Shown here: positions 1 to 55,671 of the stretch, piece by piece | How positions within the stretch are numbered: the stretch's first letter is position 1 | Layout: each line of letters begins with the position of its first letter | Assembly (NCBI GenBank): GCA_016212505.1 | Contig: JACRGB010000021.1 | Coordinates: forward strand, 1-55,671 | Length of the DNA: 55,671 nucleotides | Source: Candidatus Micrarchaeota archaeon | Lineage (GTDB): Archaea > Micrarchaeota > Micrarchaeia > Anstonellales > Bilamarchaeaceae | Direction of reading: 5' to 3' | Translations under genes and position numbers: made by a program | Notes under the pieces: generated by a model | The model's database searches: none | Told to the model about the DNA's origin: nothing | Seen by the model: only the letters and a program-made list of their open reading frames with translations

Positions 1-287
1 ATAATTATACCAATCACAGCCCCAGTAAGCATTGCTGTTGCCCATACTGTTGCTCTTGCCCTTGTTTCAGCACCTAATATTTGGCCAATTGCATAAATTG
101 CACCAGCAAGTACAATAAGAAGCATTGCTGCAATTCCCAAGAACTGCTGGGACATTGTGCACAAACTACCCAATGCTGAAGAAAGACCAGATGCCCCACT
201 AATAGAAGCTAAACTAATCAGCATTAACCCCGAGGCTAAATATCGCCCTAAATTCGTTGTTCTGTTTATCAATCCCAATATGTTCAT
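1..287 (-). CDS. VirB2/TrbC-like pilin, 3' end runs off the window
   Basis: Manual translation MNILGLINRTTNLGRYLASGLMLISLASISGASGLSSALGSLCTMSQQFLGIAAMLLIVLAGAIYAIGQILGAETRARATVWATAMLTGAVIGII. Signal-like leader plus two hydrophobic helices joined by a short charged loop (ETRAR); GGTGA RBS just upstream of the ATG at 287. Confidence 0.7.
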   Translation of the reverse strand, partial: MNILGLINRTTNLGRYLASGLMLISLASISGASGLSSALGSLCTMSQQFLGIAAMLLIVLAGAIYAIGQILGAETRARATVWATAMLTGAVIGII

Positions 288-353
288 CTGTTCACCTTAA
301 TATGACACTTATAATGTTAAGATTTAAAAAGGCTTTTTAAGCAGTGTATCTAT

Positions 354-1823
354 GTGATTTTTTCTATAAAGTTGCCTCAAAAGGAGCATTTTGTTGTTTT
401 TCTCCTGCTTATCATATATGTCCTTAGTAGATTACCTCTATTGAACTATCTTCCCCTTATCAAAGACGAAGCCATCTATTCGGTTATGTCAACTGAGCAA
501 ATGGGTCATCTTACCCTTATACCTACGTTCCTTGGTTATCCCGTTAGCTGGAAACCAGCACCATTTTTCTGGCTTTATGGGTTTTTTTCTAACTTCCCAT
601 TGCCTATTGAAATGGCATTTAGGCTGCCATCTTTTATTTTTGGGTTTCTTACCTTGATCCCCTTGTACCTGTTATTGCGGAATATTGGGTTAAATAAGAA
701 CATCGCATTTTTTTCAATAGTTATTTTTTTATTCTCGTTAACTTCTATTTACTCTAATCTTTCTGTACTTACCGATTCCATGCTTTTCTTTTTTATCTGC
801 CTTTCACTATATTTTTATACTGAGAAAAGATTTGATGACCGCCGCTTTATTGCAGCCGCTATTTTTGCTTTTGCAGCATTCTTTTCCAAATTCCTGCTCG
901 CACTTTTCATTCCCTTGATGGCGTTAGTTTATTTTTACCTAAACGACAAAAAAACCCTCCAGAAACCCTTATTTTTGCTTTCTTTGCTAGCCGTTCCAAT
1001 CGCCTTCCTTATCCAATCATTTTTACTTACCCAGGCCGGTTTGGGAGGGGATGTCAAGATAGCCGCCCTTGGTTATCTTGCAGAGGGAACTGGCTTAACT
1101 GATGTTTCTAAGTATGCCAGTTCTTTATACGCCCTGCTGCCCTCTCTTGGTATGTGGTTTGTACTATCCTTTCTGGGTCTCATTAATAACTGGAAAAACA
1201 ACCTTTTCATGACGTTCTGGTATGGTCTATCTATTTTCCCTTTTTTGTTTGGCTATACTATGGTTTGGTATTACCTTCCGGTAATGCCTGCTATTGGTTA
1301 TTTTGCTGCCTTGGCTTTGATAAAATTTGAAGGAGTGGAGAAGCTTGACTTATTTTTTGTAATAGTTTTCTCATTGATCCTTATCTCAACGCTATATCTT
1401 ACTTTGTCGCTATATTCAGAGGCACATGCTATTTATTCTCCGGAAAGAGAGGCCGGTCTTTTCCTTTCAGGGAAAAAAAATGTGGGCATCTTTGGCCTCT
1501 ATGCCCCGGGCGTATTTTCTTATAAGATCCTTGATGAACGGCGCTCGCTCGGGCATTCCCTGGATTTTGGCTGGGTTATGCTTCGTGATAATTTTAGTCT
1601 CAAAGAAGAAAATGATTTCATAAACGATTATCATCGTGGCGATTATCCGATCATCAATGGTTCTTTTGAACATATGTTCACTAGCCCTGATGCACGATTT
1701 AGAAAAGATACTAATCTCTCTAAATTCGAATATATTGCAGTGTTTGGCTTTAACGATTTAAAACTTCCAAATGCTACTGTTGTTTATAATCGTTCACTAA
1801 TACAAGTATACAAAGTTGATTAG
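354..1823 (+). CDS. ArnT/PMT-family (GT-C) integral membrane glycosyltransferase
   Basis: N-terminal DEAIY motif, WKPAPFFW loop, RLPS motif, many TM helices, soluble C-terminus. Confidence 0.8.
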   Translation: MIFSIKLPQKEHFVVFLLLIIYVLSRLPLLNYLPLIKDEAIYSVMSTEQMGHLTLIPTFLGYPVSWKPAPFFWLYGFFSNFPLPIEMAFRLPSFIFGFLTLIPLYLLLRNIGLNKNIAFFSIVIFLFSLTSIYSNLSVLTDSMLFFFICLSLYFYTEKRFDDRRFIAAAIFAFAAFFSKFLLALFIPLMALVYFYLNDKKTLQKPLFLLSLLAVPIAFLIQSFLLTQAGLGGDVKIAALGYLAEGTGLTDVSKYASSLYALLPSLGMWFVLSFLGLINNWKNNLFMTFWYGLSIFPFLFGYTMVWYYLPVMPAIGYFAALALIKFEGVEKLDLFFVIVFSLILISTLYLTLSLYSEAHAIYSPEREAGLFLSGKKNVGIFGLYAPGVFSYKILDERRSLGHSLDFGWVMLRDNFSLKEENDFINDYHRGDYPIINGSFEHMFTSPDARFRKDTNLSKFEYIAVFGFNDLKLPNATVVYNRSLIQVYKVD

Positions 1824-2504
1824 ATGTTCTCGATCATCATCCCTACTTATAATGAAGCAGGCAATGTCAAACCCATAATTTCGAGGCTCAGAAAATGTCT
1901 GGAAGAAGCAAAAGAAGATTACGAAATAATTTTCGTTGATGATAATTCTCCTGATGGAACTGCTGATGCCGTCGACAAGATTTCCAAATCTATTTCGAAT
2001 GTTCGGTTAGTTCGAAGGAAAAAGAAAGACGGGCTTACTGGTGCCATTGTTGCTGGAGTAAATGCATCCAAGGGCAATATTATCGTAGTTATGGACGGGG
2101 ATTTGTCCCATCCTCCGGAAACCGTTCCATTGCTTTTGTCAAAGTTGAAGACCTGCGATCTTGCAGTGGGTAGCCGCCTTATAGAAGGCGGAAGTGTTGA
2201 ACATTGGCCTTTTCACAGAAAGTTCCTATCCAAAGGTGCAGATTATATTGCGCGAATTTTTCTTGGAATGACTCTTTCCGATCCTCTAAGTGGATTCTTT
2301 GCAATTAGGAAATCTATTTTTCAAAAAACCCACTTTCGAACTAAAGGCTATAAAATTCTTCTAAATATTCTGGCAGACAATCCAGAAATTAAGATAAATG
2401 AGGTCGCTTATATTTTCAGAGATCGTGCTTGGGGGGAAACAAAATTAGGCTCTTTAGAAATTATTAATTATGTTTTTGACCTACTAAGACTTAAATTACA
2501 TTAA
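1824..2504 (+). CDS. Polyprenol/dolichol-phosphate mannosyltransferase-like GT2
   Basis: IIPTYNEAGN, VDDNSPDGT, MDGDLSHPP, DPLSGFFA motifs. Confidence 0.9.
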   Translation: MFSIIIPTYNEAGNVKPIISRLRKCLEEAKEDYEIIFVDDNSPDGTADAVDKISKSISNVRLVRRKKKDGLTGAIVAGVNASKGNIIVVMDGDLSHPPETVPLLLSKLKTCDLAVGSRLIEGGSVEHWPFHRKFLSKGADYIARIFLGMTLSDPLSGFFAIRKSIFQKTHFRTKGYKILLNILADNPEIKINEVAYIFRDRAWGETKLGSLEIINYVFDLLRLKLH

Positions 2505-2513
2505 TTTCTTGAG

Positions 2514-3218
2514 CTATTTTTCCAAATCCTCAATATAAAATAAATCTCCTTCAACTACTCTGCATTGCCCTTCTTTATTGTCCATAACTGTCAATAAAGC
2601 GCTTTCATAAGGGAAAAAATTAAGGTGCAGATCAAATGTATATCTATAATGTCTTTGTTTAGGTACCACTACAATTAATCTTTTTTTACATACTCTGCGC
2701 AGTTCTTTTATTGCATTTGCTAAGTTCCTTACATGTTCTAATGTATGTGTACAAACAACTGTATCGAATACTTTATCCTTAAATGGCATTTGTTCAACAT
2801 TTGCTTCTTTGAATATCAAGGTAGGAAATTTTTCTTTAATCTCGTTGCTAATTACTATATCTGCAGCAGTAACTGATTTGCCCATCTTATTAATTTCAGC
2901 AGCGAGAACGCATTTTCCAGCTCCTATATCCAATACGCTATTGCCTTTAACAGAGTCCAAGATTTTGCTAAAGCACCCTCTATTAAGGTCTGTTTCTCGC
3001 TTTAGATTAACATCACTAACATTTTCATAGACCTCGGCGAATTCTCTTTCTGAAAGCAAATGCGCCTTTTCCTTAAAATCAATGAATGTGTGAACTTTTT
3101 TTCCAAAGACTATCCACATAAGAGGGTACATAAATATTTTTGAATCGCGTATTATTGGAGGTATTAAGTTATCAAGTAGATAAATTAGTTTTATTGAAAT
3201 ATTTCGTTCAAGAGCCAT
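2514..3218 (-). CDS. Class I SAM-dependent methyltransferase
   Basis: VLDIGAG, PFKDKVFDTV, HTLEHV motifs; start moved to the ATG behind a GAGGT RBS. Confidence 0.85.
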   Translation of the reverse strand: MALERNISIKLIYLLDNLIPPIIRDSKIFMYPLMWIVFGKKVHTFIDFKEKAHLLSEREFAEVYENVSDVNLKRETDLNRGCFSKILDSVKGNSVLDIGAGKCVLAAEINKMGKSVTAADIVISNEIKEKFPTLIFKEANVEQMPFKDKVFDTVVCTHTLEHVRNLANAIKELRRVCKKRLIVVVPKQRHYRYTFDLHLNFFPYESALLTVMDNKEGQCRVVEGDLFYIEDLEK

Positions 3219-3340
3219 AGCTATAATAACCTCACTTGAACATCTCACTTAGCAAGTTTAAAATGATATATGCAGCAAATCAGAATTTATCTTTATACTG
3301 ATGTGCAATACAAAATTAGAATGCTCCAGAAGATGATAAA

Positions 3341-4072
3341 ATGAGAAAAAATACCTCCATCGATCTAGCAATTGTAATACCCATTCATAATGATTTTTTA
3401 GCATTTAAAAAAATTTACTATTATCTAATTAAATACCTTCAAAACAATAAGAATATTTCAAAATACGAGATAATAATCGGAGATAATGCAAGTTCTCCTA
3501 AAGAGCAAGAACTAGTAAGAAACTTATCTAAAAAAAACAAACTCAAATATTTTTTTACTAAAACAAAGGGCATAGGTGCAGGAATCAGACTTGCTCTTGA
3601 AAATGTTACTTTATCCCATGTATTTATCTGCGGCATTGATTTTCCTTTTGGATTTAAAATAATCCAAGAGTCAATAGATGAATATTTGAGAACTAAAAAT
3701 GCACTAATTATTGGTTCGAAGGCTCACAAAAAGTCTAAACTGAACATCCCGATTACGCGGCGCGTGTTCTCAAAGGCATTCAATATCATAGTAAATCTGT
3801 TATTTGATTTAGGGGTAGGGGATACCCAAGGCACTCATTTTTTTTCTAAAGCCATGTATGAGGATTTTAATTCTCTTCTATCTTCCGATACTCCCTTCTT
3901 ACAAACTCAAATTTGTATTTATACAAAAAAACAGAACTATAAAATAGTCGAAATTCCGGTGAATTATACCTATTATCGCAGTAATTCAAAAATTAATGTA
4001 TTCAAAGATGGGTTTTCCATGTTTTTAGAAGCAATCAAGGGTCGCAAAAGGGAGAAAAAACATGACACTTGA
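3341..4072 (+). CDS. GT2 glycosyltransferase (dolichol-phosphate glucosyltransferase-like)
   Basis: IVIPIHN, IIGDNAS, GIGAGIR, DTQG, VEIPV motifs. Confidence 0.8.
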   Translation: MRKNTSIDLAIVIPIHNDFLAFKKIYYYLIKYLQNNKNISKYEIIIGDNASSPKEQELVRNLSKKNKLKYFFTKTKGIGAGIRLALENVTLSHVFICGIDFPFGFKIIQESIDEYLRTKNALIIGSKAHKKSKLNIPITRRVFSKAFNIIVNLLFDLGVGDTQGTHFFSKAMYEDFNSLLSSDTPFLQTQICIYTKKQNYKIVEIPVNYTYYRSNSKINVFKDGFSMFLEAIKGRKREKKHDT

Positions 4073-5825
4073 GATTTTTAAAAAAATCTTTTCTAAAGAT
4101 ATATACGTATTTGGCCTGATGATTCTATTAGTGCTAGCTTTTAACTTTCCTCTAATTTCTAAACTAACTTCCCATCTTCCTTTTAGTTATAAGTACGTTA
4201 ATGCGGACGTCTGGGGAGCTCTTTATTTAATTCAAGGATTCAAAACCAGTCTTTTTGAATTGAAAAATCCATTCTGTTCTAATGCCTATTTTTACCCTCA
4301 TGAGTTGTGCCAATATGCTGGGATGGATAATTTGATTGGTATACTTGTGTCAGTGCCTCTGCAAATGTTTTTTGGAGAGTTTGCTGGTTATAATATTCTT
4401 TTTTTGCTCTATATGATTTTAGGCTCATTCTGTGCATATAAATTTCTCGAATATCTAACTAAGGAGCGCGAAATTTCTTTTGTTTTGGGTTTTTTCTATG
4501 GTGTTAGCCCTTACATTTTCATGCAGAGTATAGAATACAATCTCTTGCCCGTATTTACAATTCCCCTAACGTTCTATTACTTTCTTAGATACCTTGATAG
4601 TAAAGGAGCAGAATGTAATTATGCATTTTTCCTCAGTTTGACGCTAATGGTTTTCAGTACCATCTATTATTTTCTATTTTCAATCCTACTTCTACTCTCG
4701 ATAGCATTTTACTACTATAAAGACAAATACCGATGTAATTTTGAGATATTGAAAAGTTTGTTTTTCCGTTCGCTGCCAGGGGCGTCTATTTTTTTATTTT
4801 TGAGCACCCTTTATCTTTTCCCTCATATCACACAAGGGGGAAATTATGGTATCGGTGCAGGAGAAATAACCCAATATTCCTCAGATCTTGCATCCTTTGT
4901 GGTCCCTTCTCTCTTGCATCCACTTTGGGGGGATATAACTTTAGGTTTTTACGAAATGATTCTTGCACAGGAATATGAAAATCCTTGGGCAGCAACTTCT
5001 TATATTGGAATAATACTAATCTTTTCCATCCTATATATTCTCTGGCATTATGCAACTCAGCCTATCAACTTTATTGATGTTTTTATCTATAATTTTGGAT
5101 TTTATTTTGCCCTTATGCTTGGTCCGGTCTTAAAGGTAAATGGAATTATAACCGATATACCATTACCCTTTTCCGTCTTTTACTACTCTCCCATCTTTAC
5201 TATCTTTCACGTTATGTCCAGATTTTATGTAATGTTCTTCCTTATCGCACTTCTCTTAACTGCCTTATTATTTAAAGAATTGAAAACTAGATTCTTTAAA
5301 AATCAAATGAAAAAATTTTCTCTAGTCCTAGTTGTACTATTTGCAATTCTTTTGGTAGACCTTTATTCCGTTCCCATCTTCATGAAAACTCCTGATTCGA
5401 ATCTTTCGCAATTATTTAGACGAGATGGTATCGTCCTTGATGTGCCCTTGTCTTATCAGCCAATAATATTCAAATATGCATTACTTCACAAAAAGCCGAT
5501 AATTGACGGTTATGTTTCACATACTCTAGATACCCGTGCTTTTGTTAGGGAAATTGCAATTGATCCCATTATGGGCAGATTTATGTTGCCTTATGTGAGA
5601 GGCGATGCCTTGATGATGTGCATTGAAAAAAATAGCTTTGAGGGATTGAATTTATCCGATACAGATCTTGCAAAAGCAGTAAAAAACAGATTTTCCTATT
5701 ATAATATAAGTTATATTATTTTTTACAAGAGTATGGAACAAAATGAATCTTTCTTTTTAGCGAACTTCAATCAACTTTATACCGATGAAGAAGTTTCTAT
5801 TTACGAAGTTCAAAAGTCAACCTGA
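4062..5825 (+). CDS. Polytopic membrane protein, probable GT-C-fold glycosyltransferase/modifier
   Basis: About 12 TM helices, FYPH, YSSDLASF, SYIG, RF motif and C-terminal HKKPIIDGY domain; lies in the glycosylation locus. Confidence 0.65.
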   Translation: MTLEIFKKIFSKDIYVFGLMILLVLAFNFPLISKLTSHLPFSYKYVNADVWGALYLIQGFKTSLFELKNPFCSNAYFYPHELCQYAGMDNLIGILVSVPLQMFFGEFAGYNILFLLYMILGSFCAYKFLEYLTKEREISFVLGFFYGVSPYIFMQSIEYNLLPVFTIPLTFYYFLRYLDSKGAECNYAFFLSLTLMVFSTIYYFLFSILLLLSIAFYYYKDKYRCNFEILKSLFFRSLPGASIFLFLSTLYLFPHITQGGNYGIGAGEITQYSSDLASFVVPSLLHPLWGDITLGFYEMILAQEYENPWAATSYIGIILIFSILYILWHYATQPINFIDVFIYNFGFYFALMLGPVLKVNGIITDIPLPFSVFYYSPIFTIFHVMSRFYVMFFLIALLLTALLFKELKTRFFKNQMKKFSLVLVVLFAILLVDLYSVPIFMKTPDSNLSQLFRRDGIVLDVPLSYQPIIFKYALLHKKPIIDGYVSHTLDTRAFVREIAIDPIMGRFMLPYVRGDALMMCIEKNSFEGLNLSDTDLAKAVKNRFSYYNISYIIFYKSMEQNESFFLANFNQLYTDEEVSIYEVQKST

Positions 5826-6802
5826 TAATTTATCTTTTCTCTTTTGCCGTTCTTATTAGATAATTGGCCTGCTACGATTGCAGCTACTGCAGCAACTGCC
5901 TCTTCACCCGAAACTACTGGCTGCTTTCCATCAACACATCTGAGAAAATGTTCTGCTTCAATTTTCAAAGGCTCAGCTTTTACAAAATATGGTTTTATTT
6001 CCGTGCCTTTGCCTGCAGTCATCAGCATTTGGTCAAAGCTTTCATATTTCCTCTGCCCATTTGCTGCTAAGAATGCCGAAAGCTCCTGGTTAATATAATC
6101 CAATTTTGCAGTTCCTTTGATTCCCAGCAGAATAAGCTCCCGAGTTTTAATTGGAGTTACTCTATTTGCTTCTATTGTGACTGTAAATGAGTCGTATTCA
6201 AAAATCGCAGTGCAAAGGTCATTATTTTTCTTATCAATTATTTTGCGCTCTAATGCAAAAACGTATTTGGGTTTTTGACCACAAAGAAAAGAAATAACAT
6301 CCAAATCATGAACTGCCTGGTCAATGAAGGATGACCCTACATCTCGTTCTGCAGGCACACCAAAACGATGAGCTGATGCATAAATGACCTCACCTAGAAG
6401 ATGAATATTTTTCTTAAGTTCTACAACTGCCGGATTAAATCTTTCGGTGTGTCCTATAAGCAATGGAACTTTTTTCGCCCTTGCCATTTCTATCAAACTT
6501 AAGCCATCTCTAACATTCTCAGTAATTGGTTTTTCAACAAGCAGCGGAATTTTGTGATTGAGTAGAACAGTGCCAATTTCATAATGCAAACGCGTGGGAA
6601 CTGCAAGCACTGCGCAGTCTGGCTTTTTATCCAAAGCACTTTCCAGATTGGAAAATGTTGTTACTTTCTGAAACTGAGCTACTGACTTGAGTGTTTCAGC
6701 CGAAATATCAACCGCAAAAATATTCTTAACTTCTGGGAGCTCACTAAATACTCTCACGTGATTCCTGCCCATCGCTCCGCATCCAACTATAAGAACATCC
6801 AA
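5810..6802 (-). CDS. Gfo/Idh/MocA oxidoreductase (WbpB/WlbA-like UDP-GlcNAcA 3-dehydrogenase)
   Basis: GCGAMG Rossmann motif, LVEKP, GHTERFNPA, HDLD; adjacent to DegT and acetyltransferase. Confidence 0.85.
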   Translation of the reverse strand: MDVLIVGCGAMGRNHVRVFSELPEVKNIFAVDISAETLKSVAQFQKVTTFSNLESALDKKPDCAVLAVPTRLHYEIGTVLLNHKIPLLVEKPITENVRDGLSLIEMARAKKVPLLIGHTERFNPAVVELKKNIHLLGEVIYASAHRFGVPAERDVGSSFIDQAVHDLDVISFLCGQKPKYVFALERKIIDKKNNDLCTAIFEYDSFTVTIEANRVTPIKTRELILLGIKGTAKLDYINQELSAFLAANGQRKYESFDQMLMTAGKGTEIKPYFVKAEPLKIEAEHFLRCVDGKQPVVSGEEAVAAVAAIVAGQLSNKNGKREKINYQVDF

Positions 6803-6806
6803 ATTA

Positions 6807-7874
6807 TCAGCTCATGAATTTTTTGATTTTTTCTGCTATAACTAAAATATTCTCTTCTGTAATAGAGGGATGTATTGGAACAGATAAAACTTCTTCAGAT
6901 AATTTTTTAGCAATTGTATTGTGGTTTTTTCTGCTATCTGAGAACACTGAGAGCTGGCTAAGTGGTTTCGGATAATATATGGCAGTTGCTATGGAATTTT
7001 TTGCAAGAAATGCTTTGAGAGCATCTCGTTTTCCGTTTTTTATCTTAATGGTATATTGGTTGTAAGTATGGATCGCATTTTGATCTGTATATGGAATAGT
7101 TATATTCTTTATTCCGTCAAGATACTCGTTAATTAATTTGGCATTTTTTATTCTCAGGGAAATAAATCGGTCAATTTTCTTTAATTGTTCTATGCCTATT
7201 GCTGCATGAATCGAACTCATCCTAAAATTATGCCCTAGGTGGATGTATTCAAAAGGTTTTTTCTGACCTATATTGCGCCAAAGTCTGCATTCTCCTGCGA
7301 TTTCTTCACTATCTGTTAGTACTGCTCCACCTTCAGCAGTTGTAATATTTTTAGTTGGATAAAATGATAGAACCGCACAATCATCTGAAAAATTTCTCTT
7401 TCCTTTCCACTTTGTTCCGACTGCCTGACAGTTATCACTTATTATGTGCATTGAGTTTTTCTTCGCAAATTCTTTGACCTCATCAACATTGTATGCCTGG
7501 CCATAAAGTGAAACAGGTATTATTGCTTTTGCAGTTTCTTTTAAGTTTTTGGCATCTATGTTGAATGTTTTTTCATCTACTTCTGCAAATATAGGTTTTG
7601 CTCCTACATACTGGGCTGCATTTGCAGTTGCAATGAAAGTAAAATCCGGAACAATGACCTTATCTCCGTTTTTAATGCCCAGAGCTGCGCACGATATATG
7701 AAGTGCCGCTGTGCCGCTGTTCACCGCAATCCCATATTTATAGCCGCAATATTTTGCTAATCTTTTTTCAAATTCCTCAACTATTTCCCCGCCCGTCAAA
7801 ATGCCGCTTTCTAAAACTTTAAGCACTGCTTCTTTTTCTTCATTTCCAATTAGCGGTTTTGCAATAGGAATCAT
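6807..7874 (-). CDS. DegT/DnrJ/EryC1 aminotransferase (WbpE-like)
   Basis: NSGTAALH, FTFIATANA, SFYPTKNITTAEGG (PLP lysine). Confidence 0.93.
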   Translation of the reverse strand: MIPIAKPLIGNEEKEAVLKVLESGILTGGEIVEEFEKRLAKYCGYKYGIAVNSGTAALHISCAALGIKNGDKVIVPDFTFIATANAAQYVGAKPIFAEVDEKTFNIDAKNLKETAKAIIPVSLYGQAYNVDEVKEFAKKNSMHIISDNCQAVGTKWKGKRNFSDDCAVLSFYPTKNITTAEGGAVLTDSEEIAGECRLWRNIGQKKPFEYIHLGHNFRMSSIHAAIGIEQLKKIDRFISLRIKNAKLINEYLDGIKNITIPYTDQNAIHTYNQYTIKIKNGKRDALKAFLAKNSIATAIYYPKPLSQLSVFSDSRKNHNTIAKKLSEEVLSVPIHPSITEENILVIAEKIKKFMS

Positions 7875-8392
7875 GATTCTCGCTCCGTAATTTTTCCTGA
7901 TTTATCTACTTTGCCTTTTATTTCTACGGGATTTCCATAAGCTAATGAAAATGGAGCTATGTTCTTCGATACTAAACTGCCTGCCCCTATCATTGCATAT
8001 TTACCTATTTCAATATCTGGTAAAACTACTGTAGCCGCACCTAATGATGCTCCTTTTCTAATCACTATCAATCCTTTTGCCCAATCTTCCGCATTTTTAA
8101 GATGTCCATTAAGACTTATAGCTCTGGGATTTTTATCATTAGTTAAGATCGAGTTAGGACCAATAAATACTCCTTCTTCTATGATTGCATTGCCATAGAT
8201 ATTGGAATTATTTTGAATTTTACAATTATCCCCTATCGTTACTCTATTGTCAATGTAGACGTTCTTTCCGATTATGCAATTCTGACCTATTTCAACATTT
8301 TCACGAATCTGCGAATAATGCCAGATTTTTGTCCCTTGTCCTATTTTGCTTTTCGGAGAAACTTCCGCAGTAGGATGAATAAAGTAATCCAT
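7871..8392 (-). CDS. Hexapeptide-repeat N-acetyltransferase (WbpD-like)
   Basis: FIHPTA, IWH, KIQNN, FIGP, TNDKNPR and left-handed beta-helix repeats. Confidence 0.9.
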   Translation of the reverse strand: MDYFIHPTAEVSPKSKIGQGTKIWHYSQIRENVEIGQNCIIGKNVYIDNRVTIGDNCKIQNNSNIYGNAIIEEGVFIGPNSILTNDKNPRAISLNGHLKNAEDWAKGLIVIRKGASLGAATVVLPDIEIGKYAMIGAGSLVSKNIAPFSLAYGNPVEIKGKVDKSGKITERES

Positions 8393-8446
8393 AAAATCAC
8401 AAAAACAATACTTCAAAGTTAATTAATTTCTACTCTTTTAGGATAA

Positions 8447-9178
8447 TTACCGTCTTTTTACTTTTCTATTTTCGCTTCTCTGAGCTATTATCCCGATATT
8501 AAGCAAGCCAATGTTTTTCTCAACAATCACAAACCCGTTTTTTTCTAAAATTCCGCTTATGCTCTCAACCGAAAAATGCTGAATATGTCCGCATCGGTTT
8601 TTGAAATATTGATTTCCAAGAAGATCCCCTCTTATGAAGCATCCTATTTCAAAAAGAACCTGCCAGGGGCTTAGCGGCGTATCTAATGGCACAGTAATTA
8701 TCAGAAATCCACCTTCCTTAAGTACTCGAAATGCTTCTCCAATCTCTTTTGCCGGATCTTCAAGATGCTCCAAAACCTCGGATATTACTGCAAAATCAAA
8801 ACTCTTATCGCCTAGGGGCAATTTGCTTTTAAGATCATGAACTATTGCATCTTTTATGTATCCCTTTTCCTGCCCGTAGTTGAGCATTCCTTCATTCACA
8901 TCCACTGCAGTAACAGGTAATTTCGATGTATTCCAGCTTGAACTTCCGCTTCCAATATCAAGAATCCTGTTTCCATTTTTGTATCTTGCGCTTATGAACT
9001 TCCGTATTTTTTCGTATCTATTATCATGATAGTAGCGCGTTAGGGGGTTTGCGTTTTTCAATTCATTATCATAAAAATCCGCAGGAACGCTTTCATACTC
9101 AAGATATTCTTTTTTGTCATCTGCCATCTTATTGGAATTTGCTAATTCCAATTCAGAAAACTTTTTCAAATTTTTCAC
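8447..9178 (-). CDS. Class I SAM-dependent methyltransferase
   Basis: ILDIGSG, SEVLEHL, RVLKEGG; GGTGA RBS before a GTG start. Confidence 0.85.
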   Translation of the reverse strand: MKNLKKFSELELANSNKMADDKKEYLEYESVPADFYDNELKNANPLTRYYHDNRYEKIRKFISARYKNGNRILDIGSGSSSWNTSKLPVTAVDVNEGMLNYGQEKGYIKDAIVHDLKSKLPLGDKSFDFAVISEVLEHLEDPAKEIGEAFRVLKEGGFLIITVPLDTPLSPWQVLFEIGCFIRGDLLGNQYFKNRCGHIQHFSVESISGILEKNGFVIVEKNIGLLNIGIIAQRSENRKVKRR

Positions 9179-9182
9179 ATAT

Positions 9183-10127
9183 TCACCTTTTCGTTATTTT
9201 AACTTTAATCCGGTCTACTCCTTTTGAAATTACGTAAAGGAACGGAACGCACAGCAATCCGATTATCAGCGAAACTTCCCATCCTAGATCCAATGGTAAT
9301 TTTCTATTCAAGCTTATAGCGTATAAACTAATTGGGATTATCAGAACAACAAACATCAATACCCAATATCTTATCGGGTCCTTGCCGAGATATTCTAAAT
9401 GATTCCAAATCGGATTCTTTTCCTGTTTCTTTAGCAACCAGTCTACTATAATGAAAAATGCCAATGAAACAAAAACTGATAATGCCATAAAAGTCGGAGT
9501 GGCATTCATTTTGTCCGGGATGATCAGTGCAAATAAGGCTGCGCTGATGATGGCTGTTGCCAGTAGCAACAGATGAAGACCCTGCCCATTCAAAATTCTT
9601 TTCCCAACAATTACTCCGCCAAGCATTACTGGCAGGTAGAAAAATGCTGCAGTATAACCTCCCAGATAATGAAGACTAAAATCAGGGAGGTTCGAACTTG
9701 CCATCAAAGCAAAGTAAATTCCAAAAATCAAAACACACAAGATTCCTAGTACCACTTCACTTATTGTTAATAGAATCACAGCAGGTATGAACAATAAAGC
9801 ATTTAGCATAACTTCGTCCATTCCAAGAAAATCTCCTGCTGAAAAAACTGAGAGTAATGCCGATATCAGAACCAGTTTGCCGAATTTTTCAGCAACGTCC
9901 AGTGCATAATCTGTTTTTGATAAGTTTTTCCTTCTGTTATTGAAAAAAACCAGTGAAATTCCGCTTGCGAAAAGGAACATTGGAAGCACAAAATCCCCAA
10001 AATGTAGCGAACCAGAGATATTATGGACTAAAATATCTGGTAGTTTTCCGATTCTTAAAATTAGGCTGAAGAAAACCATGAGTACTATGCTAAATCCCCT
10101 GAAAACATCTATCGAGCGAATTCTCAT
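9183..10127 (-). CDS. Heparan-alpha-glucosaminide N-acetyltransferase-like (DUF1624) membrane acyltransferase
   Basis: RIRSIDVFRG, DFVLPMFLFASG signature; multiple TM helices. Confidence 0.8.
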   Translation of the reverse strand: MRIRSIDVFRGFSIVLMVFFSLILRIGKLPDILVHNISGSLHFGDFVLPMFLFASGISLVFFNNRRKNLSKTDYALDVAEKFGKLVLISALLSVFSAGDFLGMDEVMLNALLFIPAVILLTISEVVLGILCVLIFGIYFALMASSNLPDFSLHYLGGYTAAFFYLPVMLGGVIVGKRILNGQGLHLLLLATAIISAALFALIIPDKMNATPTFMALSVFVSLAFFIIVDWLLKKQEKNPIWNHLEYLGKDPIRYWVLMFVVLIIPISLYAISLNRKLPLDLGWEVSLIIGLLCVPFLYVISKGVDRIKVKITKR

Positions 10128-10140
10128 GATGTTCCTCTTT

Positions 10141-10287
10141 CTATGTTTCACTATTCTTAGCTTTTTTTAAATGAGCAGACCTTTGTTTTACTGATTTAAA
10201 AGATATTTTGCTTCCTTTTCTGACTCGTTTTTCTGCATCTAAAATACGATTTATGAATTCTTTTTTCAAGGTCTCAGCAGTCTTCAT
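10141..10287 (-). CDS. Small antitoxin-like peptide (48 aa)
   Basis: Manual translation MKTAETLKKEFINRILDAEKRVRKGSKISFKSVKQRSAHLKKAKNSET; GGTG RBS. Confidence 0.45.
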   Translation of the reverse strand: MKTAETLKKEFINRILDAEKRVRKGSKISFKSVKQRSAHLKKAKNSET

Positions 10288-10382
10288 TCTTACACCAAGA
10301 TAAGTTATGGATACTCTCAATTAAATATATTAATTAGGCCCTTTTCGATATACTTTTAAACTTGCGATCACTATATTTTACT

Positions 10383-10676
10383 ATGCAAAAAAGAGAAGAA
10401 ATTGAGAAGAAACTTCGATCTTCCTTAGCAGCAGTCAAAAAGAATTTTGCCGTCAAATCCTTAGGTATTTTTGGATCATACGTTAGGAATGAACAAACTA
10501 ATCTAAGTGATGTTGATATTCTGGTGGAATTTGAAAAAACACCTGGTCTATTCAAATTTTTGGAACTAGAAGAATATCTTACTTCTATAACTGGTGTAAA
10601 GGTCGATCTGGTTATGAAGACCTCATTAAAGCCTTTTTTGGGAAAAGTAATTCTAAATGAGGTTGTTTATCTGTGA
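10383..10676 (+). CDS. mntA: MNT minimal nucleotidyltransferase antitoxin
   Basis: FGSYVR...SDVDILV (GSx10DxD), KVDLV; overlaps the HEPN start. Confidence 0.9.
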   Translation: MQKREEIEKKLRSSLAAVKKNFAVKSLGIFGSYVRNEQTNLSDVDILVEFEKTPGLFKFLELEEYLTSITGVKVDLVMKTSLKPFLGKVILNEVVYL

Positions 10677-11020
10677 AAGGCAATTTTCAAGATTCTTTGC
10701 AAGACATTTTAGTTTCTATTCAAAAAATAAACGAATTTATTCAAGGCATGGATTTTGAAGATTTCCGTGAAGATCATAAGACTATATACGCAGTTATACG
10801 CGCTCTTGAAATAATTGGTGAAGCATCCAAGAATATTCCTGAGGACATTAAACAACAAAACAAAAATATTCCCTGGAAATTAATGATCGGAATGAGAGAT
10901 AAGCTCATTCATGAATATTTTGGCGTCGATTTGACTGTATTATGGAATACAGTTAAGGAAGATATTCCACCATTAGAGAATCTGGTTGTAAAACTTTTGG
11001 CTCGTTATGGTAAGAAATAA
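10673..11020 (+). CDS. hepT: HEPN (DUF86) RNase toxin
   Basis: LEIIGEA and RDKLIHEY (Rx4HxY). Confidence 0.9.
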   Translation: MKGNFQDSLQDILVSIQKINEFIQGMDFEDFREDHKTIYAVIRALEIIGEASKNIPEDIKQQNKNIPWKLMIGMRDKLIHEYFGVDLTVLWNTVKEDIPPLENLVVKLLARYGKK

Positions 11021-11034
11021 TTTTTGTTGATTCT

Positions 11035-11805
11035 ATGAACCTCACTCTCTTCTACAACAAGTCCGTCCACGAAAATGCCGCTCACTACTACCAGCTTGCG
11101 AAAGAGTCCCGCGAAAAAACAGAAGGGGTAAAAAAAGCAATTGAAGAGACAAAAAAAGAGATGGCTGCTGCATCAAAAAGCGATAAAAACAAAAAACAAA
11201 TAAAAATGAAGCGCGAGCGTTCTTGGTATGAAAAATTCCATTTTGCCTCAACCGGCGAAGGGAAACTAATGATTGGAGGAAGAAATGCCCAGCAAAATGA
11301 TCAGTTATTTTCAAAACACACCGATCAAAACGATCTTTTCTTTCATGCTGATATTCAAGGTGCAAGCGCTCTAATAGTTAAGGGTGGTGCTGAGGCGAGC
11401 GAACAGGAAAAACTAGAAGCTGCCCAGTTTGCAGCCTGCTTCTCAAACGCTTGGAAAAATGGCAATGCATCTGTTGATGTTTATTGTGTTAAGCCTGAGC
11501 AGGTGTCTAAACACTCCCCCGGCGGATTTATTGCAGCTGGTGCCTTTGCAATAACTGGTGAGCGGCAGTGGTTTAGGGCAACAAAACTAATGCTCAGGAT
11601 CGGAATTGGCTCAAAGGGAACTATTGAAATCGTTCCAGCACTCTCCAAAACCAAGCTTGAAAAAGACCTTTCTATTGTGCCAACATTGAGCGGAAAGGAC
11701 AAAGGCGCGATTGCAAAATCGCTCTCTAAACGCTTTGGCGTACATTCTGATGAGTTTCTCCAGATATTACCAAATGGAAAGACAAAAACCCTGGAGCTTA
11801 GGTAA
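11035..11805 (+). CDS. Rqc2/NEMF-related protein, coiled-coil plus NFACT-R (DUF814) only
   Basis: ENAAHYY, WYEKF, GGRNAQQND, FFHADIQGA, GAFAITGER. Confidence 0.85.
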   Translation: MNLTLFYNKSVHENAAHYYQLAKESREKTEGVKKAIEETKKEMAAASKSDKNKKQIKMKRERSWYEKFHFASTGEGKLMIGGRNAQQNDQLFSKHTDQNDLFFHADIQGASALIVKGGAEASEQEKLEAAQFAACFSNAWKNGNASVDVYCVKPEQVSKHSPGGFIAAGAFAITGERQWFRATKLMLRIGIGSKGTIEIVPALSKTKLEKDLSIVPTLSGKDKGAIAKSLSKRFGVHSDEFLQILPNGKTKTLELR

Positions 11806-11880
11806 CTTCTTTCTCAGCTGCCTATCTCCTATATAAACATTTTCTGAATATACATTCATCATATTTTGCGGGGATTTAAG

Positions 11881-14805
11881 ATGGAGCAAAGACTGGAAAT
11901 TGCAATAAAAAACGGCCTGAAAGATGTCCAGGGCGATCAGCTTGCACAGCGAATCGCAGCCGCCTTCGGAATCAAGGCTAATTGCAAATTTATAGACGTT
12001 TACAACTTTTCTGATCGGCTTTCTGATGAAGAGATGGAAATCCTTGCAAAAGAAGTTTTCTGCGATTTAGTTGTCCATGATTATTCTTTTAGGGAACCAC
12101 TTTTTGGTGAGCAGTGGCGGCTTGAGATTGGTATGCTTCCTGGAGTAACCGATAATGTTGGAAAAACCGCAACCGAGGCCATAAAAGACCGGCTCGGAAA
12201 AGATGTCCAGGTTTATTACTCGAGAATTTTCGTGATTAGACCAAATAACCCTAACCCGGGCTCAAATAATTTTGTTGACGAATTTTTATGCGAGCGGATT
12301 GCTACCATGGTTTCCAATCCATTAGTAGAAAAGCACAATGTTTATGCTCCAGGATCAGAAGTCCAGCCCTATTTACCAATTGTCCATATTCCCAAAACCC
12401 CGAACGTCGAAACGTTCAGCCTTAATGCCAGCGATGCGCGGCTTGCTACACTTGCAAAAGAGCGGCTTCTTGCGCTTTCTCTTGATGAGATGAAAGAAAT
12501 CAAGTATTATTTACGTAAGGACACCGTGCTTGCGGAGCGCAAGAAATTTGGTCTGGATAATCATATTACAGATGTCGAGCTTGAAGCACTCGCCCAGACC
12601 TGGAGTGAGCATTGCAAGCACAAGATTTTCAATGCGCTGATAAAATACGATGAAGACGGGGAATTGCACCCGATAAATTCGCTTTTCAAGACCTTCATAA
12701 AAGGTGCGACTGATCAGATCAAAAAACCCTACGTTATTAGCGTGTTCAAGGACAATGGCGGAATAATAAAATTCAATCCCGAATTTGACATCGCGATAAA
12801 AGTCGAGACCCACAACGCGCCCTCTGCGCTCGATCCGTATGGTGGTGCCTTAACCGGCGTTCTCGGAGTTCAGCGGGATGTTCTTGGCACCGGTATGGGT
12901 GCGAATCCGATCGCGAACATAGATGTTTTGTGCTTTGGCCGGGCCGACACCCCGCAAAAAGAAGTTCCAAAAGGAGTGATCCATCCAAAGGCAATTTCTG
13001 ACGGCGTTGTCCTTGGCGTCGAGCATGGCGGGAACAAGATGGGGATCCCGACAATAAACGGCTCGATAGTTTATGAAAATGGCTTTGTTGCAAGGCCACT
13101 GGTCTATTGCGGAACAATCGGAATACTCCCATCAACAATCAAGCATCATCGGACATCAGAAAAACATATTGAACCTGGATACTTAGCGGTAATGGTTGGC
13201 GGAAGAATTGGAAAAGACGGGATCCACGGGGCTACTTTTTCATCCATGCAGATCGATGCCCATGTTCCTCAAAGCGTGGTGCAGATTGGAGACCCTATAA
13301 CTCAAAAGAAAATGCTTGATTTTATTATTGCAGCAAGGGACGAATTGCTTTATGAGGCCATAACTGATAATGGCGCAGGCGGCTTATCATCAAGTATAGG
13401 AGAACTTGCGCAGCTTTCTGGTGGATGTGAAATTTATCTTGATAAATGCCCGCTCAAATATCCCGGCCTGGACCCTTGGGAAATACTTGTTTCAGAATCA
13501 CAGGAACGCATGACTATCGCTGTTAAGGAAAGCAGTTTGGCCCGGTTAAAGGAAATTGCAGCAACATTTGCAGTTGAGGTCTCGGTCGTAGGGAAATTCA
13601 CAAAAAACAAGAAGTTCCACGCGCTTTACAACAACACTACGGTTGCTTATTTGGATATGAAATTCCTCCATGAAGGAGTTCCACAACTGAAATTGAAAGC
13701 ATCATGGAAAAAATTAACTTATCCAGAACCAAAAATCCCGGAATTTGATCCGCTCGATATACTCCATCAACTTTTATCCTCGCCAAATATTACTACCAAG
13801 GAGCGCGTAATTAGGCGATATGACCATGAAGTTAAAGGAATGAGCGTGATTAAGCCGATAATGTTCGGGCCTTCTGATGCAGGAGTTATCCGGCCAGTAT
13901 CAGACTCGCAAGAGGGGCTGGTGCTAGCTCACGGAATTTGCCCAAGATATGTTCAGGATGGCTATGCAATGGCTTCACTTGCATTTGATGAGGCAGTCCG
14001 GAATGCAATCTGTGTTGGTGCCAAGTTCGGCTATCTTGCCTGCCTCGATAATTTCTCCTGGCCCGACCCGATAAAATCAGATAAAACCCCGGACGGAGAG
14101 CAGAAACTCGGATCTTTGGTACGCGCATGCATTGCATTTTATGATTGTGCTACGAGCTACGGTATTCCAATAATTTCAGGAAAAGATTCTATGAAAAATG
14201 ACTATTATACTGGTGATAAAAAATACTCGATACCCCCAACTCTCTTGGTTACGGTTATCGGCAAAATGGACAATGTTTCAAAAGCAGTAAGTTCGGAATT
14301 CAAGACTTCGGGCTCTTATATCTATGTCCTTGGCAAGACACGTGATGAACTTGGAGGCAGCGAGTTCTACAAACTTTTCAATGGGGTTGGCAACCGGCCG
14401 CCACAAATTTATCCAGATGAACATATTCCATTGTACAAGGGATTATGTCATGCGATCGAGGACGGCCTTGTTGAATCAGCCCATGATATTTCTGACGGTG
14501 GTCTTGCGGTTGCTTTTGCAGAGTGCGTTATTGGCCTTGGGCTTGGGGCCGAACTTGACCTTGGCCAAATAAAGGCAGAAACGAAAAAAGAAGATTCCTT
14601 GTTGTTTTCCGAAAGCTCTGGCAGGTTTATTGTAAGTGTTAGCGCAAACAAAATCGATCATTTTGAAAAAGTTATGCACGGAACAATTTTCGCCCGTGCA
14701 GGAAGAGTTCGTGGTGATCGGAGATTTATAATAAAGAGTGCGGACCAGATAATTGTTAATGATGAAGTCGAGAGGCTAAAAGAATCATTTAATAAGGGAA
14801 TTTGA
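11881..14805 (+). CDS. purL: Phosphoribosylformylglycinamidine synthase PurL with N-terminal PurS-like extension
   Basis: QTWSEHCKHK, KVETHNAPS, DGIHGATFSS, SESQERM, SGKDS, HDISDGG; no glutaminase domain. Confidence 0.93.
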   Translation: MEQRLEIAIKNGLKDVQGDQLAQRIAAAFGIKANCKFIDVYNFSDRLSDEEMEILAKEVFCDLVVHDYSFREPLFGEQWRLEIGMLPGVTDNVGKTATEAIKDRLGKDVQVYYSRIFVIRPNNPNPGSNNFVDEFLCERIATMVSNPLVEKHNVYAPGSEVQPYLPIVHIPKTPNVETFSLNASDARLATLAKERLLALSLDEMKEIKYYLRKDTVLAERKKFGLDNHITDVELEALAQTWSEHCKHKIFNALIKYDEDGELHPINSLFKTFIKGATDQIKKPYVISVFKDNGGIIKFNPEFDIAIKVETHNAPSALDPYGGALTGVLGVQRDVLGTGMGANPIANIDVLCFGRADTPQKEVPKGVIHPKAISDGVVLGVEHGGNKMGIPTINGSIVYENGFVARPLVYCGTIGILPSTIKHHRTSEKHIEPGYLAVMVGGRIGKDGIHGATFSSMQIDAHVPQSVVQIGDPITQKKMLDFIIAARDELLYEAITDNGAGGLSSSIGELAQLSGGCEIYLDKCPLKYPGLDPWEILVSESQERMTIAVKESSLARLKEIAATFAVEVSVVGKFTKNKKFHALYNNTTVAYLDMKFLHEGVPQLKLKASWKKLTYPEPKIPEFDPLDILHQLLSSPNITTKERVIRRYDHEVKGMSVIKPIMFGPSDAGVIRPVSDSQEGLVLAHGICPRYVQDGYAMASLAFDEAVRNAICVGAKFGYLACLDNFSWPDPIKSDKTPDGEQKLGSLVRACIAFYDCATSYGIPIISGKDSMKNDYYTGDKKYSIPPTLLVTVIGKMDNVSKAVSSEFKTSGSYIYVLGKTRDELGGSEFYKLFNGVGNRPPQIYPDEHIPLYKGLCHAIEDGLVESAHDISDGGLAVAFAECVIGLGLGAELDLGQIKAETKKEDSLLFSESSGRFIVSVSANKIDHFEKVMHGTIFARAGRVRGDRRFIIKSADQIIVNDEVERLKESFNKGI

Positions 14806-14886
14806 CCTATTCGAAACTGCATAACCCCTCATTTAGTGGCAAAAGATGTATTTTTAAATAGTTTGAAGATAGAACTATCTGATTTT

Positions 14887-15144
14887 ATGAATAGAAAAAC
14901 TTCTCTACTCTTAGCTGCATCTGTTTGTCTATTTCTTGGTGGGTGTAAAGAGAGCTTCAGAACCCAAGCACTTGCAGTTGAACTGCCCCGTATTGATGGA
15001 GGTGTAAAAAATGACTGGAGGGTCAGAGTATTGCAAAAAGAAAGGGAAAATGACCTCGCATGTAAAAATACCCCTAATCCAAGAGCATGCATAATTGAGC
15101 GAATAACAAAAGATGCTGAGAGTACCTTGCCTCGACCTAAATAA
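14887..15144 (+). CDS. Small putative lipoprotein
   Basis: MNRKTSLLLAASVCLFLGGC lipobox-like leader; TATA (TTTTAAATA) about 27 nt upstream. Confidence 0.55.
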   Translation: MNRKTSLLLAASVCLFLGGCKESFRTQALAVELPRIDGGVKNDWRVRVLQKERENDLACKNTPNPRACIIERITKDAESTLPRPK

Positions 15145-15213
15145 TCAAACTAACCCCTTTTCTCTGCCTTTTGTAAGGTATAAAAATTATCACTCTTAGT
15201 ACTATTTGTTTTT

Positions 15214-15316
15214 GTATCGTAAATCCTATCGGATTTCCGATGCGTGGCGAACTCGGTTCACCACAGGAGAAATTCTCCTGAATTTCTCCATGGACAAAAT
15301 TTATGAAATTTTGCCC
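15214..15316 (+). repeat. Train of four consecutive hairpins upstream of argS
   Basis: GTATCGtAAATCC/GGATTTcCGATGC; GTGGCGAAC/GTTCACCAC; GGAGAAATT/AATTTCTCC; GGACAAAATTT/AAATTTTGCCC. Confidence 0.75.
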
Positions 15317-15335
15317 TCTACTAAGGTGTTATGTA

Positions 15336-17219
15336 ATGATCATTGAAATAAAAGAGGAACTTGCAAAAATAATTTCCAAAAATGCCAATGTGTCTTTTGA
15401 CGATGCACTGGCGAGTTTGGAGGGCGGAAAAGTTGGGGACCTATCTAGTAAAATTGCCTTTGTTCTTGCTAAAGAAAAAAAAGCAAATCCCGCGCTTCTT
15501 GCGCATGAACTTGCTGCAAAGTTGGCAAAAGCAAAGCCTGATACAATCGAAGAAATTGAATCTACCGGTCCATATGTTAATTTTTACCTAAGTCCCCGCG
15601 CTTATGCTTCAATAATAAATGAGATTCTCGAAGCAAAAGACCATTACGGATCGAGTAAAAACAATAAAACCAGCAAAAACGACAAAGCTGGTAAAAGCAA
15701 AACAAAAAAAGAACAACCAGAAAAGAAAGGAAAGGTCCTGATCGAATTCCCTTCAGTAAACCCAAACAAGCCCTGGCACATTGGCCATCTTCGAAACGCT
15801 TTGCTTGGTGACTCGGTCGCCAGAATTCTCGAGTTTGATGGGTATGTTGTCGAGCGGATGGATTATATTGATGATTTAGGTTTGCAAGTTGCGCAAAGCC
15901 TTTGGGGATTTCTTAATTATGACTCGAATCCGCATGGAAAATTCGACCAATGGTTAGGCGAGCAATATGTTGGAGTTGCAAAGAAATTCGAAGATGACAA
16001 AACCGTTGTTGATGGTGTTCGTGATGTGCTCAAACTTATGGAAGAAGGTAATAACGAAGTTTCAAATGCAGGAAGATCAATGGCTGAAAAATGTGTGCTT
16101 GCCCAATACGAAACTGCCTTCATGTTCAATATCTACCATGATGTACTCATTTTTGAAAGTGATATCCTCCAGACCATTTTCGAAGAAGGGATGGATCTGA
16201 TAAAGCAAAGCGGCTCAGTCATACGTGCAACTGAGGGCAAGAACACCGGCTGCTGGGTGGTCCAGCTAAGCCCTAAATTTGAGGAGGAATTTGGGAAAAT
16301 GGACAACCCCCAAAAAGTCCTTATACGGAGCGATGGGACTGCAGTTTATACCGGGAAGGATGTCATATTCCACCTTTGGAAACTCGGGAAGTTAAAAAAC
16401 GATTTTCTTTACGAAGAATTTACCAAGCAGCCAAATGGCAAGACTGCCTATAAGAGCTCAGTTAGAGGCAAAAAGATGCAGTTTGCCCATGCCGACCGCG
16501 CAATAAACGTTATTGGTGTCGAGCAAAAATATCCCCAGCGCGTTATCGTGGAAGTTTTAAGGACCTTAAATTTCAAGGAAGCAGAATGCCTCCACCACCT
16601 TTCCTATGAGCACGTTGGATTGCCGGATGAGAAGTTCTCTGGCCGAAAAGGGACCTGGATCGGGTTCACCACTGATGAACTGGCAGCTGAGGCACAGTCT
16701 AGGACTATGGAAAAAATTAAGCTCGATGGCGTTGGCGAAAAAGAAAAGAAAGATATCGCCAGGATCGTCGGTATCGGTGCAATCAAATTTTCCTTCCTAA
16801 AATCAAGTTCTGATAAACGGATTACTTTCAAGTGGGAAGAGGCGCTTAGCCTTGAAGGCGATTCTGGCCCGTATATGCAATATGCCTATGTCCGAACCAA
16901 CGGTATCTTTTCAAAAACAAAAGAAAAAGAAAAAGTCAGTGAAATAAAGTTCAACGATAGCGAAAGGAAATTACTAAAAGATCTTGCTAGTTTTGGCGAA
17001 ATTGTAACTCGATCTTCAAAGGAGCTTGCTCCCCATCATATTTGCCAGTATGCATTATCTGTTGCAGCGGCATTCAGCAGCTTTTATGCAAACTCACCAG
17101 TAATAGCTGAATCGGATGAATCAGTAAGAAGAACCCGGCTGGCAATTGCAAAGGCAACGAGCATTGTTTTGAAAAATGCCTTGGGTTTACTGGGAATCGA
17201 ATGCCCGGAAAGAATGTAA
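15336..17219 (+). CDS. argS: Arginyl-tRNA synthetase
   Basis: PNKPWHIGHLRN (HIGH), RSDGTAVY, FSGRKG, GDSGPYMQYAY, C-terminal LGIECPERM; start after a GGTG RBS. Confidence 0.97.
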   Translation: MIIEIKEELAKIISKNANVSFDDALASLEGGKVGDLSSKIAFVLAKEKKANPALLAHELAAKLAKAKPDTIEEIESTGPYVNFYLSPRAYASIINEILEAKDHYGSSKNNKTSKNDKAGKSKTKKEQPEKKGKVLIEFPSVNPNKPWHIGHLRNALLGDSVARILEFDGYVVERMDYIDDLGLQVAQSLWGFLNYDSNPHGKFDQWLGEQYVGVAKKFEDDKTVVDGVRDVLKLMEEGNNEVSNAGRSMAEKCVLAQYETAFMFNIYHDVLIFESDILQTIFEEGMDLIKQSGSVIRATEGKNTGCWVVQLSPKFEEEFGKMDNPQKVLIRSDGTAVYTGKDVIFHLWKLGKLKNDFLYEEFTKQPNGKTAYKSSVRGKKMQFAHADRAINVIGVEQKYPQRVIVEVLRTLNFKEAECLHHLSYEHVGLPDEKFSGRKGTWIGFTTDELAAEAQSRTMEKIKLDGVGEKEKKDIARIVGIGAIKFSFLKSSSDKRITFKWEEALSLEGDSGPYMQYAYVRTNGIFSKTKEKEKVSEIKFNDSERKLLKDLASFGEIVTRSSKELAPHHICQYALSVAAAFSSFYANSPVIAESDESVRRTRLAIAKATSIVLKNALGLLGIECPERM

Positions 17220-17367
17220 TTATTCAAGTCTTTATTGTTTCGCAAAATTATTAACTTTTATGAACTTTCCCGTTTTCAAAATCTTTTTTATTTTATTCTC
17301 ATATTCAAGTTTAAGTTCCAATTGAATGACCCCTTCACTTTTTTCGAATCCTGCTTCTGTAAGCAAT

Positions 17368-17469
17368 TTATTTTAAGTTCCTATTAACCCGGTTACTTAT
17401 CTTACTTGAAATTATTTTTTCTATCCGTCGTTTGATCTTCATCCGTCTTTCTTTCATTCCTTTTCCCAT
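17368..17469 (-). CDS. Very basic 33-aa peptide downstream of rio1
   Basis: MGKGMKERRMKIKRRIEKIISSKISNRVNRNLK with an AGGTGA RBS 7 nt upstream. Confidence 0.6.
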   Translation of the reverse strand: MGKGMKERRMKIKRRIEKIISSKISNRVNRNLK

Positions 17470-17493
17470 GGTAATTTCACCTTTAGTTGGCCT

Positions 17494-18240
17494 TTAGCTT
17501 TGTTTTATCCATTCTAACACTTTGGCCAAATCCTTTCTTACCCCTTTCTTTCCAAAATACTTTAGTATGGTGATAACATCGCGCTCAAGGAAGTGATTTG
17601 CGCTCGGGTGCCTGGTTATTACTCCCTGGCCAAAATCAATCAAATACGGCGCTTCCTTCATTATGATGTTATACTCGCTCAAGTCCGCATGTACGAGCCC
17701 AACCTTATACATTTTTTTAACATCCCCAAGTATCAACTCAAGGTCTTTTTCCGGGTTTTCTGATTTGATCACATTAAGTGTAGGGTATGGGAGCTCCCCT
17801 TCGCCCAAAAATTCCATGATGAGCACATTATCAATCAGGTAATATGGTTTTGGCGCATGTACCCCGCCTTTTTGGCAGAGCTCCAAGTTCTTGAATTCCT
17901 TTCTTGCAAATGCCCTGACTATTTCGCGGTCGTTGTGTTTTATTTTTTCAAACCGCGGATCAGCATACAAATATTCGTCTTTTCTTGCAAATGGGGATGT
18001 TTCCCTCTTGTAGATCTTCACCGCTACAAAAGTCCCATCATTGGTTGTTGCGCGAAAGACATTGGCTTCCTTTCCTGTAGAAATCGGATAATCAACACTT
18101 TGCAAAATTCCTTTTTTTATGATTTTTGAAAGTACAATAAGCGTCTGGCGGTCAAAAACCTCGCTTTCAGTCTTGAACCGTTCCTTTAGCTGAAAGTCGT
18201 CTTTGGAAGGTTTTTTTCTTTTTGATATGGATCTGGCCAT
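17494..18240 (-). CDS. rio1: Rio1 atypical kinase
   Basis: ISTGKEANVF, AVKIY, HADLSEYNI, IDFGQ. Confidence 0.95.
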   Translation of the reverse strand: MARSISKRKKPSKDDFQLKERFKTESEVFDRQTLIVLSKIIKKGILQSVDYPISTGKEANVFRATTNDGTFVAVKIYKRETSPFARKDEYLYADPRFEKIKHNDREIVRAFARKEFKNLELCQKGGVHAPKPYYLIDNVLIMEFLGEGELPYPTLNVIKSENPEKDLELILGDVKKMYKVGLVHADLSEYNIIMKEAPYLIDFGQGVITRHPSANHFLERDVITILKYFGKKGVRKDLAKVLEWIKQS

Positions 18241-18310
18241 ATCGTGAATTTATTCATGATAGTCAAAAAAGCTATGCTTTTTTGTCATAAGTATCTTTCG
18301 AGAATGAGAT

Positions 18311-18646
18311 TTATATGTGCCCTTCTTCCTTGAGTATTTTGGCCTGTAGCGGGAAGTATCTCCAGATTATATCTCCCTTAATCTCGCCCTGTATTTCCCA
18401 TGGCTTGACAATTACAACATCGCCATCTTTAACCCAGATTTTGTTCCTTAACTTTCCAGGGATCCTGCACATCCGTTCTTTCCCATCTTTGCAGGCAACT
18501 TTCATTCGGGACCCGCCCATTAGTCCCATAACAATGCCCATTACTTCGCCTTCTTTTGGAAGCCTCATTCTTCTTCGTTCTTCTTCCTTGTTGAACGGTT
18601 GACCGCTTCCACCGCCGGGTTTTGGTCCTTTACTAATATAAGCCAT
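18311..18646 (-). CDS. eif1A: Translation initiation factor aIF-1A
   Basis: RLP, RMCRIPGK, IWVKDGDVVIVKPW, KGDIIWRY; GGTGA RBS. Confidence 0.95.
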   Translation of the reverse strand: MAYISKGPKPGGGSGQPFNKEEERRRMRLPKEGEVMGIVMGLMGGSRMKVACKDGKERMCRIPGKLRNKIWVKDGDVVIVKPWEIQGEIKGDIIWRYFPLQAKILKEEGHI

Positions 18647-18701
18647 AAAAAAAATCACCATTTTTTTATAATTGACCGCCAAAGCGGTCAATGCCAACAT
18701 A

Positions 18702-19106
18702 TCACCTTATCGATCTGCGCGCGCCGCAACTTTCACAAACCAGCTGTTTTAGCCCGTGGCTCGCTTCCTGCATGTGCGTATCTGGTTTGTTGCATTGCCT
18801 GCACATGACAAATTTGAGCACAAATTCCTCGAGTTTCTTGTTTATAATATCTCCCATGAGTTTTCTTTGGAGGATGAGCCGCTCGCCCTGAACACCTACT
18901 GGCACTGCGAGTTCCTTTGAAAAATATTTGCAAACTGATTCCTGGTCACGCCTTATTTTGTCACAAACTGATTTGAAGTTTTTGATTATGGTTTTGTTTC
19001 CTTCTGTGAAAAACTCAAATTTCGGGACTTCAAACCGCTCAGTAGTGGTTACCTTTTCCGGAAGGTTGGAATATATATTGCCTAATAACTTCTCGTATTC
19101 ATTCAT
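18702..19106 (-). CDS. eif2b: Translation initiation factor aIF-2 beta
   Basis: YEKLL, ERFEVP, GNKTIIKNF, CRQCNKPDT...CESCGA Zn ribbon. Confidence 0.95.
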   Translation of the reverse strand: MNEYEKLLGNIYSNLPEKVTTTERFEVPKFEFFTEGNKTIIKNFKSVCDKIRRDQESVCKYFSKELAVPVGVQGERLILQRKLMGDIINKKLEEFVLKFVMCRQCNKPDTHMQEASHGLKQLVCESCGARRSIR

Positions 19107-19202
19107 GAAAGTAATTGTCAATGGAATATTTTATAAGTAGCTCCTCGGTCATTTTTTCTAAATATCGATTCATTTTTAAATAGTTTTTACCACTAGTGTG
19201 CT

Positions 19203-20081
19203 ATGATGAGACGTGTTGGTGGGGTGTTAACGGCCCCTGTTGGTCCGCAGGCTTCACCTTTTTCCGGAAAACTGCTGGATAATCGGTTCCGTATTGGCGA
19301 GAGATTGGCTGTGGGTGGTTTTGGCATGATTTATGCAGCCACTGATATTGCCACAGGCTCAAAAATAGTAGTTAAGACCTTAATTGCTGAAGGTGCACCT
19401 GGATCATTTCCATCTAATGCTTTTAGGAGGGAAATTTTAGCAAATTCCATGCTCCATCATCCTAATTTAGTTCGATTTGTCTATTCTGGCTATGCAGATT
19501 TTGGTTCTTTTATGGTCCAAGAGTTTTTTCCTGCAAAAACGTTCGCAGACTTTTTCGATTTCTGCTCCCCATCCTGGCCCGCGAGGATGCAGGATGCTCG
19601 TCCTGTTCTTATTGCAGTTGCAAAAGCTTTGGAACATAGCCACTCGCAAGGTATTATTCATGCCGATCTCAAACCCGCAAATATCCTTGTTGCTTCCTAT
19701 TCGGAAAGCGATATTCGCCTTATCGACTTTGGACTTTGCAGGTTTTTAGATCAGTCATTGAATTTTGGTATTGGTCTGCACACTTCTGGCAGTGACCGTT
19801 ATATGGCTCCAGAGCAATGCCTGTCTAATGGGATTATTGATGAACGCACCGATGTATATACACTTGGGATAGTTATTGGTGAAGTTTTGGATCAAATATT
19901 CTGTCCACAATCCCCTTCTTCCGGAGCTATCCAAATAACTGCAAGAGTTTCCGAGTCACTCACAGCTATGCTTAAGCGGGCAACTTCGCGCATTCCCAAT
20001 ATGAGATTTCCTAATATGAGCGAATTCCGAAAGGCAATTGAGGCTCTTTTTACTCCTGAAAACACCGTAGAAATATTTTGA
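19203..20081 (+). CDS. Hanks-type Ser/Thr protein kinase, kinase domain only
   Basis: GGFGMIY, VVK, HADLKPAN, DFG, YMAPE, DVYTLG. Confidence 0.9.
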   Translation: MMRRVGGVLTAPVGPQASPFSGKLLDNRFRIGERLAVGGFGMIYAATDIATGSKIVVKTLIAEGAPGSFPSNAFRREILANSMLHHPNLVRFVYSGYADFGSFMVQEFFPAKTFADFFDFCSPSWPARMQDARPVLIAVAKALEHSHSQGIIHADLKPANILVASYSESDIRLIDFGLCRFLDQSLNFGIGLHTSGSDRYMAPEQCLSNGIIDERTDVYTLGIVIGEVLDQIFCPQSPSSGAIQITARVSESLTAMLKRATSRIPNMRFPNMSEFRKAIEALFTPENTVEIF

Positions 20082-20203
20082 CTTATCCCCAGTTCTCTGT
20101 TTTTTTGCCTTGGGAGCAACTATTTATACCTTAATCTTTTAACTCAAAGTAAGATTTTATCGCTTAGCAAATAATCGGCGAACAAATTTGGATTGATTGA
20201 ACT

Positions 20204-22372
20204 ATGGAACTAATCGTAGCAGAAAAGCCAAAAGTAGCGGAAAAAATTGCGCACGCTATCTCGGATAAGGTCGAGAAGAAAGTCCATGGCGGCATTAGCT
20301 ATTACGAATTAGAGCGCGATGGAGAAGAAATATTTGTCGCCCCGGCCGTAGGGCACGTTTTTACGTTAGTTGAAAAGCAAAAAGGCAGCGGTTACCCTTC
20401 TTTTGACATTGAATGGGTTCCTGCATATAAGGCAAATCCAAAGATTGCTGCCTATACCAAGCCATATATCGAGCTTCTCCAAAAATTGGGGCGAAAGGCA
20501 GATCATTTTGTTTCAGCTTGCGACTATGATGTTGAAGGAAGCACGATCGCCTATAATGTCTTTAGATTTGCCACTACCATAAAAGAAGGAAGCAGGATGA
20601 AATTTTCCGCTTTAACCAAGAGCGACCTTGCCGAGGCATACGAGAAGCGCGGCGATTTCGATTATAATAATGCCTACGCCGGTGAAACAAGGCATATTTT
20701 GGACTGGTATTATGGTATCAACTTAAGCCGGGCACTTATGAGTTCGCTTCGGGCGGCCTCAAGGTATCGGGTTCTGTCTATTGGAAGAGTTCAGGGTCCG
20801 GCACTTGAAGTTTTGGCTACTTTGGAAAAGGAAATCCGCGCATTTGTTCCAACTCCCTATTGGGAAATCAGCGCAAAAATTAACGAAATAGAATTTATGC
20901 ACAAAAACGGCAGGTTCGATCACGAACCAGATGCTGACTCTGCATATGAAAAAACAAATGGCAAAGCTGAAATCAAAAGTGTCGAAAAGAAAGAACAGGA
21001 TGTTCCGACGCCATCAAATTTTGACTTAACTTCGCTGCAGATGGAGGCGTATAGGCTATTCAAATACTCGCCAAGCAGGGTTATGGAAATTGCGCAAAAC
21101 TTATATGAAGCATCAGTAATTACCTATCCAAGAACCTCTTCGCAAAAAATTCCCGATTCAATAAATGTAAAGGCAATACTTGCAGATCTGGGCAAAACCA
21201 CCGACTACTCGTCCCTTGTCAAAAAATTAACGCAAAATAAGTGGTTTACCCCTGTACAGGGAAAGAAAGAGGATCCTGCGCATCCGGCAATCCATCCTAC
21301 TGGCTTGCATTCATCGGCAGCAGGACCGGAAAAAAATCTTTATGATTTAATAGTCCGAAGGTTCCTTTCCTCATTTGCCCCAAAGGCAACTCGCGAGCGG
21401 ATGCGCGTGGAAGCAGATTCAAATGGCCAGCTATACGCTGCGTCAGGAAGCCGGCTGAAGGATAAGGGCTGGGTAGAATTTTACGGGGACTATTACACTC
21501 AGGAAGACACTGAGCTTCCGCCGTTTAAGGTAGGCGAAAAGCATAGCTTAAATGATAAGAAAAAAGAAAGGAAAGAAACCAAGCCTCCGAAAAGATACAC
21601 CCAGGCATCTATTGTTTCCGAACTGGAAGATCGCCACCTTGGCACCAAGTCAACCCGATCGGTAATTGTCGATACCCTTGTAAAAAGGGGATATGCCCAA
21701 GGCACCTCATCACTCGAAATCAGCGATTTTGGGATTAAGGTTTGCGATGTCCTGATGAAATACGCCCCTGAAATCCTAGATGAAAACTTAACAAGAAAGA
21801 TAGAAGATGAGATGGAAGGGATCCAGGAAGGCAAAGTCAACAAGGATGAAGTAGTTAAGGAAGGGAAAGAAATACTCATCCAAATTTTGGATAAGTGGAA
21901 GAAAAACGAAGCGAAAATCGGGACCGATTTGCTGGATGCTCTTAAAAATACTGAGGATAAGGAGCGTTTAGTTGGTACTTGCGATAAGTGCGGAAAGCAG
22001 CTTCGGATAATCCGGATGCGCTTTGGAAAGCAATTTATTGGTTGCTCTGGATATCCTGATTGCAGGAACGCATATCCGCTTCCTGGCGGTGCTTTTGTTA
22101 AGGTTACCGAAAAGCTCTGCGCCACCTGTAACAAGCCAACCGTGTTTGTAAAGCGGGCAAAGGCCAGGCCATTTACGATGTGCATTGACCCCAAATGCCC
22201 GACAAAAGCATCTTGGGGAAAGAAACCGGAAAAAAACGAAACAGAAAAAACCGGAAAAACAAAAGGCGGCGAACAAACAGAAGATAGCAAACAAAAAACT
22301 GAAGCTGGCGAAACTGCTGGCACAGTTGGCGTTGCTGACCCAACTAGTGATTCTGATGAGGAAAATCCTTAA
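20204..22372 (+). CDS. topA: Type IA DNA topoisomerase
   Basis: AEKP TOPRIM, DYDVEG, SIGRVQ, ITYPRT active site, C-terminal Zn ribbons. Confidence 0.96.
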   Translation: MELIVAEKPKVAEKIAHAISDKVEKKVHGGISYYELERDGEEIFVAPAVGHVFTLVEKQKGSGYPSFDIEWVPAYKANPKIAAYTKPYIELLQKLGRKADHFVSACDYDVEGSTIAYNVFRFATTIKEGSRMKFSALTKSDLAEAYEKRGDFDYNNAYAGETRHILDWYYGINLSRALMSSLRAASRYRVLSIGRVQGPALEVLATLEKEIRAFVPTPYWEISAKINEIEFMHKNGRFDHEPDADSAYEKTNGKAEIKSVEKKEQDVPTPSNFDLTSLQMEAYRLFKYSPSRVMEIAQNLYEASVITYPRTSSQKIPDSINVKAILADLGKTTDYSSLVKKLTQNKWFTPVQGKKEDPAHPAIHPTGLHSSAAGPEKNLYDLIVRRFLSSFAPKATRERMRVEADSNGQLYAASGSRLKDKGWVEFYGDYYTQEDTELPPFKVGEKHSLNDKKKERKETKPPKRYTQASIVSELEDRHLGTKSTRSVIVDTLVKRGYAQGTSSLEISDFGIKVCDVLMKYAPEILDENLTRKIEDEMEGIQEGKVNKDEVVKEGKEILIQILDKWKKNEAKIGTDLLDALKNTEDKERLVGTCDKCGKQLRIIRMRFGKQFIGCSGYPDCRNAYPLPGGAFVKVTEKLCATCNKPTVFVKRAKARPFTMCIDPKCPTKASWGKKPEKNETEKTGKTKGGEQTEDSKQKTEAGETAGTVGVADPTSDSDEENP

Positions 22373-23579
22373 CTACGATGTTTCTGGAAAAACAATTTTT
22401 GTACGTGTTGATCTGAATTCTCCTGTTGAAAATGGAAAAATAACCGCAAGCAGCCGGATTTATGCTCATGCCAAAACTATTCATGAACTTAGCCACCGGG
22501 GTGCAAAAGTAGTTGTTTTATCTCATCAGGGCCGCGATGGCCACCCAGACTTCATAAGCCTCGAGCAGCACGCCAAATTGCTTCATGATATCTTAAGGCA
22601 CGATGTCCATTTTGTTGATGATGTAATTGGCGAAAAAGCCAAAAAGGCAATAGCCGGCCTGAAAAATGGTGAGGTACTGGTACTGGACAACGTCCGTTTC
22701 CTGCACTGCGAAACCCACCACAGCCACGATGTTGAAAATGAGCTGGTTGCCCACCTTGCGCCTTTAGCTGATTACTATGTTATTGATGCGCTTTCAGTTG
22801 CGCACCGAAACCACTCGAGCGTAGTCGGCTTTTCGAAAAAACTCCCCTGTTTTGCAGGCGATATCCTTGCGTCTGAGATCGAGGCGGTTTCAAAAGTCCG
22901 CCACAGCCACGATGTAACGTTTATTTTCGGCGGATCGAAAGTGGATGATTCATTTGCTGTTATGAAAAAATGGCTCAGCGACCGGCGCGCCCGTGAAGTC
23001 CTTGTTACCGGCGCACTTTCAGTCCTACTTCTTTATGCAAAAGGATATTCCGTAGGCGGCTCTTATGATTATTTAAAAAATTCAGGCCTTCTCACGCATG
23101 TTCCTGATGCAAAAGCGCTCCTTGAGCAGTTCGGTGGCCAGATAATCCTACCTGTTGATGTTGGGCTTTCAATTGATATGAAACGGGAAGAATGTGACTC
23201 TGATAAGATAGAAAAAGGCCAGATCTGGGATATCGGCGAGAAAACCATTGCTGCTTATGTTGAAAAAATTAGCAAATCTTCCTGTATTGTTATGAATGGC
23301 CCGGCAGGAGTCTATGAACTTGAGGATTTTTCAAAAGGCACAAAAGCCTTGCTAAAGGCAGTTGCTGATTGCGATGCTTTTTCCCTGCTAGGAGGAGGCC
23401 ATACGATAGCAGCTATTGAAAAGCTAGGAATCGACAAAAAATATTTTGGCTATGTCTCTTTATCTGGAAAAGCTCTGATAGAATACCTTTGCGGAAAATC
23501 ATTGCCTGGCCTGCTTATGCTAGATGAAAATGAATTGCATTTTCCGAATGTTCATGCGACAAAGGCTGTGAATCATTAG
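22356..23579 (+). CDS. pgk: Phosphoglycerate kinase
   Basis: VRVDLNSP, SHQGR, AHR, GGSKV, WDIG, NGPAG, GGGHT; start at MRKIL. Confidence 0.95.
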   Translation: MRKILNYDVSGKTIFVRVDLNSPVENGKITASSRIYAHAKTIHELSHRGAKVVVLSHQGRDGHPDFISLEQHAKLLHDILRHDVHFVDDVIGEKAKKAIAGLKNGEVLVLDNVRFLHCETHHSHDVENELVAHLAPLADYYVIDALSVAHRNHSSVVGFSKKLPCFAGDILASEIEAVSKVRHSHDVTFIFGGSKVDDSFAVMKKWLSDRRAREVLVTGALSVLLLYAKGYSVGGSYDYLKNSGLLTHVPDAKALLEQFGGQIILPVDVGLSIDMKREECDSDKIEKGQIWDIGEKTIAAYVEKISKSSCIVMNGPAGVYELEDFSKGTKALLKAVADCDAFSLLGGGHTIAAIEKLGIDKKYFGYVSLSGKALIEYLCGKSLPGLLMLDENELHFPNVHATKAVNH

Positions 23580-23595
23580 GCGCTGATCGAAGTTT

Positions 23596-23931
23596 TCATC
23601 CCTGAGCTGGTTTTGGAACTATGTTTCCCTCTTCTGCAATATCTTCATTTTCTTTTGCCGCAACCTGCAATGCAAACTTATGGAGGTAGATAAGTGCTTT
23701 GCTTGATTCATTAACTTTATAGAGCTCCGCCCGTCCTATGCTTCTTGTTTTTTCTACAAAGCCCCATCTTTCAAGCAGTGGAAATATCTCATTTACTGTT
23801 TGCCATTGCAAATTGCATTCTCTTGCTATATCTGCTTTTGAAAAATCTATTTCTGGAAAATCTATCAAATACTCAAGAACTTTCGCCATTGAATGCTGTT
23901 TAAAAATTTCTGTTAACATGTTAGAATACAT
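23596..23931 (-). CDS. Winged-helix DNA-binding protein
   Basis: KVLEYLID...DFSKADIAREC...VEKTRSIGRAELYKVN pattern. Confidence 0.7.
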   Translation of the reverse strand: MYSNMLTEIFKQHSMAKVLEYLIDFPEIDFSKADIARECNLQWQTVNEIFPLLERWGFVEKTRSIGRAELYKVNESSKALIYLHKFALQVAAKENEDIAEEGNIVPKPAQG

Positions 23932-23940
23932 GAAGAGAAA

Positions 23941-24000
23941 TATTTATAAAGTATCTGTTTGAATACCTATTCAATATATGTTTAAATCAATATTGATATC
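23941..24000. promoter_or_regulatory. Divergent promoter region with two inverted repeats
   Basis: TTTATAAA and TTTAAA boxes; TTGAATAccTATTCAA (23959-23974) and ATCAATATTGAT (23986-23997). Confidence 0.55.
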
Positions 24001-24015
24001 AACCATAATAAATAC

Positions 24016-24282
24016 GTGAAGATTATGCCAGAAGTTTATTTAGATCCAAGAAAAAAGATTTTGTCTAAACTATTTCTACATCGTTACATAGGTGGCAAGC
24101 ATACCGAAGTTAGAAATATCCTCAAGGGTTTTCCTCAGGAAAAACACGATGAAATTCAACAGATAATAAAGGATCTGAATAATGAAGGTCTCCTTTTAAT
24201 TTATCCTAAAACTAATCAAATGCACTGTAGTTTAAATCCTGCTACTTTGAATTATGTTAAACAAGAGCTGGGCATTATTTGA
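24016..24282 (+). CDS. Small hypothetical protein with IGGKHT motif
   Basis: Clean 88-aa ORF, KILSKL..RYIGGKHT..NILKGFP..SLNP. Confidence 0.7.
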   Translation: MKIMPEVYLDPRKKILSKLFLHRYIGGKHTEVRNILKGFPQEKHDEIQQIIKDLNNEGLLLIYPKTNQMHCSLNPATLNYVKQELGII

Positions 24283-24294
24283 TAGAGGTTCTCC

Positions 24295-25569
24295 ATGTCA
24301 ATTCTCATAAAAGATGCTACAATACTTACTCCTTCTGGCCCACTTCAGGGAAATCTTTTTATTGAAGAAAATTTAATTTCTCAAATTTCAAAATCGCCAA
24401 TAACAGAAAAAGCGGAATTTGTTGTTGATGGCCGGAAAAGGATTGTTATTCCCGGCCTAGTCAACACCCATACCCATGTTTCCCTTTCGATCCTTCGGGG
24501 TTATGGAGAAAATCTCCCCCTCCAGCAGTGGCTAAGTGAAAAAATCTGGCCTGCTGAAGCAAAACAATCCCCCAAAGACATTGAAGCTTCCGCACTTCTT
24601 TCGTTCTGCGAAATGGTCCGCTCAGGGACCACAACGTTTGCAGATATGTGCATATTTGATTCGAAAGAGGTTTTTGATGCAGCAACAAAAGTTGGCATGA
24701 GGGGGATAATTTCCCGGGCTGGAATTGATTTTGGAACATTTAGTAAAAATAAATTAACTGAAATAACTTCTTCGCTCAATTCTTCGTCCGAATATTCAAA
24801 TGAATTAGTAAAACCTTCGGTTGCTGCACACGCAGCCTATACTTGTTCGGAAGAATTGCTCATAAAAACAAAAGAACTCGCAACAAAAAAGAAATTGAAG
24901 TACCAAATCCACGTCAGCGAAACCAGAAAAGAAGTTTTTGATATTTTAAAAAGGACAAAAAAATATCCCTTCGAATATTTGGATTCGATAGGGCTTATGG
25001 ACCAGGATTCAATATTTAGCCATGCAGGCTGGCTGACAAAAAAGGAAATTGGTTTGGCCGGCAAGCAAGGGGTCAGTATTGCCAGCTGCCCGATTAGCAA
25101 TCTTAAGCTTGCTACCGGCGGGATCGCCCAGCTTTATGAACTTGATCAGGCAGGAGCCAACGTTTCTTTGGGAACCGATAGTGCTGCGAGCAACAACTCT
25201 TTGAATATGTTCGAAACTATGAAGATGGCAAGCCTATTGCAAAAGCACCACTACTGGAAAGCCGACATAATTGGCCCGAAGAAAATATTCGAGTTTGCAA
25301 CAATAAACGGGGCAAAAGCAATTGGTCTTAAGGATGCCGGAACAATTGAAGTTGGCAATTTGGCAGACCTTCTTATCCTGGATCGCGGCCCAAACCTTTA
25401 TCCGGAGCACGATCTCTATTGTAATTTAGTCTATTCAGCTGGACCCCAGAATGTCCGTGATGTAATTGTTAATGGAAAATTCGTTATGCGAGATCGGGTT
25501 ATTACAACTATTGCTGAAGAACAAATTCTGGAAAATGCAAATAAATCTGCCACCAATCTAGTAAAATAA
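24295..25569 (+). CDS. mtaD: Amidohydrolase, MTA/SAH deaminase family
   Basis: PGLVNTHTH, HAAYTCS, IHVSET, CPISNLKL, LGTDSAASNN. Confidence 0.85.
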   Translation: MSILIKDATILTPSGPLQGNLFIEENLISQISKSPITEKAEFVVDGRKRIVIPGLVNTHTHVSLSILRGYGENLPLQQWLSEKIWPAEAKQSPKDIEASALLSFCEMVRSGTTTFADMCIFDSKEVFDAATKVGMRGIISRAGIDFGTFSKNKLTEITSSLNSSSEYSNELVKPSVAAHAAYTCSEELLIKTKELATKKKLKYQIHVSETRKEVFDILKRTKKYPFEYLDSIGLMDQDSIFSHAGWLTKKEIGLAGKQGVSIASCPISNLKLATGGIAQLYELDQAGANVSLGTDSAASNNSLNMFETMKMASLLQKHHYWKADIIGPKKIFEFATINGAKAIGLKDAGTIEVGNLADLLILDRGPNLYPEHDLYCNLVYSAGPQNVRDVIVNGKFVMRDRVITTIAEEQILENANKSATNLVK

Positions 25570-25602
25570 GTAAAGGTCTGGTGGTTTAGCCAATATTATA
25601 TT

Positions 25603-27252
25603 CTAGAAAAGTATCTTTATGGCAGCGTACTGAACCATACTAATCGCGAAATTGAGTCCCTGGGCTCCGTTGCGTCCAAGCGAATTGATCCCCAAAAGAT
25701 CACCGCTCTCAAAATCCCAGAGCCCACCGCCGCTATTGCCCGGGTTGATCGCAGTATCTGTTTGTATTACTGCACCGTAGCAATAGTCTGTAAAGCAGCC
25801 GATATTCCGTATGGCTGATACTGTTCCTTGGGTAACCGTAAACTCCAGGCCATACGGGTTGCCCACCGCTACCACAGGGGTACCGACAGCCGGGTAATTT
25901 GTCTCGCTGAAAGTTGCCGTTGGGTATTTTTGTAATGATAGCGGTACGTATAGGAGTGCCAGATCATAATGCTCTTTATTGAACCGTAGTTTACTGGCAT
26001 ATCCTATGCGGCCGTCATAAAACTTTACCCTCACATAACCTGGCAGGGATTGCACGCCAGTATCCGGATCAGTGTTCAGAGCCACATGCGCATTCGTCAA
26101 GACATAATAGCCGTTACCGTCTGTGCCTACCAGCACCCCACTACCCAAAAACCTGTCCGTTTGAATAATATATACTGTTTTTGCTTTCATGAAGCCAATT
26201 TTGGTGTTGGTAGAAAGTTTGCCATTCTCAAATACTACCGGTATGCCAAGGCTGCTGGAGACATCGGCCAACTGCTCTAAGCCATCACAAGTGCTGCCAA
26301 AAAAATCCACATCTGTTTTGCTGCCATTGCCGCTATCTTTGAACAACGCAAGGTCGTACAGGCCTGATAGTTCCCGGGCGGAGTTTCGGCATTCATTGAC
26401 TATGCCGGAGTCAACCGTCAGGGTACCAGTTTCAAATTTACTGGCAAAAGTGAATAAGCTTTTCATGGCCTTATTCGTCTTCTCCATATCGGAAATGTAA
26501 GTGTCTACCTTACTGCATGCTAATTCCGCGGTTCCAGAAGCAGAATCAAAGCCGTTACGGGACGCGCAGTCCTTCTTAATTTGCTGCAATGAAGTTTTAG
26601 CACTGTCCATGCTGTTTTTGATGCTGTTATAAGAATCTGAGAGCGAAGTCCTTCCAACCGGCTCATAACTGTAATTTTGGACCTGCTGCTGTACATTCTG
26701 CCATTGTTTGTCTATGTCCCCTTCTGCCTTGCGCCAGGTGGTGTATCCTTTGTACTTGGATACAAATTCATTATTTAATTTTGCATCCAATCCCAGCGAA
26801 CGGAGATCTCGGCATAGTACTTCGGCACTATCTAGGTTAATGTCCGCATTATTGTTATTTTTCAATGTCATCTTTGTCTTTTCAATATAAAAGAAGCAGT
26901 CGTCGATGCCTTTCCTATTTTGGCAGATGAGTTTAGTTATGTTAGAGGTTTCCTTGCCCTCCTTATCTATTTGGTTTAGCTTATCACACCCAGTATTTAT
27001 TATTGCAGAGTAGGCTGCGTAGTTGGAACTGAATGATTTTAGCAGCGTTATGTCCTGAAATTCAAGTAATGGAGTGGCGTTCTGGAAGGCACTACTGATC
27101 ATTTTATCCTGATCGCTGGCCTCAGCAGCATTGAACGCGGAAGTGAGGAAGCCGGCACATCCAAAAAGAAGCAAAGCTAAAACTGAAACAAGAACTAAGA
27201 GGAGTTTATTGTAATTATATTTTTTACCTTTTTTTCCATCTGGCGTCTGCAT
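25603..27252 (-). CDS. Membrane-anchored trypsin-like (HtrA/S1C) serine protease with helical N-terminal region, no PDZ
   Basis: GSG, LTNAHV, DLALL, QTDTAINPGNSGG catalytic triad; LLFGC leader. Confidence 0.88.
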   Translation of the reverse strand: MQTPDGKKGKKYNYNKLLLVLVSVLALLLFGCAGFLTSAFNAAEASDQDKMISSAFQNATPLLEFQDITLLKSFSSNYAAYSAIINTGCDKLNQIDKEGKETSNITKLICQNRKGIDDCFFYIEKTKMTLKNNNNADINLDSAEVLCRDLRSLGLDAKLNNEFVSKYKGYTTWRKAEGDIDKQWQNVQQQVQNYSYEPVGRTSLSDSYNSIKNSMDSAKTSLQQIKKDCASRNGFDSASGTAELACSKVDTYISDMEKTNKAMKSLFTFASKFETGTLTVDSGIVNECRNSARELSGLYDLALFKDSGNGSKTDVDFFGSTCDGLEQLADVSSSLGIPVVFENGKLSTNTKIGFMKAKTVYIIQTDRFLGSGVLVGTDGNGYYVLTNAHVALNTDPDTGVQSLPGYVRVKFYDGRIGYASKLRFNKEHYDLALLYVPLSLQKYPTATFSETNYPAVGTPVVAVGNPYGLEFTVTQGTVSAIRNIGCFTDYCYGAVIQTDTAINPGNSGGGLWDFESGDLLGINSLGRNGAQGLNFAISMVQYAAIKILF

Positions 27253-27364
27253 TTATTCACCAATCAGTCTCTGTCTGCAGCTTTAAAAGCTTTTTTCCGC
27301 GTATTTTTTCGTGCAGTTTACCCTTCAGCAGGGTTTTAGAAGGGGGACGTAGGCAATCGCCCTA

Positions 27365-27380
27365 CCGAAAAGTATTTAAA
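27365..27380 (+). promoter_or_regulatory. BRE/TATA promoter of tfb
   Basis: CCGAAAAG followed by TATTTAAA; GGGAGG RBS before the ATG. Confidence 0.7.
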
Positions 27381-27446
27381 TCCCTATTATCACTAAAATT
27401 ATGCAAATTCTTAAAAATGTTACTAAATGTTTGGGAGGAATAGAGT

Positions 27447-28358
27447 ATGTCAACTGCAACAAAATGTCCAGAATGTAAAAGTAAGAGAATTATTAGAGAT
27501 TATGAGAAAGGGGAACTCCTTTGCGGTAATTGTGGATTAATCATAGCAGACAATATTCACGATCTTGGTCCAGAGTGGCGTGCATTTGATGCCGAGCAAA
27601 AGGAAAAGAAAGCAAGAGGAGGGGCTCCAATAAAGTACATGAAGCCAAATAAAGGCCTTGTAACAGAAATCGACCAATACAACAGGGACATCCGGGGAGG
27701 CAAAATCAGCCCCAAGAAACAGGCTCAGCTCTACCGTATGAGAAAATGGCACAAGAGGGTTTCTATTGCTACTTCAATGGAAAGAAACCTGGTCATTGCA
27801 CTGGCCGAATTGGACCGTGTTGCATCTGCACTCGGTCTTCCAGAGAACATAAAGGAAAGTGCTGCATTGCTTTACCGAAAGGCAGTTAAGGAAGAATTGA
27901 TCCGGGGAAGGTTGATCGAATCAGTTGTTGCTGCAGTTATCTATGGTATTTGCAGGATGCAGGGAATTCCAAGAACCTTAGACGAAATCTCCCGCGCATC
28001 GGGCATTGAGAAAAAGGAAATAGGCCGGGCATACCGGTTCCTCAAGAGCGAACTGAAAATCGATGTTCCTCTTACCGATCCGGCCCAATATGTCCCTAAA
28101 TTCTCGACCGCACTACGTTTGGGTGGGGAAGTTCAGGATGAGGCAGTAAAATTAATCAAAAAAGCCCTGAAAAAGGGCCTTATTTCCGGGCGTGGCCCAA
28201 CCGGCGTTGCCGCTGCGGCAGTTTACATTGCGAGCGCAATGCACGGCGAGAAAAAGACCCAGAAAGAAGTTGCTGATGTTGCTGGAGTAACTGAAGTAAC
28301 TATCCGGAACAGGTACCGCGAGCTCAAAAAAGAATTGGGCCTTAAGGTTAATCTGTAA
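27447..28358 (+). CDS. tfb: Transcription initiation factor IIB
   Basis: CPEC...CGNCG Zn ribbon, GPEWRAF, two cyclin repeats, VTEVTIRNRY. Confidence 0.98.
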   Translation: MSTATKCPECKSKRIIRDYEKGELLCGNCGLIIADNIHDLGPEWRAFDAEQKEKKARGGAPIKYMKPNKGLVTEIDQYNRDIRGGKISPKKQAQLYRMRKWHKRVSIATSMERNLVIALAELDRVASALGLPENIKESAALLYRKAVKEELIRGRLIESVVAAVIYGICRMQGIPRTLDEISRASGIEKKEIGRAYRFLKSELKIDVPLTDPAQYVPKFSTALRLGGEVQDEAVKLIKKALKKGLISGRGPTGVAAAAVYIASAMHGEKKTQKEVADVAGVTEVTIRNRYRELKKELGLKVNL

Positions 28359-28393
28359 AACGACCCTCTAATTTATTTTTTCTATTTTTTCAG

Positions 28394-28567
28394 TTATTTT
28401 TTACCTTTATCTTTCACTCCTAATTCGTCCCAAGGAGTCATGCCTGCTTTTCCAGGCCCCTTGGGTTCTACTAGGTGTTTCTTCCTGCCTAAAGCGCCTC
28501 TAAACGCTGGATCTATTTCTGTTCCATGGCGCTGGCCTTGTGAGTTGCTGTTTAATCGTTGAGTCAT
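28394..28567 (-). CDS. Small hypothetical protein (57 aa), probably leaderless
   Basis: MTQRLNSNSQGQRHGTEIDPAFRGALGRKKHLVEPKGPGKAGMTPWDELGVKDKGKK; TTTATAAA about 24 nt upstream. Confidence 0.5.
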   Translation of the reverse strand: MTQRLNSNSQGQRHGTEIDPAFRGALGRKKHLVEPKGPGKAGMTPWDELGVKDKGKK

Positions 28568-28648
28568 TATCTAATTAGTCCTAGATTATGTTTATAAATT
28601 GTTTTTTTTAAACATATATTATCATTTTCTATAAACCTGGGTGGCTTT

Positions 28649-29350
28649 ATGGGTGAAGTTATCGTTAGTCGGGAACCTAAGGGTTTTATGGACAGATCAC
28701 AAACTAAGGCCTTTGCTGCAGCTCTTTCACGTTTCGGGTTTAGGGAAACCACGCCAGTCTATAATGCGGCAGAAGGTAACTTTACTCCATTTTATTTAGT
28801 TCGTGAATCGCCTCAGTATAATCTTAAAATTTCTGGAACAATTCCCACCCTCCTCTATATCGCTACACTAGCTGAACTGGCCAGAACGGGCGGAGATGCT
28901 CATACCACATTTGATTCTGTCCCAGTTGAAGTTGCAATATCTTTCTCCATTGCTGCAACAAAAGGCCTTTCGCTATTACCTGTTGCATTTGACACTAAAG
29001 CGCATACTGTAGCTATCAGTTCATCTAGTTCAGCTGAGCAAATTTATTCTGCCTCACTTTGGTTTACCGATGATCCTCACCAGCTGATGGGCTGGGCAAC
29101 TTTGCTACACCACCAGATTTCTATTATTTCTGCTGGTCCAGTTCTAAGTGGTGCTGTTGATGCCCGTGCAATGGAGGCTAGCATTTCTAAAGCTCTTGAT
29201 GAAAATCGAACTAATGCACATCATCAGGGCATAAGCTCTTACATGACAAACGCCTTTGATTATCTGCAACAATGCTACGACCGGGCGATAGATGGCCTTC
29301 GGCAAAACCCGACTCTTGCTCAGGCGATGGATGCGGTTGTTGATAAATAA
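28649..29350 (+). CDS. Hypothetical protein
   Basis: 233-aa ORF filling the intergenic space; no recognised motif. Confidence 0.65.
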   Translation: MGEVIVSREPKGFMDRSQTKAFAAALSRFGFRETTPVYNAAEGNFTPFYLVRESPQYNLKISGTIPTLLYIATLAELARTGGDAHTTFDSVPVEVAISFSIAATKGLSLLPVAFDTKAHTVAISSSSSAEQIYSASLWFTDDPHQLMGWATLLHHQISIISAGPVLSGAVDARAMEASISKALDENRTNAHHQGISSYMTNAFDYLQQCYDRAIDGLRQNPTLAQAMDAVVDK

Positions 29351-29412
29351 CTTTTACTTGCTCTTTCACTTCCACCTACCTTTTAACTTCATCCAATTAA
29401 TAGCAAAAGAAT

Positions 29413-29486
29413 ATGATGAATGTTCGACAGGCTGAGTGAACGGGTTCGCAAGGATTCGGGATCTATGAGGATACTTCTATCTCTGA
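29413..29486 (+). ncRNA. Box C/D sRNA 1
   Basis: C ATGATGA (29413), 12-nt guide, D' CTGA (29432), GCAA-capped hairpin, C' ATGAGGA (29465), 11-nt guide, D CTGA (29483). Confidence 0.8.
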
Positions 29487-29533
29487 ACCAATTCATCATC
29501 ATTTTTAATTCCGTCTTCTATAATCCCTACTTA

Positions 29534-29601
29534 TTGATGAAAATGCAATACCACTGAAATTTCTGGAAACAGAAATTAATGACGACGATCTTGAGTTCTG
29601 A
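29534..29601 (+). ncRNA. Box C/D sRNA 2, predicted tRNA-Leu(CAA) Cm34 guide
   Basis: C TTGATGA, 13-nt guide, D' CTGA (29554), AATTTCTG-GAAA-CAGAAATT hairpin, C' ATGACGA (29579), guide CGATCTTGAGTT, D CTGA (29598). Confidence 0.8.
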
Positions 29602-29713
29602 ATAAAATGAAGAACTCGAGATACGTGAACGCATTCACGAATATCTTGAGTTCTGAATAAAATGAAGAACTCGAGAGATGTGACCGTAGTCACATTGATC
29701 TTGAGTTCTGAAT
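29588..29713 (+). repeat. 55-bp-period tandem array of C/D-box hairpin units
   Basis: ATCTTGAGTTCTGAATAAAATGAAGAACTCGAGA at 29588 and 29643, partial third copy at 29698; two different 21-nt self-complementary spacers. Confidence 0.9.
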
Positions 29714-29733
29714 CAAAAATAAAAAGGGAAAAT

Positions 29734-30246
29734 ATGAACAAGGGGGTAGTTTTCGGGTCAGGCCTAGTTCTCGGCATAATTATTTGTTATTTTGCATACC
29801 CTCTGGTAGGTCATTCCGCAGTCACTCCAGTTTTCTCCCCTGATGATGGCCAGCAGGTAATTAATTTCATCAATAGCGCCCAAACTTCACTGGATGTTGA
29901 AGTCTATGTTTTTACTTCACATGATGCAGCTCTTGCAATAGAAAAAGCCAAATCGCGCGGGGTTAAGGTGCGAGTTATCCTGGAACCTGATGTTGATGGG
30001 TCTAATGACAAAATATTCGGCGAGTTATTATCGAGCGGAATAGAAGTTAGGTGGGCATCCAAATTCTATCGCCTTACCCACGCCAAATTTATCGTCGTGG
30101 ATGGGCAGGCTGTTTTGGTCGGTTCGCACAACTTGAGCAACGCTGCGCTCCGCCAAAACCGGGAAGCTTCAGTAATTGTTTATGATTCTTCGGTCGTTTC
30201 ACAATTTGAAAAAACATTCCAAACCGACTGGACGCTTGCTTCCTAA
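29734..30246 (+). CDS. Single-HKD phospholipase D/Nuc-like enzyme with N-terminal membrane anchor
   Basis: VFSP, RGVKVRVIL, HAKFIVVD..GSHN, NRE. Confidence 0.88.
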   Translation: MNKGVVFGSGLVLGIIICYFAYPLVGHSAVTPVFSPDDGQQVINFINSAQTSLDVEVYVFTSHDAALAIEKAKSRGVKVRVILEPDVDGSNDKIFGELLSSGIEVRWASKFYRLTHAKFIVVDGQAVLVGSHNLSNAALRQNREASVIVYDSSVVSQFEKTFQTDWTLAS

Positions 30247-30266
30247 AGGAAACTAAACGAACTGCC

Positions 30267-31262
30267 TTAGGTTCGCCTTTGCAATATGTACTGCCCATAA
30301 ATTTTTGCAAATAACCCATACTCACCACGGCCTAATTTCACGACCTGGCCACTTTCAAGCAATCTTCTTACGAGTGCCATCAGCGGGCCCTGGCCCATCC
30401 TGGTTTTCTTAGAAATTTCCGATATTCTCTGTGCATCCGGCTCTGCATACCTTGCAGTTTCTGCAAATTCTGCGAGCGCCTTTAGTATTTTTCTCTCACT
30501 CTCGCTAGATTGTGCATAAAGCTGCCCGAACCATTCGCTTTCGAGGTTGTTCATTATCTCATCCAGCTGCTCAAGGTAATGCGCTTTTGATATCATCTGC
30601 TCATTTTCTGCAAGCGTCTCATAAAGCTGCCCGCACATTATGTTTACGATTCGCGGGTTTGCGCTGCTGTCATTTACTATAGCGTTAAAGCATTCTTCGC
30701 CCATTTTCAGGTTCCTTTCCCTAAGGTCCTTTTCAATAAGTTCTTCAATATCGTGCTTGTTCAGATTCGCCAATACCATCTGATTTTCGATTTCATCATA
30801 GTGCAGTGTTGAACTGATAACGAAAATTACTCTTCCCTTGTTTTGGCCCGCTATCCTAAGCAGGCTGCTTATTATTGCAGGTGCGTTTTTCGATTTCTCC
30901 ATATCATCTATTAGTATGGCTAAAGGCTCATGCGGGCCATGCCCTGCTATTGCCCTAACCAATGTCTTGATTCCAGAATATTTTTTCTCCTTCCCGCTAG
31001 TTAATTGCCTCAGCACCTTATCTGCAATATCCCCCTCAGCTTCGCCGATTTCCACCTTTACATAGACTACTCCCATCCCTTTCCTTTGCGATTCTTTTTT
31101 CAAGAATTTCAAAATTGCGCTTTTGCCTATTCCAGATGGCCCCACTAAGAGTTCTACACCCGCACTTAACTGTTCCATATCCACTTTCAGATGACTCAGT
31201 TCCTTTTTCCTTCCGTAGATATCTCCGTGGGTTCTTATCTTATCCAAATAAGGCACAGTCAT
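30267..31262 (-). CDS. Archaeal-type AAA ATPase with C-terminal winged helix
   Basis: YGRKKEL, GPSGIGKS Walker A, ILIDD Walker B, ANPR, C-terminal wHTH (RGEY). Confidence 0.8.
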   Translation of the reverse strand: MTVPYLDKIRTHGDIYGRKKELSHLKVDMEQLSAGVELLVGPSGIGKSAILKFLKKESQRKGMGVVYVKVEIGEAEGDIADKVLRQLTSGKEKKYSGIKTLVRAIAGHGPHEPLAILIDDMEKSKNAPAIISSLLRIAGQNKGRVIFVISSTLHYDEIENQMVLANLNKHDIEELIEKDLRERNLKMGEECFNAIVNDSSANPRIVNIMCGQLYETLAENEQMISKAHYLEQLDEIMNNLESEWFGQLYAQSSESERKILKALAEFAETARYAEPDAQRISEISKKTRMGQGPLMALVRRLLESGQVVKLGRGEYGLFAKIYGQYILQRRT

Positions 31263-31344
31263 ATATACAATTTTTGTATAGTTTGTCTTTAATAGGCTTT
31301 GCCCAATCTAGGGGCTTTATATATGCCAAAAGCGCGTTACTCTC

Positions 31345-34300
31345 ATGAACTTGCGCCTAGTGGTGGGGTTAGTGTTACTTCTTCTCATCTCTAGTGTCTT
31401 TGCCGAAGTTTTCCAGCCGGCATTTAAGGAAACTCACGTAGTTATACAGCGAACTGACGAACCACTCAAAATACACCTCAAAATCAGCGTTCTTGTTTTT
31501 CCTCCTGAAGTTTCTGTTCCTGGTTTCCAGCAGGAATCAAATGTCCAGAGCATTATCAAGGCCTGCCAGCAGACTAAGCCCGATGAGGTAGAAAAATGTC
31601 TGCTTGAGAAAAGCTCAGAAGATCTGGATAATACCCAACGGGCCAAAAAAATCCCTGAAACTGCTGCAAATAAAGTCCTCAAAGTGGAATATCTAACTGC
31701 AGGCGGTTTTGCTTCCCTTGCAGGCTGCGACAATATCAAAACAGACCAGATGATGCCGGTACAATCCCCTTCTGGCGATCTGGTTAATTACTATTATGCA
31801 GTTTGTGATATTGACCTTAATCAGTTCAAGGGTACAAATAGGCTTATCATAAAAATCACGTTCATACCAGATGATCCAGCCCTCCAGTTTGCCCAGAATA
31901 CGATCACAATAGACAATGCTGCTGGAGGAACTGTAGTTGACCAGTTCAACACCAATCTCAATGATTTTATTGCAAGTGTTGCCAGTGCCGGCGGTACTGG
32001 AGTTGGTCCTGGCACTCTTCCTTGTTTTGGCGTCTTCCTTATTTTGGGACTGCTGCTTGCATCGATGTATTTTGCAGGCAAATCACCCATTTCGCTTCTT
32101 GATATTACCACCCCACGGCTCCCCACACCAAAAGGTGTAGTTGCAGGCGGTCAGGTGCTTGGCCCATTTGGTTATACTGAAATGAAAAATGCAACAAAAA
32201 TGAAGATGAAGGCGAATATGAAAGCCATTGAAGAAACAGTCAAAAAGCTGTCATTGGTCGGCCGACTAGATGGTACAACCAGGAACCTGATGAACTCAGT
32301 CACAAAAGGCCGGTTTGTTGACCGAAGCAAGGCACTTGGTGCAGGTGATGCAGCTGAGCAGCAGGCTGTAGTAAAAGGCCTTATCGCAGGAGGCCATCTT
32401 GTTGGCATAACTCCCGATCGCCTTGCCAATTTAACAAATAAGCTTCCTTATTATTACGGTCAGGAAGAACATCGTATCGCTGCAGATATTATAAGGCGGC
32501 TTGAGCTAAGCGGAGGCCAAAATGCCCTTCTTGCAATGACCATAAAAGACAGTCTTCTCGGAATCCGGACTTTCCAGAGCCTGGAAGTTCTTACCGGCCA
32601 TCCAGAGATGCGCAGGGAAGGTGGCTGGTACTATATGGCCACCGCCCCGCTTGGTAAAATGTTCGGTGCAAACCGGTATGCGATCCTTAGCGGTATCGTA
32701 ATGTCCGGAACCGATTCGATGTTCCGAAGCGGAAGGCTTATTGGTCGTATGACTTGGGCTGGAATAAAACATGCCCCGGTCATGGTAGGCGCAATTGCCA
32801 AGCAGCCTCTTAACTGGACCGGTGCAACTGCTGCACTTCAAAGAAAGGCCGCAACTTCTCCGGTTGCGAAGGCAATTTATGACTCAGTAACATATGCGCC
32901 AAAAATCGAAATCGGAAACATGTTCCCGATAATCGATAAGATGCAGTTCCATTACCGCACCCTGCGCGATGAAGTTTTGCGCGATGAAATGCGCTATGTC
33001 CTTAGGCAGATTTACCGGAAAATGGGCATTGAATTCAATATTAGCGAACAGCGGATGCTCGAGATGGGGCATAAGGATGTGGATATACTTCGCGAATCGA
33101 ACTACCATAATGCCCGCGCCAATCTTGCTGATGTTGAAAGGCAAATCAGGGCCATACTATCTGCTCCCCTCCTTATCCCTAATCCCCCTGCCGGCTTATC
33201 ATTTGCCCAGGAGGAGCACCATCGTGATGTCATCAAATTTCATGCTGATTTTAACAAGCTCGAGCAGCTCATTAATCTTGCAAACACCCATGGAGCACAT
33301 ATAGATGTCCGTGCCCTTAACCTCCGGGACCGCGTTGAACATATTGAAAATGATAATAATACCCCGGAATATTTCAAGGCACTTGCCCTTACTTCTGAAC
33401 TTGATGCTCATAATGTTGTCCGTACTAATGCCCTCTCGCAGCACACCGTTCGCGCTGATGATTATCATTGCCATGTCGGAGGGGACAGCCTAAGGGGAAC
33501 CGAAATCTGGGAAACACACGTACTTAGGAAAATGGTTTGGGATGCAGAAAACGGATATCTCACTCACGGGGGAATAGCCGAAGAGCTAAAAGCTGCAAGA
33601 TTAAATATTGTAAATCGGCTTGCGACGCTTGATCCTACTGCTGCAGACTCTTTAGGCAAACCAGGATATCTCCAGCTCCCAACATTTATGCATGATCTTG
33701 ATGATCTTCATGCAGTTGCAAGAAGAAACCGAAGTGACTTACTTTCCTTATTTACTGATGAAGGTAGGGCACATTTTGCAGATATTCGAAGCGCACAGGG
33801 CAAGGACCCAAACCTGAATAACGCTTCAATCGCTGAAATAGTATCTTTCATGGAAGGAGGAAGAATTCCAAAACACGGTGAGCTACAAGGAGGAAGAATG
33901 ATCCATTGGGTTGCCCAAGCGGAATTCGGGCTTCCCCAAAACAATACACTTGTTGATCTAAAAGGGCAGTGGGCAACTGGCCTTGAGGCAAGGAAAAATT
34001 TTGCCCTCTCACAATGGACCGAGTCCCGTTTCACGCGTGGTTATGCGGTGGCATACAAGGGTTCAATAGAAGCAGAGCTTAATGATCTTGAGCGCCGCCA
34101 GGGTGCTGCTTTTTCAGATAGTGAGCGGACTGAGCGGGCAAAAATGCTTTGGATACGTGACCTATTTGTCCAGGATATGGAGCAAAGGTTCAATTCCGTA
34201 TTTGGCCATAACACTTATGGGACCACACACGAAACAACAAGGTTCCATACTGGGGTTATTTGCGGATTCCTTCAAAAAGCACTTAAGGATGAAGGAAGGC

Positions 34301-36312
34301 CAGAAACTGATCCTCTTGTTCAGGAGCTTAATGATCTAAACACTGATGATCGCACTAAGCGTGGCAGGCTTCTTGAAATACTCACCCAGCATCAGGCTGC
34401 TTTTGAAAAACAGATTTACGATCGGGCTGCTGATGGTACCTTGACCCCAAAGAAAGTACATGAAAGTGATATCTCCGGTGCAAAAACCGCAATGGTTATG
34501 CTCCAGGAAGGGGGCTATGCTTATTACAAAAAAGGAATGATCCTTTCCGATCAGGACCGTATCCTTGGCGGGGAAATGTCGATCCGGGATCATAAAGGCC
34601 AGCTAAGAAAATTCGATCCTGATGATGTTACGGTTAAATTCGGGGATGACCCTCAGGGGCAGCACTTAGCTGGAATGTGGGGAAATCTACAATCTTTAAG
34701 ATCAAAATATACGATTGAAGCAGAGCGACAACATGCAGGGGGAATAGACGAGCAAGCCCGTTGGGGGCCTTTCGTTGCGGAGCTTCAAAATTGGGCAAAA
34801 TCCCCAGCATCCGGAAGCCAGGAAAGATACGAAAGACAAAAAGTGCTTGGTTCGGTACTCTGGAGATATGGCCAGACCACACACGACTATACGAGGTTCT
34901 GGCATGACTGTGATGTTTCAATTGCGGCAAAACGTGAAGTTACCCCTCTTACCCCAGGATTATTCAGGCACTTTGGTGCAGGTGACACTGCATTTGGTGA
35001 TGCCCTTGCATCGGCATACAAACCAATACGTGATCTTGCCTTGCCTGCGGGTGATTACCTGACAAGAATTGCGCTTCTTGCAGGCGGATCACTCTTTAAG
35101 GCATCTTATGATGTTATTCCAACTTCAGAATACTATCGTCAGCATTCAATGAAATTAGCAAGCAGGATATTTGCAAAAGAATTCGAATCTGGCCTTGATG
35201 ATGAGGAAAAAAGGCTCTACAATGCAGTTGCAATGTCACATGGCGCATATCATCAGGTATGGGACTATTGCATTGACCGGCACCCCGGAAGGACATCAAC
35301 TTCTTATGGCAGCCACAATGCCTGGGCAGGGTTTTTCCAGTTTGGCCCTTCCACCCAATATGGTGTAGCTGATAATCTGCGTGCTTATCTTGATAATGGG
35401 CAGTACTGGAACTTTATGTTCCATGGCGGTTTTGCAATGGACCTTGCAGGTGCTGCCTTTGCCCCATTTCTAAACCAGTTAAGGGGGCTTCAGATGTCGA
35501 TGCAGGGGTATGCATCAAAATGGGATGCAACTGATGATGCACTTAAGCAATGGGATTACACCACCCCCCGTGTCCGCGAATCTATGCAAATACTTAACCC
35601 ATTTGCATTTGGCCGTGGGCTTGAAGGGTTCGGATATAAGTTCCCCAAATTTATCGGGAATGTGATAAATAAACTTTCTTCAGTAAACTATATTGAAAGC
35701 TCACTTGAGCGCAGGCAACTTGCAGGGGTCGATTTCCAGAAAGGCCTTTGGCAGGCCCCTCAGGATATTTTCCTTACCCGTAAGGGAGTTTATATGAGCG
35801 CAAGAACCGATGAAGAAAATCCCGGGTTATCTCACACTAACTACCGAAAAGAAATCCGCATGGATGCAGGAATGATGGAATACCTTTTCCGTGGCCAGGA
35901 AGCATCTTACCTCTATGATGTTAATGCCCGCCGCATGGCAATGGAAAATACCGTAAGGAGAAATGTTGGTGCTGAAGCGCTAGCAATAAGGCGAAACCAG
36001 GAACTTTATTCGTTCGGAATTTTACAAAACTCAATGTGGGGCTGGGCAAACCCCCTTGCATTTGTATGGCACGTTCCTCCTCCTGGTTTTCCCCCATCAA
36101 TTACCCCTAAGGATATCATCACTAAATTTGTCGGCTGGGCAAAACATGGCCAACCATTCTTTGGCGGCGGCGGATTCTTCAAAAGTGCAGCATTCAATGT
36201 TACCACTTTCATGCAGCCACATAAGCTTAGCATGGTTGTTTATTGCCCTATGTGCAGTACCCCTAATTACCGGGGAAGCAGGTGCAGGACCTGCCGCAGT
36301 TTGCAGTACTGA
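31345..36312 (+). CDS. Giant (1655 aa) membrane protein: signal peptide, extracellular domain, TM, long cytoplasmic region, C-terminal Zn ribbon
   Basis: SSVFA cleavage site; TM FGVFLILGLLLASMYFA; terminal CPMC..CRTC. Confidence 0.8.
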   Translation: MNLRLVVGLVLLLLISSVFAEVFQPAFKETHVVIQRTDEPLKIHLKISVLVFPPEVSVPGFQQESNVQSIIKACQQTKPDEVEKCLLEKSSEDLDNTQRAKKIPETAANKVLKVEYLTAGGFASLAGCDNIKTDQMMPVQSPSGDLVNYYYAVCDIDLNQFKGTNRLIIKITFIPDDPALQFAQNTITIDNAAGGTVVDQFNTNLNDFIASVASAGGTGVGPGTLPCFGVFLILGLLLASMYFAGKSPISLLDITTPRLPTPKGVVAGGQVLGPFGYTEMKNATKMKMKANMKAIEETVKKLSLVGRLDGTTRNLMNSVTKGRFVDRSKALGAGDAAEQQAVVKGLIAGGHLVGITPDRLANLTNKLPYYYGQEEHRIAADIIRRLELSGGQNALLAMTIKDSLLGIRTFQSLEVLTGHPEMRREGGWYYMATAPLGKMFGANRYAILSGIVMSGTDSMFRSGRLIGRMTWAGIKHAPVMVGAIAKQPLNWTGATAALQRKAATSPVAKAIYDSVTYAPKIEIGNMFPIIDKMQFHYRTLRDEVLRDEMRYVLRQIYRKMGIEFNISEQRMLEMGHKDVDILRESNYHNARANLADVERQIRAILSAPLLIPNPPAGLSFAQEEHHRDVIKFHADFNKLEQLINLANTHGAHIDVRALNLRDRVEHIENDNNTPEYFKALALTSELDAHNVVRTNALSQHTVRADDYHCHVGGDSLRGTEIWETHVLRKMVWDAENGYLTHGGIAEELKAARLNIVNRLATLDPTAADSLGKPGYLQLPTFMHDLDDLHAVARRNRSDLLSLFTDEGRAHFADIRSAQGKDPNLNNASIAEIVSFMEGGRIPKHGELQGGRMIHWVAQAEFGLPQNNTLVDLKGQWATGLEARKNFALSQWTESRFTRGYAVAYKGSIEAELNDLERRQGAAFSDSERTERAKMLWIRDLFVQDMEQRFNSVFGHNTYGTTHETTRFHTGVICGFLQKALKDEGRPETDPLVQELNDLNTDDRTKRGRLLEILTQHQAAFEKQIYDRAADGTLTPKKVHESDISGAKTAMVMLQEGGYAYYKKGMILSDQDRILGGEMSIRDHKGQLRKFDPDDVTVKFGDDPQGQHLAGMWGNLQSLRSKYTIEAERQHAGGIDEQARWGPFVAELQNWAKSPASGSQERYERQKVLGSVLWRYGQTTHDYTRFWHDCDVSIAAKREVTPLTPGLFRHFGAGDTAFGDALASAYKPIRDLALPAGDYLTRIALLAGGSLFKASYDVIPTSEYYRQHSMKLASRIFAKEFESGLDDEEKRLYNAVAMSHGAYHQVWDYCIDRHPGRTSTSYGSHNAWAGFFQFGPSTQYGVADNLRAYLDNGQYWNFMFHGGFAMDLAGAAFAPFLNQLRGLQMSMQGYASKWDATDDALKQWDYTTPRVRESMQILNPFAFGRGLEGFGYKFPKFIGNVINKLSSVNYIESSLERRQLAGVDFQKGLWQAPQDIFLTRKGVYMSARTDEENPGLSHTNYRKEIRMDAGMMEYLFRGQEASYLYDVNARRMAMENTVRRNVGAEALAIRRNQELYSFGILQNSMWGWANPLAFVWHVPPPGFPPSITPKDIITKFVGWAKHGQPFFGGGGFFKSAAFNVTTFMQPHKLSMVVYCPMCSTPNYRGSRCRTCRSLQY

Positions 36313-36333
36313 AAATAAAGAACAACAAAAAAC

Positions 36334-36420
36334 AACAACAAAAAGAAACAAAAAAACTCAAAATAAATTCGCTCGAGAACCGTTCGAGTTTTTATTTTAG
36401 TTTTTTTCTATTTTGTTGTT
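36334..36420. terminator. Long A-rich/T-rich imperfect inverted repeat, probable terminator
   Basis: AACAACAAAA..AAAAAACTCAAAATAAA pairs with TTTATTTTAGTTTTTT..TTTTGTTGTT around a CTCGAG/TTCGAG core. Confidence 0.5.
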
Positions 36421-36496
36421 TCGAGTTTTGCCGAGTTCCAACTAATAACAATCGCTTTACTCTCTTTTTTATATTTTTCCTTCGATTATAAATCTG

Positions 36497-39100
36497 ATGA
36501 ACCGAACTAGTATTTTCCTCCTGTTGAGCATATTGGCTCTCATCTTCGTTTATGGCTGTGCCCAGACTACTAATTTTTCTGATGCTTATGTAAAAGAACT
36601 AAAAGGAATAACTGCAGCCAACCCAAATGGCCAGGTATTTGCTGCCGTTAACTCATCTGCCTTCCAATCCTGTATCGCCGGCAAATGCACCTGCATGGTA
36701 TGTAAGAACGGCACGAGCTTTTTTCCATTTTACAATTCCTTAGTTGGCGGTGAATGCCATTTCGAGCAGAACTGTGATGCCGATAAATTTAATGCGCTCA
36801 CATCCGGCAAATACCAGAATGACCCGAGCCTTTTCCCAAGGCAATTTATGGTTGGCCAGGGCCCTACCATGAGCGATTTTGGGGATGGAAATCCATATTG
36901 TTCTAATCGTCTTGGGATGGCGGTGCAGTGGCTTGTTGGCAGCAATGTTACCCCATATAATCTTCCGAACGCCGGAGCGGCGATATGCTCATTGGATGCA
37001 GGAGTAATGCCGCTTTATGTCCTTTATACAAACAGCACCAACATCAACACTACCCGCTCAAAAGAAATAGCGCAATACCTCCAACAAAACGGAAAATCTT
37101 ACTCTGGCAGGACAAATGATAAGGTTGGACCTACAATAATCACCACTGAGATCGATTATAACAGCAGCAACGACACAGTTGTCCAGCTGGTGGCTGATCA
37201 GGTTGAAGCTATTTATTCAGGTTGCGGAAACAGTGAAAAGCCCGATCCCCTTGATCCTACTGATGGATCAAAAACCATAAAAACAAGAAACTGCCTTGTT
37301 GCACTGGCGCCAATGATTAATGATCGGAAGGGACTGGATAAAGTAATGAACAAAGTCGGCGCTGATGGCAGGAAAATATCTGATAAAGTTGACCTTGTCG
37401 CATTCGGAGTTAATTACCGGAACATGACCAGCTGCGATGGTGATAAGTTACTGCTTCAGGCATCCTCTTTTGCAACATACGCGCTTTATACCTGGGGCAA
37501 GCCCACGGTAATCCCCTATATTTTATTTGACTCTGAAGGTACTGATTTTACTGACGATAAGCATCTTCCGACATGCCACTGGAGCGAATATTATATGCAA
37601 AGGGCCTATTCATCGTTCTTCGGAAGTGCAATACTGGTCCTCCCCAGGAATGGGGTTATCGGGATGGCCCCATACTCGTTCAACTCTGCCCGCTTTGGCT
37701 TTAACCCGCTAAACTGCAAAGACTGCGATCTTGGAAAAAGCATCGAGCGCATCGCTTCCTGGTATGGCGGATGCCAAAAATATACTACCATAAGCAGCCA
37801 GATCGGCGCTTCAGTGTCTACCCACCCTTCGGCAGGGACCCTTCTCGTATTTTCAAATACTTCCGGAGGTTACTGCTCTTTCAATGATCAGTATGACTTT
37901 CTTATTAAGGGTTTCACCTTTGCTTCAAGAGATATTGCACAGCAACAGGCTCCTGGTTTAGAAAAAGATGTCAAATCTCTTGTGCGGTGCGATGCCTGCT
38001 TGAGCGAGAGCGCAAAAGGATCCCCATTTAAGCTCGGGGATTCTTCGATTGGCAATCCCCCTAATGAGAAAAAATATTGTACAAGTTATCCTGAAATAGA
38101 TTATTGGGCATCGAGAAGAGGATTGGATCCGAGCATTTTGCGATCAGTGATCTATAGCGAAAGCGACTTCACCCCCTGCAGCGTTGCGAAAGTCTGCAGC
38201 CCTGCCTATCTTGCGGATAATCCAAATGATAAGACCTGCTTCCCCACCAGCGAATGTTATGCCAAAGGATACGATTCAATGGTTGATCCGTCCGGGCAAT
38301 GCGGTCCATTTCCCAAAGCTGACCAATACAAAGGCCAGCCTGCTTACCGCTATTGTGCGATGGGCATAACACAAATACTTGAGCCGCCATATACTTTCTG
38401 GCCTGAAGGACCGAATGCACAAATCCTAAAAGATGCGCAAAATCGTGGGTTGGGCCCAAATATTCAAAGGGCAAGGGACTGCAGTCCGAAATTCAACCCA
38501 TTTAACGTCGAAGATGCGCTTTGTGCTGGATCAGCAGAACTTGCGGATAAATTTGCTGCTGCAAAAAAAGAAGTTGCTGATGCGCACAAGAAACAGCAGC
38601 TTAACTGGTATCCTACTGATAATGATTATATTGAAAAAGAAAACCTTATGGTTGCCTATGTTGCCTTAATGAAATACCGAGGGTTCTGGGAATCAAGTTT
38701 TACTAACAAAATTTTTGCTGACCGGCTCGATAAAAAAAATCTTTGCCGGGATTTTGGTTATAAAACTCCGGCAGATTGCTATTTCCAGATGTATTCTAAC
38801 AGCTGGTATTATGATTCAGACTTTTGTGCCAATAATCCAAACGATGGCCACTGTGCAAATGGAAAACCAAAAGACGGTTTTTGCGCTGATATCCACGATC
38901 CAATAGAATTTATTGACACTTGTTTTGCCAATAATGATCCGGCTGCAAAAGAACTGGCAAACTACTATGTTTTACGCGATAAATGCTCTACCAGCAGCTG
39001 CCCGTCATGGAAAAAAGTATATGATTTAATGCAGTCTTCCAACCTTCCAAATAAACCAAAGCTTCCCAAAAGTGGAAATACAAATGTTCCGGATAAATGA
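36497..39100 (+). CDS. Secreted Cys-rich protein with C-terminal lytic transglycosylase (SLT/GH23-like) domain
   Basis: FVYGC leader; IDYWASRRGLDPSILRSVIYSESDF (catalytic ES), AMGITQI, FNVEDALCAGSAEL. Confidence 0.7.
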   Translation: MNRTSIFLLLSILALIFVYGCAQTTNFSDAYVKELKGITAANPNGQVFAAVNSSAFQSCIAGKCTCMVCKNGTSFFPFYNSLVGGECHFEQNCDADKFNALTSGKYQNDPSLFPRQFMVGQGPTMSDFGDGNPYCSNRLGMAVQWLVGSNVTPYNLPNAGAAICSLDAGVMPLYVLYTNSTNINTTRSKEIAQYLQQNGKSYSGRTNDKVGPTIITTEIDYNSSNDTVVQLVADQVEAIYSGCGNSEKPDPLDPTDGSKTIKTRNCLVALAPMINDRKGLDKVMNKVGADGRKISDKVDLVAFGVNYRNMTSCDGDKLLLQASSFATYALYTWGKPTVIPYILFDSEGTDFTDDKHLPTCHWSEYYMQRAYSSFFGSAILVLPRNGVIGMAPYSFNSARFGFNPLNCKDCDLGKSIERIASWYGGCQKYTTISSQIGASVSTHPSAGTLLVFSNTSGGYCSFNDQYDFLIKGFTFASRDIAQQQAPGLEKDVKSLVRCDACLSESAKGSPFKLGDSSIGNPPNEKKYCTSYPEIDYWASRRGLDPSILRSVIYSESDFTPCSVAKVCSPAYLADNPNDKTCFPTSECYAKGYDSMVDPSGQCGPFPKADQYKGQPAYRYCAMGITQILEPPYTFWPEGPNAQILKDAQNRGLGPNIQRARDCSPKFNPFNVEDALCAGSAELADKFAAAKKEVADAHKKQQLNWYPTDNDYIEKENLMVAYVALMKYRGFWESSFTNKIFADRLDKKNLCRDFGYKTPADCYFQMYSNSWYYDSDFCANNPNDGHCANGKPKDGFCADIHDPIEFIDTCFANNDPAAKELANYYVLRDKCSTSSCPSWKKVYDLMQSSNLPNKPKLPKSGNTNVPDK

Positions 39101-39154
39101 TTGTAATCCTTGAAATCAGATAGAATTAAAAAGAAAGTAAAAGATAATTTAATT

Positions 39155-39367
39155 ATGAAATTGCGCGTTATTATAGAGCAAGATGAAGATGGCATTTATG
39201 TCGCAACTTGTCCAAATCTGCCTGGGTGTATTTCTCAAGGTAAAACCAGGGAAGAAGCCCTAGAAAATATAAAAGATGCGATTTCTGGTTATATTACCCG
39301 TTTGAAGAAGCATAACGAACCTGTTCCTCCATCTATACAAGAAGAAGTTGTTGAGGTTCATGCCTAA
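39155..39367 (+). CDS. hicB: HicB antitoxin
   Basis: IEQDEDGIYVATCPNLPGCISQGKTREEALENIKDAI. Confidence 0.92.
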   Translation: MKLRVIIEQDEDGIYVATCPNLPGCISQGKTREEALENIKDAISGYITRLKKHNEPVPPSIQEEVVEVHA

Positions 39368-39593
39368 ACTGCCAGTTCTTTCGGGTAAAGATCTAGTTAA
39401 ACTTTTATCTAAGTTATGATATGAATCTGATCATCAGACCGGAAGTCATATGATTCTTCGGCAAAATCATGAGCCCTATAGGAGAATAACTGTGCCAAAT
39501 CATAAAGAACTTGCTAAAGGTACTCTTCTTGGTATAATTAAGGAAGTAGGATTATCAAGAGACGAATTCTTCAAACTTTATTATGGAAAGTGA
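39360..39593 (+). pseudogene. hicA: HicA toxin with in-frame TGA at codon 20
   Basis: MPKLPVLSGKDLVKLLSKL*YESDHQTGSHMIL...TVPNHKELAKGTLLGIIKEVGLSRDEF; TGA at 39417-39419 where Gly is conserved. Confidence 0.85.
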
Positions 39594-39609
39594 TCTCAAG
39601 AATGAGTTC

Positions 39610-40704
39610 CTAACTCATCCATTTCTTCTTGGCTATTTTGTCCTTTATGTATTCGCCAACGAATGTTAGCCGTTCGCCTTGAAGGGCATCCTGCTCAATC
39701 TTTTTCTTGGTTTTTAACACTTCCTTAAGTTCCGCTACCCAGTCGGCATGTCTGCTGATCCAGGGATACTCGAGCATTTCCTCTGCCCTCTTCACATCTA
39801 CTTCTTTTGCGGTAATTGTCAGTTTTTGTAAAAACTCAAATTCCCTTATATCCTTCATGCTCACGCCTAAGAATCTGGCTTCAGGAACTGCAAAATCATG
39901 GCCCAGATAAGCGAGGTTCATACTCCCAGTTTTTATTGTCCAGTAAATGTACCATCCCCAGGCATCACAGTCCATGAAGCAGTAGATTGGCAGTTTTTTA
40001 TCGGCAAGCTTACGGAGTAACCTCCTTGTTCCGCGTGAGGCTTGCCCTTTTGGGGTTATCACTAGGCAATTTTCCTTTTTCCAGAACTTATCTTCATTAA
40101 GGCGCTGCCACATGGCATCTTTTTCCACTACGAGAACGTAATCTGCTGTTGTCTTAAACTCAATATCATTATCCACATCGCTCGGGATGCCCCAGCCGGA
40201 CCTGCCCATTGCGGTCCCATCTATGGTATTTACTTCACCGCCAAACTTATCCTTTATTATGATCGGGCCGGCGACCGTTCCCTTACGTTCGGTGGTAAGA
40301 TGCAAATCCTCACGCTTTATCCCGAGTGCAACTTCAAGGTCTTCAATTAAGGCATTTGATTCGCTCTGCTCAGCAAACATATCCTCATCAATATCTTCGC
40401 CTAAAGTGAATTTCAGCTGGTAAAATAAGCTTCTTATTGAAGCATGCAAATCTTCGCTGATGAATTTTTTTGTTTTAGCTGCAACTGCAACTGTCTGCAT
40501 GAATGTTTTTGCCTGTGCAACACTCAGAAATTTTCTCGTTTCTGTCTTGTCCCCTGTCCTTAGACAACCTTCGCTTTCATCAAAAATCGTGTTGCTCTTG
40601 GTTCGCAAAACAGTTTCAAAAGTAGGGCCTTCGTTTTTTTCAATTTCCTTGATCATGCGTTTTCCTAGCCCTTCCAATTTTTCCTTAACCACTTTTTCAG
40701 TCAT
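39610..40704 (-). CDS. top6A: DNA topoisomerase VI subunit A
   Basis: IRSLFY catalytic Tyr, VVEKDA, KGQA, DCDAWG TOPRIM. Confidence 0.95.
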   Translation of the reverse strand: MTEKVVKEKLEGLGKRMIKEIEKNEGPTFETVLRTKSNTIFDESEGCLRTGDKTETRKFLSVAQAKTFMQTVAVAAKTKKFISEDLHASIRSLFYQLKFTLGEDIDEDMFAEQSESNALIEDLEVALGIKREDLHLTTERKGTVAGPIIIKDKFGGEVNTIDGTAMGRSGWGIPSDVDNDIEFKTTADYVLVVEKDAMWQRLNEDKFWKKENCLVITPKGQASRGTRRLLRKLADKKLPIYCFMDCDAWGWYIYWTIKTGSMNLAYLGHDFAVPEARFLGVSMKDIREFEFLQKLTITAKEVDVKRAEEMLEYPWISRHADWVAELKEVLKTKKKIEQDALQGERLTFVGEYIKDKIAKKKWMS

Positions 40705-40751
40705 GAGTATCACCTTTCCCATCAATATTCCATATGCTTCACTAACATTCA

Positions 40752-42362
40752 CTATTCTTCGCCTTCTCCTTCATCCACCTTCGCACTATCCTTTGTAGCT
40801 ACTTCTCCTTTTTCTTCACCGAGATCTTCCTGTGAATATTTCTCATCAACTATCTTTTCGAGCCTTGCAAGGAGGTCTTTTTTGTTCTTTGTTCCGGCTA
40901 AATCACTAAGGTCGCTTGAAAGCTGGTTGATATAGCGTGAAATGACCTTCCTTTTTGTGGCAATTTCATGGGCCCTTCTTTTTCCTGATAGGTGCCTTTG
41001 TATTGTCCTTCCTGCTTCCATAACTGCAAGCTTTATCTCATCTGCAACATCTTCCTCGTTGGATATTGCCTGTTTTCCCGCACTAGTGTAAGGTACATGG
41101 ACGCTAAGGAGGTTGACTAGCACTGCGACCGGTTCTTCCTCGAAATTTTTCATATTATAGCGGTTCCATTCAATCGACTTTATTGTTTCACTAATTACGC
41201 AGCCGCTATTATCGAAAAGCAATGGAACCCGGTTTGCAAAGCGCATTACTTCGCCTTTCTTTTCAGCAGCGACCAGGCCGCCGCCATACGCGATTCCTGC
41301 CTCAACCATAAACGGGATTCCGCCCCGGTAAACTCTCGGGCTTCGTTCGGTAACGACGATAATTTCCGGGTTGAAAATATTCCTAAATGATGTTTCTATC
41401 CTTTCCTTACCTATCGGGACAAGGGAATCCATGGCCGGTGCAATCCATTTTACCTTGGCAAATGACTTGACTATTTTTTCCGCATCTTCCCAGGAAAGCT
41501 CGTGCGGGTCCTTATCAAAATCAACTTCGGTGCAGATTGTCCGCAGCTCATCGACTTTTGCAGCGCTCACCCTTGAAAATGCATTTTGTAAGAATGAGGA
41601 AACTTTTCTATTTTCATTGACCCTTGCAAATTCAAGCAGGTCGTGCGTTGTTATCCCTAGCGGATGGGGCTTGATTTCAAATGGCTTTTGGGGGTTCACT
41701 TCAACCGATCGCGGGAAAACGCTTTTTTCATTGTTCGGATCCATCAAAGTTATCGTACAATGGGGGTTTGCAAGTGCGGTCCTCCTTAAATACTCATAAA
41801 CGCCCTGGTTGCTCCGCTCATAGCGGACATCCTTAAACTCAGCAGTTACCAGTAATCCTGTTTCTTCTGTCGGCTCTTCGGAAGTTTCCTCAACAACTGC
41901 CTTATTGCCCTTAAAATCAATGCTGATATCTGCGGTGAGTTTCTTGCCCCTATGGCAGGTTATGGCTTTTGTTTTCTGCCCAGTAGTAATATAGGAATAC
42001 ATAGTACAGGCAGCAGCACCGATACCCTGCTGGCCCCTTTGCTGGATATACCTGTGGAATTTTGTCCCGGCCAGCATCTGCCCCAAAGCTTTTCCCAAAT
42101 GCGATTTGGGGATGCCAGGCCCATTATCCTTTACCGTTATCCGGTAATGATCTTTTGTTTCCTTATTGAGTTCTTCAACCTGCACAAATATTTCCGGTAA
42201 GATCCCTGCTTCTTCACACGCATCTAGGGAGTTAGTTACATATTCGTGTACAATTATAGTCATCGATCGGACTTTACCCGAAAACCCTAGCATCTGCCGG
42301 TTTTTCTTGAAGAATTCTGCCACGGAGTGTTCCTTAAATTGCTTGAAAATATCTTCTGCCAT
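40752..42362 (-). CDS. top6B: DNA topoisomerase VI subunit B
   Basis: SVAEFF, EYVTNSLDACEE, DNGPG, RGQQGIG, RFANRVPL. Confidence 0.97.
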   Translation of the reverse strand: MAEDIFKQFKEHSVAEFFKKNRQMLGFSGKVRSMTIIVHEYVTNSLDACEEAGILPEIFVQVEELNKETKDHYRITVKDNGPGIPKSHLGKALGQMLAGTKFHRYIQQRGQQGIGAAACTMYSYITTGQKTKAITCHRGKKLTADISIDFKGNKAVVEETSEEPTEETGLLVTAEFKDVRYERSNQGVYEYLRRTALANPHCTITLMDPNNEKSVFPRSVEVNPQKPFEIKPHPLGITTHDLLEFARVNENRKVSSFLQNAFSRVSAAKVDELRTICTEVDFDKDPHELSWEDAEKIVKSFAKVKWIAPAMDSLVPIGKERIETSFRNIFNPEIIVVTERSPRVYRGGIPFMVEAGIAYGGGLVAAEKKGEVMRFANRVPLLFDNSGCVISETIKSIEWNRYNMKNFEEEPVAVLVNLLSVHVPYTSAGKQAISNEEDVADEIKLAVMEAGRTIQRHLSGKRRAHEIATKRKVISRYINQLSSDLSDLAGTKNKKDLLARLEKIVDEKYSQEDLGEEKGEVATKDSAKVDEGEGEE

Positions 42363-42422
42363 CTTATCACTCGTATCTAGTCTATCTAGCTGTTTCAAAT
42401 TACTCCAAATTATTCCAAATAT

Positions 42423-42538
42423 TTAGCTGGTCACTAGCTAATTGGAAATAACTTTCTTATTGTATGGAAATTATATAATTTCCAATGCGGACAAAATTTA
42501 TAAATTTTGTCCAGGCTTGGGGTTATAACCCCCGCATT
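42423..42538. repeat. Cluster of palindromes in the top6B / receiver-gene divergent promoter
   Basis: TGGAAATTATATAATTTCCA (20 bp), GGACAAAATTTATAAATTTTGTCC (24 bp), GGGGTTATAACCCC (14 bp), plus the TTAGCTGG/CTAGCTAA hairpin. Confidence 0.9.
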
Positions 42539-42575
42539 ATTCCTTTTTAAACCAAACTGTCAAAAATCATATCTA

Positions 42576-43145
42576 ATGCATTCCCATGGACTTGCGTTTC
42601 GTGCACATCAGTGCGTTCCACATCACGAGCGGTCCTGGACTCGTTCTTCCCAACCTTCTCCTGTAAATGGGAGCCGGGTTCTTTATGAAAATTGTAGGCC
42701 TTCATTGCTTATAATAGAGGATGGCCCCTCCCTTCTTGCTGAAATGAGGCGAGAATTTGGCCGTATTCATTGTGTTGATCTACTCCCTACAAAAGCAGTA
42801 CATTCCGTAGGCGAGGCATTGGGTTTAGTTGCAGCCCAAAAACCAAGTATTTTACTTACCGACCTAAATCTTGACGAATCCCACCCCAGGGTATTGCATG
42901 GACTTAGGGTACTTCGCAGAGTGAGAGAACTTTATCCGGATATGAAGATTTTTGCTGCATGCACATTTTATCCTCCGACTGGCCGGACAAAACCCATTCC
43001 TGGTTGGGAATTTTTAGTCCCACTTTTAAAATCAGAACCTTGTGATGGGGCATTTTCCAAGGGCGACGCAAGGGCAATTACCACTGCCATCCTAAATGCT
43101 GCCCTCGATCAAATGGTTTTGCCTTCTGCTTTTATGGTCCACTGA
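42576..43145 (+). CDS. Stand-alone response-regulator receiver domain with N-terminal extension
   Basis: LLIIED, ILLTDLNL (phospho-Asp), GLRVL, AACT, AFSKG. Confidence 0.75.
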   Translation: MHSHGLAFRAHQCVPHHERSWTRSSQPSPVNGSRVLYENCRPSLLIIEDGPSLLAEMRREFGRIHCVDLLPTKAVHSVGEALGLVAAQKPSILLTDLNLDESHPRVLHGLRVLRRVRELYPDMKIFAACTFYPPTGRTKPIPGWEFLVPLLKSEPCDGAFSKGDARAITTAILNAALDQMVLPSAFMVH

Positions 43146-43192
43146 TGGTTCATTGACCCATTCGTTGACCTGATCATTGACTTTTCCTTAAA

Positions 43193-43747
43193 CTATCCTT
43201 TTAATCTCGATTCCATTATCTCCCGTCTTGCTTTTGCCAGATAATTAATCACTACTGCATGTGGTGCGCCATCAAGGAGCATCATTATCGCTTCCTTTGC
43301 CCGGTCCATGGTATCTATCCTGGCAATTATTCCGATCGTATTTCCGTAAATGCAAACTATCGATTCAGTCGCACTTTCAATATCTCCTTTCATCCTCCCA
43401 TTTTCGCCGATTACTCTTCCTTTTAGCCTGATTATCGCCTTATCCGAGCCTATCAGTTCCTTTAGCTGGATGATGTACAAATTATAGTCGTGTTCAATCA
43501 GTTTGAGGGCTTCGTGCGGGGTGAACCCGCGGCCCATTGCCTTAACAACATCTTTTGCAAAAAATGTTTCAGTGGATTCGCCATCTATTTCGACATCGCC
43601 TTCTTCGTCGATATTGAGCCGGACGTTGCATTTTTTTTCTATTACTGCTTTGGTTGCTCCCTTCTCCCCAATAAGAACGCCGATGCGCTCGGTTGGTATA
43701 CGTACAATTTCAATCATTTTTTCGCTCTCCTTTCCTTTAATATTCAT
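43193..43747 (-). CDS. KH-domain pre-rRNA processing protein (Dim2/Pno1)
   Basis: RIGVLIGEKG, AMGRGF, RLKGRVIGENG, GAPH. Confidence 0.92.
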   Translation of the reverse strand: MNIKGKESEKMIEIVRIPTERIGVLIGEKGATKAVIEKKCNVRLNIDEEGDVEIDGESTETFFAKDVVKAMGRGFTPHEALKLIEHDYNLYIIQLKELIGSDKAIIRLKGRVIGENGRMKGDIESATESIVCIYGNTIGIIARIDTMDRAKEAIMMLLDGAPHAVVINYLAKARREIMESRLKG

Positions 43748-44556
43748 TTAGCAACTTTTCCAAGAATTTTCCCAAGTATTTTTCTTATCTCCGGATCAGT
43801 TTCGCTTTCTAATCTCTTTGCTGCTGCTGATTTTACCTCTTCATTGCCCTTTATTTCTTTCAACACTATTGCAGCGCTAAGTCGTGCCTGCTCATCCCAA
43901 TGGGATAATAGCATTATAAGGGATTTCCAAACTTCCTCATCCTCTTTTAGTACTCCCAGCGCTTCTATGGCGTTTATCTGGTTTTCGCCAATATCCCCGC
44001 GGGCTATTATTATGAGCTCCTTTTTCATCACTTCAACTAATTTTTTATCCTCGATTTGCGATAGGTAAGTTAATGCCATCCCATTTGTACTGTTATTTCT
44101 AAGAAGTTCCTTTAAGCATTCTTCTATTTGCGCCCGATATTGCTCATGCAGCAGTAATTTCCTTAAGCAAAGCACTACTTTCCTCAAAACATTGCCCTTA
44201 TTCCTATCGCTATATGCCTTATCAAAAAATTCCGCTAGCGCATCAATCCAATTGGCATCTAGCATCATCATCAGGCAATAATTGACAAGGAACCTTTCCG
44301 AAATCCCATAACTATTATTATGCGGGGAAGAAAGTACTGAGCGTGCAGCGTTCATTAGGGCAAACCGATCTTCATCCAAATCCTTAAGCTCGAGCCCTGG
44401 CTTTTTTGTGGTTGCGTATGAGCCTATTATTTTCCAGAACACATCGCGTATGTTTGTATCCGGAGAGAGCCCGAATTTATCGAGTTTGAGCTTTTTTGTT
44501 TCTTGCGGCGGCAGGCCGGAGCTATCGTCGTCCCCGCCAAATGCTTCCTTAGGCAT
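43744..44556 (-). CDS. HEAT-repeat protein
   Basis: NAIEALG, ARLSAAIVL, ETDPEIR helical repeats. Confidence 0.7.
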   Translation of the reverse strand: MPKEAFGGDDDSSGLPPQETKKLKLDKFGLSPDTNIRDVFWKIIGSYATTKKPGLELKDLDEDRFALMNAARSVLSSPHNNSYGISERFLVNYCLMMMLDANWIDALAEFFDKAYSDRNKGNVLRKVVLCLRKLLLHEQYRAQIEECLKELLRNNSTNGMALTYLSQIEDKKLVEVMKKELIIIARGDIGENQINAIEALGVLKEDEEVWKSLIMLLSHWDEQARLSAAIVLKEIKGNEEVKSAAAKRLESETDPEIRKILGKILGKVAK

Positions 44557-44652
44557 ACCTTAGTATCCATCTATTTATATAAAAACTTTTTCCTTCCGTT
44601 TTTTACGACATTTTAGGAAAAAGTAGGAAATTTTAGCAAACTTTGGCAAAAC

Positions 44653-45210
44653 TTATTTCCATTTGATATTACAGCCCATTGAAGGAAGGGTTTCTATAGC
44701 TACTTTTTCTCCAGCAAGTACCTGCTTTATTGCATCTTCCATTTCGCTAGTTTTTCCTTCGCTGTGAGGCTTCCCGTGGGCATCATCAAATCTGCCATGG
44801 TACTGCAACTTCAACTGGTTATCAAATAAGTATGGGTCCGGAGTGCACTGAGCATCGTATTTTTTTGCTACTTCCTGCGTTGGGTCTGTCAGGTATGGAA
44901 AATTGAACTTTTTTTCCATGGCCCACTTCAACATATTTTCAAAGGAATCCTCAGGATACTTTGCTGCATCATTGGAGTTTATCCCGACTATTTGCAGCCC
45001 TTCCTTCCCATATCGCTCCTGCAACTCCACAAAATAATCCATCTTCGGCTGAACATAAGGGCAATGGTTGCACATGAAAATTATCAGCAATGCTTTTTCC
45101 CCCTTAAAGCTCGCGAGGGTATATGTTTTACCATCCACCCCGAATAGTTCAAAATTCGGGGCAGTGCTATCTTTATTCAAAATTCTATAACTTGATAATG
45201 TGAGTGCCAT
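44653..45210 (-). CDS. AhpC/TSA-type thioredoxin-fold protein
   Basis: CNHCPYV, INSND, YPEDS, CTPD, GCNIKWK. Confidence 0.92.
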   Translation of the reverse strand: MALTLSSYRILNKDSTAPNFELFGVDGKTYTLASFKGEKALLIIFMCNHCPYVQPKMDYFVELQERYGKEGLQIVGINSNDAAKYPEDSFENMLKWAMEKKFNFPYLTDPTQEVAKKYDAQCTPDPYLFDNQLKLQYHGRFDDAHGKPHSEGKTSEMEDAIKQVLAGEKVAIETLPSMGCNIKWK

Positions 45211-45227
45211 TTTCTGACCACGCTCAC

Positions 45228-45383
45228 CTATTCTTCAGCTAATTTCTTCCTTAAGAGATCTAATTCATCATGGACTGCCCTATTTTTCCTGGCTGGATCT
45301 AATCTTGCTTTTGCTTCAAGTTCAGCCATTCTGGCCCGGATGTTTGCCTTTTTCCTTGATAAATCCTTTTTGCTTAATCCCAT
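45228..45383 (-). CDS. Small basic coiled-coil protein (51 aa)
   Basis: MGLSKKDLSRKKANIRARMAELEAKARLDPARKNRAVHDELDLLRKKLAEE; fills the operon gap between two minus-strand genes. Confidence 0.75.
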   Translation of the reverse strand: MGLSKKDLSRKKANIRARMAELEAKARLDPARKNRAVHDELDLLRKKLAEE

Positions 45384-45406
45384 AAGAAAACCTTTTTGCT
45401 AGTATT

Positions 45407-45784
45407 TCACATATCCTTGCTAAGTACATATATCAGTATTGCAGTTATAATTGTTATTGCAAATGCGACCATGATCTCATATTCCCAGGCGCCGCTTACC
45501 GGTATGAATGTTTTTATCGTATCGTTTATTGCAGTTTGCCAGAATAATGCCGAAACGACTGCCATAGCGGTCGTCATTACGGTTATGATTTTTGTTTTTA
45601 TTTGTTTTGCACTTTCCCTTGACATTTGAGCCTGAATCTGATTTCTTATGTCAAATTTTTTTATTTCCTCTTTCGCCTCTTTTATTTCCTGACTGGCTAC
45701 TTTTATCTCTTCCTTTGTTTCTTTTATTGCCTGGACGTCCTTCTTAGCGATAGGTACACTCTTTTGTTCGTTTTCTTGTGCCAT
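45407..45784 (-). CDS. Small two-TM membrane protein (DUF5654-like)
   Basis: TTAMAVVSALFWQTAI motif after a charged coiled coil. Confidence 0.7.
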   Translation of the reverse strand: MAQENEQKSVPIAKKDVQAIKETKEEIKVASQEIKEAKEEIKKFDIRNQIQAQMSRESAKQIKTKIITVMTTAMAVVSALFWQTAINDTIKTFIPVSGAWEYEIMVAFAITIITAILIYVLSKDM

Positions 45785-45863
45785 GAATATTTTTGCGAAA
45801 GCAAACTATATAAAATATGCTGAACGTTATGAGAATTAAAACTATTTCGAGGTAATTCGGTAT

Positions 45864-46640
45864 ATGGCTTATGTAGATCATAATGGATACGAACTTTTCT
45901 ATGAAATACAAGGCCAAGGCAATAGTTCTATTATTTTTATTCATGGCTTATGTGGCGACCACCGAGTTTGGTCGAAGACTGTTTCGGAATTTAGGAACAA
46001 GTATCGAGTTGTTGTCCTTGATCTGTTTGGACATGGGAATTCTTCAAGTAAGATCTCTCCAAAAGCTGCTTTTGATGCTATGCCGGGCGTGATAGAAAAA
46101 CTTATTGAAAAGGAAAACCTTCAGAGTGTTGTATTAGTTGGTCATAGTATTGTAGGAAACATTCTTTCCAGCTGTATTGAAGCAAAATTAAATGTGCGCG
46201 GCTATGTTTTTGTTGACTGCACTTTCAATGCAAGTGAGAGGGTCGTCAATTCCAGAAACAAATTGGCAGATTCACTTCTTGCTAATCCTCCAGATAAACT
46301 CAATTCGGCTATTATTGCTTGGTATAAAACCATGATGGACATGAATTCAAATGCCAAGGACAATGAGTTGATTCTTTCTTCATTCAAAAAATTAAACGGA
46401 AACTGGGCACTTAACTTCCTTAAATCTACAAATATTATCAGGCAAGTGCCAAAAACGAGTCTTCCAATGCTTATCTTCGAATCAACTTGGCTTACCAAAG
46501 ACGAACCCGAGCGATCTTTCCATAAAGTCCTGCCTCAAGCTGATTTTTCCTTATGGCAAGTAACAAATCATTTTTTCTGGGTTTACGATGCACCAAAATT
46601 CAACAAAATCCTCAAAGAATTTTTGGATAAAATATCATGA
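45864..46640 (+). CDS. Alpha/beta hydrolase
   Basis: FIHG, DLFGHG, VGHS nucleophile elbow, C-terminal His (NHFF). Confidence 0.85.
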   Translation: MAYVDHNGYELFYEIQGQGNSSIIFIHGLCGDHRVWSKTVSEFRNKYRVVVLDLFGHGNSSSKISPKAAFDAMPGVIEKLIEKENLQSVVLVGHSIVGNILSSCIEAKLNVRGYVFVDCTFNASERVVNSRNKLADSLLANPPDKLNSAIIAWYKTMMDMNSNAKDNELILSSFKKLNGNWALNFLKSTNIIRQVPKTSLPMLIFESTWLTKDEPERSFHKVLPQADFSLWQVTNHFFWVYDAPKFNKILKEFLDKIS

Positions 46641-46660
46641 GCAGTCTTCCAAACTTAGCT

Positions 46661-46693
46661 ATGTGACTACAAAATCATTAGGTGTAGTCACAT
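46661..46693 (+). terminator. Stem-loop followed by a T-rich tract
   Basis: ATGTGACTACA-11 nt-TGTAGTCACAT then CTTTTTC, directly after the hydrolase gene. Confidence 0.5.
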
Positions 46694-46863
46694 CTTTTTC
46701 TTAATCTTTTTTCTTAAGTTTTTATATTCCTTAAGTATTTTTGGCACGCCCATAGCATATACCTTACAAACTATCTTTGCAGCTTTGGTCTTAAGATTAT
46801 TCTAACTTAAACCAAAGAATAAGATTTATAAGACCTATCTTACTAATAAGATATGGTGAAAAT

Positions 46864-47109
46864 ATGTCTGAAGTGCTTGAAATGGGTAAAGTAAGTGCCA
46901 GAGGGCAAATAGCAATACCTGTACAGATAAGAAAAGAAATGGGTTTGGAAGAAGGTTCCAAAGTTATTTTCTTCCTGGAAGAGGATACGTTGCTAATAAA
47001 GCGGGTCAATTCCCAGACCTGGGCTCAGATTACTGCACCCCTGCGGTCTCAGAAAAAGAAAATTAAAGAGGAAGACGTAAACGATTTGATACACCGGATG
47101 AGAAAATGA
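46864..47109 (+). CDS. AbrB/MazE-family antitoxin
   Basis: KVSARGQIAIPVQIRKEMGLEEG. Confidence 0.9.
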   Translation: MSEVLEMGKVSARGQIAIPVQIRKEMGLEEGSKVIFFLEEDTLLIKRVNSQTWAQITAPLRSQKKKIKEEDVNDLIHRMRK

Positions 47110-47522
47110 AGGTTGTGCTGGATACCAACGTTCTTATTTCAGGAACGTTTTGGAGTGGCGAAGCGTTTTCAATCCTCCAGTTTCTAGAGCAGAAAAAATT
47201 CCAGTGCTTCTTATCCCAAGAAATCCTGAATGAATATAACAAAGTGCTGCGAAGCGATGAAATTATTGAAAAAGTTGAAGAAAAGCATTTAGCAATAAAA
47301 TCTTCAGCAATTAAAGCAATAGAACTGGTGCAAATAGTAACTCCGAAAAGGAAAATAGCTGCCGTCAAAGACGATCCTGATGATAATAAGATCATAGAAT
47401 GCGCAGTTGAAGCAAAAGTTGATTTTATTGTAACTTATGATTCACATCATTTGCTTAAATTAAAAGAATTCGAAGGAATAAAGATAATTTCGCCAAGCGA
47501 GTTTTTGAAAATGCTCAAATAA
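47106..47522 (+). CDS. PIN-domain (VapC-like) toxin
   Basis: VVLDTNVLIS, DDPDDNKIIECA, IVTYD; ATGA overlap with the antitoxin. Confidence 0.92.
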   Translation: MKVVLDTNVLISGTFWSGEAFSILQFLEQKKFQCFLSQEILNEYNKVLRSDEIIEKVEEKHLAIKSSAIKAIELVQIVTPKRKIAAVKDDPDDNKIIECAVEAKVDFIVTYDSHHLLKLKEFEGIKIISPSEFLKMLK

Positions 47523-47597
47523 AAATTTTTCGCCCCGGGGATTGCATGAACTTGCGCTCATGGCTCCCCTTGGCTCCGCTCAACTGCGGTTTCGCTA

Positions 47598-47838
47598 CGC
47601 CCCGGGGAGGATTCGAACTTCCGGCCTGCTGATCTCCACCTTTTAGGAAAAGGTGGAGCCAAAACTGGCCCTCTATTTTTCCTAAAAAGCCCATAAACTA
47701 AATAATTTGTTTTTGGGTCAACCTTTTTTTACAAAAAGGCTGATAACAGTCAGCCGCTCTACCGATTTCCCGTCGTTTTGCGTTTTTGCGAGCTCGTTGC
47801 GAGCAAAAATTAGCAAAACAAAACTGAGCTACCGAGGC
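47598..47838 (-). tRNA. tRNA-Asn(GTT) with a D-loop intron (about 55 nt) and a 110-nt 37/38 intron
   Basis: GCCTCGG TA GCTCAG..[intron]..GGTAGAGC G GCTGA CT GTT A [47743-47634] A TCAGC AGGCC GGAAG TTCGAAT CCTCC CCGGGGC G; G73 discriminator. Confidence 0.88.
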
Positions 47839-47983
47839 ATAATTTACTAAATAAAGATGCGAAAGTAATAAAAAGCCGTGGACTCTGTCCATTGAGAAAC
47901 CCACAACCTTGTTGCGTTGCAACAATGTGCCCCATAAATCCACCGGATTTATAGGGAAACCGGAAACCCGAAACTGAAAAACC

Positions 47984-48112
47984 CTATGCTTCCCCGCACT
48001 GACTCCACCCACAGGATGGGCATTCGATACAACCTTCACGATGGGCTAACTTTGAATGACAAACCGGGCACAAATTCTGCTCTATCCAGGTATTTTGGTC
48101 ATCGTTTTTCAT
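47984..48112 (-). CDS. 42-aa Zn-ribbon protein
   Basis: MKNDDQNTWIEQNLCPVCHSKLAHREGCIECPSCGWSQCGEA; ATGA overlap with the upstream gene. Confidence 0.75.
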   Translation of the reverse strand: MKNDDQNTWIEQNLCPVCHSKLAHREGCIECPSCGWSQCGEA

Positions 48113-48486
48113 TTGAAACCCAATGCACTTTTGATTCCTCTTACCAATCCTTCGGATTTTGCTTTTAATCCTCCAAATGCAGCAAAGAAATTATCCTTTC
48201 CATGCATTTGCTTCAAAAGGCCTTCTGCCGCCTTGACTATTTCTTTGTCGCTACTTAGGAATGGTGATTTTGCCTGATAGGTTGTCTCAAGAAAAGAAAT
48301 CATGCCTCTTCGTGTGTATGGAGTACCTTCCGGGCTTATTACTTTTCTCCATTTTTCTACAAACTCCCTAGCCTCTGGAGTTTTTATGAATGCCTCAGCA
48401 TTCGCGGCTTTCATACTAGTAGGCTTTTCTAATATCTCTGGCTCTTTGTCCTCTTTGAATTGTGCTTTGAGTTGTGCTATAAACAT
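48109..48486 (-). CDS. Hypothetical protein
   Basis: 125-aa ORF with TTTATAAA about 22 nt upstream. Confidence 0.65.
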   Translation of the reverse strand: MFIAQLKAQFKEDKEPEILEKPTSMKAANAEAFIKTPEAREFVEKWRKVISPEGTPYTRRGMISFLETTYQAKSPFLSSDKEIVKAAEGLLKQMHGKDNFFAAFGGLKAKSEGLVRGIKSALGFK

Positions 48487-48546
48487 GAATTACTCGCTCA
48501 TAGAACGTTTATAAATTTACCTTTGGCCTGCTCTCTCAAAAATAAC

Positions 48547-49080
48547 CTATAATCCAAGCGCATCAATTATTTTACCGGTTTTGAACTTCTTATCATCCAT
48601 TTGTTTAGTTAGCTGGACTATTTCCACTCCATCCGGCCTCAGGAACGGTTTCTGGTCATAGCCGTAAACTATGACATCCGGCTTAACAAATTCAACCATT
48701 TTCTTTGGATCATCAAATCCAGAAATTGCAAGATCAACCGGCTTTAGTGCTTCAGTCATCATTTTCCGATATTCCTGCGGATGAATTGGTTCGCGGCCTT
48801 TTTTCCTTATATGCTCGTCATTTGCAATTGCAACAACCAATAGGTCGCCATGTTTTTTTGCTTCAGTCAAAGTTATGAGATGGCCGATGTGAAGTACATC
48901 ATAAACTCCACCAGTAAGGACGACTTTTATTTTCTTTCTTTCCTCATCACTGACAAAAAACCGGCCGCTTTTTTCAATTAGCAGGGCTTTTTCCTTTTCT
49001 GATAGAAAATGATATGCCTCATCAGATATGCCTCTCTGCTGAAACTGCATTAGAACTAGTTTTTTTATCGAGTCTTTCAT
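48547..49080 (-). CDS. Cytidylyltransferase-family nucleotidyltransferase (archaeal FAD synthase-like)
   Basis: GGVYDVLHIGH, LKPVD, KPDVIVYGYDQ. Confidence 0.8.
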   Translation of the reverse strand: MKDSIKKLVLMQFQQRGISDEAYHFLSEKEKALLIEKSGRFFVSDEERKKIKVVLTGGVYDVLHIGHLITLTEAKKHGDLLVVAIANDEHIRKKGREPIHPQEYRKMMTEALKPVDLAISGFDDPKKMVEFVKPDVIVYGYDQKPFLRPDGVEIVQLTKQMDDKKFKTGKIIDALGL

Positions 49081-49143
49081 AAAAAAGCACTAATACAACT
49101 GTTATTTGAATTATTATAAACATTCTTCTTTATTCTACTATGT

Positions 49144-50682
49144 ATGAAATTCGCTTTATTTTCCATTTTGCTTTTGTTAGTTCTTTTTGGCTGCCTTGGC
49201 CAAGACCTATCCGCTGCCCAGAATCTAACCAACCAATCCAACCAGTCAGTAAATTCTTCTTTTAACTCTTTATGCTCTGGCGCTAGCGAATTCGATCCAT
49301 ATGCCAAGGGTCAGACTAATTTCAATGGAACGATCTACATTGATTCATGTGATTCAAATAATACTGTCCGAAAATATTTTTGTAAGGGCCCGGAGCTGGT
49401 CAATATTTCTTCAGCGTGCTATAGCGGATATTTTTGCAATGACGGTGCCTGCATAAAACTCAACGAACATAAACCTCTTGCAGAAGGGTGTATCGAAACC
49501 GGTGCTCCCAAAGACCCTTATTCTATTCATGGTGTTATTTATCAGGGATCTGATTATTCTGATCTTTGCCAGGGCGCATCCGACCTTTTACGTTATCACT
49601 GTCAAAACGGAAAATTAACCGATTCCCTTTATCATTGCACCCCCGGCGACCGTTGCCAAGACGGCCGCTGTGCCCATGGTTCGAGGTACTGCGAAGAATC
49701 GGGCAGCGCCGCGACCCTTTATGATGGCGGTGCGGCCATTGTGAAAAACCAGAACTACTGCCTAAACTCCTCAACACAACTGAAATATGGCTGCGCTAAT
49801 GGCTCAATAGTAAACGCGTCTGTTCAGTGCGACCAGAACAGTTATTGTTATGGAGATTCGTGCATTCAGACCTGCCAACCTTTGGGCCATTCCAATGGCC
49901 CGGGAGTTTTCTTCAAAGGCACTCCCTTTGTCAACTACTGCCAGGATAATTCCACACTCGTTAATTACACCTGCCTAAATGGGAATATTAAATTAAACAA
50001 GAAAGACTGCTCAGGTTATTGTCTTGGCAACCTTTGCCTTGACCAATCCCAATTGTCCTGCGCTTGGACTCCGGATGGTGGTGCATATTTATCTTATACT
50101 GAAAATGTTGTTTCTCAATTCAATAATAGCTGCCTAGATTATCACACTGCAAAAATATACCGATGCGATGGGTCTTCTGCTGTTTTAACCTATTCTGTTT
50201 GCCCCCTATACAATGTGTGCAGTGATGGTCAATGCATCCCAATAACCCATTCATCTTGTTACCCTAGCGACAGTCGGTCTACGCTGGATCCCCATCAAGC
50301 TTCCTCAATTTTCTTAACCGATGGTAGTTCAGTTACCAGTACCCGAAAAGATTCGTGTTACACAGATACTGCTGTTACAAAATATTCCTGTGACGGTTCG
50401 TATCCTAAGGTAAATTATGTTTACTGTGGCTCTGATGAGCGGTGCATTAACGGTGCTTGCGCATATGCCTATGGATGCCAGGAGACTCAGAGAACTTCAA
50501 CTTCGCCAGGAAAAGCCAGTCTATACGATCGGGGCAATCTTGTTCGGCAAGAGCAGGATATCTGTTTGAGTAATTCTACCTTAAGGCAAGTATCTTGTGA
50601 TTCAACAAATCATGTTGCCTATTCAAATCTTCCCTGCCAGAATGGTTTAAGTTGTGATGGCAATAGGGGAATATGCAAATAA
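49144..50682 (+). CDS. Cys-rich repeat surface protein
   Basis: VLFGC leader; repeated units of the form D-x-C..L..Y-x-C..C..C..G-x-C; many N-x-S/T sequons. Confidence 0.8.
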   Translation: MKFALFSILLLLVLFGCLGQDLSAAQNLTNQSNQSVNSSFNSLCSGASEFDPYAKGQTNFNGTIYIDSCDSNNTVRKYFCKGPELVNISSACYSGYFCNDGACIKLNEHKPLAEGCIETGAPKDPYSIHGVIYQGSDYSDLCQGASDLLRYHCQNGKLTDSLYHCTPGDRCQDGRCAHGSRYCEESGSAATLYDGGAAIVKNQNYCLNSSTQLKYGCANGSIVNASVQCDQNSYCYGDSCIQTCQPLGHSNGPGVFFKGTPFVNYCQDNSTLVNYTCLNGNIKLNKKDCSGYCLGNLCLDQSQLSCAWTPDGGAYLSYTENVVSQFNNSCLDYHTAKIYRCDGSSAVLTYSVCPLYNVCSDGQCIPITHSSCYPSDSRSTLDPHQASSIFLTDGSSVTSTRKDSCYTDTAVTKYSCDGSYPKVNYVYCGSDERCINGACAYAYGCQETQRTSTSPGKASLYDRGNLVRQEQDICLSNSTLRQVSCDSTNHVAYSNLPCQNGLSCDGNRGICK

Positions 50683-50735
50683 TTTCACTGTAAAAATTCA
50701 CTATAAAATATGAAATTACGCTCAGGTGTAATACT

Positions 50736-51227
50736 ATGATAGTACCTAAACAGCATTTGGAAAAGGGAAATTTTGTGGATTTAATACATTCTTCCCAGCT
50801 ACAGCCTTGTGGCGTGGACATGACCCTTAAGGAGGCGTATACGTTCAGCTCAGCTGGTAAAATTGACTTCGATAATAAGGAAAGGAAGATTAGTGAAGTT
50901 GCACCGATCCCATTTGCAGCCGCGAGTGATGATGTAGCCCTTGCACCCGGAGCATACAAGGTAATGTTTAACGAATACGTCCGGATTCCAAAAGACTCGG
51001 CCGCGATCTGCTTGCCGCGCTCCTCACTATTACGGTGTGGTGTAACATTAGAATGCGCACTTTGGGATCCAGGTTATGAAGGAAGAAGCGAAGCTCTTTT
51101 GGTTGTGCGAAATGATCATGGTATAGTTTTAAAGAAAAATGCGAAAATCGGCCAGATGGTTTTCATCAAATTAGCCGAAGCTACTAATTCGCTTTATTCG
51201 GGCGTTTATAAGGGTGAGAATAAGTAA
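50736..51227 (+). CDS. dUTPase/dCTP deaminase family
   Basis: QPCGVD, PRSSLLRCG, WDPGYEGR, IGQMVF. Confidence 0.9.
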   Translation: MIVPKQHLEKGNFVDLIHSSQLQPCGVDMTLKEAYTFSSAGKIDFDNKERKISEVAPIPFAAASDDVALAPGAYKVMFNEYVRIPKDSAAICLPRSSLLRCGVTLECALWDPGYEGRSEALLVVRNDHGIVLKKNAKIGQMVFIKLAEATNSLYSGVYKGENK

Positions 51228-52040
51228 ATGGCTGGCCCTCTAGAGCATGTTCGCGGAACCGTACTAATTACTGGCGCGAGCAGCGGTATTGGTTTTGAAC
51301 TAGCAAAATTATTTGCCAAAGACGGCTACTGCCTTGTCCTGGTAGCAAGAAAAAAAGACGCGCTTGAAAATTCAGCAAAAGAATTACGTTCACGTTCCTC
51401 ATCTCCTGACATTTCCATTACTACGATCCCAAAAGATCTTTCGATTCCAGATTCCGCTCAAGAAATTTTTGATGAACTCACAAAACAAAAAATAAAAATC
51501 GATATTTTGGTAAACAACGCAGGTTTTGGAAATTACGGGTTCTTTTACGAAACCAACTGGATAACTGAACAAAAAATGATCCAGCTCAATATCGCGTCAC
51601 TGACCGAGCTAACAAAATTGTCCGTTAAGCAGATGGTTGAGCGTAAATATGGGAAAATCCTGAATGTTGCTTCCACTGCCGCGTTCCAACCCGGGCCTTT
51701 AATGGCAGTCTATTATGCAACCAAGGCATATGTTTTGCATTTTTCCGAAGCTTTGGCAAATGAACTAAAAGGAACTGGTGTAACTGTCACTACCCTTTGT
51801 CCTGGTCCAACTGTTTCATCATTCCAGAAAACTGCGGAAATGGAAAAATCCCGAATTGCAAATCAACCTTCTGCCCTTGATAATCCAGAACATGTTGCCA
51901 AGGTTGGCTATGATGCACTCATGAAGGGGAAAACCGTAGTAATCCCCGGATTCAAAAACAATTTGTTCGCATTTTTGGTTAGGTTAACTCCAAGGGATAT
52001 TGTTACCTCGATCGTCAGGCAAGTTGATGAGCGAATTTAG
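51228..52040 (+). CDS. Short-chain dehydrogenase/reductase
   Basis: TGASSGIG, NNAGFG, YYATK. Confidence 0.93.
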   Translation: MAGPLEHVRGTVLITGASSGIGFELAKLFAKDGYCLVLVARKKDALENSAKELRSRSSSPDISITTIPKDLSIPDSAQEIFDELTKQKIKIDILVNNAGFGNYGFFYETNWITEQKMIQLNIASLTELTKLSVKQMVERKYGKILNVASTAAFQPGPLMAVYYATKAYVLHFSEALANELKGTGVTVTTLCPGPTVSSFQKTAEMEKSRIANQPSALDNPEHVAKVGYDALMKGKTVVIPGFKNNLFAFLVRLTPRDIVTSIVRQVDERI

Positions 52041-52059
52041 ACTCTAAATGTATTGGTGC

Positions 52060-52494
52060 TTAAACGTCCAATATTACTAATGCAGTCCATCCACTTTTTG
52101 TTTTTTCAACCTTGAAGAGATGCCAGCTTACTGCCTTAACATCTACAAGAAGCTCGTGCTTTTTCATATCTAACTTTTCGCCTTTACATTTGGCAGCAAG
52201 CGAGTATGTTCCACCTTTTGCTTTTTCAATTTTCAAATTATAAGAAACATAGAGCATGAGTTTTGCATCTTTTAGGAAAATTAGTTCCTGAAGGAAGTTG
52301 GCCAGTAACCGCTCAACATCCTCCCCTTTTATTTTAAATTTTGATTCTTTTTTCGGCTCTATTTTCTTCAAATCCTGTACCTGGGTTGCCATTAATGCAT
52401 TGGCAGCTGATTCAAACGTCTCTTCAAGAGTTTTACCTTTAGCTTCAAATGCAACATCGGCCATAGTCAGCCCTTCTATGAATTTGAATCCCAT
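52060..52494 (-). CDS. Archease
   Basis: TMADV..EAKGKTLEE, GEK, VKAVSWH, ILDV. Confidence 0.92.
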   Translation of the reverse strand: MGFKFIEGLTMADVAFEAKGKTLEETFESAANALMATQVQDLKKIEPKKESKFKIKGEDVERLLANFLQELIFLKDAKLMLYVSYNLKIEKAKGGTYSLAAKCKGEKLDMKKHELLVDVKAVSWHLFKVEKTKSGWTALVILDV

Positions 52495-52529
52495 AATTTC
52501 ATTCCTTAATTTAGCAAGTCCGTTTTTTG

Positions 52530-52555
52530 TGCACTTTTTTTCCTAAAAAAGTGCA
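52530..52555. repeat. REP-like hairpin
   Basis: TGCACTTTTTT-TCCT-AAAAAAGTGCA. Confidence 0.7.
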
Positions 52556-52556
52556 A

Positions 52557-52623
52557 CCAGTCCCCGCCGCTTCTCATACGCTTGGCAAAATTTATTCCGT
52601 TCATCGAAGCATTGGTTCATCCT
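52557..52623 (-). ncRNA. Possible degenerate box C/D sRNA
   Basis: AGGATGA, 12 nt, ATGA ... ATGAGAA, 10 nt, CTGG; box spacing fits but all boxes deviate from consensus. Confidence 0.3.
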
Positions 52624-52671
52624 TGATATTAACTTGATAAAGAAGGATTAAATGTTTTGGTTATTTGCCTG

Positions 52672-53412
52672 CTAGTCCCCTTTTCCTTCCAACAGTGCCT
52701 GTGCAGTTTCTGCTCCAAATGAAGCGGCTATTCTGGCCACTGCTTCTTCTACTGTAAATTTTAATTTCCCTTCCTGAACAAGTTGCAAAATAACTGTAGG
52801 ATCATCAATTTGTCTAAGCAACTTCCGTTCTAAATTCCGATGATTGACTTTTCCACTTTCCAAAAGTTCCACTGCTTTTTCAGGAAACTTATACTTTACA
52901 AGAAGTTCTTTCCAATACCCTATATCGCTGATTTGATATTGCGCCCAGTTATCCTCTATCGTCCCATCCAAAATCCTATCGTAGAGATATTCTAGCTGTT
53001 GCCGCAGGCCCTGGGCGATCAGAGCTTCTTTTTCTTCCCGCAATTTCTTCAAACGAAATGCAATTTTAAGTAAATATGCGGTTCCCAATATTATGATCGG
53101 TATTCCTATGATTCCCATTGAACCAATTATGGCTGCTGCACCTAAAATCGTAGCTAGCCCAGACAAGACAAAAGGAATTGTTTTGCTAGCTGCTCCTCCT
53201 TCAAGTACCTCATCAGCAAGCAAAATATCCCGTCCAGTACTTTTTACAATACCTACTTGCATTTCACTGGAGATTTTTCTACCTTCAGATATAGTTATGC
53301 TCCCTTCAGGCCTCCTAACTATTACCCTTTCTCCTTCATCAGCAAGAATTTTTCCCTTGAATCCTGGAAGTACTGTTAGCTTATCTCCATCTCCATTCTT
53401 TTTTTGTCTCAT
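52672..53412 (-). CDS. Hypothetical membrane protein (TM hairpin)
   Basis: Central hydrophobic segment; GAGGTG RBS. Confidence 0.7.
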   Translation of the reverse strand: MRQKKNGDGDKLTVLPGFKGKILADEGERVIVRRPEGSITISEGRKISSEMQVGIVKSTGRDILLADEVLEGGAASKTIPFVLSGLATILGAAAIIGSMGIIGIPIIILGTAYLLKIAFRLKKLREEKEALIAQGLRQQLEYLYDRILDGTIEDNWAQYQISDIGYWKELLVKYKFPEKAVELLESGKVNHRNLERKLLRQIDDPTVILQLVQEGKLKFTVEEAVARIAASFGAETAQALLEGKGD

Positions 53413-53490
53413 TCATCCACCTCATCCATTTCTTTCTATGGATGATTCTGGAGGTTTGTGTATATTTTAATTTACCCTCACATGTGAGGT

Positions 53491-54153
53491 TTATTTTACC
53501 TGATTCATCAGATTAGGCATTAACTTTTCCTCAGCCCTCTTGAGGTGCTCCCTATAAGTCGGAACAGAAACCTGCATTGCTTTTGAAAGCTGCTTAAAAT
53601 TAGTTTTTTTAGGCCAGGCATAATAACCAAACTCAAAAGCAAGAGTTATCGCCTGCCTTTGCTGAGGAGTTAATTTTGGCAAAAACCTTGAGAAATATAT
53701 GTCACTTAGTTTTGTTTGTTTTATGCTCTCCACGACTATTTTTTCCGCAATTTTATTCAAGTCCGCTAAGAAATTCGTAATTATGCCTTTGTCCCATGTT
53801 GCAATTTCCCAATGCTCCACTCCGCTCGTGTCAATGTTTATCGGTTTTGTAAATATAAGACGAGGCGCAAGTCCAGACCAAATGCTTACTGGTATTGCTT
53901 TTGAGGTAACTTCTATCAAAAATACTGTATTGCCTTCCTGCTCAAGGTTCTTTATTCTTTTATCTTTTTCTAAGGCTTTGACGAATTTGTTAATGTTCTC
54001 TTCTGGTCCCCAAAGAGTATGCACCTCCGGGGAATATGTGACTCCTTTTTCAACAAAAACATTAAATGGCTGGGAGATGGTCGCAACTTTGAATTCCCTG
54101 CATTTATTTCCGATAATGCAATCATGAAGAATCGTTATTCGTGCAACCCACAT
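53491..54153 (-). CDS. Bat/HTH_10-family transcriptional regulator
   Basis: LTPQQRQAITLAFEFGYYAWPKK...TYREHLKRAEEKL. Confidence 0.9.
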   Translation of the reverse strand: MWVARITILHDCIIGNKCREFKVATISQPFNVFVEKGVTYSPEVHTLWGPEENINKFVKALEKDKRIKNLEQEGNTVFLIEVTSKAIPVSIWSGLAPRLIFTKPINIDTSGVEHWEIATWDKGIITNFLADLNKIAEKIVVESIKQTKLSDIYFSRFLPKLTPQQRQAITLAFEFGYYAWPKKTNFKQLSKAMQVSVPTYREHLKRAEEKLMPNLMNQVK

Positions 54154-54387
54154 ATATGAGGTTTCTATCTGGAAGATTTAAATTCTGTGACATTGCTTTA
54201 TAAGCATGCATCCAACATCATCTTCTCCAACTTAACAAAAATAAAGAGGTGCTTTAGCATGAATAAAAAACAAAAAAGGTGGTTGGAAATCCAGTAATGA
54301 CGTTTCAGATAGCTTAGCGGCGCTATTTTCTGTATTTTATCCACAAAAATATACATTTAAAAACTCTAATTATCACATTTATGTCAT

Positions 54388-55551
54388 ATGTTTACTCCCG
54401 GTGAGCTTATGACATTGGCAGATCAACCTCCATTTCAAACAGGACATGCTCCCTTTGTTGCTAGAGATCTTCAGGTCATTCCTTGGAACGAAAATGTAAT
54501 GAACTTAATTTCTACCTTGATGAATTATGGGCTTGCTTCTATTGATGGCAGCATCTTTAGTCTAAAACAAACTGAAAATGGTTTGTATTTAGTATTTGTT
54601 GATGGTTTTGCCAAATCCTTTCGATTTCCTTATAATGTTGCAATGGCGTCCGGAGAATTTGAGGAAGAAGATATAGGTACTTTGGACCAAGCGATCAGAT
54701 CAAGTAGAAACCATGACTTTTCCTACCCGGTTTCATTGCCTCTTCAAACCGGAGCATTAACTGCCCAAAGCTCTCATGATCTTCTTATTCTTACTGCATT
54801 TGCAAATTTTGAGGCTGGATTTGTTGAAATGAACTACTTAAGGCCAATTGCAGGGCCTAGTGATTGCACTAAGAAAGGTGTCCCTGCAGATTGCGCTATA
54901 GATGCAAACCTCTACCACACCACATTTTCTCTTATTCCCTTTTTTTGGCCCGCCATCTTAGGTCCAAAATCCCCAACTCATCCAGGAATAAACGTTTTGT
55001 TGTCTCAAAATAGTCATTCTCCTCACCCAAGCGTAGATCGCATAAGATTCAAAGCAAGTTCAGAATATCATACTAGATCAAGGGCAGTTAGAGAAAAGCG
55101 ACTTTTTAATGCGAGATTTGCAGGCAATAACCCAAAGTCTGAATTTTACCTTGGCGATGTTCTTCTCTTGGATTGGGCCATGAATTATTTAAGAGAAGCT
55201 TCGGGCTCAAACTTTTTTGTTGTTGAGCAAGATGGCACTTTTCATACTCCTAAAGCTGATGGTTCTATATTTCCTGGTTTAAATAGAAGATTTGTAATAA
55301 TGGATTTGGTGAATGGGCCAGTTGGAAAGGCCATGGGATGGAAAATGGCTGATGAGGAAGAAGAAATGTCCCTTGCCGATTTAAGAAATTACCGAAAGAA
55401 GGGAGCATCAGTTTTCTTTACAGGAAGTGCTCTTGGTGTTGTAGCTGCTAAAAAAGTAATCATAGCAAAAGTTCCAAGGCCTACTTCATTATCTGATTAT
55501 GAAATTCTTGACTTTACCATCAATCAACATGTAAATCGGGTTGCGCGCTAA
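54388..55551 (+). CDS. Divergent class IV PLP aminotransferase (IlvE-like)
   Basis: NYG, YLRP, KASSEY, LLLD, EASGSNFF, FPGLNR, FFTGSA. Confidence 0.75.
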   Translation: MFTPGELMTLADQPPFQTGHAPFVARDLQVIPWNENVMNLISTLMNYGLASIDGSIFSLKQTENGLYLVFVDGFAKSFRFPYNVAMASGEFEEEDIGTLDQAIRSSRNHDFSYPVSLPLQTGALTAQSSHDLLILTAFANFEAGFVEMNYLRPIAGPSDCTKKGVPADCAIDANLYHTTFSLIPFFWPAILGPKSPTHPGINVLLSQNSHSPHPSVDRIRFKASSEYHTRSRAVREKRLFNARFAGNNPKSEFYLGDVLLLDWAMNYLREASGSNFFVVEQDGTFHTPKADGSIFPGLNRRFVIMDLVNGPVGKAMGWKMADEEEEMSLADLRNYRKKGASVFFTGSALGVVAAKKVIIAKVPRPTSLSDYEILDFTINQHVNRVAR

Positions 55552-55552
55552 T

Positions 55553-55632
55553 CCCCACCTTTTCTAAGGTGGGGTCGTAAAAGCGCAACAAATGGTAAGG
55601 GGTTAAGGGGAAAAGCCAGATTTTCCCCTTAA
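55553..55632. repeat. REP-like hairpins
   Basis: CCCCACCTT-TTCT-AAGGTGGGG and TTAAGGGGAAAA-GCCAGA-TTTTCCCCTTAA. Confidence 0.7.
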
Positions 55633-55671
55633 GTATCTAATTTTTACCGGAATATTTTTGCTCAGTAGTGG

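Follow-up and report, generated by a model that had tools for sequence, protein, structure and literature searches.

A tandem array in DNA of a Candidatus Micrarchaeota archaeon holds self-folding duplicates of a C/D box guide, a peculiarity conserved in the lineage; it is not a CRISPR- or TIGR-like array. We consider, with a probability of roughly 0.55, that the array belongs to a polycistronic C/D sRNA locus in which one working sRNA, sR-B, would be accompanied by two auto-inhibited, non-guiding K-turn hairpin units (masked units 1 and 2), and that it is not an adaptive array. A preliminary description of the window (the whole 55,671-nt stretch of DNA that was analysed) had drawn attention to the array; its observation was confirmed in the current study, and its interpretation was partly supported.

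The locus and its repeat array

Tandem Repeats Finder reported an array at 29587-29718 with a period of 55, 2.4 copies, and a score of 197; the next-best score among the 31 rows returned for the window was 52. A repeat search located GATCTTGAGTTCTGAATAAAA three times, with starts at 29587, 29642, and 29697 and intervals of 55 and 55. An exact 34-nt block at 29588-29621 was found again at 29643-29676 (two full copies and a partial third), and the 21-nt segments between the repeats (29622-29642 versus 29677-29697) were unlike in sequence, each containing a hairpin (CGTGAA-cgca-TTCACG and ATGTGAC-cgta-GTCACAT, respectively). The 55-nt period, the 34-nt repeat, and the two differing hairpin spacers of the preliminary description were therefore borne out both by Tandem Repeats Finder and by the sequence, as were the positions given for CTGA, ATAAA, and ATGAAGA and the reading of these boxes as C/D boxes. 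When the whole 1.48-Mb assembly was scanned for a 9-mer plus CTGA recurring within 30-160 nt, the array locus alone was recovered.

Logan contigs of DNA run X1, which may be the source sample and thus represent a second assembler rather than an independent sample, covered 29 of 29 bins of 29300-29900 with zero letter differences. In the same run, the 34-nt node had a depth of 38.2, compared with ~17 for flanking sequence, and the first spacer was bridged by one 81-nt contig. Moreover, homologous arrays exist, and the array is therefore not an assembly artefact, a possibility that had been raised at the outset.

The array is situated on contig C9 in a C/D box sRNA cluster, with a TFB gene upstream that served as the synteny anchor (27447-28358, + strand; Pfam TFIIB 1.9e-47, Zn_Ribbon_TF) and a PLD-like (PLDc_2) gene downstream (29734-30246, + strand; Pfam PLDc_2 9.6e-32). 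The last CTGA ends at 29711, 22 nt before the PLDc_2 start at 29734, close to the 20 nt estimated earlier. The PLD-like gene is probably a mere neighbour or a co-transcript. Coding from the second ATGAAGA (ATG at 29662, in frame with the PLD gene) was also considered and was rejected: the alignments of PLD homologues at 9 of 10 loci start within residues 1-10 of the short form, and one relative (G009) carries no unit upstream of its PLD gene. At gathering thresholds, Rfam gave 0 matches over the whole window, and all 21 matches from a permissive Rfam scan of 29360-29740 were far below the cut-offs.

Canonical sRNAs and the targets of sR-B

Two C/D box sRNAs on the + strand were delineated from their boxes. 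The first, the canonical-looking sR-A (29413-29486), comprises box C ATGATGA (29413-29419), a D' guide (29420-29431), box D' CTGA (29432-29435), box C' ATGAGGA (29465-29471), a D guide (29472-29482), and box D CTGA (29483-29486). The D' guide of sR-A paired with the 23S rRNA of its own genome at 11 of 12 positions, its self-structure was not stable (z +1.5), and homologues were visible among the relatives' loci.

The second, sR-B (29534-29601), is a canonical dual-guide C/D box sRNA composed of box C TTGATGA (29534-29540), D' guide AAATGCAATACCA (29541-29553), box D' CTGA (29554-29557), a loop hairpin (29558-29577), box C' ATGACGA (29579-29585), D guide CGATCTTGAGTT (29586-29597), and box D CTGA (29598-29601). 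As in archaeal C/D sRNAs, box C (UUGAUGA) is close to the 5' terminus and box D (CUGA) closes the 3' terminus; the guides measure 13 nt (C to D') and 12 nt (C' to D), and internal D'/C' boxes are present. The archaeal consensus is RUGAUGA for box C and CUGA for box D, according to the available part of PMC6009581. In the fold of sR-B, the guides were unpaired and no significant structure was detected (z -0.6). By an exact match to the 13-mer of guide plus box D, orthologues were found in 32 of 40 genus genomes. The archaeal C/D core proteins are encoded in the same genome, namely L7Ae (PF01248, 4.4e-27), a single Nop5 (PF01798, 1.9e-54), and a single fibrillarin (PF01269, 1.4e-78). Judged from its sequence, sR-B is an ordinary dual-guide methylation sRNA, the methylation itself being predicted.

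The D guide of sR-B is complementary to nt 30-40 of tRNA-Leu(CAA), as judged with the genome's own spliced tRNA. The tRNA gene, on contig C24, has two introns, and GACUCAAGAUC is formed only after splicing; GACTCAAGATC is carried by 12 tRNA-Leu(CAA) genes from 12 relatives (among 23 pattern matches). The identity of the Leu guide proposed in the preliminary description therefore holds for the own tRNA and for the genes of these 12 relatives. Because C34 faces the fifth nucleotide upstream of box D, fibrillarin would, under the box D + 5 rule, 2'-O-methylate this wobble base. C34 guides for tRNA-Leu(CAA) have been described in Pyrococcus (PMC7994747, in the part available). The D' guide of sR-B pairs without interruption over 10 positions with GGTATTGCAT of the own 16S rRNA, and this site, GGUAUUGCAU, did not vary in any of the 21 SSU segments of the genus. 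A 16S target was also considered for the D guide: GACTAAAGATC lies 28 nt upstream of the site of the D' guide and offers 9 Watson-Crick pairs and 1 G.U. It was rejected, because the mismatch falls on the target nucleotide and because the genus is not uniform at this site (GACTACAGATC, GGCYGAAGGTC) whereas the guide is constant. Taken together, sR-B resembles known archaeal C/D sRNAs in its C, D', C', and D boxes, in its guides of 12-13 nt, in the placement of C34 at position 5, and in the presence of Nop5, fibrillarin, and L7Ae. It differs from archaeal tRNA-guide sRNAs in that its second guide targets 16S rRNA and in its lineage (DPANN/Micrarchaeota); an orphan guide is the usual partner of a tRNA guide (Lui et al. 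2018, cited in the available portion of a review).

Anatomy and folding of the masked units

Masked unit 1 (29607-29656, + strand; covariance model R1, E 3.6e-11) consists of the C-box variant ATGAAGA (29607-29613), an anti-guide arm (29611-29623), the inner hairpin CGTGAA-cgca-TTCACG (29624-29639), a guide-copy arm (29642-29654), and box D CTGA (29653-29656). Masked unit 2 (29662-29711, + strand; model R1, E 1.2e-12) is built likewise from ATGAAGA (29662-29668), an anti-guide arm (29666-29676), the inner hairpin GATGTGAC-cgta-GTCACATT (29677-29696), a guide-copy arm (29699-29709), and box D (29708-29711). An ATAAA linker on the + strand joins box D to the next C-box variant at 29602-29606, with a second copy at 29657-29661; this linker, taken with the CTGA and ATGAAGA on either side, may also adopt a D'/C'-like K-loop.

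When folded singly, masked unit 1 reached -23.5 kcal/mol (z -7.0) and masked unit 2 reached -24.9 kcal/mol (z -6.2), and in either case 0 of 200 shuffles were as good. The guide was paired within a stem of 11-13 bp in minimum-energy and centroid folds alike. These folds agree with the earlier proposal that each 50-nt C-to-D unit forms an extended hairpin, where AACTCGAGA would mask the guide and the box positions permit a basal K-turn. The boxes of the masked units are an AUGAAGA C variant and a CUGA box D (in many relatives, the C variant is GUGAGGA), and the sequence is K-turn-compatible, with GA 5' of the stem and the GA of CUGA on the 3' side. In a 196-nt fold, both duplicate guides were paired; the first guide was free of the anti-guides and was touched only by a weak 3-bp local helix. 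The + strand folded at -59.9 kcal/mol, versus -51.0 kcal/mol for the - strand. The single-stranded guide required of archaeal C/D sRNAs was thus not found in the folds of the units at 29607-29656 and 29662-29711.

Unit 2 departed from unit 1 at two base pairs of the inner helix, each by a compensatory double change (C:G to U:A; A:U to C:G). Along with at least 12 different inner-helix sequences among relatives, these changes uphold the claim that the spacers differ while pairing is kept. Template-switch mutation at the DNA level can, however, keep short palindromes perfect, so that the compensatory changes are weaker evidence for selection on RNA than they look. In the own genome, a search for box-flanked self-paired hairpins gave 20 candidates with GA, compared with 6 in a reversed control.

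Two further readings of the hairpins were rejected. A bulge-helix-bulge splice motif does not fit hairpins that carry just a 2-nt one-sided bulge. Nor can the anti-guide be read in general as a D' guide with a D' box behind it, as a CTGA comes next in just 3 of the 16 units aligned; the GTGA that had been assigned to the D' position was likewise not conserved in relatives.

Conservation and distribution

In a structural alignment of 16 units from 15 genomes, which are kin and not independent samples, the 11-bp outer stem was paired in 96.6% of cells. Variation in this stem was confined to the 5' arm, although the apparent invariance of the 3' arm is inflated by the fact that the units were found mostly via the guide 13-mer. 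At the three variable pairs (CG10/UG5/other1, GU12/AU4, and AU14/GU2), the changes were wobble-compatible in + strand RNA. No conserved C'/D' pair was seen in the 16 units. An inner helix of 6-10 bp was present in every hairpin-type unit folded singly (17 of 20 units in one set, which includes one sequence twice, and 11 of 11 in another). By manual count of 27 units, about 19 had a GA dinucleotide immediately 5' of the stem and about 8 lacked the K-turn GA; in one type (e.g. G017, G044, and L130) box D was paired in Watson-Crick fashion. The K-turn is therefore not universal among the units.

At least 16 of the 40 genus genomes carried masked units, which also turned up in two further families. 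About half of the genomes of the genus lacked such a unit, and whatever the units do is therefore dispensable. The exact 13-mer of guide plus box D occurred in 76 of 176 order genomes. Covariance model R1, which was trained on the same units that it was used to find, matched in 31 of 151 order genomes (family f1, 23 of 73 plus the own genome; f6, 5 of 42; f8, 2 of 3). An all-species scan returned 20 tandem loci, of which 16 were titled Micrarchaeota, Micrarchaeia, or Bilamarchaeaceae and 3 'archaeon'; the remaining one was rejected as an unrelated bacterial 21-nt coding repeat. A metagenome scan gave 6 matches, 3 of them unrelated repeats, and 2 of the other 3 were identical in sequence. Longer arrays, which the preliminary description had proposed to seek, did not emerge: no array with more than 4 guide copies was found across the relatives and metagenome contigs. 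With respect to synteny, the Leu-guide motif had a TFB match of 87-100% identity (partial in some relatives, being cut by the locus end) as its neighbour in 26 of 36 relatives' loci, and a PLD homologue lay downstream of the motif in 10 of 36.

The guide copies were nearly unchanged in most units. This is not required of a purely structural hairpin, and it could mean that guiding persists.

A model for the masked units

In the model that we favour, the D guide and box D of sR-B have been duplicated twice in tandem, consistent with the derivation from a tRNA-guide sRNA that had already been suggested and that our data uphold. Each duplicate is preceded by the AUGAAGA C-box variant and by the anti-guide AACUCGAGA, a mimic of the tRNA anticodon loop, and a short inner hairpin, variable in sequence, lies between anti-guide and guide copy. 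Given this succession of anti-guide, inner hairpin, and guide copy, each 50-nt unit folds as one long hairpin, at whose base the C-variant and D boxes may form the tandem G.A pairs of a K-turn. The guide copy is locked in cis in an 11-13 bp duplex with its pseudo-substrate. The whole cluster would be transcribed as a single precursor; L7Ae would bind the K-turns, and trimming would free sR-B and two hairpin RNAs of ~50 nt. Only sR-B would then offer a free Leu guide. Our best guess is that the masked units are auto-inhibited, L7Ae-binding hairpin RNPs, whose role may be that of structural or processing caps, or of protein decoys.

Clusters of 2-3 archaeal sRNA genes have been described (PMC7994747), and clustered, polycistronic, duplicated, and circularly permuted C/D sRNA genes are known (Tripp et al. 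2017, cited in PMC7994747; Lui et al. 2018, PMC6009581), as far as the available parts of these sources go. The present locus is similar in that two to four sRNA-like genes stand in a row without separate promoters, guide and box modules are duplicated, and the D-linker-C junctions look as tandem duplication would leave them. It differs in that the duplicates swap the D' half for the complement of their own D guide, giving a conserved self-paired hairpin; no such guide/anti-guide unit was found in the available portions of the literature on duplicated C/D sRNA genes (PMC6009581, PMC7994747). A MITE-like sRNA element was rejected, as the inverted repeats of Pyrobaculum calidifontis lie outside the C and D boxes (PMC6009581, in the part available), and here they lie inside. 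L7Ae-binding K-turns are also known from mRNA 5' UTRs (Daume et al. 2017, PMC5539422). To the extent covered by the available part of that paper, the likeness is that each unit is a stem-loop whose base is predicted to form tandem G.A pairs and that 22 nt separate the end of the last unit from the PLD start codon; the difference is that the downstream gene is kept in just 10 of 36 relatives' loci.

Alternative explanations

It is unlikely, in our judgement, that the masked units are extra active guides that raise gene dosage. The hairpin would then be a storage or assembly form opened by proteins or tRNA, and each unit would be a single-guide half-mer C/D RNP also making Cm34 on tRNA-Leu(CAA). 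Such a role would fit the letter-identical guide and box D of most units, the wobble-compatible drift of the anti-guide arm, and the retention of the C-variant and D boxes in most units. Moreover, the tRNA duplex (10 Watson-Crick pairs and 1 G.U) is less wobbled than the cis duplex. An intramolecular hairpin of -23 to -25 kcal/mol, however, strongly beats an 11-bp intermolecular duplex, and working archaeal guides, such as those of sR-A and sR-B, are unstructured. The units have no C'/D' pair. The hairpin was kept despite a lost box D (CTTG in G020; CTAA in unit 3 of G153) and, with compensation, despite a changed guide in G052, and the nucleotide beside box D varies (U, A, C, or G) and does not track the constant G30 of the tRNA.

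We regard as improbable a three-segment switch, in which the anti-guide would pair with either the upstream sR-B guide or the downstream copy and so set the freedom of the sR-B guide co-transcriptionally or conditionally. When the downstream copy was absent, guide 1 and anti-guide 1 did form a hairpin (-15.9 kcal/mol, z -5.7), but the downstream pairing won outright in the full-length fold. In 6 of 6 genomes with a variant nucleotide adjacent to box D, the variant was common to both copies (A/A in G130, G118, and G003; C/C in G103; G/G in G091 and G075), and nt 30 of the tRNA was still G in the four of them with a tRNA-Leu(CAA) match. Gene conversion, or slippage recurring between the tandem copies, would, however, produce the same pattern, and the non-canonical box D (CGGA) common to both copies in G075 points to conversion. 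The anti-guide compensated in 3 of the 6 variant genomes and did not in 2-3.

Slightly less probable again is that the units have no RNA function and are slippage or template-switch by-products at palindromic DNA, or a DNA operator of inverted repeats. Units were often gained, lost, or decayed, with about half of the genus genomes unit-free and decayed dispersed copies in G153, and copies evolve in concert. Quasi-palindrome correction can imitate compensatory change. Against this, the changes in the anti-guide were almost all transitions that yield G.U in + strand RNA and a mismatch in DNA, the three variable pairs together giving 19 wobble cells and 1 mismatch. In addition, the linker and box (CGAACGAA-GTGAGGA) were conserved across families f1 and f6, GA was enriched at the K-turn position, and the half-site spacing of 45 to 129 nt is unlike that of an operator.

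Membership in the TIGR or CRISPR systems fails, given a constant guide, structural spacers, no Tas or Cas gene, and a single Nop gene, and we give a guide array with a Nop-domain or Cas effector almost no credence. TIGR-Tas loci target DNA and have a Tas (Nop-domain) gene next to the array; their dual spacers are variable, measure ~9 nt (8-12 nt in stem-loop arrays), and most often come in 5-15 units, and their box motifs, CCA ('box C') and UG ('box D'), make no K-turn (Faure et al. 2025, PMC12045711, in the part available). As seen from that part, the likeness that had suggested a TIGR- or CRISPR-like architecture is superficial: tandem units, box C/D-like anchors, two 8-12 nt segments next to the boxes, and conserved parts separated by variable palindromes, which TIGR stem-loop arrays carry too. 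Here, by contrast, the segments are constant and mutually complementary, the target is a housekeeping tRNA, the boxes are of the K-turn type (RUGAUGA/CUGA, not CCA/UG), and the copies number 2.4 (at most 4 anywhere found). The guide is thus constant and the variable part a self-paired structural hairpin, which is the opposite arrangement. In a CRISPR array, identical repeats alternate with unrelated, foreign-derived spacers of similar length, and cas genes or a leader lie close by; here, each spacer is a self-complementary hairpin, with covariation among relatives, and the repeat holds the tRNA-directed guide. No Cas or Tas family, and no Nop match, was detected among the 50 window ORFs scanned, in keeping with the earlier remark that the window has no Nop gene. 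A profile search of the genome for the additional Nop or Tas paralogues that had been envisaged gave a single Nop match, which is Nop5-like and lies on contig C3, not next to the array on C9. Rfam CRISPR-DR55 matched the neighbouring 29517-29560 with an E of only 8.5.

Implications

A bolder possibility, which we put forward only tentatively, is that the units represent a self-masked C/D guide family in Micrarchaeota, that is, a K-turn RNP in which a wobble guide for tRNA-Leu(CAA) is pre-paired in cis with an anticodon-loop mimic. Such a system of conditional guides or pseudo-substrates, whether a switch by strand displacement or a decoy that titrates Nop5-fibrillarin-L7Ae, might tune Cm34, and hence UUG decoding, and not just add guide copies.

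To our knowledge, the small RNAs of DPANN archaea are almost unstudied. Within the portions of the literature that were available, our search found no description of sRNAs for the DPANN/Micrarchaeota lineage. The locus documents, in DPANN, C/D sRNAs, a tRNA-Leu wobble guide, and a twice-interrupted tRNA target. It also offers a caution for genome scanning, in that tandem C/D-box repeats with hairpin 'spacers' may resemble TIGR without being TIGR. C/D guides are thought to need to be free; a guide buried under a mimic of its target, and conserved across lineages, would be a case of natural auto-inhibition or decoying in the snoRNP world.

Organization of the sRNA locus

The 383-nt gap between an ORF without annotation (28649-29350) and the PLDc_2 gene (29734-30246) holds four box-bounded elements, all on the + strand. 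The dual-guide C/D box sRNA sR-B (29534-29601) consists of UUGAUGA, a 13-nt guide, CUGA, a loop hairpin, AUGACGA, the guide CGAUCUUGAGUU and CUGA. Upstream of it, sR-A (29413-29486), in which C, D', C' and D boxes were read from the sequence, is a second canonical-looking C/D sRNA of this gap; several relatives carry its homologue on the other strand, upstream of their sR-B homologue. Downstream are unit 1 (29607-29656) and unit 2 (29662-29711), each 50 nt long and preceded by an AUAAA linker, and both ordered as AUGAAGA, ACUCGAGA, inner hairpin, AUCUUGAGUU and CUGA. What a preliminary description had called an array is therefore two further copies of sR-B's D guide with its box D. Each repeated guide is preceded by a C-box variant and a guide-complementary sequence (the anti-guide).

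The 55-nt period, 34-nt repeat and two differing hairpin spacers of that description are present as stated. Tandem Repeats Finder reported 29587-29718 with a period of 55, 2.4 copies and a score of 197 (the runner-up among its 31 rows for the window scored 52), and a repeat search placed three in-register copies of GATCTTGAGTTCTGAATAAAA at 29587, 29642 and 29697. Direct reading gave an exact 34-nt block (29588-29621, identical to 29643-29676), the blocks being separated by two 21-nt segments that are unlike each other and both hairpins. When the 1.48-Mb assembly was scanned for a 9-mer plus CTGA recurring within 30-160 nt, this was the sole site. Read support, proposed earlier as a check against an assembly artefact, was obtained from Logan contigs of the DNA sequencing run X1: zero letters differed over the repeat region, the depth of the 34-nt node was 38.2 vs ~17 in the flanks, and spacer 1 was bridged by one 81-nt contig. 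This second assembly, without differing letters, therefore excludes an assembler artefact, X1 being possibly the source sample of the window and hence not an independent sample.

Guide targets

The sequence GACUCAAGAUC is complementary to the sR-B D guide. In 12 relatives it occupies nt 30-40 of a tRNA-Leu(CAA) gene that is interrupted by an intron following nt 37 (12 of 23 pattern matches; the others were the sRNA read backwards, or coding DNA). The earlier assignment of C/D boxes and a tRNA-Leu guide is borne out. C34 of this tRNA lies opposite the fifth guide nucleotide from box D, and C34 guides for tRNA-Leu(CAA) are known in Pyrococcus (PMC7994747). The organism's own gene (C24:3634-3950, + strand) carries two introns, one of ~110 nt following nt 37 and the other, of ~120 nt, in the T-loop, and the complete 11-nt site exists only post-splicing. 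tRNA genes of this genome carry multiple or non-canonical introns, a tRNA-Leu(CAG) (contig C38, - strand, ~16.6 kb from the contig 3' end) having an insert in its T-arm; this is probably why so few tRNAs were detected in a 90% complete genome (6 above the Rfam cut-off; 6-7 by ARAGORN).

Through its D' guide, sR-B pairs over 10 contiguous positions with GGUAUUGCAU in the organism's own 16S rRNA, a site invariant in 21/21 SSU segments of the genus. A 16S near-match 28 nt upstream was rejected as a D-guide target: it has a mismatch on the target nucleotide, and the site varies in the genus whereas the guide is constant. The D' guide of sR-A pairs with 23S rRNA at 11/12 positions; no target of its D guide was found in rRNA. 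At six loci of family f6, the sRNA D' guide is (A)UCUCGAGGUAUUG, which is the 16S sense strand at the site targeted in the window's genus and is 8/9 complementary to the Leu guide; the D' half there is apparently inverted or replaced.

Folding of the units

Neither sR-A (z +1.5) nor sR-B (z -0.6) showed significant self-structure. Units 1 and 2 folded at -23.5 and -24.9 kcal/mol (z -7.0 and -6.2), with 0/200 shuffles as good. In a 196-nt fold (-59.9 on the + strand vs -51.0 on the - strand), both duplicate guides paired with their own anti-guides, and the first guide was unpaired with any anti-guide and touched only by a weak 3-bp local helix. These predictions agree with the earlier proposal that the guide is masked within each unit's long hairpin. 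The units retain guide and CUGA and could be spare guides, still active; with both duplicates paired in the fold, we regard this as unlikely. A guide/anti-guide/guide switch would draw on the same complementarity and, with the first guide left free in the fold, seems less likely still.

Pairing was kept despite the differing spacers, as had been suggested: the inner helices of units 1 and 2 are set apart by two double changes, both compensatory (C:G to U:A and A:U to C:G), and every hairpin-type unit, folded singly, has an inner helix of 6-10 bp, with at least 12 different sequences. Several observations speak for selection on a hairpin at the RNA level. Across 16 aligned units, 96.6% of cells in the 11-bp outer stem were paired, a fraction reached by 0/500 shuffles; sliding the partners gave 27-44%. 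Changes were confined to the 5' arm, at three variable pairs (CG in 10, UG in 5 and another in 1; GU in 12 and AU in 4; AU in 14 and GU in 2). Because most units were located via the guide 13-mer, the search itself accounts for part of the invariance of the 3' arm; the covariance model of the unit, R1, was trained on these very units, and the relatives are kin, not independent samples. Quasi-palindrome template switching can yield 'compensatory' changes without selection, and the units might be a DNA-level by-product without function. In + strand RNA, the changes at the variable outer-stem pairs give wobble pairs; on the opposite strand, or in DNA, they would be mismatches. We consider such a by-product improbable.

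By manual count, a GA directly 5' of the stem faces the GA of CUGA in ~19/27 units (chance, 1 in 16), a placement that fits a K-turn at the hairpin base. The linker and box CGAAC..GAA-GUGAGGA recur in families f1 (that of the window's genome) and f6, which points to one old origin.

Distribution in relatives

The exact guide plus box D 13-mer was found in 32/40 genus genomes and 76/176 order genomes (f1, 53/98; f6, 17/42; f7, 2/3; f8, 2/3; f11, 1/1), and in 0/19 genomes of f9. With one mismatch allowed, 17/40 genus genomes contained clustered guide copies, and 16 of the 17 had hairpin-type units; G042 has a second guide copy without a clear anti-guide, and G020 and G052 have diverged units. 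Nine further genomes, belonging to other genera and to families f6 and f8, had matching architecture. R1, built on 16 units, matched 31/151 sampled order genomes (f1, 23/73 plus the own genome; f6, 5/42; f8, 2/3). Homologous arrays do exist. The locus is syntenic among relatives: 26/36 of their loci have a TFB match next to the motif, and 10/36 have a PLD homologue downstream.

Among 185,579 species, each represented by a single genome, a scan for two copies spaced by 43-73 nt returned 20 loci, 16 labelled Micrarchaeota, Micrarchaeia or Bilamarchaeaceae, 3 labelled 'archaeon', and one an unrelated coding repeat from a bacterium. Metagenome contigs scanned for three copies yielded 6 loci; three were unrelated repeats and three were of the guide-repeat kind (two identical in sequence), none of these with more than three copies. 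The maximum anywhere was four guide copies, in G153, G017 and G024 (as 2 + 2 in G024). G153 also carries, on its contig C4, two dispersed, partly decayed guide-CUGA-linker-anti-guide-hairpin copies with no downstream guide, each directly upstream of an ORF, ~0.8 kb and 50 kb from the four-copy array.

In six genomes found by R1, the guide nucleotide next to box D is variant (A in G130, G118 and G003; C in G103; G in G091 and G075). The variant was common to the sRNA copy and the unit copy in 6/6, as was a non-canonical CGGA box in G075, and the anti-guide compensated in 3/6. Since tRNA nt 30 is G in the four variant genomes whose tRNA was found, the target does not dictate the guide variant. 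The copies have either been homogenised by conversion or slippage or are both constrained to fit one anti-guide.

Neighbouring and related elements

A conserved element CCATTACTTTTG..(loop)..CAAAAGTAAAGG.ATTGGTCAAAAGCCC, absent from the window, follows the sRNA or units downstream of the Leu-guide box D at four relatives' loci (in G024, G041, G018 and G010) and may be another structured small RNA. At eight sR-B homologues, the D'-C' loop is enlarged by one to three hairpins (to ~110 nt in G024), among them a recurring GAUGAAACUUUUU..AAAAAGUUUC(U/C)GA hairpin with box-like ends, of which the own genome has a copy (C6:~14116-14289, - strand). A scan of the own genome for box-flanked self-paired stems found C28:36058-36267 (- strand; total fold -71.6 kcal/mol), where long hairpins with GGA-AGCCC...GGGCU-GA ends alternate with short cgca-looped hairpins. 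In the window, two very large + strand ORFs without a Pfam match (31345-36312, 1655 aa; 36497-39100, 867 aa) adjoin a STAND-type ATPase gene (30267-31262, - strand). A nucleotidyltransferase/HepT-like RNase pair (MNT-HEPN-type toxin-antitoxin module) lies at 10362-11020 (+ strand); a similar pair adjoins the sRNA locus of G017, as read from its sequence.

Comparison with known systems

According to the published description of TIGR arrays, these adjoin a Tas (Nop-domain) gene, usually have 5-15 units, and carry variable dual spacers of ~9 nt and CCA/UG box motifs, the stem-loop type having units flanked by variable palindromes (PMC12045711). By that account, the box-adjacent segments here differ in being constant and mutually complementary, and the boxes in being of K-turn type. 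No Cas or Nop family was found among 50 window ORFs scanned, which are housekeeping (including ArgRS, RIO kinase, aIF1A, aIF2-beta, topoisomerases, PGK, TFB and archease); the window indeed holds no Nop-domain gene, as first noted, and the search for extra Nop/Tas paralogues gave a single match in the whole genome, on another contig. The likeness to TIGR or CRISPR is topological only, and with membership failing on every feature tested, the earlier framing as such an array is extremely improbable.

Clusters, duplications and permutations of C/D sRNAs are already known (PMC7994747; PMC6009581), and literature searches, covering listings and selected passages, turned up no earlier account of Micrarchaeota sRNAs or of a guide/anti-guide unit that is conserved. 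In the model that we favour, sR-B would be the working guide for tRNA-Leu Cm34 and one 16S site, and the units would be derivative half-mers in which a pseudo-substrate in cis keeps the guide locked. With a probability of roughly 0.55, the units are auto-inhibited, probably L7Ae-bound hairpin RNPs, which may act as caps, structural or for processing, or as decoys for proteins.
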